From NCBI GenBank assembly GCA_050273025.1, contig CP158635.1, forward strand, positions 14,756,001 to 14,820,000: a DNA stretch of 64,000 nucleotides, given 5' to 3'. Below the pieces are notes generated by a model. That model saw only the letters and a program-made list of their open reading frames with translations. It was not told the DNA's origin and searched no databases. The position numbers were made by a program, and so were the translations under genes. This document shows, piece after piece, positions 1-64,000 of this stretch (position 1 is its first letter; each line of letters begins with the position of its first letter). This DNA is from Cenococcum geophilum. Its lineage: Eukaryota.

Positions 1-1299
1 GGTTTAATCTTAATAATAAGCTCTAGTGTAAGTTCCTAGATTTATAAGCTAAGAAGACTATAAAGTTAATTTAATATCCCGTAGTGGAGTTTGCTGTTAA
101 TAATATTAGTAATATTAAGTGGAATACTCTTTTCTTTTAGAACCTTGCCATCCTAAAGGACTAGAAGAAGCTTATTTAGGCTTTTACAGCTTCTTATATA
201 AATAGGGCTTAGTTTAATAATTTTGTGCTTGGCAAAGGATATAGTTTAATTATACTACTACAGTACAAGCTCCGTTTTACTTTAGATTTAGAGAAAACTA
301 ATATAGAGTATTAGTGGTCCTTCTAGAGTTGGAAAGACCTTAACTATAGAAGGACTTTTAGAAGAGCTGTAAAAGCCGCTTTACACGGTATGCCCTACTT
401 ATTTAAACTGCTACTATTTGCCTAACTCTTTTAGTTATCTAGTGGGGACCTAGCTACTAACGTAAAGGAGGTTAAAATTTAGCTTTCTTGCACTTTCTGG
501 CTGGCCAGCTATTAGAATATTATACTTTTATTAAATAAAGCTAACATATTTATAAAGCAACAATTATTGGATTATATGGGCAATAACCTAACTTTAATTT
601 TTCTGCGGAAACTTAAATTTTATAAAGGAATTATAATCCTTACTACTAATTATATAAAAGACTTTAATGACATAATGTGAAGCAGAATATATATAGCTAT
701 AAAATACCCTCCCTTAGGGGCTAATATAAGATGGGGCCTTTAGGCCAGTTTTCTAGTAAAGGCAGTTACTAATAGGGTAAGAATTAGTTATAAAGAGCTT
801 AAGGAATTAGCATAATGGGAGCTTAATGGCTAATAGGTAGGAATACTAAAGTCCTAGCAGAGAATTTTTATGCTAAATTATTTATATTTTGTAGATTAAA
901 AATACTATAAGAGCAGCCCTTGCCTTAGCGTATAAGGAAAAAAATCATTGTCCTATTAGTATTTAGAAATAGTTCTGCAATTAGGTAATAAGTTTAACTG
1001 TAACTATAAGGGTCTAGGCTAAGTTGGTAATTTAAACGCTTACTGCTAAGTGTTTCCCACTTTTTAAGACTTCTAGGCGGCTATGATTTTGGATATAGAT
1101 ATAGTTAGGTAGTTATATATTAAATCCCTAGTTGTGGGCCTAGGTTCTAACAAATATAACTAAATAACTTAAAGTACTTACTGCCCTCTTAAAACCTTAA
1201 TTATGGGTAGCTAGTATGTAAATGGCTTCTATTCCTATACAGGATATAAGCCTATAACAATAAGGCCTATATAGTAGGCTATAATATAGGCAAATTTAG

Positions 1300-1910
1300 A
1301 AATGGGAGAATGGGAGCTATAGGGTATTAGTTCCCGTAGAGAAGTAGAAAATATAGGTATTGGTTCCTGTAAGGAACTAAAAGCTATAAAGGGATGGAGG
1401 ATGCTAGTATCAATTCCCTTAGAGAACTAAAAGCTGTAAGAGAGTAGTTTCTGTAAGGGAGTGGAAGTTATTACTATTAATTCCTATAGAGGAGTAAAAG
1501 CTGTATAGAAATAGAAGCTATAGGGTATAGTTTTTATAGGGTAGTAGAAGATATGTTTACTATATATAGGAACGGAATTTATAGGGGATTTGTTTCCGTA
1601 TAGGAGTAGAAAAGGTAGCTAAAAGTTTTTATAAGGGAGTAAAAATTATATAGGAATGTAAGCTGTAGGGGATTAGTTCCTATAGGGTGGTAAAATATAT
1701 AGGCGTTGGCGCCTAAAGGGGATTTGTTAGAGTAAGGGATTTATTAGGGTAGGGGATTTATTAGAGTAGGGGATTTATTAGCGTAGGGAATTTATTAGTA
1801 TAGGGGATTTATTAGAGTAGGGGACTGGTTCCTATAGGGCGGTAAAATATATAAGCATTGGCTTCTATAGGGGATTTATTTAAGTAGGGGATTAGTTAGA
1901 GGAAGGAATT
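1300..1910 (-). repeat. Degenerate tandem repeats (about 33-bp and 18-bp units), probably once coding Pro/Thr-rich repeats
   Basis: GGGATTTATTAGAGTAG-like 18-mers at about 1718-1900 and GGGTATTAGTTCCCGTAG-like units at 1320-1700. Unit lengths appear to be multiples of 3, and the minus strand de-RIPs to PTPTNP-like peptides. Confidence 0.65.
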
Positions 1911-2339
1911 AATTCTCCTATGGCCTCTATTTAGGCGGCAAAAGGCGGCTTCTAATAGGCTAGGGAGTAGATTATATGTTTTATAGAAATATAAAGCCTA
2001 TATAAAATAGTGGGGTATAAGGACCTAATAATTGGGCGGAAGATTAGGTTATCTGCTTTCCTGGGTTTATTTAGCCTACCCTATACTATTTTATATGCGT
2101 TTTAACCAAGGCTATTACCTGGCCTTAGCCGCCTAAATCTTTATAAACCTTTAACTTATATAGTAGAAGAGTATAGGGTAATAAAATATAATTCTATTTA
2201 CTCTACTAGTACCTTTAAATCCTTCTATACTTGCTAGAGAATCTCTTTTATCTAGGAATAAAGCCCCTATTTTCCTTCTCCCATCTCCCATCTATTAAAA
2301 AAACTACCTTTTATAGCTTATTAACCTATAGGACTAATA

Positions 2340-2575
2340 GCTGTCTACAGAGCTAATATTAGGTTAAGCAAAATATTTTTTAAATCTATGGGCGTTAGAT
2401 GGAGCTTATATTAGGTAAATTAATAGTTACCTTTATTACTTATTTAATATAACACATCTAGTAAGTTAGAGATACCTAAATCCTTATAAGTTAAGTTAAA
2501 TAAATCGCGAAAACCGTTTAGTCCCTCTTTAATAGGTTTTATTTTAATTATCTTTAATCTGGAGAGATTTGCTAT
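2340..2575 (-). pseudogene. RIPped gene 5' part resembling the N-terminus of fungal FunK1/Sgk2-like kinase-family proteins
   Basis: Minus strand reads IANLSRLKIIKIKPIKEGLNGFRDLFNLTYKDLGIS, which de-RIPs to about MADLSRSEII..KPIGEGLDGFRDSFNSTC. A GTAAC...TAG intron and (D)LKNILLNLILAL*T follow. Family resemblance is from memory; no kinase core was recognised downstream. Confidence 0.4.
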
Positions 2576-2799
2576 TAGGGGTGAATGCGCTAAGAGCTAT
2601 ATTAGGAGAGCTAAGTAGGTAAATAAGGAGGGGATATTAAAGAGGCTAGGATATAATGGATAGTATAGTAGTAGAGAAGTAAATAAGTGCAGAAGGTTAA
2701 GTATATGTTAGGCGTGTTTTGCAATAAGGAAATAACTAGGGAGAAAAGTATAAGGAAGGAAGTAAGGTGTAAGCAAATATAAGGAGAATTAAAGGTTGG

Positions 2800-3062
2800 G
2801 CGTAAAAAAGTTAAGCTAATCTAATATAGCTAAGACTAAGGCTTTATAGGGCTTAGTTAAATACTAAGCTATAATAACCTAAAATGCGACGTTTTCCGGT
2901 CTAGAGCTAATTATACTTATCCATTTTAGTTTATTCCGTAACGCGTAAGGCTTTAATATAGTAGGGCTCTTATATAGTAAGGCTGAAGAGCACTAGGCAA
3001 GGCGCAGGTGGAGAGAGTAGGTTAATTGTAAAGTTAATCCTGTAAGCGCCTATAAACAATTT
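2800..3062 (+). repeat. Dispersed repeat, copy 1 (copy 2 at about 30108-30400)
   Basis: Shared blocks AGACTAAGGCTTTATAGGGCTTAGTTAAAT, CTAATTATACTTAT..TTTTAGTTTATTCCG and GCGCCTATAAACAATT occur in the same order and orientation. Confidence 0.85.
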
Positions 3063-3749
3063 ATATAGCTAGTTCTAAAAACAAGCTAAAGCTTTCCTAT
3101 ATATAAATTAGAAGTTTAAGCCTTATTATTTAGGCAGTTTATATATATACTTTTAATATAATAATGCCTAATATCTCTAAGGCCACAAGTATACCACAGC
3201 TAAGAATCTAAAGTTTCTTCCTTTGTACCTTTACTTAGGTCTACTAGTTAACCAGTTACATTTTCTATTAGCTGTATTGCCGTGTATATATAGCTCTAAG
3301 CCGCTATAGATTGCATAACCTCTCTAACTCCTTTAATAGTGGCAGGTTCTTACTTTTAGAAAGACGGAAGTGTGCGGAATTATTACCAGTATTAGTGGCG
3401 TCAAAATTGCAGCAGAGTCCAGCTATTAGAGCCTCTAGAGACATCTTATAGCCTTCCTAACAGCATTAAAAAGCTTTTAGTAGGCCCTAATATAAAGAAC
3501 GCATAAGCGTCGCAAATGTTAAGAAATTTAGAGAAAGACTATCTTAAGAAATGTTAAGTATAGTGTATATATACGGATAATAAGATTAGGTTAAGAATAG
3601 AACGGTAGTTAACATAGTACTAAAATTTTTTGGTATTAACAGTGCTAGTATTCCACCCTAGGCAAATAGCCCCTATAGCTATATTAAGAAAATATATACT
3701 AGTAGTAGCCACTAATAGATAGCCTAGACTAGTTTAATAAATAACTATA

Positions 3750-4357
3750 TATTAACCTATAGTGTAATAGAAAAATTAATTTACTAAGCTACTATTTTAT
3801 TTTGCTTAACTAATAAACCTTACTTTTTAATTCTTTAAGGATGGCAGACTAAGTATCTTTAATAAGCTCTTTATATTTCTTAAGGCATTCTTTAGTAAAT
3901 ATAATATTGCCTATAGACCTGTACTAGTGTTAGCTCTAGTCTATATAAGTACGCCTTTAACATATAATATAATATCTATTATCTTTATTACGATAATAGA
4001 TATATATATTTTTAAAGTATATATAAAGCCAATGATATCCTAGCCTATATACTTAAATATAGCCCAGTTATAAGCACCTAATTAAGCCGCCTAACTAATC
4101 TGTTTATTAAACTCTTTATAATACTTGCTATAACTTTATAGAGGGAGCTCTAGTGCTATAAATTTGGCATTTATTATAGTTAATATCTGGGTAAGCTTTT
4201 CCAATACTATATTAAAGGCTTTAAGCAGTTCTATAAGTTTAGGTATAGGGCTTTAGCTTAGAAGGCCTCTGGCTATAAGGTGCAGTAATTAACTTAACTA
4301 AAGAGTAGATGTTACTAGGTCTGCTAGATTAAAAGTATTTTTTATTAAACCTATTAT
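3750..4357 (-). pseudogene. RIPped gene with HeLo-like (fungal STAND N-terminal, Helo_like_N-type) domain
   Basis: Minus strand reads LELPL*SYSKYYKEFNKQI...YNWAIFKYIG*DIIGFIYTLKIY, de-RIP about LELPLQSCGKCCEEF...RDWAVFKYMGQDIIGF, resembling the DWAKLKYMGDDIDGF motif. A GTAC..CTAAC..AG intron and TKECLKKYKELIKDT follow. 3' end approximate. Confidence 0.55.
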
Positions 4358-5745
4358 TTTATTGCTTGTTATATATTAAAATAGGGTATAACTTGCTAGA
4401 TTTACTGTATTAAGCTAAATATATAAAGCACGCTTTTATTTTTGGTTATTATATTATTTGGGCCAGACTGCTATAAGAATAAGTTATACTAGATATAGAG
4501 ATGGCAAATATAGGAGCTGCAAGAATAGCTAGCGGGGTTAAGCGAGGTTATAGTATAAATCTATGCCTGTTAAGAGCAAATAGGAATATATATATATAGC
4601 GTAAACAACATTCTATAGGCTAGATAATTAAAAGATAGAGCCATTCTAAGAATGCTATGGCTGCAGTATAAATGGACCTTCTATATACTACCAAGTTATA
4701 ATAATAAATTAAGCAGCTTTAAGAAGTGATGCCAAAATATAAAGTAGTAGAAGAGTTTATAAAGGCGTAGGTTATATAATTATATTTTTTTTAGGTATAG
4801 CTATAATAAAAACTTATTTAGTAAATATAAAGTAAAAAATATATTATAATCACTTATATGCCACACAAATAATTAAGAGCTCCTTTTATAGCCTATCCTA
4901 AGTTAGCCTAATTAGAAAGCCTACTAGGTGCTACTCTATTATAGCTTAAGGCTAGTATATGCTAAGGGTCTTACTACTCTTTATTATAAAAGGGTTTAAA
5001 GGTTATAAATTATACTAACTTAAAACTTAAATTAGTACTCTTTACTAATATAATACCTTAATAACAGTAAGGCGCAAGCTTAGGCATATAATTGCCATTA
5101 CCTAAGTAATCTAGTTAGCTATTCCCTTGATTTTAGTTATAAAATGCCTTTTATTATTCTTTAAAAAGATTAGAGGACGTTAGTATTACAAAGCGATATT
5201 ATTCTTTTAACTTAGACAAATTGCTAGATAAACTAGCGTGGTTTAAACAGGCGTGTTTAAATAAGAGGATCCTTATATAAAACTATTATATAGTAGAGCA
5301 TTATATAACTAAGCGCCCCTTATAGCTGAGTGTTTCCCTTTATTAATAGTTCTTTTAATCCACTTACGGGTTTCTTAAAACCGCACAGCATATTAAAACC
5401 ATTGTCCTACGTTGTTTAAGTAGTACGTCTTAGCTTGATTAGCTGTAATCTAGATTAACACTTTAAGATGCTTTAAGAATAACAAGGAAAGGAAGGTCGT
5501 AAGCTGTAATGCTACGTTTTGATAGTTAAAGGAATGTCAAATGCTGTTATACTGAGTTTGGACTTTCTCTATAACCTTAGGGCTAGTATTATAAATAGGA
5601 TTGTGGCAGTCTTAATAAGGGTTGTCTAGGCTAGTAATAAAACGCCTAAGACTAACGGCTGACAGTAGGAGGAAAAACTGTAAAAGTAGGATGCTTTAAG
5701 GCATTGTATAATAAATTCACTATTGCTAAAGTAAGAGAGGTCTAT

Positions 5746-6164
5746 TGTAACGGAACCTTATAGCAGTAACTATGGTAGATTTGTTAATAGGCTAGGCGTG
5801 TAGATAACAACAGGTTAATAACATAATAATAACTGGTAAAGTGGTTGCCTAATAGATTAACTCCAATTATATTCTAAGATTTACTATAAAGAGAGAACTC
5901 TCTAGGTAGGGACTGTGGTCCTTTAAATATACATCTATACTCCTAAAAAACCCTCTCTTATATATAAGGTATATATACTCTATCTACTCTATTATAGATT
6001 ATATAAATTATACAGATTATATAGATTATATTATATAACTTGGTTACTATTCCTTATTATATAGTTCTACTAGCTCCATTCTAGACCATGCCTATATTAA
6101 CTAACTAGCTTCTTTTAACTCCTTTCTAAGTAGTTATAATATTGTACTTAAAGCATCTATAACA
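5746..6164 (-). repeat. 3' LTR of Gypsy A1
   Basis: Direct repeat of 13104-13522, adjacent to the PPT. Confidence 0.96.
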
Positions 6165-9100
6165 CCATCTCCCTCCTCTTTATCTTCGTCCTTAAAGATT
6201 CCTAATATCTCTAAGTCGTTTACTAGAGGTGTAATGTCTGTCTAATTAACTTGGTTAATATCCTTGCTTATTATACCTAAAGCTTCTTCCTCCTCTTCTA
6301 CCGCTTAATGTGCTCGTACTATGGCTGCTATACTGTTGCTAGGTAAGATTATACCATCTCTATATTCTCGTTATGCAAAAGAGGGGTTAGTCTATATTGC
6401 ATTAGCGAGTCCTTTATCTCGGCAACCCTCTTCCTATTTAAAGTGCACTAAAGTAAACATTTAATTATCCTATAATATTTGCTCTATTTCTAACGCTAAG
6501 TATATATATTCCATTACTCTTAATAGTCTTTAAGTTCCCTAAGTAATTTATTGTAGGGTTTTATATTTAATCTACTGCTGTAAAGCTTAACAATAAGCTG
6601 TTAGTTACTCTAGCAGAGCTCTAGCGTTCTTATAACGCTAAGTAAGAGGCTACTAATACTTAGCAATAGGCTTTTAAGTCTTTTCTGGCTACTTCTGCTT
6701 AGTTAGTCTATCTTAAGAAGGTTTATAAAAAGGTTTATTTTAAGAAGTGGAAACTTATAGAATAAGGTTTATAGGAACTTAGTAATAAAAGAATGGATTC
6801 TCTTCCAATAGAGAGGGAAACAACTCTAAATACCTTAGGAGCTACTCCTCTTAGGTCCCCCTTAGGTAACTCATTCTTTAGTAATCCTTCTTTATTAATA
6901 CTACCTAACCCGTTTTCTTCTAATACTCCTATACCTTTCTTATAGCGTTCTTTAGGGTTTTAAGTAGTTCCTAAGTAATCTCACTGTAGCCTATCTATTA
7001 AACTTTATACTATATTTTATTGTTAACGTCCTTATAACTAACAATCTTCAAAACTTGCTATTTATCTTCCTCTTATCCTCTATATGTCTGCCTTATAAAC
7101 TAGTGGCTTAACATTCCTATATACTGGCTCTAGTATTATAATATGCTATATAGGGTAAATCCTTATTTTAGCTAGTAAATTTAACTTAAATGTGACTAAT
7201 GAAATCCTCTGCTTAATTTTAAAAGGTCTTAGTCTAATATAGTCCAACTTCTTACTTAGTTATTAACTCTTGAAATTTTTATGTAGTAGCTACACTTTAT
7301 CTCCCTCCTTAAGATCTGGTCCCTTAGATCTCTTAGCATTATAGTACCTTTTTATTTATTTTTATACTAGTTTAGCTGTTTCCTTAAGGTCTGCATAAAG
7401 ATTTATTAAAGTCTCCATTCTTTACTTAGCTGTACTACTTATCTTCTTTGCTTAATATGGCGATAATAATGTTCTTAGCTTATATCTATAATTTGCCTTA
7501 AATAGTAATGTTCCTATTCCTTCCTATAGTGTTGTATTATATATAAACTATATAACTGGTAATAACAATACCTAATTATTTTGTGTATAATTAATATAAT
7601 GCCTTAGATACTATTCTAGTGTCTAGTTTAACCTTTCTATTTATCTGTCCATTTGCGGATAATATACTATTAACATTACTGCTTAAACCCCTTGTTTGGC
7701 TAAGAATACCTCCTAAAATGCTGCTATAAATCTTAGATCTCTATCTAATATAACTTTATCTAGTGCTCTATGTCTTATAAATACTTCCTTAATATAGATT
7801 CTAGCTATATCTTCTACAGATATTTCTTTTATATATGCTATAAAGTATCCCCACTTTATTAGCTTATCTACTATTACTAAGATCGCATTATAATCTTGTC
7901 CTATAATAGGATCTCTTAACTTTAGCAACTTTATAATAAAGTTCTATAATATAACCTCCTATAGTCTCTCTAGTATTTTAATAGGTTATAGCCCTCTATA
8001 CAGCTTATACCTTATTAGTTTATTTCTCTAGCAATCTAAACATTCTCTAATAACTTGTCTCGCTAGTCCCCAGATTCCTTAAATAATATACTCCTCTTAA
8101 AGTCTTAATACTAAGCCCATAGCTCTATTATGTCCTTGGGTTATTCCCTTATAAAACTCTTTTATAAACTCCTTTGCAATTATCTTTAGAATATAAGTAA
8201 CTTTCCAGTTTTTATATTGCTCTAAGTCTAGATTCTCTACCTATACTTCTTAGATCTTCTATATCCAATTACTCTCTAGTAATTTATAGATCTAGCTAAT
8301 TTCTCTTATTGCTGCTATTTTGGGATAATTATACCTAATTAATCTGTCCTTGTCTCTCCGTAATATAGCCCCTAATAGTTTCTTATTATTTTATAGTTTA
8401 GCCTTTCTACTTAGAGCATCTGCTTATACATTATCTGTATCCTTAGTATGCTAAATCTTAAAATAGTATTTTATAAGCATTTCCGCCTATCTAACCTGTC
8501 TTTAATTAAGTTCCTTTATTGTTAGGAATCCTATAAGGTTCTTATAGTCCGTTTTAACCACAAATGGTTTCTCTATGCCTTGCAAGAATGCTCTCCATTT
8601 CTTAAGTACTGTAATTATACCTAATAACTCCTTATTATAGATGTTATAGTTTAACTCTAGTAGTATTATCTTCCAACTATAGTATGCTATTAGATGCTAT
8701 ATGTCCTAGTGCTTTTATAGTAAACATGCTCCTAGTGCAAAGTTTAATATATCTATCTTAATAACCGTCTCTAACTTTAGTTAGTAGATCTTAAGGATTG
8801 GCTCCTAGGTAAATAACTCCTTAAGTTCTTTAAACAACTTCTTTTACTTACTGCCCTATACCTACAGTTTCTGTTTCTTTATTAATTAAGTAAATAGCTT
8901 AATATTCTTTAACTACTGTGCTATAAACCTCCTATAGTAATTATAAAACCCTAAAAACGATCTTAACTGCTTAATATTCTTTAGTTCTTACTAACTAACT
9001 ATAGCTTCTATCTTCTTTAGATCTATACTAATTTTTCCTAGTTTAATAATAAATCCTATAAAATTAGTCTTTCTTATAATGAACTCGCATTTCTTAATTA

Positions 9101-12100
9101 CTACTGGCATTTATTCTTCTTATAGTCTCTTTAAGACCCATTTAACGTGTTCTCTATGTTCTTCCTTACTTATTAAGTAGATAATAATATTGTTAAGGTA
9201 TACCATAATAAACTTATTAAGGTGTTCTCCTAATACACTATTAATTCGCTTCTAGAATGTTGCCGGTATATTTATAAGCCCAAATTATATAACTAATGGC
9301 TTATATAGTCCTTCCTTTAACCTAAAGGCTGCCTTTTATTTATTGCCTTCCTTAATTCTAATCTAATAGTACGCCCATCTTAGATCTATCTTTGTGAAGA
9401 TTTATATATTACCTATTCTATTTTAGATTTCGCTAATTAAGGGTAAAGGATATCTATCCTTCCTAGTAATGCTATTTAACTATTAGTAGTCTATATACAT
9501 CCTAAGTTTTCTATTTTTCTTTAGGATAAATAATACTAGATATCCTTCTAATAACTGCGATAGTCTAATATATCCCTTTTATAAGTTCTCCTAGATAAAC
9601 TCCTTAAGTGCCACTAACTTAGTTTTAGTGAGCTTATAGATTGGAAAAAACCTTAGACTTATTCCTAGTTCTAATTCTATTTTATAGTTCTATACTATAT
9701 ATTCTAATAGCTTTTCGCTTTCTAGTGACTATAGCTTTTTACTATACTTATGGTATCTCTTTGGTATATAACTTAAGCCTCACTTAGTCTCTTTGTATAT
9801 TGCTCTAACTTAGTACTATACTAACTTGGTTTACTATTGCATTCTATATTATTAAGTATCCTTAATATTAACCTAACCTATAACCCAATTAATCTTTAGA
9901 TTATATTTCTATAACTAAAGCATTCCTAAAATCGCCTTATCTTTTCTCAATGGTAAGATATTAAAAGACATTTTAACTTATCTCCCTTTAATGGTTAACT
10001 AAATTAGTCCTATTTTAAAATTAATAATGCCTCCTCTATAGGCTATCTAATCTCCTAAAATTGTTATAAGTGGATATAGGTGTTCCTTTTATCTGTATAG
10101 TAACCCTATCCTTTTTACTACTACTAGTAATATATAGTTCCTTATTGCTCTACTATCTATTAGTACTTTAAACTGTTAATCTTGCTAATTGACTTATAAA
10201 TTTAGGTGTTGTCCTTAAATTCCTTTAAGGGTCTAAGGCTTTACTACTGGTTCCCTCTAGTTTTATAGGCCTCCCCTTTTCCTAACTATTAACTTAGCTT
10301 ATACTATACTTAGTCCGCCTTTAGCTAATACTTAGTTCGCTTCTTTTCCTCTATATGCTATAGATAAGTGTTCTCTAGGCAGTCCCACCACTATTATCTA
10401 TCTAGGCATTCTTCCGTACGGAATCTTCCTAGTTAAAGTATTAAGTCGCCTAACTCCTAAACTTCTACTAGGTGCCATTTATATATATACTTAGCGTCCC
10501 TAAACTGTCTTTCTTCTAGTGCCTAATATATCTTTACTAAGTATTTCTGGTTCTTTTCTTTTAGTGCTTTATGTATTCCGCATATATTATCCATATAAGC
10601 TATCTACAATAGTATATAATACGCTAGGTAACTTAGGTCAACTCTTAACTTATTTTTATCTTTAAGTTTAAACCTCTATCTAGCTAATTTGCTTATTAGT
10701 CTTTCTTTTATAGGTACTAAGATTTATTAATTACTTCTCTAGTCCCTAGATCCCTCTTTTAAGTTCCTTAACATTATAATTAACGCTCCTTTAATATAAC
10801 TTATGCGTTTCTCCGTAATGGGTTAGTCTTAAACAACTTTTTTATCTAGCCATATATAAAAGTCTTCCCATTTATCATTGTGTCGTTACCTATACCATTT
10901 TCCGTATAACTAGTTTAGTATATATAGTCTGTCTATAAGAAAGTACCTTATTACTACTACGTTATAACAACCTTTAGTATATATTTCTTTAAATCTAGTT
11001 AGGATTCCTAGATCCTCTTCTTATTCCAGTTCGTCTAACTATTTCACTCTTAGCGTGCCTATCTTAGGCCTATTAGTTACTCTTTATATAGGTGCTCTGT
11101 CCCTTATATAACCTGGTATACTAGATCTCTAGTCTAGTTTTTGCTCTTACTATGCAATGATTCTTACTCTAAATTTATCCATAGTTTCTTATTTTCTATA
11201 TCTTGCAGCTAGATCTATAAAGTCACCTTGCTTCTTAATTACAGTATTAACTTTTTAATCTTTAGGCTAAACACTGTGTTTACCTAGAATTGACGTTCTT
11301 ATTTATTCTCTAAACCCATAGTTCTTAAACTTACGTCCTGTACTTATTTATTTTTCACTAAACTAAGTCGCTGCCCTTTCCCATTAGTTTTCTTCTATTG
11401 TGGGTTCCTAGGCTGTTTTTATCGCATTTGGCAAGTCTAGAGCCTTCCTTATCTCTTCTTAAGAATCTTAGACCTATGGCTTTTTACCTTTATTAAGTAG
11501 TGAGCTAGCACTAGCAGTTATCTGCTTGCTTAATCTTTTATTAATATTACTCCTTCCATCTTATAAAGCGATGGATGCCGTATTCTATAGTATTATAATA
11601 CCTATTACCAAACTAGCCTCTGTAATAGTTTTAGTCTCTACTTCTATTATATACTTAAGGCTTACGCGTTCCTAGTTAACCGCCTTTTCTTCCTTATTGC
11701 TATTAATTAATAAGTACTCCAACTCTATTATTATTATTACTAATCTTTATCTATATATTACTGTAATATCTTAATCTAGCTTATAGAGTTAATCTTATTC
11801 TTTATCTAGCTCTTTAGTTCCTTTAAGTCCTCTTAACTCTGGCTCTTATAGCCAATAGCTTACGCTATACTTAGCATCCTTATAAATTTAGCATGCGTTA
11901 TTATAACAAAACGCAAAATACCTAACTAAATACTCCTTAGTCCCACGCAATACACTTATATCCGTGTTATTATACTCTAATAACCTAGTTCCTTTTACCA
12001 TATAGTTATTCTAACTACCTCTACAGTCTTTAGCAAAATAACCCTATTTTCTACAATTTATATAAGCTCTATTTTTAAACTATATAGCTTGCTATAGAGT

Positions 12101-13103
12101 CCGCCTAAACATCTTCTGCTATTAAGATCCCTAGTTTAGCCTCTACTCTTTAGTCCTATAATTACTTAATCCTTAACCTCTAGGTTTCTATAGTTTCTTA
12201 CTCTATTTTTTAGATTCTTTGGTACCGCTTAAGTCCATTAGCTCTACGCCATACTATAGTTTTTAACTCTATATTTGCCGTTATGTACTTTATACCTTAT
12301 ACAACTATAGAACTCTATCCTAACCTTTCTTAGTCTGCTCCCTTTAGTAGATCCTATTATTAATCTTAATTGCCTAATTAATTAATTCCCTTAGGGTGTC
12401 CGCATCTTCTATTAGAATAATTACGTCCTAGACTTTAGCCTTAAGTCCCTATTTATACTATGCTATAAGCGCCCTATTATTCTATTTAACCTATATAGTA
12501 AGCATCTAAAACTATATTATATACTTAATTACTAAAGTTCTTTATACTAGGTTCTAAAGCTTTTATTCCACTATAGTAGTTGCTTTAGGGTCTCTAAATA
12601 TTTGCGTTAACCGTTCTATAAATCCGTTCCAGCTAGTAAACACATACTATATATCTTAGTTAGTAGTCGTTATACCGTTTATCTATATTTTGGTAAGGTA
12701 AGATTTAAACCACTTAAGCGCCCTTCCTATTAAGAATAGTCCTACGTATACTACTTAATCTACAGATATTACTAGCTTTGCTCCTTCCTGTATTACCTTA
12801 AAGTATATCTATATAAGAAATCCTTTAAGCTTTAACTTCTCCCCTAAGAATTATTTAATTAAAGGTAACTTAACCTTTACTACTCCAATTCCATTAATAC
12901 ATTCTTTAAGTATCCTATTCTTGTCTAATAAGCGATTAACCATTTCTTATAACTAACCACTTATAATTAACTGTAAGTCCATATCTGCTATACTGGTATC
13001 TCCTCCTAAGCCTAAGATCGTAGCTGCTGTTAATAGCGTTATAACTAGTGCTTTAGGTAGCATGTTATTCAACTTTATTAATACTATAACTAGGTAGTAA
13101 ATG

Positions 13104-13522
13104 TATAACAGAACCTTGTAGCAGTAACTATAGTAGATTTATTAATAGGCTAGGCGTGTAGATAATAATAGGCTAACAACATAATAATAACTGGTGGAGT
13201 GGTTGCCTAATAAATTAACTCTAATAATATTCTAAGATTTACTATAAAGAGAGAACTATCTAGGTAGGGACTATGGTCCTTTAAATACACATCCATACTC
13301 CTAAGAAACCCTCTCTTATACGTAAGGTATATATACTTTATCTACTCTGTTATAGATTATATAGATTATATAGATTACACAGATTATATTATGTAACTTA
13401 GTTACTATTCCTAATTATATAGTTCTACCGGCTCTATTCTGGACCGTGCCTATATTAACTAACTAGCTTTTTCCAACTCCTCTCTAAGTAGTTATAATAT
13501 TGTACTTAAAGCGTCCGTAACA
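13104..13522 (-). repeat. 5' LTR of Gypsy A1
   Basis: Direct repeat of 5746-6164, followed by TSD TCTAT. Confidence 0.96.
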
Positions 13523-16040
13523 TCTATAAGGAGATTATTTACACAATTAGTGCATTTATAAATCTCCTAAGTTAGGGAGATAAATAGCTACTTTTTTAAT
13601 AGATATTTACCTATAGACTCCCTATAGAAGAAGAAGACCAAATAAGTTAGCTAAGATTTTACCCCTATAATAAATTACTTTAGTTATATACGTATTAGTG
13701 CAAACAATTTGCCAATACCCGATTAGGTATTTCTCTTCCCTTCTAATATTTAAGCGATTTAGCCCTTGCAGCTTATAGAGTTAGATTCTCCTACACCATT
13801 ATCCCTTACTAGACATATTTTTTAGGGCCTATTATTAACACTAATAGTTAAAGGCTAGTCTTGGCACCTAGGCGTTCCGCCCACTTAAATAAAATGCCTA
13901 AATTAGTAAGGGGTAGGTTTTGGTCGCTCTTTAAAGGAGGGGTTTCCAGCTATAGAAAATAAGCATTTAAAGTAATAATGTTACGGCATACCTAGTAATA
14001 ATACCCTTTTAAATAAATTAAACAAAAGTTATATTACACATTCAGCTATAATAGGGGAGATAATCTATTAAGTACTGCTATACTATTACTAAGTCACATC
14101 TAGGAGCTTCTTAAGGCCTACAGTATATCCAAATTCTATGTTTTAATGTCTCCTATCCTTCCTATAATATTTTCTTAGTAAATATCTCTTATTAGGTCTT
14201 ACCTTAAATAAGATTAAGCAGCATCTCCTTTAAACATTGGACTTTCTCCAAATTGTTATAAGCATTATAGTAATTAATAAGGTTTTGGAAAGCCTTATCT
14301 TCTTTATTATCTGTTATTAACCTATAGCCTTTAAAATAAGAGTAAAAAATATTATGTTGTCTCTCAAATTCCTTCTTCTAGTTATTGCTGATTTTACTCT
14401 ATTTTAGCATTAAAAGCTAGATTAGCTGCAATATATAAAGCTATAAAAACTTATATATAAAGGCTAGCAATTATTCTATATATTATACACGGAATATATT
14501 GCTAGGGATATAATTTTATAGATGTTAGAAACGCTAGGGGAGTGTTCTTAGAGCTAAGCATATAATTGTCTTTAATTAACTGTATACTATATTCTTAACC
14601 TTAACTTAAATAAACTAAAAGACTAAAAATGTTAAAGAGCAAAGAGATTTATGTAAAAGTATGTGTAGGTCTAAAATTAGAGGCTTTAAATAACCTAGAA
14701 AATAAAAATAGAATGCTAATTACCTGCAAAAAAATTTATTAGCGGGCTATTGCAGGTATAAAGGCGTTTAGATAGCTAAGCTGGCAAGTACTAGAGTACT
14801 AGATTATACTAATATCCTCTTAACTCTAAGCTAAGTAATAGGCTTAAAGTATAGGGCTGTATACTAGGGCTTAGTTTTGGCCCTACTTATATGCAGAAGC
14901 TAGATATACATCTTATATTAATAAGTAGGAGGGAGTTAAGTCGTAGGGCGTATACCATTTTATCTGTAACGCATCTTACAGCCTATATACTAATTGCCGG
15001 TTTATATTATTTATATAGTATATAAAATGGGTGCTATAGGATATGTAGCAGCAAAATAAGGTATATTGTCTATGTGCGCGCCTTAGCTATAAGATTACTA
15101 TACAGCTTGTATTTAGAAGGCTAATAAGAAAAGATAGAATAAAATGGAATAAAATGGAAAGGGGATTATATTACTATAATAACCTTAGCTAATCCTTAGC
15201 TAATATATAGCTTATAGAATAGTACAGTGTAAGCCAGATGTTAATATATTAATCGCATCCATTTTATTTCACTTTACTCTATTCCTTTTATAACATAACT
15301 ATAGCCAAATTATCTTTTAATTTCCAAGTAGAAAACGCTAGTATATTTTAACTAAGTTAAATATAATAAAGCCTTATAGGAAATACTACGGTGGGCTTAT
15401 TATTAGGCTAGGTGTATAAGTAAACAGAAAGCTAAATAACGTAATAGTATAAAGTATAACTAGTGGAGTGGTTACCTAATAGATTAACTCTAATTATATT
15501 CTGAGATTTACTATAAGGAAGAGAACTCTCTAGGTAAAAACTGTGGTCCTTTAAATACACATCCGTACTTCTAAGAAAGTTATTACTCTATCTACTCTAT
15601 CTGCTCTATAATAGATTATATAGATTATATAGATTATATAGATTATATTACGTAACCTAACTACTATTCCTCGTTATATGGCTCTACTAGTTCCATCCTA
15701 GACCGTACCTTAATTAACTAACTAGCTTCCTCTATCTCTTTTCTAAGTAGCCGTAATATTATACTTAAAGCGTCCGTAACACTATCTCCCTTCTCTTTAT
15801 CTTCGTTCTTAAAGATTTCCAATATCTTTAAGTTATCTACTAGAGGTGTAATGTCCGTCTAACTAGCTTAGTTAATATCTTTACTTACTATACCTAAAGC
15901 TCCTTCTTCTTCTTCTACTACTTGTTAGTCTTGTACTATTGCTGTAATACTATCTCTTAGTAAGATAATGCCATCTCTATATTCTCGTTATGTAAAAGAG
16001 GGGTTAGTTTATATTACGTTGGTAAGCCCTTTGTCCTAAC

Positions 16041-16400
16041 TAGTGGTCTTAGTAATAAATGCATGCATATTTTAGCCAAATATTTATTTAATTCATAAAC
16101 GCGCCAAAAATATTCACGATTTGAATGCATATAATGAATATAGCTTAGGTAATCTCTATTCATTATATGCATTTAAATTATGAATATTTTTGGCGCGCTT
16201 ATAAATTAAATGAATATTTGGCTAAAATATACATGTATTTATTACTAAAACTAGTGATAAAAGTTTTAAAAAATCTATATATATATTCATAAGCTTATAA
16301 ATAATTTAATTTATAAGGGAAAAAAAATCAATGCATATTATTCGTTATGAATGAATATATTTATAAAAATGAATGAATAAAAATATTCTTAAGACCACTG
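16041..16400. mobile_element. hAT-type MITE inserted in Gypsy A2
   Basis: 8-bp TSD GTCCTAAC (16033-16040, 16401-16408); termini TAGTGGTCTTA...TAAGACCACTG; absent from the same site in copy A1 (about 6420). Confidence 0.92.
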
Positions 16401-17810
16401 GTCCTAACAACCGTCCTCTTATTTAGAGTGCACTAAGGCGAACATATAATTGTCTTACGATGTTTATTCCACCTCTAACGCTAAATATACGCGTTCTATT
16501 ACTCTTAACAGTCTTTAAGTACCCTTATTAATTGCTACTAGGGTTTTAGGTTTAATCTGCTGCTATAAAGCTTAATAATAAACTCTTGGTGGCTTTGGCT
16601 AAGCTTTATTATTCGCATAACGCTAAGAAGGAGGCGGCTGATGCTTAATAACGGGCCCTTAAATCTCGTCTTGCTACGTTAGCTTAACTAATTTATCTTA
16701 AGAAGGTTTATAAGAAGGTTTATTCTAAGAAGTGGAAATTTATAGAATAAGGTTTATAGGAACTTGGTAATAAAAAAACAGATTCTCTTCTAACAGAGAG
16801 AAAAATAACTCTAAATACCTTAGTAGCTACTCCTCTTAGGTCCCCCTTAGATAACTTATTCTTTAGTAATCCTTCTTTATTAATACTACCTAACCTAATT
16901 TCCTCTAATACTCCTATACCTTTCTTATAGCGTTTTTTAAGTTATTTAATAGTTCCTAGGTAGTCTCTTTATAGCCTATCTACTTTACTTTATACCACGT
17001 TTTATTATTAATATCCTTATAACTAATAACCTTTAAAACTTCCTATTTGTCTTATTCTTGTCCTTTATACATATCTGTCTTATAGACTAGTGGCTTAATA
17101 CTTCCGTATACTGGCTCTAGTATTATAATATGCGATATAGGGTAGATCTTTATTTTCTCTATTAAGTCTAACTTGTACGTAACTTCTAAGATTTTTATCT
17201 TAGCCGTAAATGGTTCTAATCTAACGTAGTCTAACTTCTTACTTAGTTATTAACTTTTAAAATTTTTATATAGTAGCCACACTTTATCTCCATCCTTAAG
17301 AGCTGGTCCTCTAGATCTTTTAGCATTATAGTACTTTTTTATTCTTTCTTATCCTAGTTTAGCTATGCTTTTAAGGTGGTCGTAAAGACCTATTAATGTC
17401 TCCATTCTTTCTTTAGCTATGCTACTCGTTTTCTTTACTTATTATAGCGTTAACAACGTTTTTAGCTTATAGCCGTAATTTGCCTTAAAGGGTAACGTGC
17501 CTATCCCTTTCTGTGGTGTTATATTATATATAAACTATATAACTAGTAGTAATAATACCCAATTATTCTATGCATAATTGACGTAATATCTTAGATCCTG
17601 TTTTAAACCTTTCTATTTAACTGTCTATCTATAGGTAATATATAGTTAATATTACTGCTTAAACCTCCTATTCTACTAAAAATACCTTTTAGAATGCTGC
17701 TATAAACCTTAAATCTCTATCTAATATAACTTTTATTAGTACTCTATATCTTATAAACACTTCTTTAACATAGATTCTAGCTATATCCTTCGCTAAGATT
17801 TCTTCTGTGC

Positions 17811-18055
17811 TGTCACGGGACTGCCCGCGACACGCGCTACGCTAGACGCGTAGCTGTTTCCTTTCCTTGTTTGGTATCGCTCGGTAGATAGTTTCTCCGT
17901 CCCGTCGCCCCTATATAGATTCAGCCGCAGCCGCATTCCTGTTAGCTCTCTAGCAATCCTCTTAAGTCTCCACGACAGCCGTACGTAGCTATCAATTCTT
18001 CGAATCTGATGCTTGCCCATCTAGCGTTCGCATGTGATACATCGTTTTCGTGACA
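17811..18055. mobile_element. Solo LTR (245 bp) of an unrelated family inserted in the integrase of Gypsy A2
   Basis: Termini TGTCACG...CGTGACA; 5-bp TSD TGTGC/TATGC (one RIP-type change); GC-rich; absent from copy A1 (about 7830). Confidence 0.92.
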
Positions 18056-21000
18056 TATGCACGCTATAAAGTATCCCCACTTTATTAGCTTATCCACTAT
18101 TACTAAGATTATATTATAATCTTGTCTGGTAATAGAATTTCTTAACTTTAGTAACTTAATAATAAAGTTCTATAATATAACCTCCTATAGTCTCTCTGGT
18201 ATCTTAATAGGTTATAGCCCTCTATACAGCTTATACCTTATTAGTTTATTCCTTTAGTAATCTAAACACTCCTTTATAACTTGTCGTGCTAGTCCCTAAA
18301 TTTCTTAAATAATATATTCTTCTTAAAGTCTTAATACTAAGCCTATAGCTCTATTGTGTCCTTATGTTATTCCTTTATAAAAGTCCCTAATAAACTCTTT
18401 TGTGACTTCCTTTGGAACATATATAGCCTCTCTTTACTCGTACTATTCTAACTCTAAATCCTTAGTCTATGCTTCTTAAATCCTCTATAACTATATACTT
18501 TCTAGTGCCTTATAGATCTAACTATTTTCTTTGGTTACTATAAGCTTGGGATAATTATACCTAATTAATCCATCCTCGTCTTTTCTTAAAAGTGCCCCTA
18601 AAGGCTTATCTTTATTTTACAACTCCGTTTTTCTACTAAGTACGTCTACTTTTACGTTTTTAGTACCCTTAGTATACTAAATTTCGAAGTAATACCCTGT
18701 AAGCATTTCGGCCCATCTAACTTATCTTTAGTTTAGTTTTTTTATTATTAGGAATCCTATTAGGTTCTTATAATCCGTCTTAACTATAAATAGTTTCTCT
18801 ATACCTTATAAGAATGCTCTTTATTTTTTTTTAAGTACTATAACTATTCCTAACAACTCCTTGTTATAAATGTTATAGTTTAACTCCGCTAGTGTTATTT
18901 TTCTACTATAGTACGCTACTAGGTACTAACCGTCTTGGTGTCTTTATAGTAGGTATACTCCTAATATAAAGTCTAATACGTCCGTCTCTATAACCATGTC
19001 TAACTATAGTTAATAGATTTTAAGAATTGGTTCCTATGTAAATAACTCCTTAAGTTCCTTAAACAACTTTTTTTATTCCTTATTCTATACCCACGGTTTC
19101 TCTTTTTTTATAAGTCTTATAAATAGCTTAATATTCTTTAACTATTATGCAATAAACCTCCTATAGTAATTATAAAACCATAGAAACGACCTTAACTGCG
19201 TAATATTCTCTAGTTCTTACCAATTTACTATAGCTTCTACTTTCTTTGGGTCTATACTAATTTTTCCTAATTTGATAATAAATCCTATAAAATTGGTTTT
19301 TCTTATAAAGAACTCGCATTTCTTAATTACTACTAGCATTTGTTCTTCTTATAGTCTTTTTAAGACCTACTTAACATACTCTCTATACTCTTCTTTATTT
19401 GCTAAGTAAACAATAATATTATTAAGGTATACCATAATAAATTTATCTAGGTGTTCTCCTAATACACTATTAATTCTTTTCTAAAACGTTGCTGGTATAT
19501 TTATAAGTCCAAACTATATAACTAACGGTTTGTATAGTCCTTCCTTTAATCTAAAAGCTACCTTTTATTTATCGCCTTCCTTAATTCTAATCTAATAGTA
19601 CACCTACTTTAAATCTATCTTTATAAAGATTTTTACGTTGCCTATTCTATCTTAGATTTCGCTAATTAAGGGTAAAGGATACCTATCCTTTCTAGTAATG
19701 CTGTTTAACTATTTATAGTTAATATACATCCTAAGTTTTCCGTTTTTCTTTAAGATAAACAACACTAAATATCCTACTAATAACTGCAACGGTTTAATAT
19801 ATCCCTTTTATAAGTTCTTTTAGACAAACTCCTTAAGTGCCACTAACTCTATTTTAGTAAGCTTATAGATTAAAAAGAACTTTAGACTAGTTCTAGGTTC
19901 TAATTCTATTTTATAGTCCTATACTATATACTCTAACAGCTTTTTACTTTCTAGGCTCTATAACTTTTTGCCGTACTTATAGTATCTTTTTAGTATATAA
20001 CTTAAGCCTCGCTTAGTCTCTTTATATATTGCTCCAACCTAGTACTATACTATCTTAGTTTATTATTGCATCTTACGTCATTATATATCTCTAATATCGA
20101 CTTAACCTATAACCTAATTAATCTTTAGATTATATTCCTGTAACTAAGGCATCCCTAATATTACCTTATTCTTTCCCAATAGTAGAATATTAAAAGATAT
20201 TTTAATTTATCTCCCTTTAATAGTTAACTAAATAGGTCCAGTTTTGAGATTAATAATGCCTCCTTTATAGGCTATTAGATCTTTTAAAATTATTATTAAC
20301 AGATATAGGTATTCTTTCTGTCTATATAGTAACCCCATCCTTTTTACTGCTGCTAGTAATATATAGTTTCTTATAGCTCCACTATCCACTAGCGCCTTAA
20401 ACTTTTAATTTTCCTAACTTACTTATAAATTTAGGTGTTGTTCTATAATTCCTTTAAGGGTCTAAGGCTCTACTACTAGCTCCCTCTAATCCTATAGGCC
20501 TCCTCTTTTTCTAACTATTAGTTATCTAATCCTAACTATACTTAGTCCTTCTACAGCCAATACTTAGTTTATTTCTTTTCCTCTACATGCCATAGATAAG
20601 TATTCTCTAGGCACTTCTACCACTATTGTCCGTTTAGGTATTCTTCCATAAGAAACCTTTCTAGTTAAAGTATTAAGTCTCCTAACTTCTAAACTTCTAC
20701 TAAATGCTAGCTATATATAAACTTAGCATTTCTAAACCTTTGTTTATCTAGTGCCTAATACATCCTTATTAGGTACTTATGATTTTTTTATGCTTAGTAT
20801 ATACTACACATATTATCTATATATGCGATCTACGCTAATATATAACGCGCTAGGTGTTTTAGGTTAACTTACGCCTTATTCTTAGGCTTTAGTTTAAACC
20901 TCTTCTATATTAATCTATACGTTGCTATATTATTTACTAGTACTACTACTTATATTATTTACTAGTACTACTACTTATATTATTTCTCTTAGTCTATATC

Positions 21001-24000
21001 TTATTCTTCTAGATCCTTTAATATTATTACTAATACGCCCTTAATATAACTTATCTGTTTTTCTGTTATTACTTTATCGGATATAACTCTCTTATCTAGC
21101 TATATATAGAAATCTTCCTACTTATTATTATGCCACTGCTTATACTACTTTTAGTATAGCTCTATAAGCGTATACAATTTATCTATAAGGAAGTATCTTT
21201 CTATTACTGCTTAATAATAGCCCTTTATGTATCGTTCTATAAATCTAGTTGGAATTTCTAGATCCTCTTCTTATTCTAGTTTGTCTAGCTACTTAGCTCT
21301 AGGTATACCTGCCCTTAGCCTATTAGTAACTTTTTATATAGGTACTCTATCCCTTAAACGACTTAGTATACATGATCTTAAATCTAGTTTCTGCTCTATC
21401 TATGCAAAGATTTATTATCTAAACTCTTCTATAGTTTTTTTTGGGTTAATATCTCCTAAATAGATTACTGAAGTCTTTATACTTCTTAACTGTTATATTA
21501 ACTTTTTAATCTTTAGGCTAAATTCTCTATTCACCTGAAATCTTTATGGACCTTATTTATTCTTTAAAATCTTAGCTCCTTAGAAATCTCCGTCCCAAGC
21601 TTATTCGTTTGTTTTTAAACTAAGCTACTGCCCTTTCCTATTGGTTTTCGTCCATTATAGGTTCTTAGGTATATCTTATCTTATCTTAAGAATCTTAAGC
21701 CTATAGCCTTTTGCCTTTATTAAGTGGTAAGCTAGCACTAGTAGTTATCTGCTTACTTAATTGTCTATAAATATTGCTCCTTCCGTCTTATAAAGCGATA
21801 GATGCCATATCTAATAGTATTATAATACCCGTTACTAAACCGCGTTCTATAGTAGTCTTAGTCTCTGCTTCTATTACGTTATTAAGGGTTAAGTACTTCT
21901 AGTTAGTCCCTTTTTTTTCCTCGCCGCTATTAATTAATAAGTACTCTAACTCCATTATTATTGCTACTAATCGTTATCTATATATTATTATAATATCTTA
22001 ATCTAGCTTATAGAGTTGATCTTATTCTTTATCTAACTCTTTAGTTCCCTTAAGTTCTCTTAACTCTAGTTCTTATAGCCAATAGCTTACGCTATACTTA
22101 GCGTTCTTATAAATTTGGTATACGTTATTATAGTAAAACGCGAAATACTTAACCGAATACTTCTTAGTCCTGCGCAATATACTTATATCCGCTTTATTAT
22201 ACTCTAATAACTTAGTGCTCTTTACCATATAGTTACTCTAACCACCTCTATAGTCTCTAGCGAAATAACTCTATTTTCCGCAATTTATATAAGCTCTATC
22301 TTTAAACCATTGCTTTTATTATAGAGTCTGCCTAAATGTCTTTTACTACTAGGGTCCCTAGTTTAGCCTCTACTCTGTGGTCCTATAATTACTTAATCCT
22401 TAACCTTTAGGTTTCCATAGTTTTCTATTCCATCTTTTAGATTCTTTAGTACCGCTTAAGTCCATTAACTCTAGCCCACCATTCTATAGTTTATAACTCT
22501 GCGTTTGCTATTACATATTGTACGCCTTACATAACTATAGAACTCTATTTTACCCTTTCTTAGCTTATTCCCTTTAATAGATCCTATTATTAATCTTAAT
22601 TAACTAATCTATTAACTCTTATAGAGTTTCTATATCTTTTATTAGGATAATTACGTTCTAGACTTTAACCTTAAATCCCTGTTTATACTATGCTATAAGC
22701 GCCTTATTATTCCATTTAACCTACATTGCGAGCATCTAAAACTATGTGGTATACTTAATTGCTAAAGTTCGTTGTACTAGGTTTTAAAGCTTCCTCTCTA
22801 CCGTTGTAGTTGCCTTAGAATTGCTAAACATTTATATTAACCTCTCTACGAACCTGTTCTAGTTAGTAAACATAAACCATATATCTTGGTTAGTAGTTAT
22901 TATTCTATTTATCAGGATTTTAGTAAGGTAAGATTTAAACTACTTAAGTGCTCTTCCGGTTAGGAATAGTCCTGCATACGCCACTTAGTCTATAGGTATT
23001 GCTAGCTTCGCCCCCTCTTATATAACCTTAAAGTATATTTATATAAGGAACCCTTTAAGCTTTAACTTCTCCCCTAAGAATCGTTTAATTAATAGTAACT
23101 TAACCTTAGCTGCTCCGATGCTATTAATTTAATCTTTAAGTATTTAATTATTATCTATTAACCAATTAACTATTTCCTATAGTTAACCTACTATAACGAG
23201 CTATAAATTAGTATCTCTTATACTACTGTCTCCTCCTAAACCTAAGGTCATAGCTGCCGTTAACGGCGTCGTAACTAGTGCTTTTGGTAGCATATTATTT
23301 GACTTTATTAATACTATAACTAAGTAGTAAATATATAACAAAGTCTTATAGGAAATACCATGGTGGACTTATTATTAGGCTAGGTGTGTAGGTAAATAGG
23401 AAGTTAAATAATATAACAGTACAAAGTATAACTAGTGAAGTGGTTGCCTAACAGATTAACTCTAATTGTATTCTAAGATTTACTACAAGAAAGAGAACTA
23501 TCTAGGTAGGGACTGTGGTCCTTTAAATACACATCCATACTCCTAAGAAAGATATTACTCTATCTGCTCTATCTGCTCTATTCGCTTTATAATAGATCTT
23601 ATAGATTATATAGATTATATTATATGACCTAACTACCATTCCTCGTTATATAGCTCCACTAGTTCTACCCTAGACCATGCCTTAATTAACCAACTAGCTT
23701 CCTTTATCTCTTTTCCAAGTAGCCGTAATATTGTACTTAAAGCGTCCGTAATATTAAAGAGGGTAGGCCTATTACAAAATAAAACAATATTTTGCTATTC
23801 CTACTATAGTCTCTACTTGCTTAATTTATAGCAAGCTATAAAGCATTTATAAGGATCTAGGCCTTTCCTTAGATAAACTTATTTATTACCTTAAAAGCGA
23901 TAATAGGAGGTAGATCTATGCTAATAACCTAGAATTTTTTTAATTTCTTATAGACTTAAAACATATGCTACTTTAGCGACTATTGGTTATATTTAAAACC

Positions 24001-26438
24001 AAGGTACTTATAGACTTATACCTTAAGAATATAAATACGTTATTCTATAGTGTTTTCTCTTTAGTTAAATTATTTCTCTATATATTATATACAGCAGTTA
24101 TTCGTCTATTCTAGTATAGTAAGGTAGGGTAGTTAGGTTATATAAGGGGGCTTAGACTTATAGCTACGCTTATAGGGCTGTTTATATGGAAACTTCTCTA
24201 AGTATATATAAGGGGGCTTTAAGTCATTGTAAAGTTCATAGGGGTCTTTATATAGGAATTTCTTTAATATTTCTAAATCTGGCCTTATATATTCCTTTAG
24301 TTTCTAGTTTTGGTATTTTTATAATATTTACTTCCTATTAATTACGCGCTGGGTATAAATAGGTGCTGGGCTAAACTATATAGCCTCTAACTTAGCTCGT
24401 ATAACTACCTAGCCCGTACGACCAAAGCCGCAATGTTAATTGCGTACTAGTATAAATAAGCATTCTGCACGGATTATACGGCTTTAATATTATAAGCTTG
24501 GTAATTATATAAGCCTAGGAATCCTATAGGATAGACTTATATTTAGACCCCTGCTATTACCTAGCTCGTATAATTGCTAAACTTACGCGATTACCCTACT
24601 TATATAATTACCCTATACTAGCCCTTCTAATAGGGGGCATAGATTAATACACAGCTGTATAGCGTTGCATCATCACTCCACTCCGCTCTACTTTACTTCA
24701 CTTTATATACCTACCTACTTTACCTTACTTTATCTACCTTACTTTACTTTACTTACTTTTCTTCTCCCTACTATTTAAGCCTTTCTATAGATTGCTCTAT
24801 AGCTCCTACCCCTGCGCTTATAGACTATACTAGCCTTATTACTATACTTAATAATAGAATTTAAAGGGGTTTAAGCGGATTCTCCCCCCTAGAAGATTTT
24901 AAGGAAAATAGATTATTAAAGGCAGTAGCCGTTATTAGGGAGGACCTGGATATAATTATTGGTAATAATTACCCCAAAAAAGCCAGGACAATTCTTGTTA
25001 AGCTCTTATCTATTTCCCTTAAAGTCTTCTTTCTATACGCTATTAGCACTACCCTAAATGCGCTTAGTAAACTATATTAGAACCTATACGGCAAACGGGT
25101 ATACGCTATAACTACTAATATCTACGCTAATGCTATCCCCAAGTAGTAGCGCACTATAGCTAAGCCGGAGGGCCTAGCTCAGGCGATTAAGTACTATACT
25201 ACTTAGCTCCCTACACCGCTAAACTGGCCAGAGAGCCTAGACTAGGAGACGGAACACTATAACAATCTACTCTTTGGCGCAATGCCGCAGGTATGGGTGT
25301 TTTTAATAATGCCCCTGTATAACCTACTAGATTTTTTAAAGAATAAATATATAGACGCACTAGTGTAGATTAACTGCCTATTTAATAAGTACTCTCTACC
25401 CTTTATTAAGTTTAAACCAGTAGAATAGGGTATAAGGATGGAGTTCGGCCTAGGTATTATAAAGGTAGTTATAGAGCACGGCATGTAGAGGGAGGCTACT
25501 TATATTTAGCTAGCAGAATAAAGCTAGTAGTATATTTTATTACATTAATATAAGATAATACGTTGGCCTGCCTAGTGTTATGCACTAGTTACTAGCGTTT
25601 ACAATAAGGAGGAAATGCTTATCCTTAAGATGCCGCCCTATCTCCACGTTTTCCGTTTTAATATTACTGTACATTTTACTACCTACTTACACCACGCCGT
25701 TCTTACTATATACCCTAACCACTACACTATAGAGCTTCTGCCCCTATAGTAGGCCCTTTTAAAAAGAGGAAAACTAACCTATTTTAACCTTCTAGTCTTT
25801 AAGTATTATAGGGTTAGTGGACAGGAACTAGCGTACTAATTATTAATGCTCTTATAAGGGGGAAAGATATATAGGGAATAGGGGTTTAAGAAGACTTACC
25901 TTATCTTAGATTAGCTGCTAAAGCGCTATATTATTCCGCGCAATATTATTTACAACTAGCGTCTTTCTGTCTATACTAGGATATAGAAGCGAATCTTATT
26001 AATAGAGTTTTAATAGCCACCGCTATAGGTCTATAGCCCTAAAGTGACTTAGTTAGTTAGTAGTATTTTATATATAGAGATGAACCCTAAAGCGATTACA
26101 ACCTTATAAAGATTAGAAGTTTTAAATATAGTTTTACTAGTAAGATAGGTACTTTTTAAGAAGTCCTAACGGAAAGGCAACTACTTATATAGCTGCCTGC
26201 AGCAAACTTTTGCTCTACTAAGTAGGGCGATATATATACTAAATAAGCGCGATACCAAAGGTGTAATTAGGTTAGTTAGGTAAAGTAAAGTAGAGTAAAG
26301 TAGAGTATAGGAGAAGGAAAGTAGTAGCGTAGGGGGAAGGGGGGAGGGCATATACCGTACTGTAGGGGATAGGAGAAGTAAAGTAAAGTAGAGAAAAAGT
26401 AAAGTAAGATGGGAACCTATATTATTAACAAATTAGTG

Positions 26439-28690
26439 ATGTCCAGCTTTAGCCTTATATATTTTAGCTATAACAATAGGCTAAAAAGCCAGCTAGCAAA
26501 GGCCCTAAGGATTTAAAGATCCTTCTCTACTAGGTAGATCCTAAATTATTAAGCTTAAATCCTACCTTTTATAGTACCTAGAGCAAGGCATATCCCTAGC
26601 ATTAGCTTACCTTACTTTAGTAGGAAGTAAGATAACTATAATACGCCAAAGATGCTATATATAGATATTCTATATCTTATACCTACTGGGGGAAGTAAGA
26701 TTAAGTAGTTATAGTCTGGCTGTCTCTATATTATAGAACTACTAGGAAGGGGTTTTATAATTAGCAGTTGCATTTAAAAAGGTATATATTTCCTATAGCA
26801 TTCTAAAGCTTATATCCTTTATTAAAGTTTACTATAAGCACCCTATCTATTATTAAATATTAAACTATACCTTTACGTCCCTTATATCCGCAAATACCCT
26901 TATTAGGCTAGTATTTAGCAATATCTATAACGCCCTTATATCTTAGCGCCAGAATAACTAGGTAGATAGCGCTTAAGCCGCCCTTTACCACATACTTATT
27001 AAGCCTAAGTAGATATATAATAATAAGATAGTTTACCTTTAACGTAAGATAGAATATACTAAGTATAATACTAATAGTAAAGTAAGCAAGACCCTTATAG
27101 AGCCAGATACTAACACTAAGGAGTAGCTTTAAAAGCTTGGCATAGTCTAGGTTGGCTATTATCTGCTAGGGCTATAGTCTCTACTAGCTATACTAGAGAG
27201 GGGATAGGCGGTAGAAAAGGGCCCCTTAGAAAATATATCTATTAACCTACTTTTCTATACTAGGTCTTTTATAAAGTTATATAATATTAACCTCTAGAAC
27301 CCCTATATATAGTTTAACTTCTTTTCTAAAAGTAAGGGCCTCTATATTATAGGCTACTCTAGGTCTCTATTAGCGCAGCTAACGGTTAATAATAACGCAG
27401 CTATGCGGTAGCTGTATTACTTAAACCAGTATAGTATAAAGATACTACTTAATAAGCTTAAATACTACTTCTAGTGGACAGAATTTGCTACTAAAGATAA
27501 CTTTAAGAAAGCTCGCAGACGCTATATGGCTTACGCTCTTAGTAGGCTAGTAGCTGCTAATATTAATATTAAGATGCCAACCTTACTCCCTAATAAGAGA
27601 ATAATGGGTAGGTAGATATTAGAAGATACTTTAGGTACGGGCGGTTATGGAAGAGTATTTTTTACCTTAAATTAGTTAGCCAATATAGCCGCTGTTAAGG
27701 TAGTAGAGCGGACTTCCTAAAATTGTTATAGTGTGGATAAAGAGATTAAGATACTTTAGGAAGTAACTAATCTTATATAGAAGTTAGATAATAGTAAATA
27801 AATTCTGTATATAGTAGAGGTAATCTACTCTAATAGTAAGGAGTTCTCCTTTAAGACGGCCTTTAATAATATTGCTATTATCCTAAAGCTAATAACACCC
27901 TAGACCTTTAGCGACTTAGTAGGGACTTAGAGCAAGGGGTAAGCCTCTTATATTTTTAAAATTATAGTTTAAAAGAATATAGCTAATGTATAAGCTTAAT
28001 AGAGGGTATAAGGGTATAATAATAGAGGCAACAACTACATTCTGCGCCGCACTACTAGGTGTTAAAGTTATATATAACAGACGCTAGCTGCACTATAACC
28101 TAAAGTTAACTAATATCGGCCTTATTGGCAAGCCGCTCTATTTTATCCTACTAGATATTAGTATATCTAGGCATATCTAGGTAGGTAGGTTGTTATAGCC
28201 TAAGCTAGGTACAGTTAGTATAATTAGCTATTTTACTTCTAAGCTTAAGCTAGAGGACTATAATTACTCTATTAATATCTGGTCTATAGGTATTATCTTA
28301 TTTAAGCTAATATATAACTACTACTTATAAAAGTTCTCTATTAACCTATAGCGCGATAGCAAAAATAATAAGAAGCTGCGCCCTTCCTTTTAGAAGAGTT
28401 ATTAGAATGCTATTAATAAAATAGCCAGAGATTATAAAAGTGCGTACGCGTCGCTGGCTAGAGGCTATATATATTATAAGTGTTCTATATTATAGAGCTT
28501 TAATAGCTTTTAGTAGCAGATAGGCTAATCTAAACTTATAGTTAGCGGTCTTTTTATTAAGATAGTAAGATACTAGTAGGCAGTAAATAACTATATATAG
28601 CGCCCTAATATTAATAAGGTTCTCTAGTACCTAATTTAGGGCCTACTACTACCTAAATCTCTATAGGTAAAGAGATAATGGTTAAAATAT
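26439..28690 (+). pseudogene. RIPped Ser/Thr protein kinase gene with probable FHA-like N-terminal region
   Basis: LGTGGYGRVF at 27631, AAVKVV at about 27688, LH(R)(D)LK..NIG at 28088, GTVS..SY at about 28207 and I(D)IWS(M)GIIL at 28271. Introns start GTAAGC at 27939 and near 28477. Many TAA/TAG stops. Start and FHA-like call are tentative. Confidence 0.85.
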
Positions 28691-28892
28691 AGCCTTAAAG
28701 ATGGGGAGGTATAAGCGAGCGTTATTTAGAAGGCTACCTAGCTAGTATATTATAGTTATGCAAAAGAGAGATTGGTAGCACTAGTATATATACTATATCC
28801 AGTGCCTATAGCAATTAAATTCCCGTTTCTCTTAATAATAATACCGCTGCCCTATATTCTATTACTTCTAACTATACTTAGGCCTAGGGTTT

Positions 28893-29905
28893 ATGCCACC
28901 CCCTTATTGTGCCCTATATATTAGATTACGTAATAACGCCTCCTTACCGCGCCTGTGCTAACTTATGGATTTCCAACCTTATTTAAAGGCTTATCTCCCT
29001 AACCTCCACCCAAAACAGCCTAACTTATGACGTCCCTATATATAGCTATTACTGGCCATAACATCGCGGCTAGATAGCCTACCTACTACTATAGCTAGCT
29101 AAGATCTGCTTATTATAAGCCTATATCCTTTTAATTTAGTTTTATATTACGGCTTATTAAACTAATAGTAGCGCGAACTTGTAGAACTACCTTAATATTA
29201 TTACTACTTAAGGTGCCTACCTTGTTCCTTATACGGGTATACCGGTATTCTAAAAAGCCTATAATAACTAATTCGCTGCCGCACTTAAATAGTACCTTAA
29301 TGCGGTTATTACTAAATAGATATATAGAAGTGTTATATATTATGGCACCGTTAATAAATGGCCTATAGGGCATACGCCACTAGAGGTTAAAGAGAAGCGT
29401 AAGGCCAAATTAAAGGCGTAGGAAGAGCTTAAGGGGGCTACCTCTAATAATAGTAGCAATAATGACGATAATAATAAAGATAAAGGTAGTAATGATATTA
29501 ACGCCAGAGTTGGTCTGGGGAAACTAGTGGTAGCACTAGACCGGCCCTAGAGGCTATGGAGGCTATGCTAAGTAGACTGGCTCCTAATACTACCGCTATT
29601 TACTAAAAGCCCTCTGGCCATACTATATAGGAGGAAGTAGTAGAGGATATCTAGGGAAGATAAGGAGGAGAAAGAGCGCCCCGCTAAGAAGTACGTTAGC
29701 TTTACTTAAGAAGTCTCCGCCGCTATAGAAGATGCTATGCCTAATATAGTACGGTAGAAGGCCCGGAAGCGGCGACGGACTCTTAACGCAGGCGATAAAG
29801 AGGAGGGGGATAAGAAGCGGCCAAGTAAGGTGCGAGTTACTACTACTTGCCCTAGCAGCATATAGCTGTAGAGACTACGACTACGGCCAAGATAACTAGC
29901 TAGTT
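28893..29905 (+). pseudogene. RIPped hypothetical gene with acidic and basic (NLS-like) C-terminal region
   Basis: ATGCCACCC at 28893; GC-richer, codon-like sequence reading KEEKERPAKK and KARKRRRT..GDKEEGDKKRPSKVRV. No family recognised. Confidence 0.4.
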
Positions 29906-30107
29906 AACGATGCCACGATTGTTGCAATAGGGCGGCTAGGCTAGCCGCTTACGCGCTTATAATATTGCGCTACGCCGCTCTCAGACGTAATTTTAGTAGT
30001 GCACTATGTATATAATTAGCGTCCCTTACGGACTAATTAAAAATCTATACTAATAGAATTATATCTAAGCTTACTAAGGTAAGTATAAGCGAAACGCAAG
30101 GAGGATT

Positions 30108-30400
30108 AGCGTAGAAAAGTTAAACTAATTTGATGTGGCTTAGACTAAGGCTTTATAGGGCTTAGTTAAATGCTAAGCCCTAATGACCTAAAGTGCGGGT
30201 ATATTATTTGCAGTCTCTAGTTATATAGGCTAAAAACGTAGTGCGTATATGGGATTCTAATATTACTGGAAAGTTGTAGGCAGTATTTATTAGTCTATAA
30301 CTAATTATACTTATTAGTTTTAGTTTATTCCGCAATATATAAGGCTCTAATATAATAGGGCTTATGCAGTAAGGCTGAGGGGGCGCCTATAAACAATTAC
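30108..30400 (+). repeat. Dispersed repeat, copy 2 (copy 1 at about 2800-3062)
   Basis: Same conserved blocks as 2800-3062, with differing spacers. Confidence 0.85.
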
Positions 30401-31237
30401 GTGGGTGGTCCTAAAGTTAACCTCTTTTTGTAGCGGTTAATTGACCTATTTTCTAAAAATAGGATCCAGTTCCTAGAACTGGATCCGGTTTTTAGAATTA
30501 TGCCCTTTTTATAGTAGTTAATTGGCCTACACCCCAAAACCGGAACCAGGATCCAGTCCCCAAAACTAGATCCAGTTTTAAGATTGCAATTTAAGCTAGA
30601 ACTGAAAATAGTCCGTTTAGCTTAATACTATATACCTTTTTGGTTATATTTGGTATATTTAGAACCTAGAATTAGGATACAGTCTTAGATCCTCTATTTA
30701 TTCTCAATATTTCTACCCTATTAATATAAAATTCAGAGTTAATCTATACCTTAGTTACCCTATAAAACGCTAGCAGGCCATTAATTATCTAGTACTATAG
30801 TGATATATCTAAGGCAAAGGTCACTACTAAGGTTAAAGCGAGCTATAAATAAGAATTTTTAAAAGTAAAAGGAGACCTTTTTATAAAAGGCTAATAGATT
30901 AAAGCGAGACTATAACGTAGATTGCTATATCCTAATACGGTATAACGGTCGATTTTATACCTATATATCTATAGATTAACCTTTATAGCCTCCAAATCCA
31001 TAAGACTTAGTAGGCTCTCCCCCCTCTATTACTATTATAGGACTACTAACTGCTTTTAAAGGAAAAGTTCTATCCTGTAATAGTTAAGAAGACGCTAGTA
31101 CATTTTAACTATATTAAAGAGGGTAGACCAATAGAGGCTAATTTAGGGACATCCGGATTAAAAAGCGATAAGTCTTTTCTTTATAGAGGACTAAACAAGT
31201 TATAGGCTAGCTAACTTATTGCTACTAAGTATATAAA

Positions 31238-34200
31238 TGTTACGGGACGTAGGCAGTGGCTATAAAGCGTATATATTCGAGGAGTCTACAAGACGTTACG
31301 CGATCGATCGTAAGGGTCGAGGGCGTAAGGAGGTAATATACCTACGCGTAGCTGATATAAGCTATACGCGAGGTATACGCGAGAGCACGGGGCTCTCCTA
31401 TAGAGGCCCCTGCGGTAGGGTTCTATAACACTACCCCCCCTCTTATAGAGGCGGAGCTCCGGTGACGCTGTGGTTACTATATATATATAAAAGAGACACT
31501 TAAGGTATAAAAAAGAAGAAAAAAGGGGGGTATTGCTGAAGGCTTAGAACAACGTTATGTAATAGGGCTTGGCATCTAAGAATCCGACTAATTAGATAAC
31601 TTTAACCGCCGGTTAAAGTTTCTGGATATTTTAACAATATTCTAGTTACGTAATCGTACTTTACCATAATCTAACGGCAATTTAACGGCAATTTACCTTT
31701 ACGTGGTAATATATAACGGTTTAACTCTATAAGGGCTCCTATAGAGGATTAGGTATAAAGTCTCTGCTTAGGCCCAGTTTCTATAGGTTTGCGTAGTAAA
31801 AGTTGCTAATTAGATCCTTTGCATTTTTAAAGTCTTCTTATAGTTACTATTCTGGCTAATCTATATCAAATCCTATATATATAGCTCTATAGTAGAGCCA
31901 TCGTCCTCTGCCTTTGCCAAAGTATTTAGAGTTAATAATTCGTTTAATAGTCCACTCCTCGTGGTTCTTGTCTTTATTCTTATCTCGGATTAGTACTAGT
32001 AGGGGTTTAGGCTATATCTGCCCTAGTAAGGGGTTGGGCTAATAAAGGTATAGTAGCTATAGGTAAAATACGGGCCATATCCCGCGGGTGGCTAGGGTAG
32101 GCGGGAGTTCTAGCTTATATACAGCTCCCCTATTAATAACTCATTTAATTAGATAGGGGCCAAGGTTCTTATAATTAAGTAACTTTATAGGCCTTTATGT
32201 AGAGATATTGCGTATATCTAGCTATACCTAGTCACCAACACGCATCTCTAGTGGTGGCGTTCTATAATAGTTGGCGAAGTAGGCCTACTTTACTTAAGCC
32301 TAGGCCATTTCTCCCTTATAGTAGTTAAGTAGATTTTTTATACGGTCTGCATGCTAGTTGGTAAGTAGCATCTTAAGGCGTTTTCTATATGGCAGTTTCT
32401 TATTAATAGGTTCTGGTGGCTCTATGCTAGATTAGGGGTGATAACCCTTATTCGCGAAGAATGGGGTAAGTCCTATAGTGGTTAAGACGTAGTTATTTAC
32501 TGCGAATTTACCTAGTAGGAGGTAATCTACCCAGTTATCTTAACTATAGGCGACTACCTATTGTAGGTACGCTTTTATACTGGTATTAGCGTTTTCTGGT
32601 TACCTAGCAGTTTTATAGTAGAAGGATATAGATATTTTAACGGAGATGCTAAGGCGTTGGCAGATTTGTCTCTATATATTAGAGTTAAATTATATACCTT
32701 AGTTGGACGTAATTGAGTTAGGTAGCCTATATAGTTAGTAGACTTTATAAAGGAAGGCGTTAGTAACGTCGCTAACGGCTATGCCTTTGGTTGGGATGTA
32801 GTGGCGCTCTTTTATAAGTTGGCATATTATTATAAGGATGTTCTTATAGGTACGGCCATATTATTTATAGGGTGGTAGGTTAATAACGAAATCTATAGCA
32901 ATATCTGCCTATTGTCGTATAGGTACTGGTAGAGGGTGTAGTAGTCCTTGGTACTTTGTATTAAAGGCCTTAGCGCGTTTATAACTATAGCAGGCGCCTA
33001 TAAAGCGTTTAACTAAGTCTATTATTTTTAGCTAGAAGTAGTATTGGCTAAGAAGCTTATAGGTTCCTCTTCTACCTAGGTAGCCGCTTAATTGGAGGTC
33101 GTAGGCCATTTAGATTAGTTGCCGTTGTAGATTTTTTAAGTTAGGGATAAATAGGCGGCCTCTATAATAGAGCCTATTCTCTTTTACTTCTAAGGCTGCT
33201 ATATTAATCTGGCCTAAGCTTTAGAGGTTAATAGGCAGCGTATAGGCGCTGGTAGTCTTTGCGGTAATAAGTTAATACAGTAATAGGTTAACAGAGGCGT
33301 TATATGCCGTAGTAATAAGTTTGTTAATTTTGGGAGGTAACTCTAGTTCTATAGTATAAAGCTAGGGTATAGTTGGCTCTATTGTAGGTAGTATGCCTAG
33401 GGCCAAATTTCGTGCTTTTAGGATCGTCTGTTATTAGAACTAATTGTGGGGGTTATTTTTAGACTAAGGAAGGTCTTGCGAGCGGCGTATTAGGCTATTA
33501 GGTTTAGTACCTTATACTCCTAGTCTATATATAATTTTAAAGTTAAAACCAGAGAGGAACTCGTTCTAACGTACTTAGTGTTAGTTTAGCTGCTTCGTGG
33601 TTATAAAGTACTTAAGATTATAATAGTCCGTAAGGACTTTAGTTAGCTAGTTAGGCTCTACTAAGGAGAGTTCTAGTTAGAATTCTTTAAACGCTTATAT
33701 AATTGCAAGAAGTTCTTTATTATAGATCTTATAGTTACACTCTTATAGTGTAAGCTTAGACGAGTAGAATGCGACTAGGTAAAGGAGACCGTCGTCACCT
33801 ATCTAGAAGAGAATGCCTGCGTTAATGTGGTCTGAGGAGTCGGTTTTAAGGTAGAGTTATTATTCTAGTGTAAAGTAAGCTAGGACAGGTGCTTTAGTAA
33901 AGGCGTTTTTAAGGTCTTAGAACGCCTTCTTATATTTAGGCGTCTAGATAAAGCGTAGGTGCGTTTTTCTTCCTTTTGTAGAAAGGCCCTTCGTTTGCAT
34001 TATTGCTGTAAGTAGTGCTACTACGCCTAAGAAGTTATATATAAATTTCCGATAGAAGTTGGCGAAACTAAGGAAGGCTTATACGTCCTTAATGCAGTTA
34101 GGGGCTTGCTATTTAGTAATTGTATATACCTTCTTAGGGTCTATATGGACACCCTTAGTAGTAATAATTAGTTTAAGGTATTTTACTTCTGTAACTAAGA

Positions 34201-37200
34201 ATTCGCATTTCTTTAAATTAATGTAAAGTCCTGCGTCCCTAAGGCGCTGTAAGACCTTTTAAACGTGTTTAGTATACTTAGAGGGGTTATTGTTATAAAT
34301 AAGTATATTATCTAGGTACGCAGAGTAGAAGTTGTTAAGGTAGTCCTATAAGGCGTTATTAATGTAGCTTTAGAAGATACCTGGGCCGTTATATATGCTA
34401 AAGGGTATAACGGTATATTTAAATTAGCCGAAGCGCGATGTAAATGCGGTTTTCTATTTATTACCTTCCCGTATTTAAAGATGGTTAAAGGCGGTAATAA
34501 TATTAAGCTTAGTATAAATTTTAGCTTGGCTAAGCCGCTTAAGGGTCTTACATATAAGCGGTACTGGGTATTAGTTTTTAATTATAATAGCGTTAAGTCC
34601 TTTATAGTTAACGTAGAATTAAATACCTCTTCCTAGCTTCTTAGCGAGAAGGATAGGGGCGGCTGCTAGTAACATACTAGGACGAATAAATCTTTTATTA
34701 AGGTGCTTGTTAATATACTTTTTTATAACTAGAAGCTTATCTTTTAATATTAGGTAGGGTCTCTTATAAGGTAGCATTTTTCCTTATTTAATATTAATGG
34801 TATAGTTATTAGGTTAATATAGGGGGAGTATATCTACACTCTTTTGTAAGTATATGTCGGTAAAGTTATAGTACCTCTTAGGAAGGAGCTTGCGGAGTTC
34901 TTTGTTGGTAAGTCCTTTTTTAAGCTTTATAAACTTCTTAAAGTCTAAAGGTAAAAGTCCGTAGAGTTCTGTAGGGGCGTCGTCTTCTAAAAGGTTAACT
35001 ATATCTATCCTATTACTATAGAGGACGTGGTTTTGTTCTTTATTAAGCTTATATAGTTATAATTAGGAAGCTATAGTAACGGTCTAGCCTTTCTTATATA
35101 CTATATAGTAGAAGGCTGGGGCACTTATATAGTAGTAGTTAGTCATAGGTGGGATAATAAGGGGTTCCTTAGGTTGATATCCTGGGGAGTAAATAGAGGC
35201 AGCTAGGCTATGCCCTAGGCAAGTCTCTCTACAGTATTTAGAGTTAAAGGTTGCTTCTCTCTTCTTTTAGTTAATGGCGGGGTTATATTATTTAAGCTAG
35301 TTTATTCTAAGGATAATAGGGTAGTTAGTAAGTGGTATTATATAGGCCTAGAGTTTTTCCTAGTGCCTATTTATATCTAGGTGGAGTTATACTATATGGG
35401 TAATCTTCTATGCGGTATAATTACTATTAGCGAGTTATAGAGCGCGGGCTTTAGTAAGGGGTAAGGTAGGTAGGTTATAAGTATATACAAATTAGGTATC
35501 TATAAATTTATTAGTAGCTCCGTAATTAATTATAGAACGGCTTTTATATTATTTTTTGGCAGTAGTTCCTATTATAGGTAAAACTATCTATTTCCGTTTA
35601 TTTATCTTTATAGAGTTATTTATTAAGTAAGCCGATATATAGATCCCTCCGTTATTAGGGTGTCCTAACCTATAACTTAGGGCTAGGACTTAGTGTTTTC
35701 CGTTTCCGTATCTAACTCTACCGCTATTACTACGTCTTTATCTTATATGGTAGTAGCGCGTAGTAATATATTTAGTGTTTAGGGTATTAGGTTAGGTATT
35801 AGGCGGCAACTACTAAACCTAGCTATTGGGCAGTTTAGGTTATCGCGATAATAGCCTTCTTAATAGTATCTATAGCAGCGTCTTAGTTTCTAAAGTAGCT
35901 CGCGCTCTCTATCTAGGAGTTTCTATAGGAAGGTTAGTATAGAGAAATCGATATTAGTTCCGGTAGTATTTAAGGTAATAGGTGTTGGTAGCTTAGTATA
36001 TATAGGTTTAGTAGGCCTAGGGGGCTTCTATAGAGAGGTCTTTAGATAAGGGTTAGCAGTAGTAATCTAATTTAGTTATTATTTAATCTTCTGTAGAGCT
36101 GCTACCATATTATAAACATTATTATAGTTGTAGCTGGCGGCTGCGTGACTAAGGCAATAAGTAACTTTTTTAAGGAGGTTCTTTTGGTCTTTAGTATCGT
36201 CTTAGGTAAGGGCTTTAGTATATTCCTAGAATTTAATATAGAATTTGTTAAATAATTTGGTAGGGCTTATCTTTAGGGCACGTAGTTTAGCTTAGTTGGT
36301 GGCTAGTAGGTTATAGTCGCGGTATATTAGGTTAAGATTATTAAGGACTTTTTAGTGGGACTGCCACTTCTAGGGGCTACTAGTCTCCTATTAGGCGAAG
36401 AGTCTATTAAATAGTGTACCCTTTATTCGCCCTATAATGTAGCTAATCTTAGTATCTTCTGTAGGAAAAAGGTAGGCGCTCTAAGTTAGTTTCTTGCGGA
36501 TTTATATCTTCTAGTAGCTGTATTCCTTACGGTCTCCCTAGAAGACTAGGGGATTAAGGTAGCGTATATTAGACCCTACGGTGGCAGTTTAGGTCTAATT
36601 ATTATAGCTTTTATTATCGCTGCTTTAGTAGGGGTTTCTGTTAAGTAAAGCTGCTTAGCGCTAGCCCTCTATTAAGTATCGAGTAGGTAAAGTTGCTAGG
36701 GGCGTAGAGACTTAGGTGGCGTTATATATAGTAGAGAGGTATCTAGCGTTATTACGAATATGCTCGTTAAACTAAGATTATAGGTATTTAATTATGCCTT
36801 CTCTTTTAATAACTATGGCAATTAGTATAATCTTAGCCTTCTTTAACTGTTAGACGTCGCGTTTAGACATACGGAGGTCGTTTTTAGTTTCTTAACGTGT
36901 GTTATTAGCGAGCGCCTTATAAGCTTATAGGTCTTAAATAATATCGCGATCTTAGGCAGTACACATCTCGGCTTATATAAGCTTTAAGTAATAGTTCTAT
37001 AGAAGGCGGTAGTATTTATTAGGGTCTTATGCTACCATTTTTATAAACGTTTTAGCGTCTTATATTTTAATTTTAATAGATAGTAGCCCTTCTGTTTACT
37101 TGTCCGTAGTTATATAGTTAATAAAAGATAAGATATTATTAGTGTCCGTCTCCTTAGGGGTTAAGGCTAGGGCTAATAAATTGAATTCTTTTAGGATTAA

Positions 37201-37603
37201 TTGGCGTTGTAGGTTAGATATAGGTATTGGATTGTTCTTTAGGTTTAATATAATAGCTAGTAAGGGATATTGTCTTACTATTATGGGTTCCTTAGAAGTA
37301 TAAAGTAAGGTAATTTATAAACACGCTACTTTTAGCAGCGCTTATAGTATTACAGAGACGTAGAATTGGTTGTAGGCTAAGCGTTAGTGGTAAAAAAGGG
37401 CGCAACGTAATGTTATGGGACGTGGGTAGTGGCTATAAAGCGTATGTATTCAAGGAGTCTACAAGACGTTACGCGATTAATCGTAAGGGTCGAGGGCGTA
37501 AGGAGGTAATATACCTACGCGTAGCTGACATAAGCTGTACGCAAGGTATACGCGAGAGCACGGGGCTCTCCTATAGAGGCCCCTGCGGTAGGGTTCCGTG
37601 ACA
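31238..37603 (-). mobile_element. Full-length RIPped Ty3/Gypsy chromovirus (family B, copy 1)
   Basis: 193-bp LTRs at 31238-31430 and 37411-37603; TSD ATAAA at 31233-31237 and 37604-37608; minus-strand PPT AAGAGGGGGGGTAG at 31431-31444. RT YLD(D) about 34307-34318, RNase H, integrase and chromodomain about 31770-31960. Confidence 0.97.
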
Positions 37604-37969
37604 ATAAAGGTGGAGAACTTATTAAACTTACTATAAGCGAGTCTCTTAACTTTAATCTAATATGTAAAAATTTGTTCCTTTATATATAACGATAATAAAA
37701 TATTCTTAATATAAAAGCAACTAGATAAAAATAAAATACTAAGCTAAGGAAATCCTAATTAATGCCTTAATTTTTAATAAATGCTAAAAGAGATAACCGT
37801 GGTTGCGAAAATCTTTCCTTATAAGAAATTTCTAATTTCTTAGGCTTCTTAGAATCTCTATCTCCGCCTTTCTTTAGTTTTGGTATTTTCCTAATATTTT
37901 TCTTACTAATTGCGCACTAGTATAAATAAGCATTCTCCGCTCTAGTTTAAGCCGGGAGGGTTATATAAA

Positions 37970-38325
37970 CTAGGCAATTATACGAGTTTGGGGATTATAC
38001 AAGCTCTGGGATCTTGCGAGCTAGAGGTTATATAAGCTGGGTAATTATGCGAGCTAGGAAATCGTGTAAGCTAAGAGATCGTGCGAGCTAGGTAATCGTG
38101 CGAGCTAGAAGATCTTACAAGCTAAAAGATCTTGCAAGCTAGAAGATCTTATAAGCTAGGCGATTTTATAAACTAGGTAATCGTGTAAGCTAGGAGATCT
38201 TATAAGCTATATGTGCGAGCTAGAAGATCTTATAAGCTAGGTAATTATATAAGCTAGGCGATCGTACGAGCTAGAAAATCGTACGTGTTAGGTAATTATG
38301 CGATTAAGGTAATTATGCGACCAAG
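37970..38325. repeat. Tandem array of about 17-bp units (GCGAGCTAGRMGATCGT-like)
   Basis: Roughly 20 contiguous degenerate copies; related motifs occur at 24390-24615. Confidence 0.85.
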
Positions 38326-38479
38326 GTACCTTAATAACGACTATACCGCTACGCCTACAGTCTAACTAATAGACTAATCGTGCTAATACGCCTATAATCT
38401 ATTGACTAGCTAATAGACTAAGCTCTAAATATTCTACCTTCTATTACTACTAGATACTAGCACCGTACCACCATTATAA

Positions 38480-38780
38480 TAGACCCTCTACTGCTCTACC
38501 TATAGTAACCTAATTAACTTTCTACTGCTTTGCCTATAGTATTATAATTAACTCCTACTACTCCGCCTGCAGCTAAACTAACACCTCACTGCCTTGCTTA
38601 TAGCACTATAATTAACCCTTACTGCTTTACCTGCAGCACCACTATTAACTTTAGCTACTCTGCCTATAGCCAACCCTAATTTAACCACTGTAGCTCTACC
38701 TATAGTACCACTACGACTTTAACTGCTCTGCCTGTAGTCTATAACTAACTACTACTATTCTACCTACAGTAATAACTATA
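38480..38780. repeat. Degenerate tandem repeat of about 30 bp (ACTGCTCTGCCTGCAG core)
   Basis: Repeated CTACTGCTCTACCTATAG / CTACTCCGCCTGCAG units. Confidence 0.7.
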
Positions 38781-38851
38781 TAAGGGTGTAAATAAGTACT
38801 TAAAGGACTAAGCCTAAGGGTAGGCTTGCTTTTTTTTAAGAGGGGGGGTAA

Positions 38852-39072
38852 TATAACGGTTAATACTCTATACCGTTATATAGTAACGCGTTACCTAATT
38901 ATAGGGCTTAGTTAGGGGTTTGGCTAAAGGCTTAGTGTCCTATAAGTATATAGCATGGCCCTCCCTCCTATATATACTTCTTCTTCTTCTCCTTATCTTA
39001 GTCTATTTAATAAATAGCCCTTTATTATTGCTTAATCTATTAGATCGCTCCTATAGGTCGCTAGCCGTAACA
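38852..39072 (+). mobile_element. Orphan 3' LTR (221 bp) preceded by a PPT
   Basis: AAGAGGGGGGGTAA immediately precedes T(G>A)TAACGG...CCGTAACA; TATA-like and CT-rich interior; no partner LTR seen in the window. Confidence 0.75.
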
Positions 39073-39870
39073 CTAAGTGTTATTAGTTAGAGTAGTCGCC
39101 TGCTTAAGCGATATAAGGATATTATAGACGGTATTTCCCTTAAAGGTGTAGTCGATATAGTTATAGGAAATTGTGCTAATAATATAGGTATGTAGAGATC
39201 TTAGGGCTGCTTTCTCTTTCTTATATTACTTATAAATACAGTTATAGTATTTTTATAGAGCTTAAAGCTCTTCCTTTTTGCCGTTATTAAGTGCTAAGAA
39301 TATAGTCTTTTAAGAATTAACAACTAATAGTAATAGCTCTAATGGGGCTTTATATCTAGGCAGATTATTTTTCCTAATATTTAAATTAATATACTCCTAT
39401 ACATTTTTACTGTCAACCCTATATTTAATAACTCTAATCTATTAGTCCTAATCGTTTAGGCCTATAAGGATTATAGTATAAGTAGTAATAAGTGTTTTAG
39501 ATTGTTAAGAGGATATATTTAAGGCCTATACTATATAGTTAATAATAAGGTAATTAAGACTTTAAATTAAAAATAATGCAGTAGATGGCCTAAGCTTATA
39601 ACTATTAAACGGATAAGTCACTTATAAGAACTCTGTCAATTAAAGCTAGCTTTAGAAGCTATCTATATATATAAAATAGGTAGTAAAAGGCTAACGACGA
39701 GGCTAATAACGGGGTTAATAACGATATATAATTGTTACTTAATTGCTACTAAGTTAATATTGCTACTTAGTCGGTAATAGGTAATAAATAGGTAATAGAA
39801 ACTATTAATAGGTAGATATTAAAGATAGTAGTAAGATATATAATGGCAAGAAATAGGGTAGTAAGTAGTA

Positions 39871-42168
39871 TAGTTATTAATAATTTTATTATCAATATTA
39901 CTAATCAATATTATTATTAATAAGGATTAATAAGGTTAATATTAATAGACACTATTATTAATAACCTATAAAAAATTCTATTACTTTAAAATTTGTATAA
40001 TAAATAGCTTCTAAGGTAGATTTATCTTTTCTTACGCTTTTATTAACTTAGGAATTAAATAAAATAAAGTTTAAAACAATTAAAAAACGCTTAGCTATTA
40101 TAAAATATAGGAGCACGCTTATCCACTTTAGGCTGAAGAGCTAGAATTCTGGGGTAAAAACTATATCTTTTATTGCAAATATTGTATAGATCTACTATAT
40201 AGTGCTCTAGCTAGTAATAATTTCTAATCTTATCTTAAGAGTAAGTATAATATTAAGGTCGAGTTAACTCTAGGCTAAGTTTAGTTAGTAGCGCTTAATT
40301 AACTAAAACAGCTCTATATTAGAGTAATATCTATAGGTTAAATATAATAGCTTAATACCTAGGTTCTTTAAAAAGTTTTAAACCGTGACCTTATTAATTA
40401 TTATATAAAACCTTCTATTCCACATTATTAAATAGCCTAAGTTCTATACCTTTTATTAAGTTTTAAATCTAGAAGTAAAAGGCTAGATTACTATAGCATA
40501 CTTTAAGGTTATAAAGAAGATTAAGAAATTATAGTAATTTTAAAAAGATATCGTATAAAAGAAGCTTTAATTAATATTATTAAGTATTTATATTTTACTT
40601 AATATTTAGACTTCTCTAAACCGGCTTCTTCTCCTTAGGATCTACGCGTATTTTATTAACTAAAACTAAAAAAAGCTTATTAAAGCACTTCTTGCCCTTT
40701 ATACAGTAGTAAACTATAGTAGAGAAGAGCAATTTACTACTTTTCTTTTAGTGCTTTAGGACTATAAAATTGTATAAAAGCCTAGTTCTATTGTTTATAA
40801 TAACGCTACTTTAAATAATATACTTTACCGTATAGTAGCTAATTATCTTTAAAAGAAAGGGAAAGTTAAATAGGATTCCACGTTTTAATAAATCCGCTAT
40901 ACTGGTTATATTATTAACTTAGCGATATATAAGCTTTTCTTTTTAAAAGCTTAATTAAAATAGAATAGCTTAAGTTATTTAATAAATAAGAAGGAAAAGG
41001 GAAAGTGGAAGGTAAAGCTAAGTAAAGGATAGCTTTTTAGGCTATTGGACTACTTAGAAAGCTTTATAATATTATTATATATATCTGCAATTTAGCTAAT
41101 TATATAAGAGAGTTTAAAGATCTAGTAGAAAGAATAATTTTACTTAATAACCGGACGAAATAGAATAGCTAGTATTAGATACTAGCTATAGCTAAATAAT
41201 AGTTAAGCACTATTAATATATATTTAAAAAACTACTTTACTATACTCTAGATGGAATATCTCTATCTAAAGGACTAGAAATTTCTTTATACGACTAAGAT
41301 ATTCCTTTAACTATTCTATTAAGCAACTCTAGAAATTTAAAAAGACTACGCGACAATTAATAGAGTACTCTTTGCTATAGATATTCTTATTAAGTACTTT
41401 AAAAAGGCTCTTATAAGTAGAATTCCTAGTTTTTACTAAATTAGACGAGGCTAATACTGTATAGTAGTCTAAGTATACTTCTAATAAGGAGTTTAGCTCC
41501 CAAATTAGAAAGTAATAGGAGACCTTTAATAAGTACTATAATAAAACCAATAACTCCCCCCTTTACGCCGCTATCCTTATTCTTTATTTAAACTATTATA
41601 TAAAGTATATCTACGTAAACTAGAAGGTTAAATAGTAAAAGCTAATACTATAAAAGGTTAAAGAGCTTTAAGAGTCTTATTGGGAAAAAGCGTCTACTTC
41701 TTTTACTCCTTTCTTATATAAAAGGAAACCCTCTTAAGATTAAGATTAGAATCTTAATAAATTTAATAGGATTACTTAAGAGTTAGGAATATATACTTAG
41801 CTAGTAAGTTAGGATAAGTATAAAGACTATAGTAATAGAGAACCGTATAATATTAAGAAGCAATCTACTCTTAAATAATAGTGTTAAGATTAATAAAGAA
41901 ATCGTTAGCTAAGATTATCGTATATGGCAATTAATATTCTATTAATTCTAGCGATAAGTAATAAGTTAGAGAGAGTCTTTTTAGGAGCTTATTATATAAT
42001 CTTATAGAAAAGGGCGTAACTAGGAGCTAAAAATATTAAGAGAGTAAAGTATTTAAAATATTAGAAATGGAGTGGTATTACAAATAATAAGCTTAGGGTG
42101 GCTTAGCTGTTTAATTATTAATAAAATTATTAATATTAATTAAAGCGTTATTAACTTATTAATAACTA
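39871..42168 (+). mobile_element. RIPped hAT-superfamily DNA transposon
   Basis: BED finger FYCKYC...(H)LKSK(H) at about 40165-40255, (D)I(W)TS at about 40600, (D)NAT at about 40800, IR(C)TG(H)IINL at about 40890, (D)NRT(RW)NS(W)Y at about 41146 and MAI(D)IL.I.A.S...ERVF dimerisation motif at about 41923-41982. Putative TIR TAGTTATTAATAA at both ends with TATTAATA subterminal repeats; no 8-bp TSD found. Confidence 0.9.
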
Positions 42169-42214
42169 TCTTGGCACTAGTAAGTTATAAGATAGTACCT
42201 AACAGTAGCCTTAA

Positions 42215-42410
42215 CGGTTAATACTCTACTCGTAGCTCTACTTATAGCTCTGCTCGTAGCTCTACTTACGTCTTTACCTATATCTCCTTACACGTCTCCT
42301 TATATGTCTCTTTATATGTCTTATAAGGGTTTAAATAGGTATAGAGATATAAACGCAGATATAAAAATGTAAAGGCGTAGAGATATAAAGGCGTAGAGGC
42401 GTAGAGGTGC
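42215..42410. repeat. Short tandem repeats (12-bp CTCTACTCGTAG-like, then 8-bp GGCGTAGA-like)
   Basis: Directly visible periodicity. Confidence 0.6.
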
Positions 42411-42899
42411 CTTTAGGGGTAGGCCGTGCTAAATTAAGCTACTAATTTTGCACTGGTAGAATGAAACTTAGTAGAAGATTTAGGTAGTAAAGTTACTGCT
42501 AAGAGTTACTGCCCGGATCCTAACCGCTTAAGATAGTAGTAAGATAGTAGTAAGGAAATCTAATTTAGGTTAATAATAATATTAAGGAAGAGGTAGTAAT
42601 AGTATATATAAGGTAGGTAGCGAGGACGAGCTTTAAGGAGGGTGCTAATATAGGTAAGCAGCGGTAAGGGCTAGACAATAGATATAAGTTAAATATTAGG
42701 TAGCTAAGACTATAATTTTTAAACGCCCTACTATTAGGAGCACTACTAATTAACTATTTACTATGCACTAACTCTAGACATTTAATCCTCCCCCTAAAAA
42801 GGTATAAGCTGGGGAGCTCTAGGAGCTCTACCAGGTTTAATCCACGCTACTTTACTAATTAAATTAATCGATCTAAATTTAGTAAAAGGGGTGCTCTAT

Positions 42900-45500
42900 T
42901 TAGAGCTCTAATAGCCTTTAATTTAGTTCTATTACTACCTAATTAGTCTTTATAATACCTCTATCTACAACCTAAACACTTTAAACTCTATTTATATAGG
43001 TTCGGCTTAATTACGGCTAATAATTTAGCAAAATTGTAATAATATAAGGGTTATATCTCCTGTATCGATCAGCGAGATCTATAAGAGTTTAGTAGAAAAT
43101 TAATAGTACTACTGGGTCTTTTGGTATAAATCAGTCTAATAATCTATTTAACTTCTGGCAGGAAAGATATATTAGACAATATTTAATATAAAGAGGACAA
43201 TAATTACTAAGAGTTTATTGCGGCTTAAGGTTAATATAAATGTTTCCACCCCCTATTACTTTTATCTTTTTGCTATAATATAAGCAACTAGATTTAACAG
43301 GGCGGAGTTACTACTACGTTAGTATTTATCGCAATTACACTATACTTTTAATCCTTACACTATACTTAATTTTTAACATAGTAGAATAAATAGTATTTAT
43401 TAAGGTACAAGGGCCATAAATTAGGAGCCGTTTTATTCTCCTGCCGCAGCCTAAATATTTAGCCTTATTAATAATAATATAATGGTTTAGACGATTGGCA
43501 GAGTAGGTAAGATTACTAACTACTCCTACGCCTTTTCTATACCTAGCGTATTTAGTTAGGATATCCCGGCCGTTAAAGCGAGAATAGATATATACGGACT
43601 TCTTATATTGCGGACTTTTAATACCTTTCTCTTACTTAAGTCTTTATTTCTAGATCTCTATAAGTCCTTTAAGAACATTTAGCAGTGAGGACGTGTTAAA
43701 TAATTTAAAGCCTAGTGTTGCTTTCTGGCAATTATTAAGGGTAGAGAGAATAACTTTAGGGCCTAAAACCACAATATTATAGAATAGGATTTATTTTTGG
43801 CCTGCCCACTATAAAAAAAATAGGAGAAAGAAACGCTAATGGGTTATTATAATCCTGGTTAGCTTATATTACTATATGGATTCTTACTAAAGTGTTGCTC
43901 CTAGCTTATAGTGCTACTTTCTATTGCTGGTTCCTTATAGAAGTCTTTTAGAACATTATTATAAAGACGCTTAGAGAACTCTATAGCTTAAGCTTAAAAT
44001 AAATATCTCTAAAGGATTACCTCTAAATGTCGCTCTATAGATGGAGGCCGTGCTAGTAGCCAAAGCTTCTTTTTATAGTAGTTTGGGATGTAATAAACCC
44101 TTACCATAGTAACTGCTACGGTAATTACCTGTTCTTAATAATAGATATATTAGCTATCTACTGGGTCTATAAATAGTCTCTAAGGGTAATATATACGCAC
44201 TATGATTTTGCGGAATTTATATCTATCTTAGGTATTCTGGAAGTTTTCTTTATAGATTAAAAATAGAATTATGCCTAAATACTCTCCCTAGAGTGGTAAA
44301 GGGGTTATCTTAACCTCGAGATCTGTTATAATCGCTTATATAGCCTTACCGCCGTATATAACTTTAACCTTTACTTCTAATAATTTAGATATTTAACGCG
44401 TCCATTCCTTATAGGCCTGTTGTATATATTAGGGATAACTTATAAAGCCGTGTAATTCTAGATATTAATAATAAACTTAATTATATATTAATATGGTGTT
44501 ATTATAAGCTATACCTATAATTATAGAAATGCAACTATTTATCTAATTTATAGTTTCTCTATTTATAGGGATATTTATTATAAATAAGGGCTAGTTAGCA
44601 TGATAGCTAATTAGTAAGTAAAAGGATCTAGAGGGTTTTACTAGGAATTCTAGCAGCGGTGGTGTCTATAGCCTAGAGTCTCTCCAACTTTAAGCTTCCG
44701 CTAATTTAAATTAATTAAATATATAATTAATATTAGTAATAGGCTTCTCAATTACTAATAATTTAAGTTAGTTATAACTAATATTTAGTGGTATAGACTT
44801 ACTATTTATGTCTCGCTTATAAAGCGTATTTAGATTAGGGAGAAGTCTAGGTACTAGTTTTTGGATATCTAGTAATACGGTATTTAAGGGTGGGAGGAAT
44901 AGGTCGCTAAGGATATAGATATATCCCTCCTATATCTTTAGTACGCTTTTATAATTAGTACTCTAAACCGCCTCTAAGAGAACTAAGGTAGCATTATTAT
45001 TAGAGCTAAAGGTTAAGGAGATAAAGTATAAGCGGGATTTTATAATACGAGATTAACGGGGACGGCCTAATAAGGAATGTGTTAGTTTCTGCACTACTAG
45101 ATAAGTCTGCTTAAGTTGTACGAACCTATAGTATAAGTATATAGCTTACCTTTTATATATGCTCTTGTAGTAAATAGCATCCACTAATAATTTATATAGT
45201 ACGCCTTAGTAAGGTTATTATAGCTAACTAGAATAACGCAATCTTTAAATAGTCCATCTCTCTCTTAATAATTATTATACTGTGTTTCTGCAATTTAGCC
45301 TTAAAGGTAAATTACAGCAGATACCTTCTAAGTTATATTTGTAATTATAAAGGTAGCTCTATTATATTAAAGTCTTATAACTCTTATAGGCGTAGGTATT
45401 ATTTTAAGGAGCCTTTATAGGGGTTTTAACGTAGTTTAGTAAGCCTTCTTATTAATATACGCGCTAACTTATTTGGGATTATTAGGATCTTTAAGTTTAA
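42900..45500 (-). pseudogene. RIPped Cys-rich hypothetical gene(s): DUF3716-like motif and C-terminal CxxC Zn-ribbon-like repeats
   Basis: About 45150-45295 de-RIPs to AETQCDNCQERDGPFEDCV...KACCANCQW, followed by a GTAAGC..CTAAC..TAG intron. About 43430-43560 gives KCARCGK...KCSGCG and about 43120-43240 gives D..PQW...PLY....CLSCQK....F.PKDP. Boundaries approximate. Confidence 0.5.
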
Positions 45501-45807
45501 CTAATTATACTATAATAAGAAACGAGAATAGCTGGTAATAAGAGAGATAAATAAAGTTAAAGGAGGAGTAATTAACAAATTTAATCGTATGCTGTTATTA
45601 GTTAAGTTTACTATTTACCTTAGAAGCTTAGACTATTACAGATGCCTTACTTTACGCTAAAAACTCGCTAAGTCTTACTTAATTTGGCCCACTACTAAAA
45701 ATATATGCAATCGTTAGGGTTTGCTAACGAAATTTTTAATCCGAGTTTATAATAAGCCGATTAATTAACCTAAAGGTTTAATTTAGAGCTTTATTATATA
45801 GAGTTTA

Positions 45808-45811
<4 letters not shown>

Positions 45812-45838
<27 letters not shown>
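45812..45838. repeat. (AT)n microsatellite
   Basis: About 13 AT units. Confidence 0.95.
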
Positions 45839-45842
<4 letters not shown>

Positions 45843-45858
45843 TTTCTAGGGGGAGACC

Positions 45859-46079
45859 CCCTACATTAGGATTTTTTTTTAGGCTTATTATTGCAGCCGA
45901 AAATTAGGGTCTGCGTAACTCGCTTAAGTCGCAATTTTGGCGATTTACGGCGACTTGCGGCGACTTGCAACTTTTATAGTTTTTACGCCGTAAATTCCTA
46001 GAATTGCGACTTAAACAAGTTATATAGACCCTAATTTTTAGCTGTAACAATGAGCCTAAAAAATTTCCCTAATATAGGG
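45859..46079. mobile_element. Foldback/MITE-like element with about 90-bp inverted arms
   Basis: CCCTACATTAGG..TTTTTAGGCT..AAATTAGGGTCT..TTAAGTCGCAATT..ATTTACGGCG is mirrored by CGCCGTAAAT..AATTGCGACTTAA..AGACCCTAATTT..AGCCTAAAAA..CCTAATATAGGG. Confidence 0.85.
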
Positions 46080-46877
46080 AGGCTCTACGCGAAGCTCTAC
46101 GCGAAGCTCTATATAAAGCTCTGTATAAAGCTCTATATATATAAACTGTATAATAAAGCTAAGACGTTGTGTAAAGAAAGGAAGTAAGAAAATATAAGGA
46201 AAAGGGGATATATTGTTACTTGGTTGCTAGGTTAATAGGTGCTATACTATATATAGTATAACTTCCGCTATATTCTGCCAAGTTCTACTATATTCTACTA
46301 GGGTTAAATTATATAGAGTATATAGTGGTGCTAGGGCGTGTCTCCTACCATATTCTACCGCGTTTTATTATACTCTACTAGGGATAACACCTAAGCGATT
46401 ATCCCTATAGAATAACGTAGAGCTCCTATAATAGACAGACAGATATAGGTAGTAGGTAGGAAGCATTAATTTAGATTATACATTTGTATATAGTATAGGG
46501 TTTAAAATTAAACTAGTTTTTATATTTATTATCTGGCTATAAATACTAGAGCATTAATATGCTTTATTTTTAAATTTTAAATTTTATTATTATTCTAATT
46601 ATCCTAATAGTACTAATAGTTATAATTGTCCTAATAGTACTAATGGTCCTAATTGTCCTGGTAGTCCTAGAGGTCCTAGTAGTCCTAGTAGTCTATATAA
46701 TTTAAGTGCGCTCCTAATAGGCTTTTAATAGGATACTAGATATAAGTGTTTTTTAAAGCTCCTAACAGCCCTAATAGGAGCTATTAGGAGGTATAAACAT
46801 TTTGCTAATATATATACTTCTTTATATAATTTATTATATAATTTTAGATAATTTAATATAATATAGCGATGGTCCTT

Positions 46878-47040
46878 TTTTACCTACCTGCCTACCTACC
46901 TACCTACCTATTTCTCTGCCTATATCTACCTATCTAGCCTACCTATTTATGCCTACCTATCTAGCCTACCTGTCTATACCCACCTATTTATGCCTACCTA
47001 TCTATGCCTACCTGTTTATGCCTACCTGTTTATACTACCT
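46878..47040. repeat. CCTA / 14-bp (GCCTACCTRTYTAT) tandem repeat
   Basis: Directly visible periodicity. Confidence 0.85.
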
Positions 47041-47091
47041 TGATTTAATCAATTGATTAAATTGTTTATAGTGTTCGCTAGCTAGTTATTT

Positions 47092-47220
47092 AAACGGTTA
47101 TTATTTAGCTTTAGCGACGGTTATCTAGCTCTAGTGACGGTTATTTAGCTCTAATAACGGTCATCTAGCTCTAGTAACGGTTATTTGGCTCTAGTGACGG
47201 TCGTCTAGTTCTAGTAATGG
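47092..47220. repeat. 20-bp tandem repeat (TAGTGACGGTTATCTAGCTC), about 6 copies
   Basis: Contiguous units with no unique spacers. Confidence 0.9.
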
Positions 47221-47361
47221 TTCTTTACTAGCTGCCGTTCTAGTGCCTCCCTAGGTAGGGAGGATATAAGGAAGGAAAAATAGGTGAAAAATAAGGTGGC
47301 TATATAGGGGGTATACTTGGCAGAGGTATATATAGAGGCTATTAGGAATATAGCGGGGACC

Positions 47362-50300
47362 TTATCTTATAAATCAGACTCTTAGTAAACTGTTAGTATA
47401 TACACTATGCATAAATATAGGTATACTACTCCTTATTAACCAACGAATTTTTTACTAAGGGTCTGTATAATTACAGCACCTATTATACCAACCGCGTGCT
47501 TACGCGTTCGGTATACTAGGTACGCGTTTACGCGTCCAGTGCACTAACCACTCGCTTACGCGTCTGGTGCACTTATAAAGCACTAACTAATTAGGGGGGA
47601 GGTGCATCAGTATATAGACCACATAGTCTGCTTTATATAATCGACAGTTACTACTATCCTAAAGAGCATACGATATTATACGTATTTCGTGCCCCGGGAT
47701 ATAACTTACTCGTACTATTAAATTAGTACGAACACTAATCAGTAAACGCGTATAGATTAGCAATTACTTGACACCTCCCCCTAAGCGATACTCAATAGCA
47801 ACTACCCGTTTAGACTCCTAGTACGACTTACTAGAAGGTTAGAAGTCGGGGATTATAGACTATTACTAACTCTGTATACTTATTTAAGTCTTAGTATAGT
47901 TTACTAGAAGTATAATAGACGCGAATATAGACCTGTACGGAACCCCCTACCCTTAAACCTTAAACCCTTATCCCTACTATACCCTCTTTTAATACCTCCG
48001 ACGTCTTTTTAGACCCCTTACGGAGACCCTCTACCCTTCTGCAAACCATTACGGACTTGTTAATTACCTTTACAGACCGTTATGGAGACCTCCTACCCCT
48101 TTATAAACTACTACGGACCTATTAAGACCCCTTACAGATACCCTTACCCTTCTATAAACTGCTATAGATATTAACCGCCTTTACGGACTACTATAAGACC
48201 TCTTCTACCTACTATATACTACACTACACTATACAGTATAGCAGACCTAAGGAAGTAAGTCAATAAAGGCCAGGAAAAGTAGAGGTAGGGAGCTAACCTT
48301 ATATCTATACCTAATGTTAACAACTATATTAAATTTAAAGTTCTTAAATATAAATATTTTAAGCTTATAAACGTTAACCTATAGGAGCAATACTAGGAAG
48401 ACTTCGCGGACTTTACGGAAACTATCTTTAAAGTATATAACCCCACTACTATCCATAACCTACGGACCCTCTTACGTAACCAAGGTGTATAGGTTAAAAG
48501 GAATAAATAAGTTACTATTGCACAGTCCTTATACAATATAATACACAAAAAGGACTAAATGGAATAAACTAAAGAGGAAATCCTAGACCAGTTCTAAGAA
48601 ACTAAGGAACTCTTTACTTCTTCTAAACTTAATATAGTTGCTAGCCTTATACCTAACCCACTTAACCAAATCCGTCCTATAAACCTAAGCAGTCTTAGAA
48701 TTAATTTTACTGGCTAAAGTATACCTAGTACTTAAGTTACGGACCGTAATACCCCCGTAACCTAAATTACGGACCGTAATACCCCCGCAAACTAAAATAC
48801 GGACTAAACCCCTTCCGTTATTTAAGTTATAGATCCGCAAGCCATATATCCGCAAGCTATAGATCCGTAAGTTATAGATCCGCAACCTATTTAAACGAAG
48901 ACCTATGGTAAGGAGCTAGCTAACCTAGCTAAGCTCTATACCGACGAGTCTAAATACAGCGGTAAAAACGATAATTTTAACTTTAAACTAACCATCTTTA
49001 TGGACCTTTGTTAGAAGGCTGATATTCCTAAACAGGAGTTCAGCTAAGCCTACTTTACTATGCTACGCGGCCTAGTACTTAACCACTACTATACTAACCT
49101 TAAAAGCAACCCCCTTAGTATTCCCTTTAATAAACTATGCGAAGCTATATGTAACTACTTTAAAGGGCTAGAATATAGGCGTAATATCCTTACCTAATGG
49201 AATGCGATTAAGCTACGGACCGTAATTAATAAGAATCCCAAAAAGTCGACCGTAGAGTGCCTGCAAATCCTTATTAAGGACCTCCGGCATCTACAGCATG
49301 GCCTTAACATTAAGCTTTAAATAGATAACTTTCTATATAACAAACTTATTACGGCTTACCAGGAAGTAGAGCCCTGTAAGTACGCCTATTATAAGCCTAT
49401 AAACACCTTAGCTGGCCTTATTAATAACCTACGCTCCTTTATTATAATATATAAAGTCTTAAACCTACTAGGCAGCACTTAAGCCTTTGCTATAGATATT
49501 TAATATCTATAAATAGACTTAGACGTCTACTTTACGGACCGCCGTTACTGCTAGCAGCACCTATACCGACTAAGTTCTACCCGTAACCCCCGCAGTAACC
49601 CCTATATAAAAGTATACCCCCGTAGACAAATAAGCCAGAAATGCTTTATATATGGTAAGGAAGGATATTAGTCTACAAGGCATACTTAGGAAGAACGTAA
49701 TAGGTCTAAGAAGAGATTTGATAAACGGATCAGCTAGTTCATTTTAGAATATAAAGGAAAAGAAGTAGAAGAGCCCCCTAATAAGTTAATAGAAGCCCTT
49801 ATAATTAACTTTAACCTAAACAACTAGGAATAGGAGACCTTAGAGATATTCCTAACTACTTTTAAACCTTTTACGGACAGCTAAGCCTTTAATATTACAA
49901 CCATATTAGCCAACCGCTTATTTATATACTTAATTACACCCGAAAACCAATCTGTAAATATACCTGCTAGACCCGTTACGGACGTTACGGACTATAAATA
50001 GGACCTATTTATATATATTACTACAGAACGCTATACCTCTAAAGAATTCTACGGTGTTATAATCAATATAGGTACCTTAAAGAAGTCTACCGCGGGCTAT
50101 AGATAATACCTCGTATATAGGACCACTACAAATAATAAGACGGATATTGATATTACGCAAACTGGGGCTGTAAACGTCTAATTCGGCATTAGCTTAACCG
50201 CATTAATTGGATTAGTTAAAGTTAAGACTCTAATTAGCCTAGTTAACTTCCACGTAGTAAAAGCGGACACCCCCTTTTTACTCTGTCTTGCAGACATGGA

Positions 50301-53300
50301 TAGGTTATAGGTATACTATAACAATATCACGGACACCTTAATTGGCCCCGTAACTGCCCTAGGAAGTAAGTATATTACCCTACCAATTATATAACGATTT
50401 AGACACCCGTTCCTTATATAGGGAGAGACTTTATAAACCTATATTTAGGAATCTTTTAACTATAACCTATGCTACCTTACTAGTACGGAGATCTACCATC
50501 TGCACCGCTGTTTCGGCTACCCGTTAGCCGAAAAGCTATATAGAATCATTAAACGCTCTAAACATAACGACGTTAATAGGAAGGCAGTTAATTACTTAAC
50601 TAAATACTACTCCTTTTGCTAGAAATACGGACGTTTCCCAGGCCGATTTAAGTTCACCCTTTATAAGGATTTTAACTTTAACCACTTAGTATACGTAAAT
50701 ATTATATACATTAACGGCAGCCTAGTACTATATATAATTAATAAGGTAACCCACTATTAAGCCGCCTGTTAGTTGTAAAATATATCTATAAAACATATTT
50801 AGAATATTTTACGGACCTACTAAATTGATATATACGTTAGACCTCCGTAGTATATTACCTACAATACTGGTAGGAACTTTATTAGTAAGGAATTCCAGTA
50901 GTATACTACGGCCATAACTATATTAACAAAAGCTGTTCTAGTTAAGGCGCACTAGTCTATTAGGCTTGTTAAGTAAGCTTACCTAGCTCTACGGAGAGCT
51001 TACCAGATTATTATGGACAAGTATAAGGACATCTAAAAGGAACTGGCTTTATAGATAGCCGTAAAAGCTATTAATAACACCGCTGGCCCTAACGGACTAG
51101 TACCTACCCTCTTAGTCTACGGAGCCTACCTAAGAATAAGCAACCTAGGCCCTCCTACCCCGTCTATTATAGAATAAGCAGCCGCAATATGGAAGGTAAT
51201 AGCTAAGATAGTTAAGCTATGGGCCAAACAAACTGTTAATAACGCCCTATACTACCGTAACGGACCTAATACAACCCCAGTATATAACCTCCCGCTTAAC
51301 TCTGAAGTCCTTATATGGCGTAAAAGCGGCAGCTAGAATAGACCCTATCGTCTACTGGCCGTAGAAAACGAGACGTGCTACGTATAGCTTCCTAGCGGGC
51401 CAACTAGCTTTAGAAGCACGTCCGTAAAACCCTACTTTCGGCCTAAAACTACCCATGACGTCAAGCCAGACGAACTAGAAGCAACTACCGAACTAGACAA
51501 ACTAGAAGCGACTGCCGAATTAGACGAACTGGAAGCACCCTTACCTACCCTAAAAGTCCCCTAGAAACCTACTAAACCTACTAAACCTACTATAAAGCAT
51601 AGTTAAGGACGCCCCCGAAAGCACCCTATAACTAAGAACCCCATAATAGAGAATTACCTAACCTCCGCAGGAATATCCGTAAGGCAATCTCTGCCTACGG
51701 ATATATTAGTTCTAATATAGGAAACCCCGTTTACGGACTTACGACATAAAGAGATTAACGGACTACTTAAAAAGGGTATCTTTGCGGTTATAACGGAGAG
51801 AGACGTTCCGCAAGGCGTCTGTATATTTAACTTACGCTTTATTAACGAAATTAAGCACCCTAGTACTAATAAAGCCTTTAAGAAATTAAGGCTCGTTATA
51901 TAAGCTTATAATAACTAGGGAAAGGGTTTAGTCCTTACGCAATCGCCTATAATTTAACGAGTTAGTTAATAGATTATACTTACACTTACGCCTGGATTAT
52001 AGCAAATTAAACCTATAGCCCTTTACTTATAGGATATCTTATAAGCCTACGTGCAGTCTAATATCTACCTAAGTAGGGACATCTTTATACGACTACCCCA
52101 CGAGCTTAACCTACAACTAGGAACAATTTTACGGGTTATAAAACCTCTTTATAGAGTACTAGAAGCCGGAAACTATTGGTTTAAGACGTACCACTAGCAT
52201 CATATTAGTAAACTTAAAATGGAATAGTCGACCTATAACCCCTACCTCTTATACACCCCATTAAACGGCTTCGGTATTATTGGACTCTAAACTAATAATA
52301 CCCTCTTCCTAGCAGACTAAACCTTTACGGACGCTAAAGAAACTAAACTATAAAAGGTAAAGTTCTTAGTAAAGCTGTGAGAGCAGTTAACTAAGTAGAC
52401 TCTAATTAAGTTTAATGGAGGCTTAATTACACAAAAGGGCAACCTAATTAAGCTGACTTAGGAACGCTAAGCTTAAAACCTAAAGCCTATTATAGCAAAG
52501 CCTATAGACCTTACTAGCTCTCGCGGAGAGACCCGTAAGACTGTAAATATAAAGGACTAATACGCTGTATAGCGTGTAAGAGGCGCCTATATTGCCACAG
52601 TCTGCTAACCCAAATTTGCCTATAACTTGTCCTTTACGGCCTAGGTAGTAGATCCGTAAGAAGAAAATATTAAGCAGCTTAATAAGCGCATTTAGTAGCA
52701 AATTGATAATGTAGCAAGGGGACTTACTTTTATACCACTAGATCTAAATTCCCTTAGCCTACTAGCATTTACGGACGCCTCCTTTGCTAATAATAAAGAC
52801 CTATTATTACAAATCGGCTTTGTAATTGTACTTACGGACCGTAATTAGGACGCAAATATACTGTATTAGTCTTTAATTAAGTGTAAACGAGTAACCCGCA
52901 GTATACTAGCTTCTAAACTATATGCACTAGCTTATAGCTTTAATATAGCAGCCGCAATCAAATTAATGGTCTAGAAGATTCTATAACTGGAGTAGTTACC
53001 CCTAGTTTTATGCACCGATTTAAAGTCCCTTTATAACTGCCTAGTTAAACTAGGTACGATATAAAAAAAGAGGCTTATAGTCAACCTAATATGCTTATAT
53101 TAGGCCTATAAACGATATAAGATTATAAAGGTCAAATGGATTAGTAGTGGAGATAACCTAGCAGACGCCATGACTAAGGCAAAGCTGTGTTAAGCTCTTA
53201 AAACCCTAATTAACATAAATAAGCTTAACCTAAAGGTTATAAAATGGGTAGAGCGAGACTAACGGAGTATTTACGGTTTAGCTACGGCCCGTTAGAAGGC

Positions 53301-54554
53301 CGTATGGTGCATTCACGGCCCGTTAAAAGGCCGTATAGTTTATTTTACGGACTGTAAGCAGGACTTACGGCTAGCTTGGAGCACCATTTGGAAGGTAGCC
53401 TAGACGGCACCTCGGGGGAGATTTCCTATGTATTTTCCTTTATGTTTTATAGTTTTATTAAAAGCAATTACGGAGGCTATATATAGGTGGTTTTATTTTT
53501 TAAGTACCGCCAGTGTATAATTATAGCACCTATTGTACTAACCGCGTGCTTACGCGTTCGGTACACCAGGTACGCGTTTACGCGTTTAGTATACTAACCA
53601 CTCGCTTACGCGTCTAGTGCACTTATAAAGCACTGACTAATTAGGGGGGAGGTGCATTAGTATATAGACTACGTAGTCTGCTTTATATAATCGACAGTTA
53701 CTACCATCCTAAAGAGCATACGATACTATACGTATTTCGTGCCCCGGGATATAACTTACTCGTGCTATTAAATTAGTATAAACAGGGTCTAAGAGATTAT
53801 GGTCGCAGCTTTAGTAGTAATAAAGCGTTAAAATACACCAAAAATTACCTTTTTTACTGCCGTATCTTAACCCTTTTATAACGTCTAGTTATTATAAAAA
53901 TACTACAAGGTAAGAGCTCTTTAGCTTCTCTATCTACTGTATTAAATAACGACGTTGTAGCATTATTATATAAAATATTAGATATAGGCAGTTAGTCGCA
54001 TTTTATCTAAAACTCGTTATTGTAATCTTGCTAAAATCTTACCTTACTGCCCTACCTTATATACTTCTCTAGATTTAATTATCTCTAAAATAGTACGAGC
54101 TAAAAGCCCTTTGTCTTCTCTATTGCCTCTATATTATAGCGATATTGTAGCTCTATTTTACGAAGTTAGATATAGGTAGTTAGTTAGTTTTAGTTAAATC
54201 TATAAAAATCTATAAAGATTCCGTTTAAAATCTAACTTATAATTTATAATAATATATCTCGCCCCTTAGTATTCTTTATAGGAGGTTATAATCTATAAAT
54301 ATATAGATATAATTACTTAAAGAATCCATTATATTAAATAAATATATTATAACTATTATAGTTAGGACATAGCTTATATAGGAAGGCTAAAATTAGTTTT
54401 TAAAATTATGAGTTACCACTAAAGCTGCGACTATAATCTCTTAGACCATTTATGGAATATTTCGTTGGTTAATAAGGAGTAGTATACCCACATACCTGCA
54501 CGTACGCGTAGTGTACGTACTAACGGTCCATAAAGGGTCTGATTTATAAGATAA
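47362..54554. mobile_element. Non-autonomous long-TIR element whose left arm is split by the Copia insertion
   Basis: 47362-47463 joined to 53790-53820 is the reverse complement of about 54412-54554 (TTATCTTATAAATCAGAC, TACTACTCCTTATTAACCAACGAA, GGTCTAAGAGATTATRGTCGCAGCTTTAGT). About 870 bp once the Copia is removed; possible TA TSD. Confidence 0.85.
47464..53784 (+). mobile_element. Full-length RIPped Ty1/Copia LTR retrotransposon
   Basis: 271-bp LTRs at 47464-47734 and 53514-53784; TSD GGGTC at 47459-47463 and 53785-53789. Domain order is gag, knuckle KCFI(C)GKEG (about 49640), protease (about 50055), LHR.FG(H)P (about 50500), integrase, RT (KPLY.V.EAGN.WF about 52141; (Q)T(DD)TL about 52288), RNase H (FTDASFANNKD 52768; ADAMTK 53161). 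Confidence 0.97.
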
Positions 54555-55349
54555 TAGGGACCCGATACAGAGCTTTGTATAGAGCCTCCGTATATAGAGC
54601 TTTATATAGAGCCTCGCGCAGAGCCTTATATAGAGCCTCGTGTAGAGCCTTATATAGAGTCTTTAAGTAATAAGACTATATAAGATTATATAAAAGTATT
54701 TTAATCCTAATAAATATTTAAAAGTATTAAAAGCTAGTATACTATAGGCTAAGAAAATAGTTAAAAACTATTTATATAATTAGCATATAACTTTAAAATA
54801 ATATATTATATTACCTTAATTGCATATTAAGGAATATACAGTTAACGTTTAGGGTTATTAAGTTGGTTAACTGCGTATTATTTAACTTTTAAATATATTA
54901 AGTTAGTTAATTGCATATTAATTACGCAAAACGCGCTAAATAATCTTTACTTAAATCTTGGCCTGCGAACATTTTCCTAATAATATAGCTTTAAATTAAT
55001 TATCCCTAGTAATTAGAACGGTCGTTACGCGCAGCTATAGGCGTTTACTACAATTACTATATATAGTTAGTAGTAATTAAGCGAAATTAGATACGCGTAG
55101 CGAATTTAAATTTTGCTATCAGCCAGATTCTAGGCGGTTGGCCTTTTTAATTCGGTTAGCCAAGTCCTAAGCGGCTAGCCTTATTCTAAACGGCCAGCCA
55201 ACCCAAGCGGCTAGCCGAGTACTTACGGTATCTTAGGCGCGGCTAGCCGAATCCTGTCTATAGGAGTCTCTTCTAATTACCGTCCTGATTTGCACATACT
55301 AGGTCGGCCTGCCTGCTAAGATTTGGGTAGGTTTCCCAAGTTAGGCTTA

Positions 55350-55651
55350 TCCCTTGACCCGTCAGGGCGAGCAAGGGGAAGGCCCGTGCGCGAACACCAG
55401 AATCAGAACAACGCGTAGGATTCAACCATCAAATACACCACCGCCATGCCTTTTAATCACGCTAGAATTGATGCAGATCTTGTTCAGAAGACTCAATATA
55501 AGATTCCCCCAAATAAGACGGCGAAAAAACCCCCCCGAAGCCTTGGCCACTCCCCGAATTTTGTATTCCTGAGCACGGCTACCGGATCCTACTGATCTGA
55601 TTGGTGGGCTCTTATCGATAACTTGCGTGCCCAAGTTGACGGGTTAAGGGA
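55350..55651. mobile_element. RIP-free MITE-like element of about 300 bp
   Basis: 15-bp TIR TCCCTTGACCCGTCA / TGACGGGTTAAGGGA (one mismatch) flanked by TA on both sides; interior keeps CpA/TpG. Confidence 0.8.
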
Positions 55652-55882
55652 TAGTACGCTAGGTCCAACTAAAAAGATTTCTAGATAAAATATTTTCTAT
55701 ATTCTAAAGATCCTGATTTAGCTCCTTGATATTATATAAAAAAACCTTAATTTTTTACGTTTTTCAATACTAGGCTAACCTAGATATAAATATACTATTA
55801 GCTTTGCTCTGTTATCGTATTAGCCTTAATTACTTAACTTAGTCGATTTAGATAGATCATTTGGATCTACACTATTATTTTA

Positions 55883-56579
55883 GGGCATGTTCGGTTGCAG
55901 CTCCATATTGTAACGGAAATGGAGCTCAAATATGAATATGAGGGTGTTGTTCGGTAAATCTAACGACTTTTGAATATGGAGCCCCTCCATATCGGTAAGC
56001 GCGTCAAATTTGCAAGCTATACTATATACAGTAGTTGTAATAAGGTTCTTGGCACCGTTTTAATATGGAGCTTTAAGCTCCAGTTCTATATTCCATATTA
56101 ATCTGGAGCCCTCGCATACGCACTAAAGTAACGACTTCTAATCGCGATACTGCTGTCGCATTTACATGCCTTATATAATATTATTATTCTAACCTTCGTG
56201 GTTACAATAAGCTTATTTTTAAGGCGTTGTGGGTATTATTATAGCTCTACTATAGATCCTACGGGAGGCGGGTAAAGACGTAGGAAACGTTAATCGCAGA
56301 GAGGGCGTTGGCCGAGGAGGAGGCTCTATTGCTACACTAAAGTAGGGAGTCGCGATAGAGGCCTGGTGGCAGAGAGGGGCTCATTCGAATTTCTCACCGA
56401 CGTTAATTACGAAGTTAAATATGGAGCCTTATTCTGGAGCTGCAACCGAATAATTGACTTAATTATAGATTCAAATGAGCTATAGTGGTAGCCGCTACTA
56501 ATTACAAAACGGGCGACACTAAAAGGCGCACGGATTGAACAGATTATGATATGGAGGCGATTTGCAACCGAACGTGCCC
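55883..56579. mobile_element. PIF/Harbinger (Tourist-like) non-autonomous element
   Basis: 17-bp TIR GGGCATGTTCGGTTGCA / TGCAACCGAACGTGCCC (one mismatch); 3-bp TSD TTA at 55880-55882 and 56580-56582; repeated ATATGGAGC subterminal motifs. Confidence 0.9.
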
Positions 56580-56637
56580 TTAATCGTCGGCACTAGGCGA
56601 TTAACACTCTACGGTGTTTTCGGTCTTGGGAATAGCT

Positions 56638-56647
56638 AAAAAAAAAA
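56638..56647 (-). terminator. RNA polymerase III oligo(dT) terminator of the tRNA gene
   Basis: T10 on the minus strand, 12 nt downstream of the tRNA discriminator base. Confidence 0.75.
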
Positions 56648-56659
56648 TTGAAATGGAAA

Positions 56660-56778
56660 TGACCAATGCAGGGATGAACCTGCAATCTCTTGATTCGTAG
56701 TCAACTTGCTCAAGTTAGTGCGGAACAAGCCGGGGCAAGGTGAGAAACATACGCGCCTTGCCATTGGGCCAATTGGCC
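56660..56778 (-). tRNA. tRNA-Arg-ACG: tRNA-Arg(ACG) with a 48-nt non-canonical intron at 27/28 (exon 1 56778-56753, intron 56752-56705, exon 2 56704-56660)
   Basis: Joined exons GGCCAATTGGCCCAATGGCAAGGCGC|TTGACTACGAATCAAGAGATTGCAGGTTCATCCCTGCATTGGTCA fold into a cloverleaf: acceptor GGCCAAT/ATTGGTC, anticodon stem CTTGA/TCAAG with loop CTACGAA, T stem GCAGG/CCTGC. The T loop is 6 nt (TTCATC, G57 missing), so this copy may be defective or carry a sequencing error. Confidence 0.9.
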
Positions 56779-57177
56779 TGTAATCTGCTTATCTGCTGTC
56801 TTTTTTAAGATATATTCCATCTTATTTTTTCCCGCGGTATTTAAATAGAGGAGCTTTATAAGGGGTGGTCCTATAAGGACTTATAAGGGTATAAGGGATC
56901 GGATAGATTTAATAACTAATCCTTAAAGAGATTATATCTCCCTCTTCTGCGCTAAAGACTTTGCTTTTGGCTAAATCTTAACGCTACGCGAGGGGATCAC
57001 GTGCGTTCCGTTTATAGCACGCTTTCACCTTATAACTATCTTCCCTCTCTTTATAGTTCGCCCTTTAACCTAGATAAATATAAATTTAAGGCCTTAGTAG
57101 TAAGAGTAAATAGGAGAGACATAGTATATTTGACGCCTGTGTTAACATATATATTTAGCTGCGGCTCCTTCCCTATT

Positions 57178-59257
57178 TGTTAAAATGAGGTTATTAGGGC
57201 TAAAACTCTATGCATTGCTTATTTTCTATATAGGTAGTTGAAGAGATTTTAAGGAACTTTGACCGCCGGTCGAAGTTCTCTAATTGGTTAGATTCCTGCT
57301 AAGAGGTTCTCCCCAAGTCTTATCACGTGATATTATTGCGGGCTTGTTTTCCAACACCCTCCCTTAAGCTTAGTTAATAATACCGCTATATACACTATAT
57401 ATAGGGGTGTAGGATTGCTTAATAAGGGTTACTAAAGCTCCTCTAAGGTAGAATAAGTATCTAATAAGGAGTTACGCCCTCCCTAATATTTAAAGACAGC
57501 GCCTGCTCCGTAAAACATCTCTTAAAATTTTTAGCAGTACCTCCCTATAGGTATTCTATATTGCCTATAGAGCTCTAAAGGCCCTATAGCCTTACCCTAT
57601 GTCTCTCCTAAAGTATGTCTATCCTTCCTATTAGTATAAGCCCTCCCTAATGTCGTGGCCGTTAGATTTAGGTGGTAGGTTTAAGTAGTAGGTTAGTAGA
57701 TTAAGGTTAAGTTCTATTACTTATTTTAAGGCCTTAAGGCATTATTTAGCGCACTCTCTAAGGATTTACTAATTATATACTGATTTCCTATTAAGGCCTA
57801 GTGTAGTTAATTAAGTCTCTGCACTATTTAAAGGTATTTAAAGAAGGCGTAGAACTAAGGACCCATAAGAGGCTTAGTAAGGCCGTCGGCCGCTATATTA
57901 ATTAAAGCAATATATATAAGGTTAATCCTATTACTATTTATCTTATCTCTTACGTAGTGAAACTAGATGTTAATATGCTTTATTTAATTGTATTAAACTA
58001 GATTTTTAGCTAATGCTTTTATAGCTTAGTTATTGGTTTTAATTAAGATCTTAGTAAACTATTTACTCTAGTCTAGTACACCTAGTTTAGTAAGTAAAAG
58101 TTAAAGCCATATAGCCTCTTTTACTGCAGCCGTTAGAGCCGTATACTCTAATTAATATATTAATAGTAAAATAGTAGCTTATAGCTTTAATTTCTATAAA
58201 ATTAGTCCTTTATTTAATATAAATACAAAGCCCAATATAGAGCGTCTTATAGTTTTATCTTGTCCCTAGTTAGTATTACTAAAGCTAATTAGAGTAAGGT
58301 CTAGGTTCTTATCGCCTTTATAGGTAATTCCTCTATTAAGCGAGCCAGCCAGGTATTAAAGGATAAGTCTTACGGCCGTTATATAGGTAGAGGTAGGATT
58401 ATAGGCGAAACGGCTCACTATTAATACCGCAAAGGTAATATCTAGCCTTGTTTCTATTATAGGAAATATAACTAAACCAACCATACTCTAATATCTTCTA
58501 ACATTATCCTTACTAGTAGTTTTTTAATTAGCTATAAGCTTAATTAAGTGCTTTATAAGTATTAGTAAGGTATTAACCTTTTACAATTTAAAACGTTTAA
58601 GAGCTTTAATAAGGTAGGCTTACTATAAGAGTATAATCTTCTTCTTTATTTAATCTCTTATAACTATTATGCCTAAGTAAAAGCTTATTAGCCCAAGATC
58701 TATTATTTAGAAGGCTGCTTTAAGCTCTGCTTTTGCCTAATTAACTATTACTATATCCTTATAGATAATCTTAGTATTATTAACATAGGCAGAAATAATT
58801 AAACCTTTTTATCTTTTATTAGTGGCGAATATACTATAATCCGCGTATAGATAATAAAGTCTAAGTTTTTCTAGTAGAAACTTTAAGAGCGTCTTATACT
58901 AGATTTAAGGTAACTATTTTAGTCCGTAGAGGGCCTTCTTAAGGCAGCAGATTTTACCGGCTTCTTTATAGCCTTTTGGCATAATAACGTAGAGTTCTTA
59001 ATTAATTGGTCTATAGAGAAAGGTAGTTTTAATATCTATCTATTTAATTTTAAGGTTATAGTAGGTAGCAATCGCGAATAGAGCCCTAAAAGCTATAGGT
59101 TTTACTACCGCAGTAAAGGTCTAGTTATAGTCGACACCGTACTGCTATAGATATCCCTTAACAACCTATCTAGCTTTATAGCGGAGGACCTTGCCATTCT
59201 TTCCCTTTTTAACTTTAAATACCTATTTACTAGCGAGAGGCTTATAAGGAGGCTTAA
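57178..59257 (-). mobile_element. 3' part of a RIPped Ty1/Copia element (RT, RNase H, PPT, 3' LTR), interrupted by Gypsy B2
   Basis: LTR 57178-57356 (TGTTAAAA...TTCCAACA) with minus-strand PPT AAGGGAGGG at 57357-57365. Minus-strand motifs RYKAR(W)VV (about 59170), CLKKALYGLK (about 58930), AYV(DD) (about 58780) and AADGLTKP (about 57880). Confidence 0.92.
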
Positions 59258-62200
59258 TGTCACGGAACCCTACCGCAGGGGCCTCTATAGGAGAGCCCCG
59301 TGCTCTCGCGTATACCTCGCGTACAGCTTATATTAGCTACGCGTAGGTATATCACCTCCTTACGCCCTCGACCCTTACGATCGATCGCGCAACGTCTTGT
59401 AGACTCCTCGAATACATACGCTTTGTAGCCACTGCCCCCGTCCCATAATATTACGTTACGCCTTTTTTTACCACTAACGCTCAGCCTACGACCAATTCTA
59501 CGTCTTTGTAATACTATAGGCGCTACTAGAAGCAGCATGTCTACGAATTACCTCACTTTATACTTCTAAGGAACCTATAATAGTAAGATAATATCCTTTA
59601 CTAGCTATTATATTAAACCCAAAGAATAATCTAATACCTATATCTAACCTACAACGCCAATTAATCCTAGGAGAATTTAATTTATTAGCCCTAGCCTTAA
59701 CCCCTAAGGAGATGGACACTAATAATGTCTTATCTTTTATTAACTATATAACTACGGATAAGCAAACGGAAGGGCTATTACCTATTAAAATCGAAATACG
59801 AGACGCTAAGACGTTTGTAAAAATGGTAGCATGAGACCCTAATAAATACTACCGCCTTCTATAGAACTATTACCTAAAGCTTATATAAGCCGAGATGCGT
59901 ACTGCCTAAGATTGCGATATTATTTAAGACCTATAAGCTTATAAGGCGCTTACTAATAATATACGTTAAGAAACCGAAGACAACCTCTATATATCTAAAC
60001 GCGACGTCTAATAGTTAAAGAAGGCTAAGATTATACTAATTGCTATAGTCACTAAAAGAGAAGGCATAATTAAATACCTATAATCTTAGCTTAATAAGCA
60101 CATTTATAATAATACTAGATACCTCTCTACTACATATAACGCCACCTAAGTCTCTATACCCCTGGCAACTTTACCTACTTAACGCTTAATAGAGGGCTAG
60201 CGTTAAGCAGCTTTACTTAATAGGAACCCCTACTAAAGTAGTAATAATAAAAGCTATAATAATTGGACTTAAACTACTACCGTAGGGTCTAATATACGCT
60301 ACCCTAATCCCCTAGTTTTTTAGGGAGACCGTAAGGAATATAGCTACTAGAAGATATAAATTCGTAAGAAACTAACTTAGAGCGCCTACCTTTTTCCTAT
60401 AGAAGATATTAAGATTGGCTATATTATTAGGCGAATAAAGGGTATACTATTTAATAGACTCTTCGCCTAATAGGAGACTAGTAGCCCCTAGAAGTAGCAA
60501 TTCTACTAAAAAGTCCTTAATAATCTTAACCTAATATACCGCGACTATAACCTACTAGCTACCAACTAAGCTAAACTATATACCCTAAAGATAAGCCCTA
60601 CCAAATTATTTAATAAATTCTATATTAAATTCTAGGAATATACTAGAGCCCTCACCTAAGATAATACTAAAAACTAAGAGGACCTCCTTAAAAAAGTTAC
60701 TTATCGCCTTAGTTACGCAGCCGCCAGCTATAACTATAACAATGTTTATAATATAGTAGTAGCTCTATAGAAGATTAAACGACGACTAAATTAGATTACT
60801 ACTACTAATCTTTACCTAAAGACCTCTTTATAGAAGCCCTCTGGGCCTACTAAACCCATATATACTAAGCTACCAACGCCTACTACCTTAAGTACTACTA
60901 GAACTAATATTAATTTCTTTATACTAACCTTTCTATAGAAACTCCTAGATAGAGAACGCGAGCTACTCTAAAAACTAGGACGCTGCTATAAATGCCGTTA
61001 AGAAAGCTATTATTACGATAACCTAAACTACCTAATAGCTAGGTTTAGTAGCCGCCGCCTAATACCTAACTTAATACCCTAAACACTAAATACGTTGCTA
61101 CGCGCCACTACTATATAAGACGAAGACGTAGTAATAGTAGTAGAGTTGGATACAGAAATGGAAAACACTAAGTCCTAGCCCTAAGTTATGGGTTAGGACG
61201 CCTTAATAACGGAGGGATCTATATATTAGCTTGCTTAATAGATAACTCTATAAAGATAAATAGACGGAAATAGATAGTTTTACCTATAATAGAAACTACT
61301 GCTAAAAAATAATATAAAAGCCGTTCTATAATTAATTACGGAGCTACTAATAAATTTATAAATACCTAATTTATACGTACTTATAACCTACCTACCTTAC
61401 CCCTTATTAAAGCCCGCGCCCTATAACTTGCTAACAGTAATTATACTATATAGAAGATTACCTATATAGCATAACTCTACCTAGATATAAATAGGTACTA
61501 GGAAGAACTCTAAGCCTATATAACACCACTTACTAACTACCCTATTATCCTTAGAATAAACTAGCTTAAATAATATAACCCCGCCATTAACTAGAAGAAG
61601 AGAGAAGTAACCTTTAACTCTAAATACTATAGAGAGACTTACCTAGGGCATAGCCTAGCCGCCTCTATTTACTCCCTAGGATATTAACCTAAGGAACCCC
61701 TTATTACCCTATCTACGACTAACTACTACTATATAAGTGCCCTGGCCTTCTACTATATAGCATATAAGAAAGGCTAGACCGTTACTATAGCTTTTTAATT
61801 ATAACTATATAAGCTTAATAAAGAATAGGACTACGTCCTCTATAGTAATAGGATAGATATAGTTAACCTTTTAGAAAATAACGCCCCTACGGAACTCTAC
61901 GGACTTTTACCTTTAGACTTTAAGAAGTTTATAAAGCTTAAAAAAGGACTTACCAACGAAGAACTCCGTAAGCTCCTCCCTAAGAGGTACTATAACTTTA
62001 CCGATATATGCTTATAAAAGAGTGTAGATATACTCCCCCTATATTAACCTAATAACTATACTATTAATATTAAATAAGGAAAAATACTACCTTATAAGAG
62101 ACCCTACCTAATATTAAAAGATAAGCTTTTAGTTATAAAAAAGTATATTAACAAGCACCTTAATAAAGGATTTATTTGTCCTAGCATATCACTAGTAGCC

Positions 62201-64000
62201 GCCCCTATCCTTCTTACTAAGAAGCTAGGAGGAGGTATTTAATTCTGTGTTAACTATAGAGGACTTAACGCTATTACGATTAAAAACTAATACTTAGTAC
62301 CGCTTATATATAAGACCCTTAAGCGGCTTAGTTAAGCTAAAATCTATACTAAGCTTAATATTATTGCCGCCTTTAACTATCTTTAAATACGGGAAGGTGA
62401 TAAATAGAAAACCGTATTTGTATTGCGCTTTAGCTAATTTAAATATACCGTTATACCCTTTAGCGTATATAACGGCCCAGGTACCTTTTAAAGCTATATT
62501 AATAACACCTTATAGGACTACCTTAATAACTTCTACTCTGCGTACCTAGACGACATACTTATTTATAGTAATAACCCCTTTAAGCATACCAAATACGTTT
62601 AAAAGGTCCTATAGTGCCTTAGGGACGTAGGACTTTATATTAATTTAAAGAAATATAAATTCTTAGTTATAGAAGTAAAATACCTTAGACTAATTATTAC
62701 TACTAAGGGTGTCTGTATAGACCCTAAGAAGGTATATATAATTACCAAATAGTAAGCCCCTAACTGTATTAAGGACGTATAAGCCTTCCTTAGTTTTGCT
62801 AACTTCTATTAGAAATTTATATACAACGTCTTAGGCGTAGTAGCACTACTTATAGTAATAATGCGAACGAAGGGCCTTTCTGTAAAAGGAAGAAAAATGC
62901 ACCTACGCTTTACCTAGACGCCTAAATGCGAGAAGGCGTTCCAAGACCTTAAAAATGCCTTTACTAAAGCACCTGTTCTAGCTTACTTTATACTAGGATA
63001 ATAACTCTACCTTAAAACCAACTCCTTAGACTACGTTAATATAGGCATCCTTTCCTAGATAGGTAATAATAGCCTTTTTTACCTAGTTATATTCTACTTA
63101 TCTAAGCTTATACTATAAGAGTGTAACTATAAAATCTATAATAAAGAACTCCTTGCAATTATATAAGCGTTTAAAGAATTCTAACTAGAACTCTCCTTAG
63201 TAGAGCCTAACTAGCTAACTAAAGTCCTTACGGACTATTGTAATCTTAAGTACTTTATAACTATAAAGTAGCTAAACTAATGCTAAGTACGTTAAAATAA
63301 GTTCCTCTCTAGTTTTAACTTTAAAATTGTATATAGACTAGGAGTATAAGGTACTAAACCTAATAGCCTAATACGCCGCTTATAAGACCTTCCTTAGTCT
63401 AAAGATAACCCCTATAATTAGTTCTAATAACAGACAATCCTAAAAGCATAAAATTTAGCCCTAGGTATACTACCTATAATAGAGCTAACTATACCCTAGC
63501 TTTATATTACAGAACTAGAGTTACCTCCTAAAATTAATGAGCTTATTACTACGGCATATAACGCCTCTGTTAACCTATTACTATATTAACTTATTACCGC
63601 AAAGACCGCTGGCGCCTATACGCTACCTACTAACCTCTAAAGCTTAGGCTAGATTAATATAGCAGCCTTAGAAGTAAAAGAGAATAGGCTCTATTATAGA
63701 GGCCGCCTATTTATCCCTAACTTAGAAAATCTATAACGGCAACTAATCTAAATAGCCTACGATCTTTAATTAAGCGGCCACTTAGGTAAAAAAGGAACCT
63801 ACAAGCTTCTTAGCCAATACTACTTCTAGCCAAAAATAATAGACTTAGTTAAACGCTTTATAGGCGCCTGCTACGGTTATAAGCGCGTTAAGGCCTTTAA
63901 TACAAAGTACTAAGGACTACTGCACCCTCTACTAGTACCTATATAACGATAGGCAGATATCGCCATAGATTTCGTTATTAACCTACTACCCTATAAACGA
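59258..64000 (+). mobile_element. RIPped Ty3/Gypsy chromovirus (family B, copy 2), truncated by the window end
   Basis: 5' LTR 59258-59450; sequence is the reverse complement of about 32860-37603. RT YLDD intact at 62543-62554; integrase Zn finger about 63770-63880 and start of the integrase core about 63955. Confidence 0.96.

Follow-up and report, generated by a model that had tools for sequence, protein, structure and literature searches.

Whether a nuclear tRNA gene can be interrupted by an mRNA-type, spliceosomal intron, and whether such an intron is removed at the RNA level, is the question raised by a tRNA-Arg(ACG) locus lying in a 64-kb window (the whole stretch of DNA that was analysed). 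In the available portion of one account, eukaryotic tRNA introns are placed only between N37 and N38 (PMC10275265); in the available portion of another, spliceosomal, tRNA and XBP1 introns are treated as three unrelated types, of which the spliceosomal ones occur in Pol II transcripts (PMC12530127). The gene described here has an insert at neither the position nor with the signals that these accounts would lead one to expect of a tRNA intron, and we examine below its boundaries, its occurrence in relatives, the RNA that covers it and the explanations that can be offered for it.

A split tRNA-Arg(ACG) gene in a repeat-rich setting

The gene occupies 56778-56660 on the minus strand, as segments of 26 nt, 48 nt and 45 nt. 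Its parts and immediate surroundings are listed here, where L002 and L004 denote the same locus in close relatives, X5 is a DNA run, and variable columns are those among the window, L002 and L004.

56753..56778, minus strand: exon 1, 26 nt, comprising the acceptor 5' strand, the D-arm with A box, nucleotide 26 and the first base of the anticodon stem (Sprinzl 1-27), from the ARAGORN cloverleaf after scripted intron removal; 0/26 columns variable.
56705..56752, minus strand: putative spliceosomal-type intron, 48 nt, with donor GTATGT at 56752-56747, branch motif CACTAAC at 56720-56714 and acceptor AG at 56706-56705.
56660..56704, minus strand: exon 2, 45 nt, comprising the remaining anticodon arm (anticodon ACG at 56698-56696), variable loop, T-arm, acceptor 3' strand and discriminator A; 0/44 ungapped columns variable.
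56673..56678, minus strand: shortened 6-nt T-loop TTCATC within exon 2, where there are two gap columns relative to L002 and L004.
56638..56647, minus strand: T10 run, Pol III terminator-like, about 12-13 nt past the tRNA 3' end and kept in L002 (11 T) and L004 (10 T).
56593..57141, no strand: low-copy island with the tRNA gene, between high-copy RIP-like repeat remnants, delimited by X5 depth, RIP indices and ~93% identity to L002 and L004.

When the 48 nt were cut out by script, ARAGORN called a tRNA-Arg(ACG) of 71 nt with an acceptor stem of 7 bp that includes one G-U pair, a D-stem of 3 bp and an anticodon stem of 5 bp. The anticodon loop, CTACGAA, is without interruption in the window gene, and the intron site is Sprinzl 27/28, a numbering that follows from a D-loop lacking position 17. 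The edges of the insert are fixed because the bases flanking it differ at each junction, the last base of exon 1 being C against G for the last base of the insert, and the first base of the insert being G against T for the first base of exon 2. An original prediction, made from the letters of the window, had stated that removing 56752-56705 restores the cloverleaf, that the boundaries of this insert cannot slide, that its site is the non-canonical 27/28, and that its 48 nt begin with GTATGT, carry CACTAAC about 10 nt before the end and finish in AG; the ARAGORN call, the differing junction bases, the Sprinzl numbering of the ARAGORN structure, and the coordinates and letters themselves agree with it on each of these points.

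Fungal 5' splice sites have the consensus GTATGT/GTAAGT, and the donor, the branch motif and the acceptor AG of the window insert all fit a fungal U2-type intron, with the branch A of CACTAAC 10 nt from the intron 3' end. With the boundaries fixed, random 48-mers having the base composition of the window would carry the exact donor, branch motif and AG at a frequency of ~1.2e-7, and the loose consensus GTRHGT, CTRAY and AG was found in 0/200,000. A similarity search of the 64-kb window returned no second copy of the intron, and the low-copy island is also unique there.

The surroundings of the gene went unremarked in the original prediction. The window has a G+C content of 29-39%, holds many diverged repeats and contains no ORF of at least 100 aa, even when read from stop to stop. 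Read against the usual thresholds, the dinucleotide indices of the window are strongly RIP-like, at 1.69 for TpA/ApT and 0.47 for (CpA+TpG)/(ApC+GpT); the corresponding values in the island are 1.21 and 0.98. The island (56593-57141) has a depth of 12-29 in DNA run X5, and DNA and RNA runs alike cover the flanking repeats at depths of hundreds to thousands. As a whole, the window is a repeat graveyard in which a single small island is low-copy. T or A stands in the window at positions where other copies of the repeats in public runs show C or G.

Several further features of the window were recorded. At ~56580, downstream of the island, the window is no longer alignable to L002 and L004, which stay alike for a short way, and the break points to a repeat insertion or deletion polymorphism that would adjoin the tRNA gene. 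A near-perfect palindrome at 16046-16251 has two 102-nt arms, 89% complementary and 2 nt apart, and probably represents a foldback element or a repeat that forms hairpins. Two miRNA hairpin models match it below threshold, at 38 bits where their gathering scores are 81 and 89. At 38047-38313 there is a tandem array with a 17-nt period, made up of about 15 or more diverged units similar to GATCGTGCGAGCTAGRA. A 4.7-kb inverted repeat, 91% complementary, is formed by 32864-37607 and 59254-63997, and a direct duplication of ~10.2 kb relates about 5.7-13.6 kb to 16-23.8 kb at 72-91% identity; both are presumably diverged transposon copies.

The locus in close relatives and a similar gene in another fungus

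A metagenome scan, for which the query joined the 3' part of exon 1 to the anticodon-loop part across a gap of 25-55 nt, gave four loci (L001-L004), of which L003 was a GC-rich, coding-like chance match and was excluded from all counts. The two copies from close relatives, L002 and L004, each keep the 48-nt intron with two substitutions, none of them in GTATGT, CACTAAC or AG, so that, with the window and run X5, the intron is present in 4/4 DNA sources of the locus. Across the window, L002 and L004, the variable columns amount to 0/70 ungapped columns in the exons, 4/48 in the intron (none in donor, branch or acceptor), 27/378 in the upstream flank and 3/69 in the downstream flank; set against one another, the exons with 0/70 and the intron plus flanks with 34/495 differ at a one-sided Fisher P=0.0096, a value obtained from three close copies. 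By this comparison of sequences the exons are shown to be under purifying selection. The four variable intron sites would miss the 15 signal positions by chance with a probability of ~0.2, which with three copies is not significant. Of the expectation that the splice signals are kept while the intron interior diverges, the pattern itself is therefore seen, four interior sites varying with the signals intact in 3/3 copies, but the sparing of the signals does not reach significance.

The same scripted removal of the intron gives tRNA-Arg(ACG) in 4/4 cases, namely the window, L002, L004 and L001. The last of these belongs to a different fungus, with unrelated flanks and an acceptor stem that differs by compensated pairs. 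Its tRNA-Arg(ACG) gene contains an intron of 46 nt, GTAAGT...GTTAAC...AG, at 25/26, 2 nt upstream of the window site, with GTTAAC 9-10 nt before the intron end; once it is cut out, the mature D-arm/anticodon-stem junction is the same. The spliced form is a 72-nt tRNA with a canonical T-loop and both A and B boxes, and the gene is accompanied by a TATA-like element upstream and a T9 run 3 nt past its end. The interiors of the window and L001 introns show no significant likeness, 711/2000 shuffles having scored equally well; sliding of one intron and two independent gains are both compatible with these sequences, which cannot decide between them. Also on L001, at 703-870 on the plus strand, an open frame runs off the locus and ends in a dinucleotide-binding motif (...YDVIVIGGGHAGTEA...); this frame and the intron-bearing tRNA-Arg gene are divergent, with the frame ~210 nt upstream, and we take it to resemble the N-terminus of MTO1/GidA-type tRNA modification enzymes.

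That standard tRNA finders could miss genes of this kind had also been anticipated, and both programs used here proved blind to the untouched locus: ARAGORN reported no tRNA in the untouched window, and Rfam reported no tRNA there at the gathering score or at E<=10, with unspliced DNA as the only query. Applied to the unspliced DNA of the other loci, the Rfam tRNA model gave 28.2 bits for L004, against a gathering score of 29, and a partial match of 22.8 bits for L001. Two matches produced in the course of these searches were rejected. One, returned by ARAGORN with the intron option and a lowered threshold, is a tRNA-Lys whose anticodon loop would hold a 41-nt 'intron'; it is spurious, having mismatched stems and ignoring the intact ACG loop. 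The other is the 28.2-bit Rfam match of L004 taken as an alternative fold, in which the 3' half of the intron poses as the 5' half of the tRNA with non-standard pairs and a sub-threshold score. The stretch concerned, L004:438-510, consists of the intron 3' half and exon 2 and scores like a whole tRNA, so that annotation pipelines could mis-call it; we judge it an artefact. Because ARAGORN and Rfam both miss the window gene, fungal tRNA gene counts may be underestimates.

The restored cloverleaf has a further property, which was overlooked in the original prediction, in that its 3-bp D-stem is accompanied by a T-loop, TTCATC, of 6 nt, one base under the standard 7, and its B box is broken. The window gene otherwise has the acceptor, D and anticodon arms, an A box and, downstream, the T10 run at 56647-56638. 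The B-box consensus is GGTTCGANNCC. This motif and a standard 7-nt T-loop are absent in the window and L002, and present in L004, X5 and L001; in the L004/X5 allele the A box, the B box and the T10 run are all complete. The T-loop lengths of the individual sources are as follows.

L004: 7 nt, canonical.
DNA run X5: 7 nt, canonical (13/13 depth, two contigs).
Window: 6 nt.
X16 RNA contig: 6 nt.
L002: 5 nt.

The lengths of 7, 6 and 5 nt among close relatives have the form of nested deletions at one spot, both exons being otherwise invariant. In the window allele the lost T-loop base breaks the B box and takes away position 57 or 58, and because of this the window copy is probably impaired or becoming a pseudogene, the L004/X5 allele being intact. 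The broken B box likewise argues that the window allele would be a poor Pol III template.

RNA across the locus and the explanations for the insert

Two contigs from RNA libraries of different studies touch the intron. The first, a metatranscriptome contig of 173 nt in X16 (depth 3.97), matches 56552-56704 with 0 mismatches over 153 nt and two inserted letters, its match ending with the base that opens exon 2. Bin depths in X16 of 3.32 for 56654-56714 and 1.17 for 56715-56775 equal 3.97 x 51/61 and 3.97 x 18/61, respectively, and the remaining 18 letters of the contig are for this reason placed, by depth arithmetic, on the last 18 bases of exon 1. An earlier AG lies only 6 nt past the branch A, and the break at 56704 is consistent with the choice of the distal one. 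The second contig, of 156 nt in X15 (depth 7.2), agrees with 56887-56753 at every base, a match that ends with the final base of exon 1; its 16 leftover letters do not fit the intron, and the side on which they lie was deduced from the strand convention, checked on two other minus-strand records and their loose ends. Contigs of DNA run X5 are continuous across both junctions. The RNA-library contigs that touch the intron therefore break in 2/2 cases at the predicted splice sites, 56753 and 56704, and 4/4 DNA sources retain the intron. The spliced form is read from these break points and from the depth arithmetic, the exon-exon joint itself, with sides of 18 and 16 letters, being absent from the joints table; the depths are low (~7 for X15, ~4 for X16), and a contig may combine reads from more than one molecule. 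Raw RNA-seq run X21 (organism B, ~12% of the run) has zero depth over 56593-57141, which is neutral either way. These observations suggest that a tRNA-shaped RNA is here cut and joined by the mRNA splicing machinery, and we consider it likely, with confidence well above even, that this tRNA-Arg(ACG) gene does contain a spliceosomal-type intron, kept in DNA and apparently removed in RNA.

The nature of the transcript bears on this reading. The RNA contigs extend 109 nt upstream (to 56887) and 108 nt downstream (to 56552) of the tRNA, and that of X16 reads through the T10 run, a span greater than that of any normal Pol III pre-tRNA; the spliced RNA is therefore most simply taken as part of a longer transcript, which probably arises from Pol II or by read-through. 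RNA libraries of this type do not capture mature tRNAs, and so the long contigs say nothing against a Pol III product. The interpretation offered in the original prediction accordingly holds in one part, as the signals in 3/3 copies, the invariant exons, the L001 intron, the RNA breaks and the lack of a bulge-helix-bulge all favour a spliceosomal-type intron, but the other part, a Pol III pre-tRNA as the substrate, stays a conjecture, as the RNA contigs fit longer transcripts and the window allele has a broken B box.

The best explanation, and in our judgement a probable one, is that a filamentous (soil/root-associated) fungus carries a nuclear tRNA-Arg(ACG) gene with a genuine U2-type GT-AG intron between 27/28. 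The spliceosome would engage a transcript over the locus at GTATGT, at the ACTAAC branch site and at the AG lying 10 nt further on; the insert would leave as a lariat, by which the D-arm/anticodon-stem junction would be rebuilt, and RNase P and RNase Z could then release the tRNA. Within this explanation we infer the dependence on the spliceosome, the polymerase that makes the precursor, and a working tRNA product.

The same contigs could come from a tRNA-shaped module, an intron-bearing pair of exons within a long non-coding or transposon-driven Pol II transcript, with no tRNA made from the locus; in the lineage of the window the locus would then have ceased to be, or never have been, a functioning Pol III tRNA gene. 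Such an account would be in keeping with RNA contigs that run more than 100 nt past the tRNA on each side and through T10, with the broken B box of the window and L002, and with the high representation in RNA libraries of the repeats of the surrounding graveyard. It sits poorly, however, with exons that are variable in 0/70 columns when flanks and intron vary in 34/495, with an L004/X5 allele in which A box, B box and T10 are complete, and with an L001 gene that has all normal tRNA gene features, from the TATA-like element upstream to the T9 run 3 nt downstream; moreover, libraries that do not capture mature tRNAs could show only the long transcripts. We regard this account as unlikely, though not negligibly so. 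Still less probable is a presence/absence polymorphism of the intron, whereby the apparently spliced contigs would stem from an intronless allele, either as RNA or as contaminating DNA. DNA can occur in RNA libraries, and an intronless allele would carry the flanking sequence of the locus just as the contigs do; yet all four DNA sources (window, L002, L004 and X5) hold the intron, the X16 contig is identical to the window allele over 153 nt with the 6-nt T-loop included, and X15 and X16 cover the locus only in the vicinity of the tRNA, with zero depth over most of the remaining island, which is not the pattern of a uniform carry-over of DNA.

Two further accounts concern the insert itself. Were the gene a dead tRNA pseudogene into which an unrelated, intron-like 48-nt sequence had inserted, the shortened T-loops of the window and L002 and the repeat-rich, RIP-like surroundings would be understandable. 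Against this stand a chance of ~1e-7 for the signals at fixed boundaries, boundaries that cannot slide and lack a target-site duplication, conserved exons, RNA contigs that break at both junctions, and an independent lineage (L001) in which a GT-AG intron restores the same tRNA, and we consider the account very unlikely. Cleavage of a non-canonical tRNA intron of the bulge-helix-bulge type by the tRNA splicing endonuclease has a basis in other lineages, for which the available portions of two sources describe tRNA introns at non-canonical positions (PMC3978253, PMC4033280). No bulge-helix-bulge (two 3-nt bulges, 4-bp helix) was found in minimum-free-energy and centroid folds, however, a 10-bp helix enclosing the 3' junction and an open loop the 5' junction, and L001 has no fold in common with the window. 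The yeast SEN complex, in the part of PMC10275265 available, reaches its sites on either side of 37/38 by measuring from the mature domain, and GT, ACTAAC and AG would be left unexplained, so that endonuclease cleavage seems scarcely credible here. A conserved intron structure or intron-exon pairing was also considered and rejected, as the window fold has z = -2.2 and the L001 fold z = -0.2 with no similar fold between them, the L001 and L004 stretches folded for comparison being a few bases out of register with the exact precursor.

Relation to known introns and implications

A genuine U2-type intron in a tRNA gene, the reading that we favour, has its closest counterparts in the mRNA-type introns of fungal snRNA genes. 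According to the portion of PMC5855946 available, these occur in U6 of Schizosaccharomyces pombe and others and in U2, U5 and U1 of Rhodotorula hasegawae, the reports cited there being Tani and Ohshima (1989, 1991) and Takahashi et al. (1993, 1996). As in those genes, a short GT-AG intron with a branch site interrupts a mature, small, structured RNA, and its removal restores a conserved fold; U6 is in addition a Pol III transcript, and so provides a precedent for the action of the spliceosome on Pol III RNA. Unlike the snRNAs, the tRNA host is not part of the spliceosome, and consequently reverse splicing near the active site, the origin favoured for snRNA introns, is not obviously applicable. 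The same portion of PMC5855946 cites spliceosomal introns in ascomycete rRNA genes (Bhattacharya et al. 2000), which are likewise introns of the spliceosomal type in a stable-RNA gene not normally transcribed by Pol II, but which sit in a host RNA made by Pol I; its list of non-coding RNAs with spliceosomal introns, as far as available, does not contain tRNA.

The resemblance to known tRNA introns is more limited. Introns removed by SEN/TSEN are also short, also lie in nuclear tRNA genes, and must also be removed for a functional anticodon arm, but in the available part of PMC10275265 they are situated at 37/38 without GT, branch or AG signals, whereas here the site is 27/28 (25/26 in L001), the spliceosomal signals are complete and the anticodon loop is intact. 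Bulge-helix-bulge introns of archaea and some algae, together with split and permuted tRNA genes, share with the present case a tRNA intron outside 37/38 and invisibility to standard finders (PMC3978253, PMC4033280, each in the portion available); they differ in that the folds here contain no such motif and the signals are spliceosomal. In full-text searches of non-subscription literature, no description of spliceosomal introns in tRNA genes was found. Against this literature, the tRNA host is an addition to the known spliceosomal introns in small non-coding RNA genes.

A tRNA gene with a spliceosomal intron that is apparently lost at the RNA level crosses the division into spliceosomal, tRNA and XBP1/HAC1 introns as drawn in the available portions of PMC12530127 and PMC10275265, and models that tie spliceosomal introns in small RNAs to the presence of the host RNA in the spliceosome would not cover tRNAs. 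The alleles with T-loops of 7, 6 and 5 nt constitute a natural series in which functional and decaying genes may be compared. More generally, some filamentous fungi may keep working tRNA genes whose precursors need the spliceosome before they can fold, forming a hidden class missed by standard finders, a proposal that we put forward tentatively and rate at a little below an even chance. If it is true, this class of intron would be old enough to sit at 25/26 and at 27/28 in two lineages within genes for the same mature tRNA-Arg(ACG), and if the precursor is a Pol III transcript, it would follow U6 as a second natural instance in which Pol III RNA is a substrate of the spliceosome. The maturation of a tRNA could then depend on nuclear splicing ahead of export, and the supply of tRNA would be coupled to the capacity of the cell for mRNA splicing.
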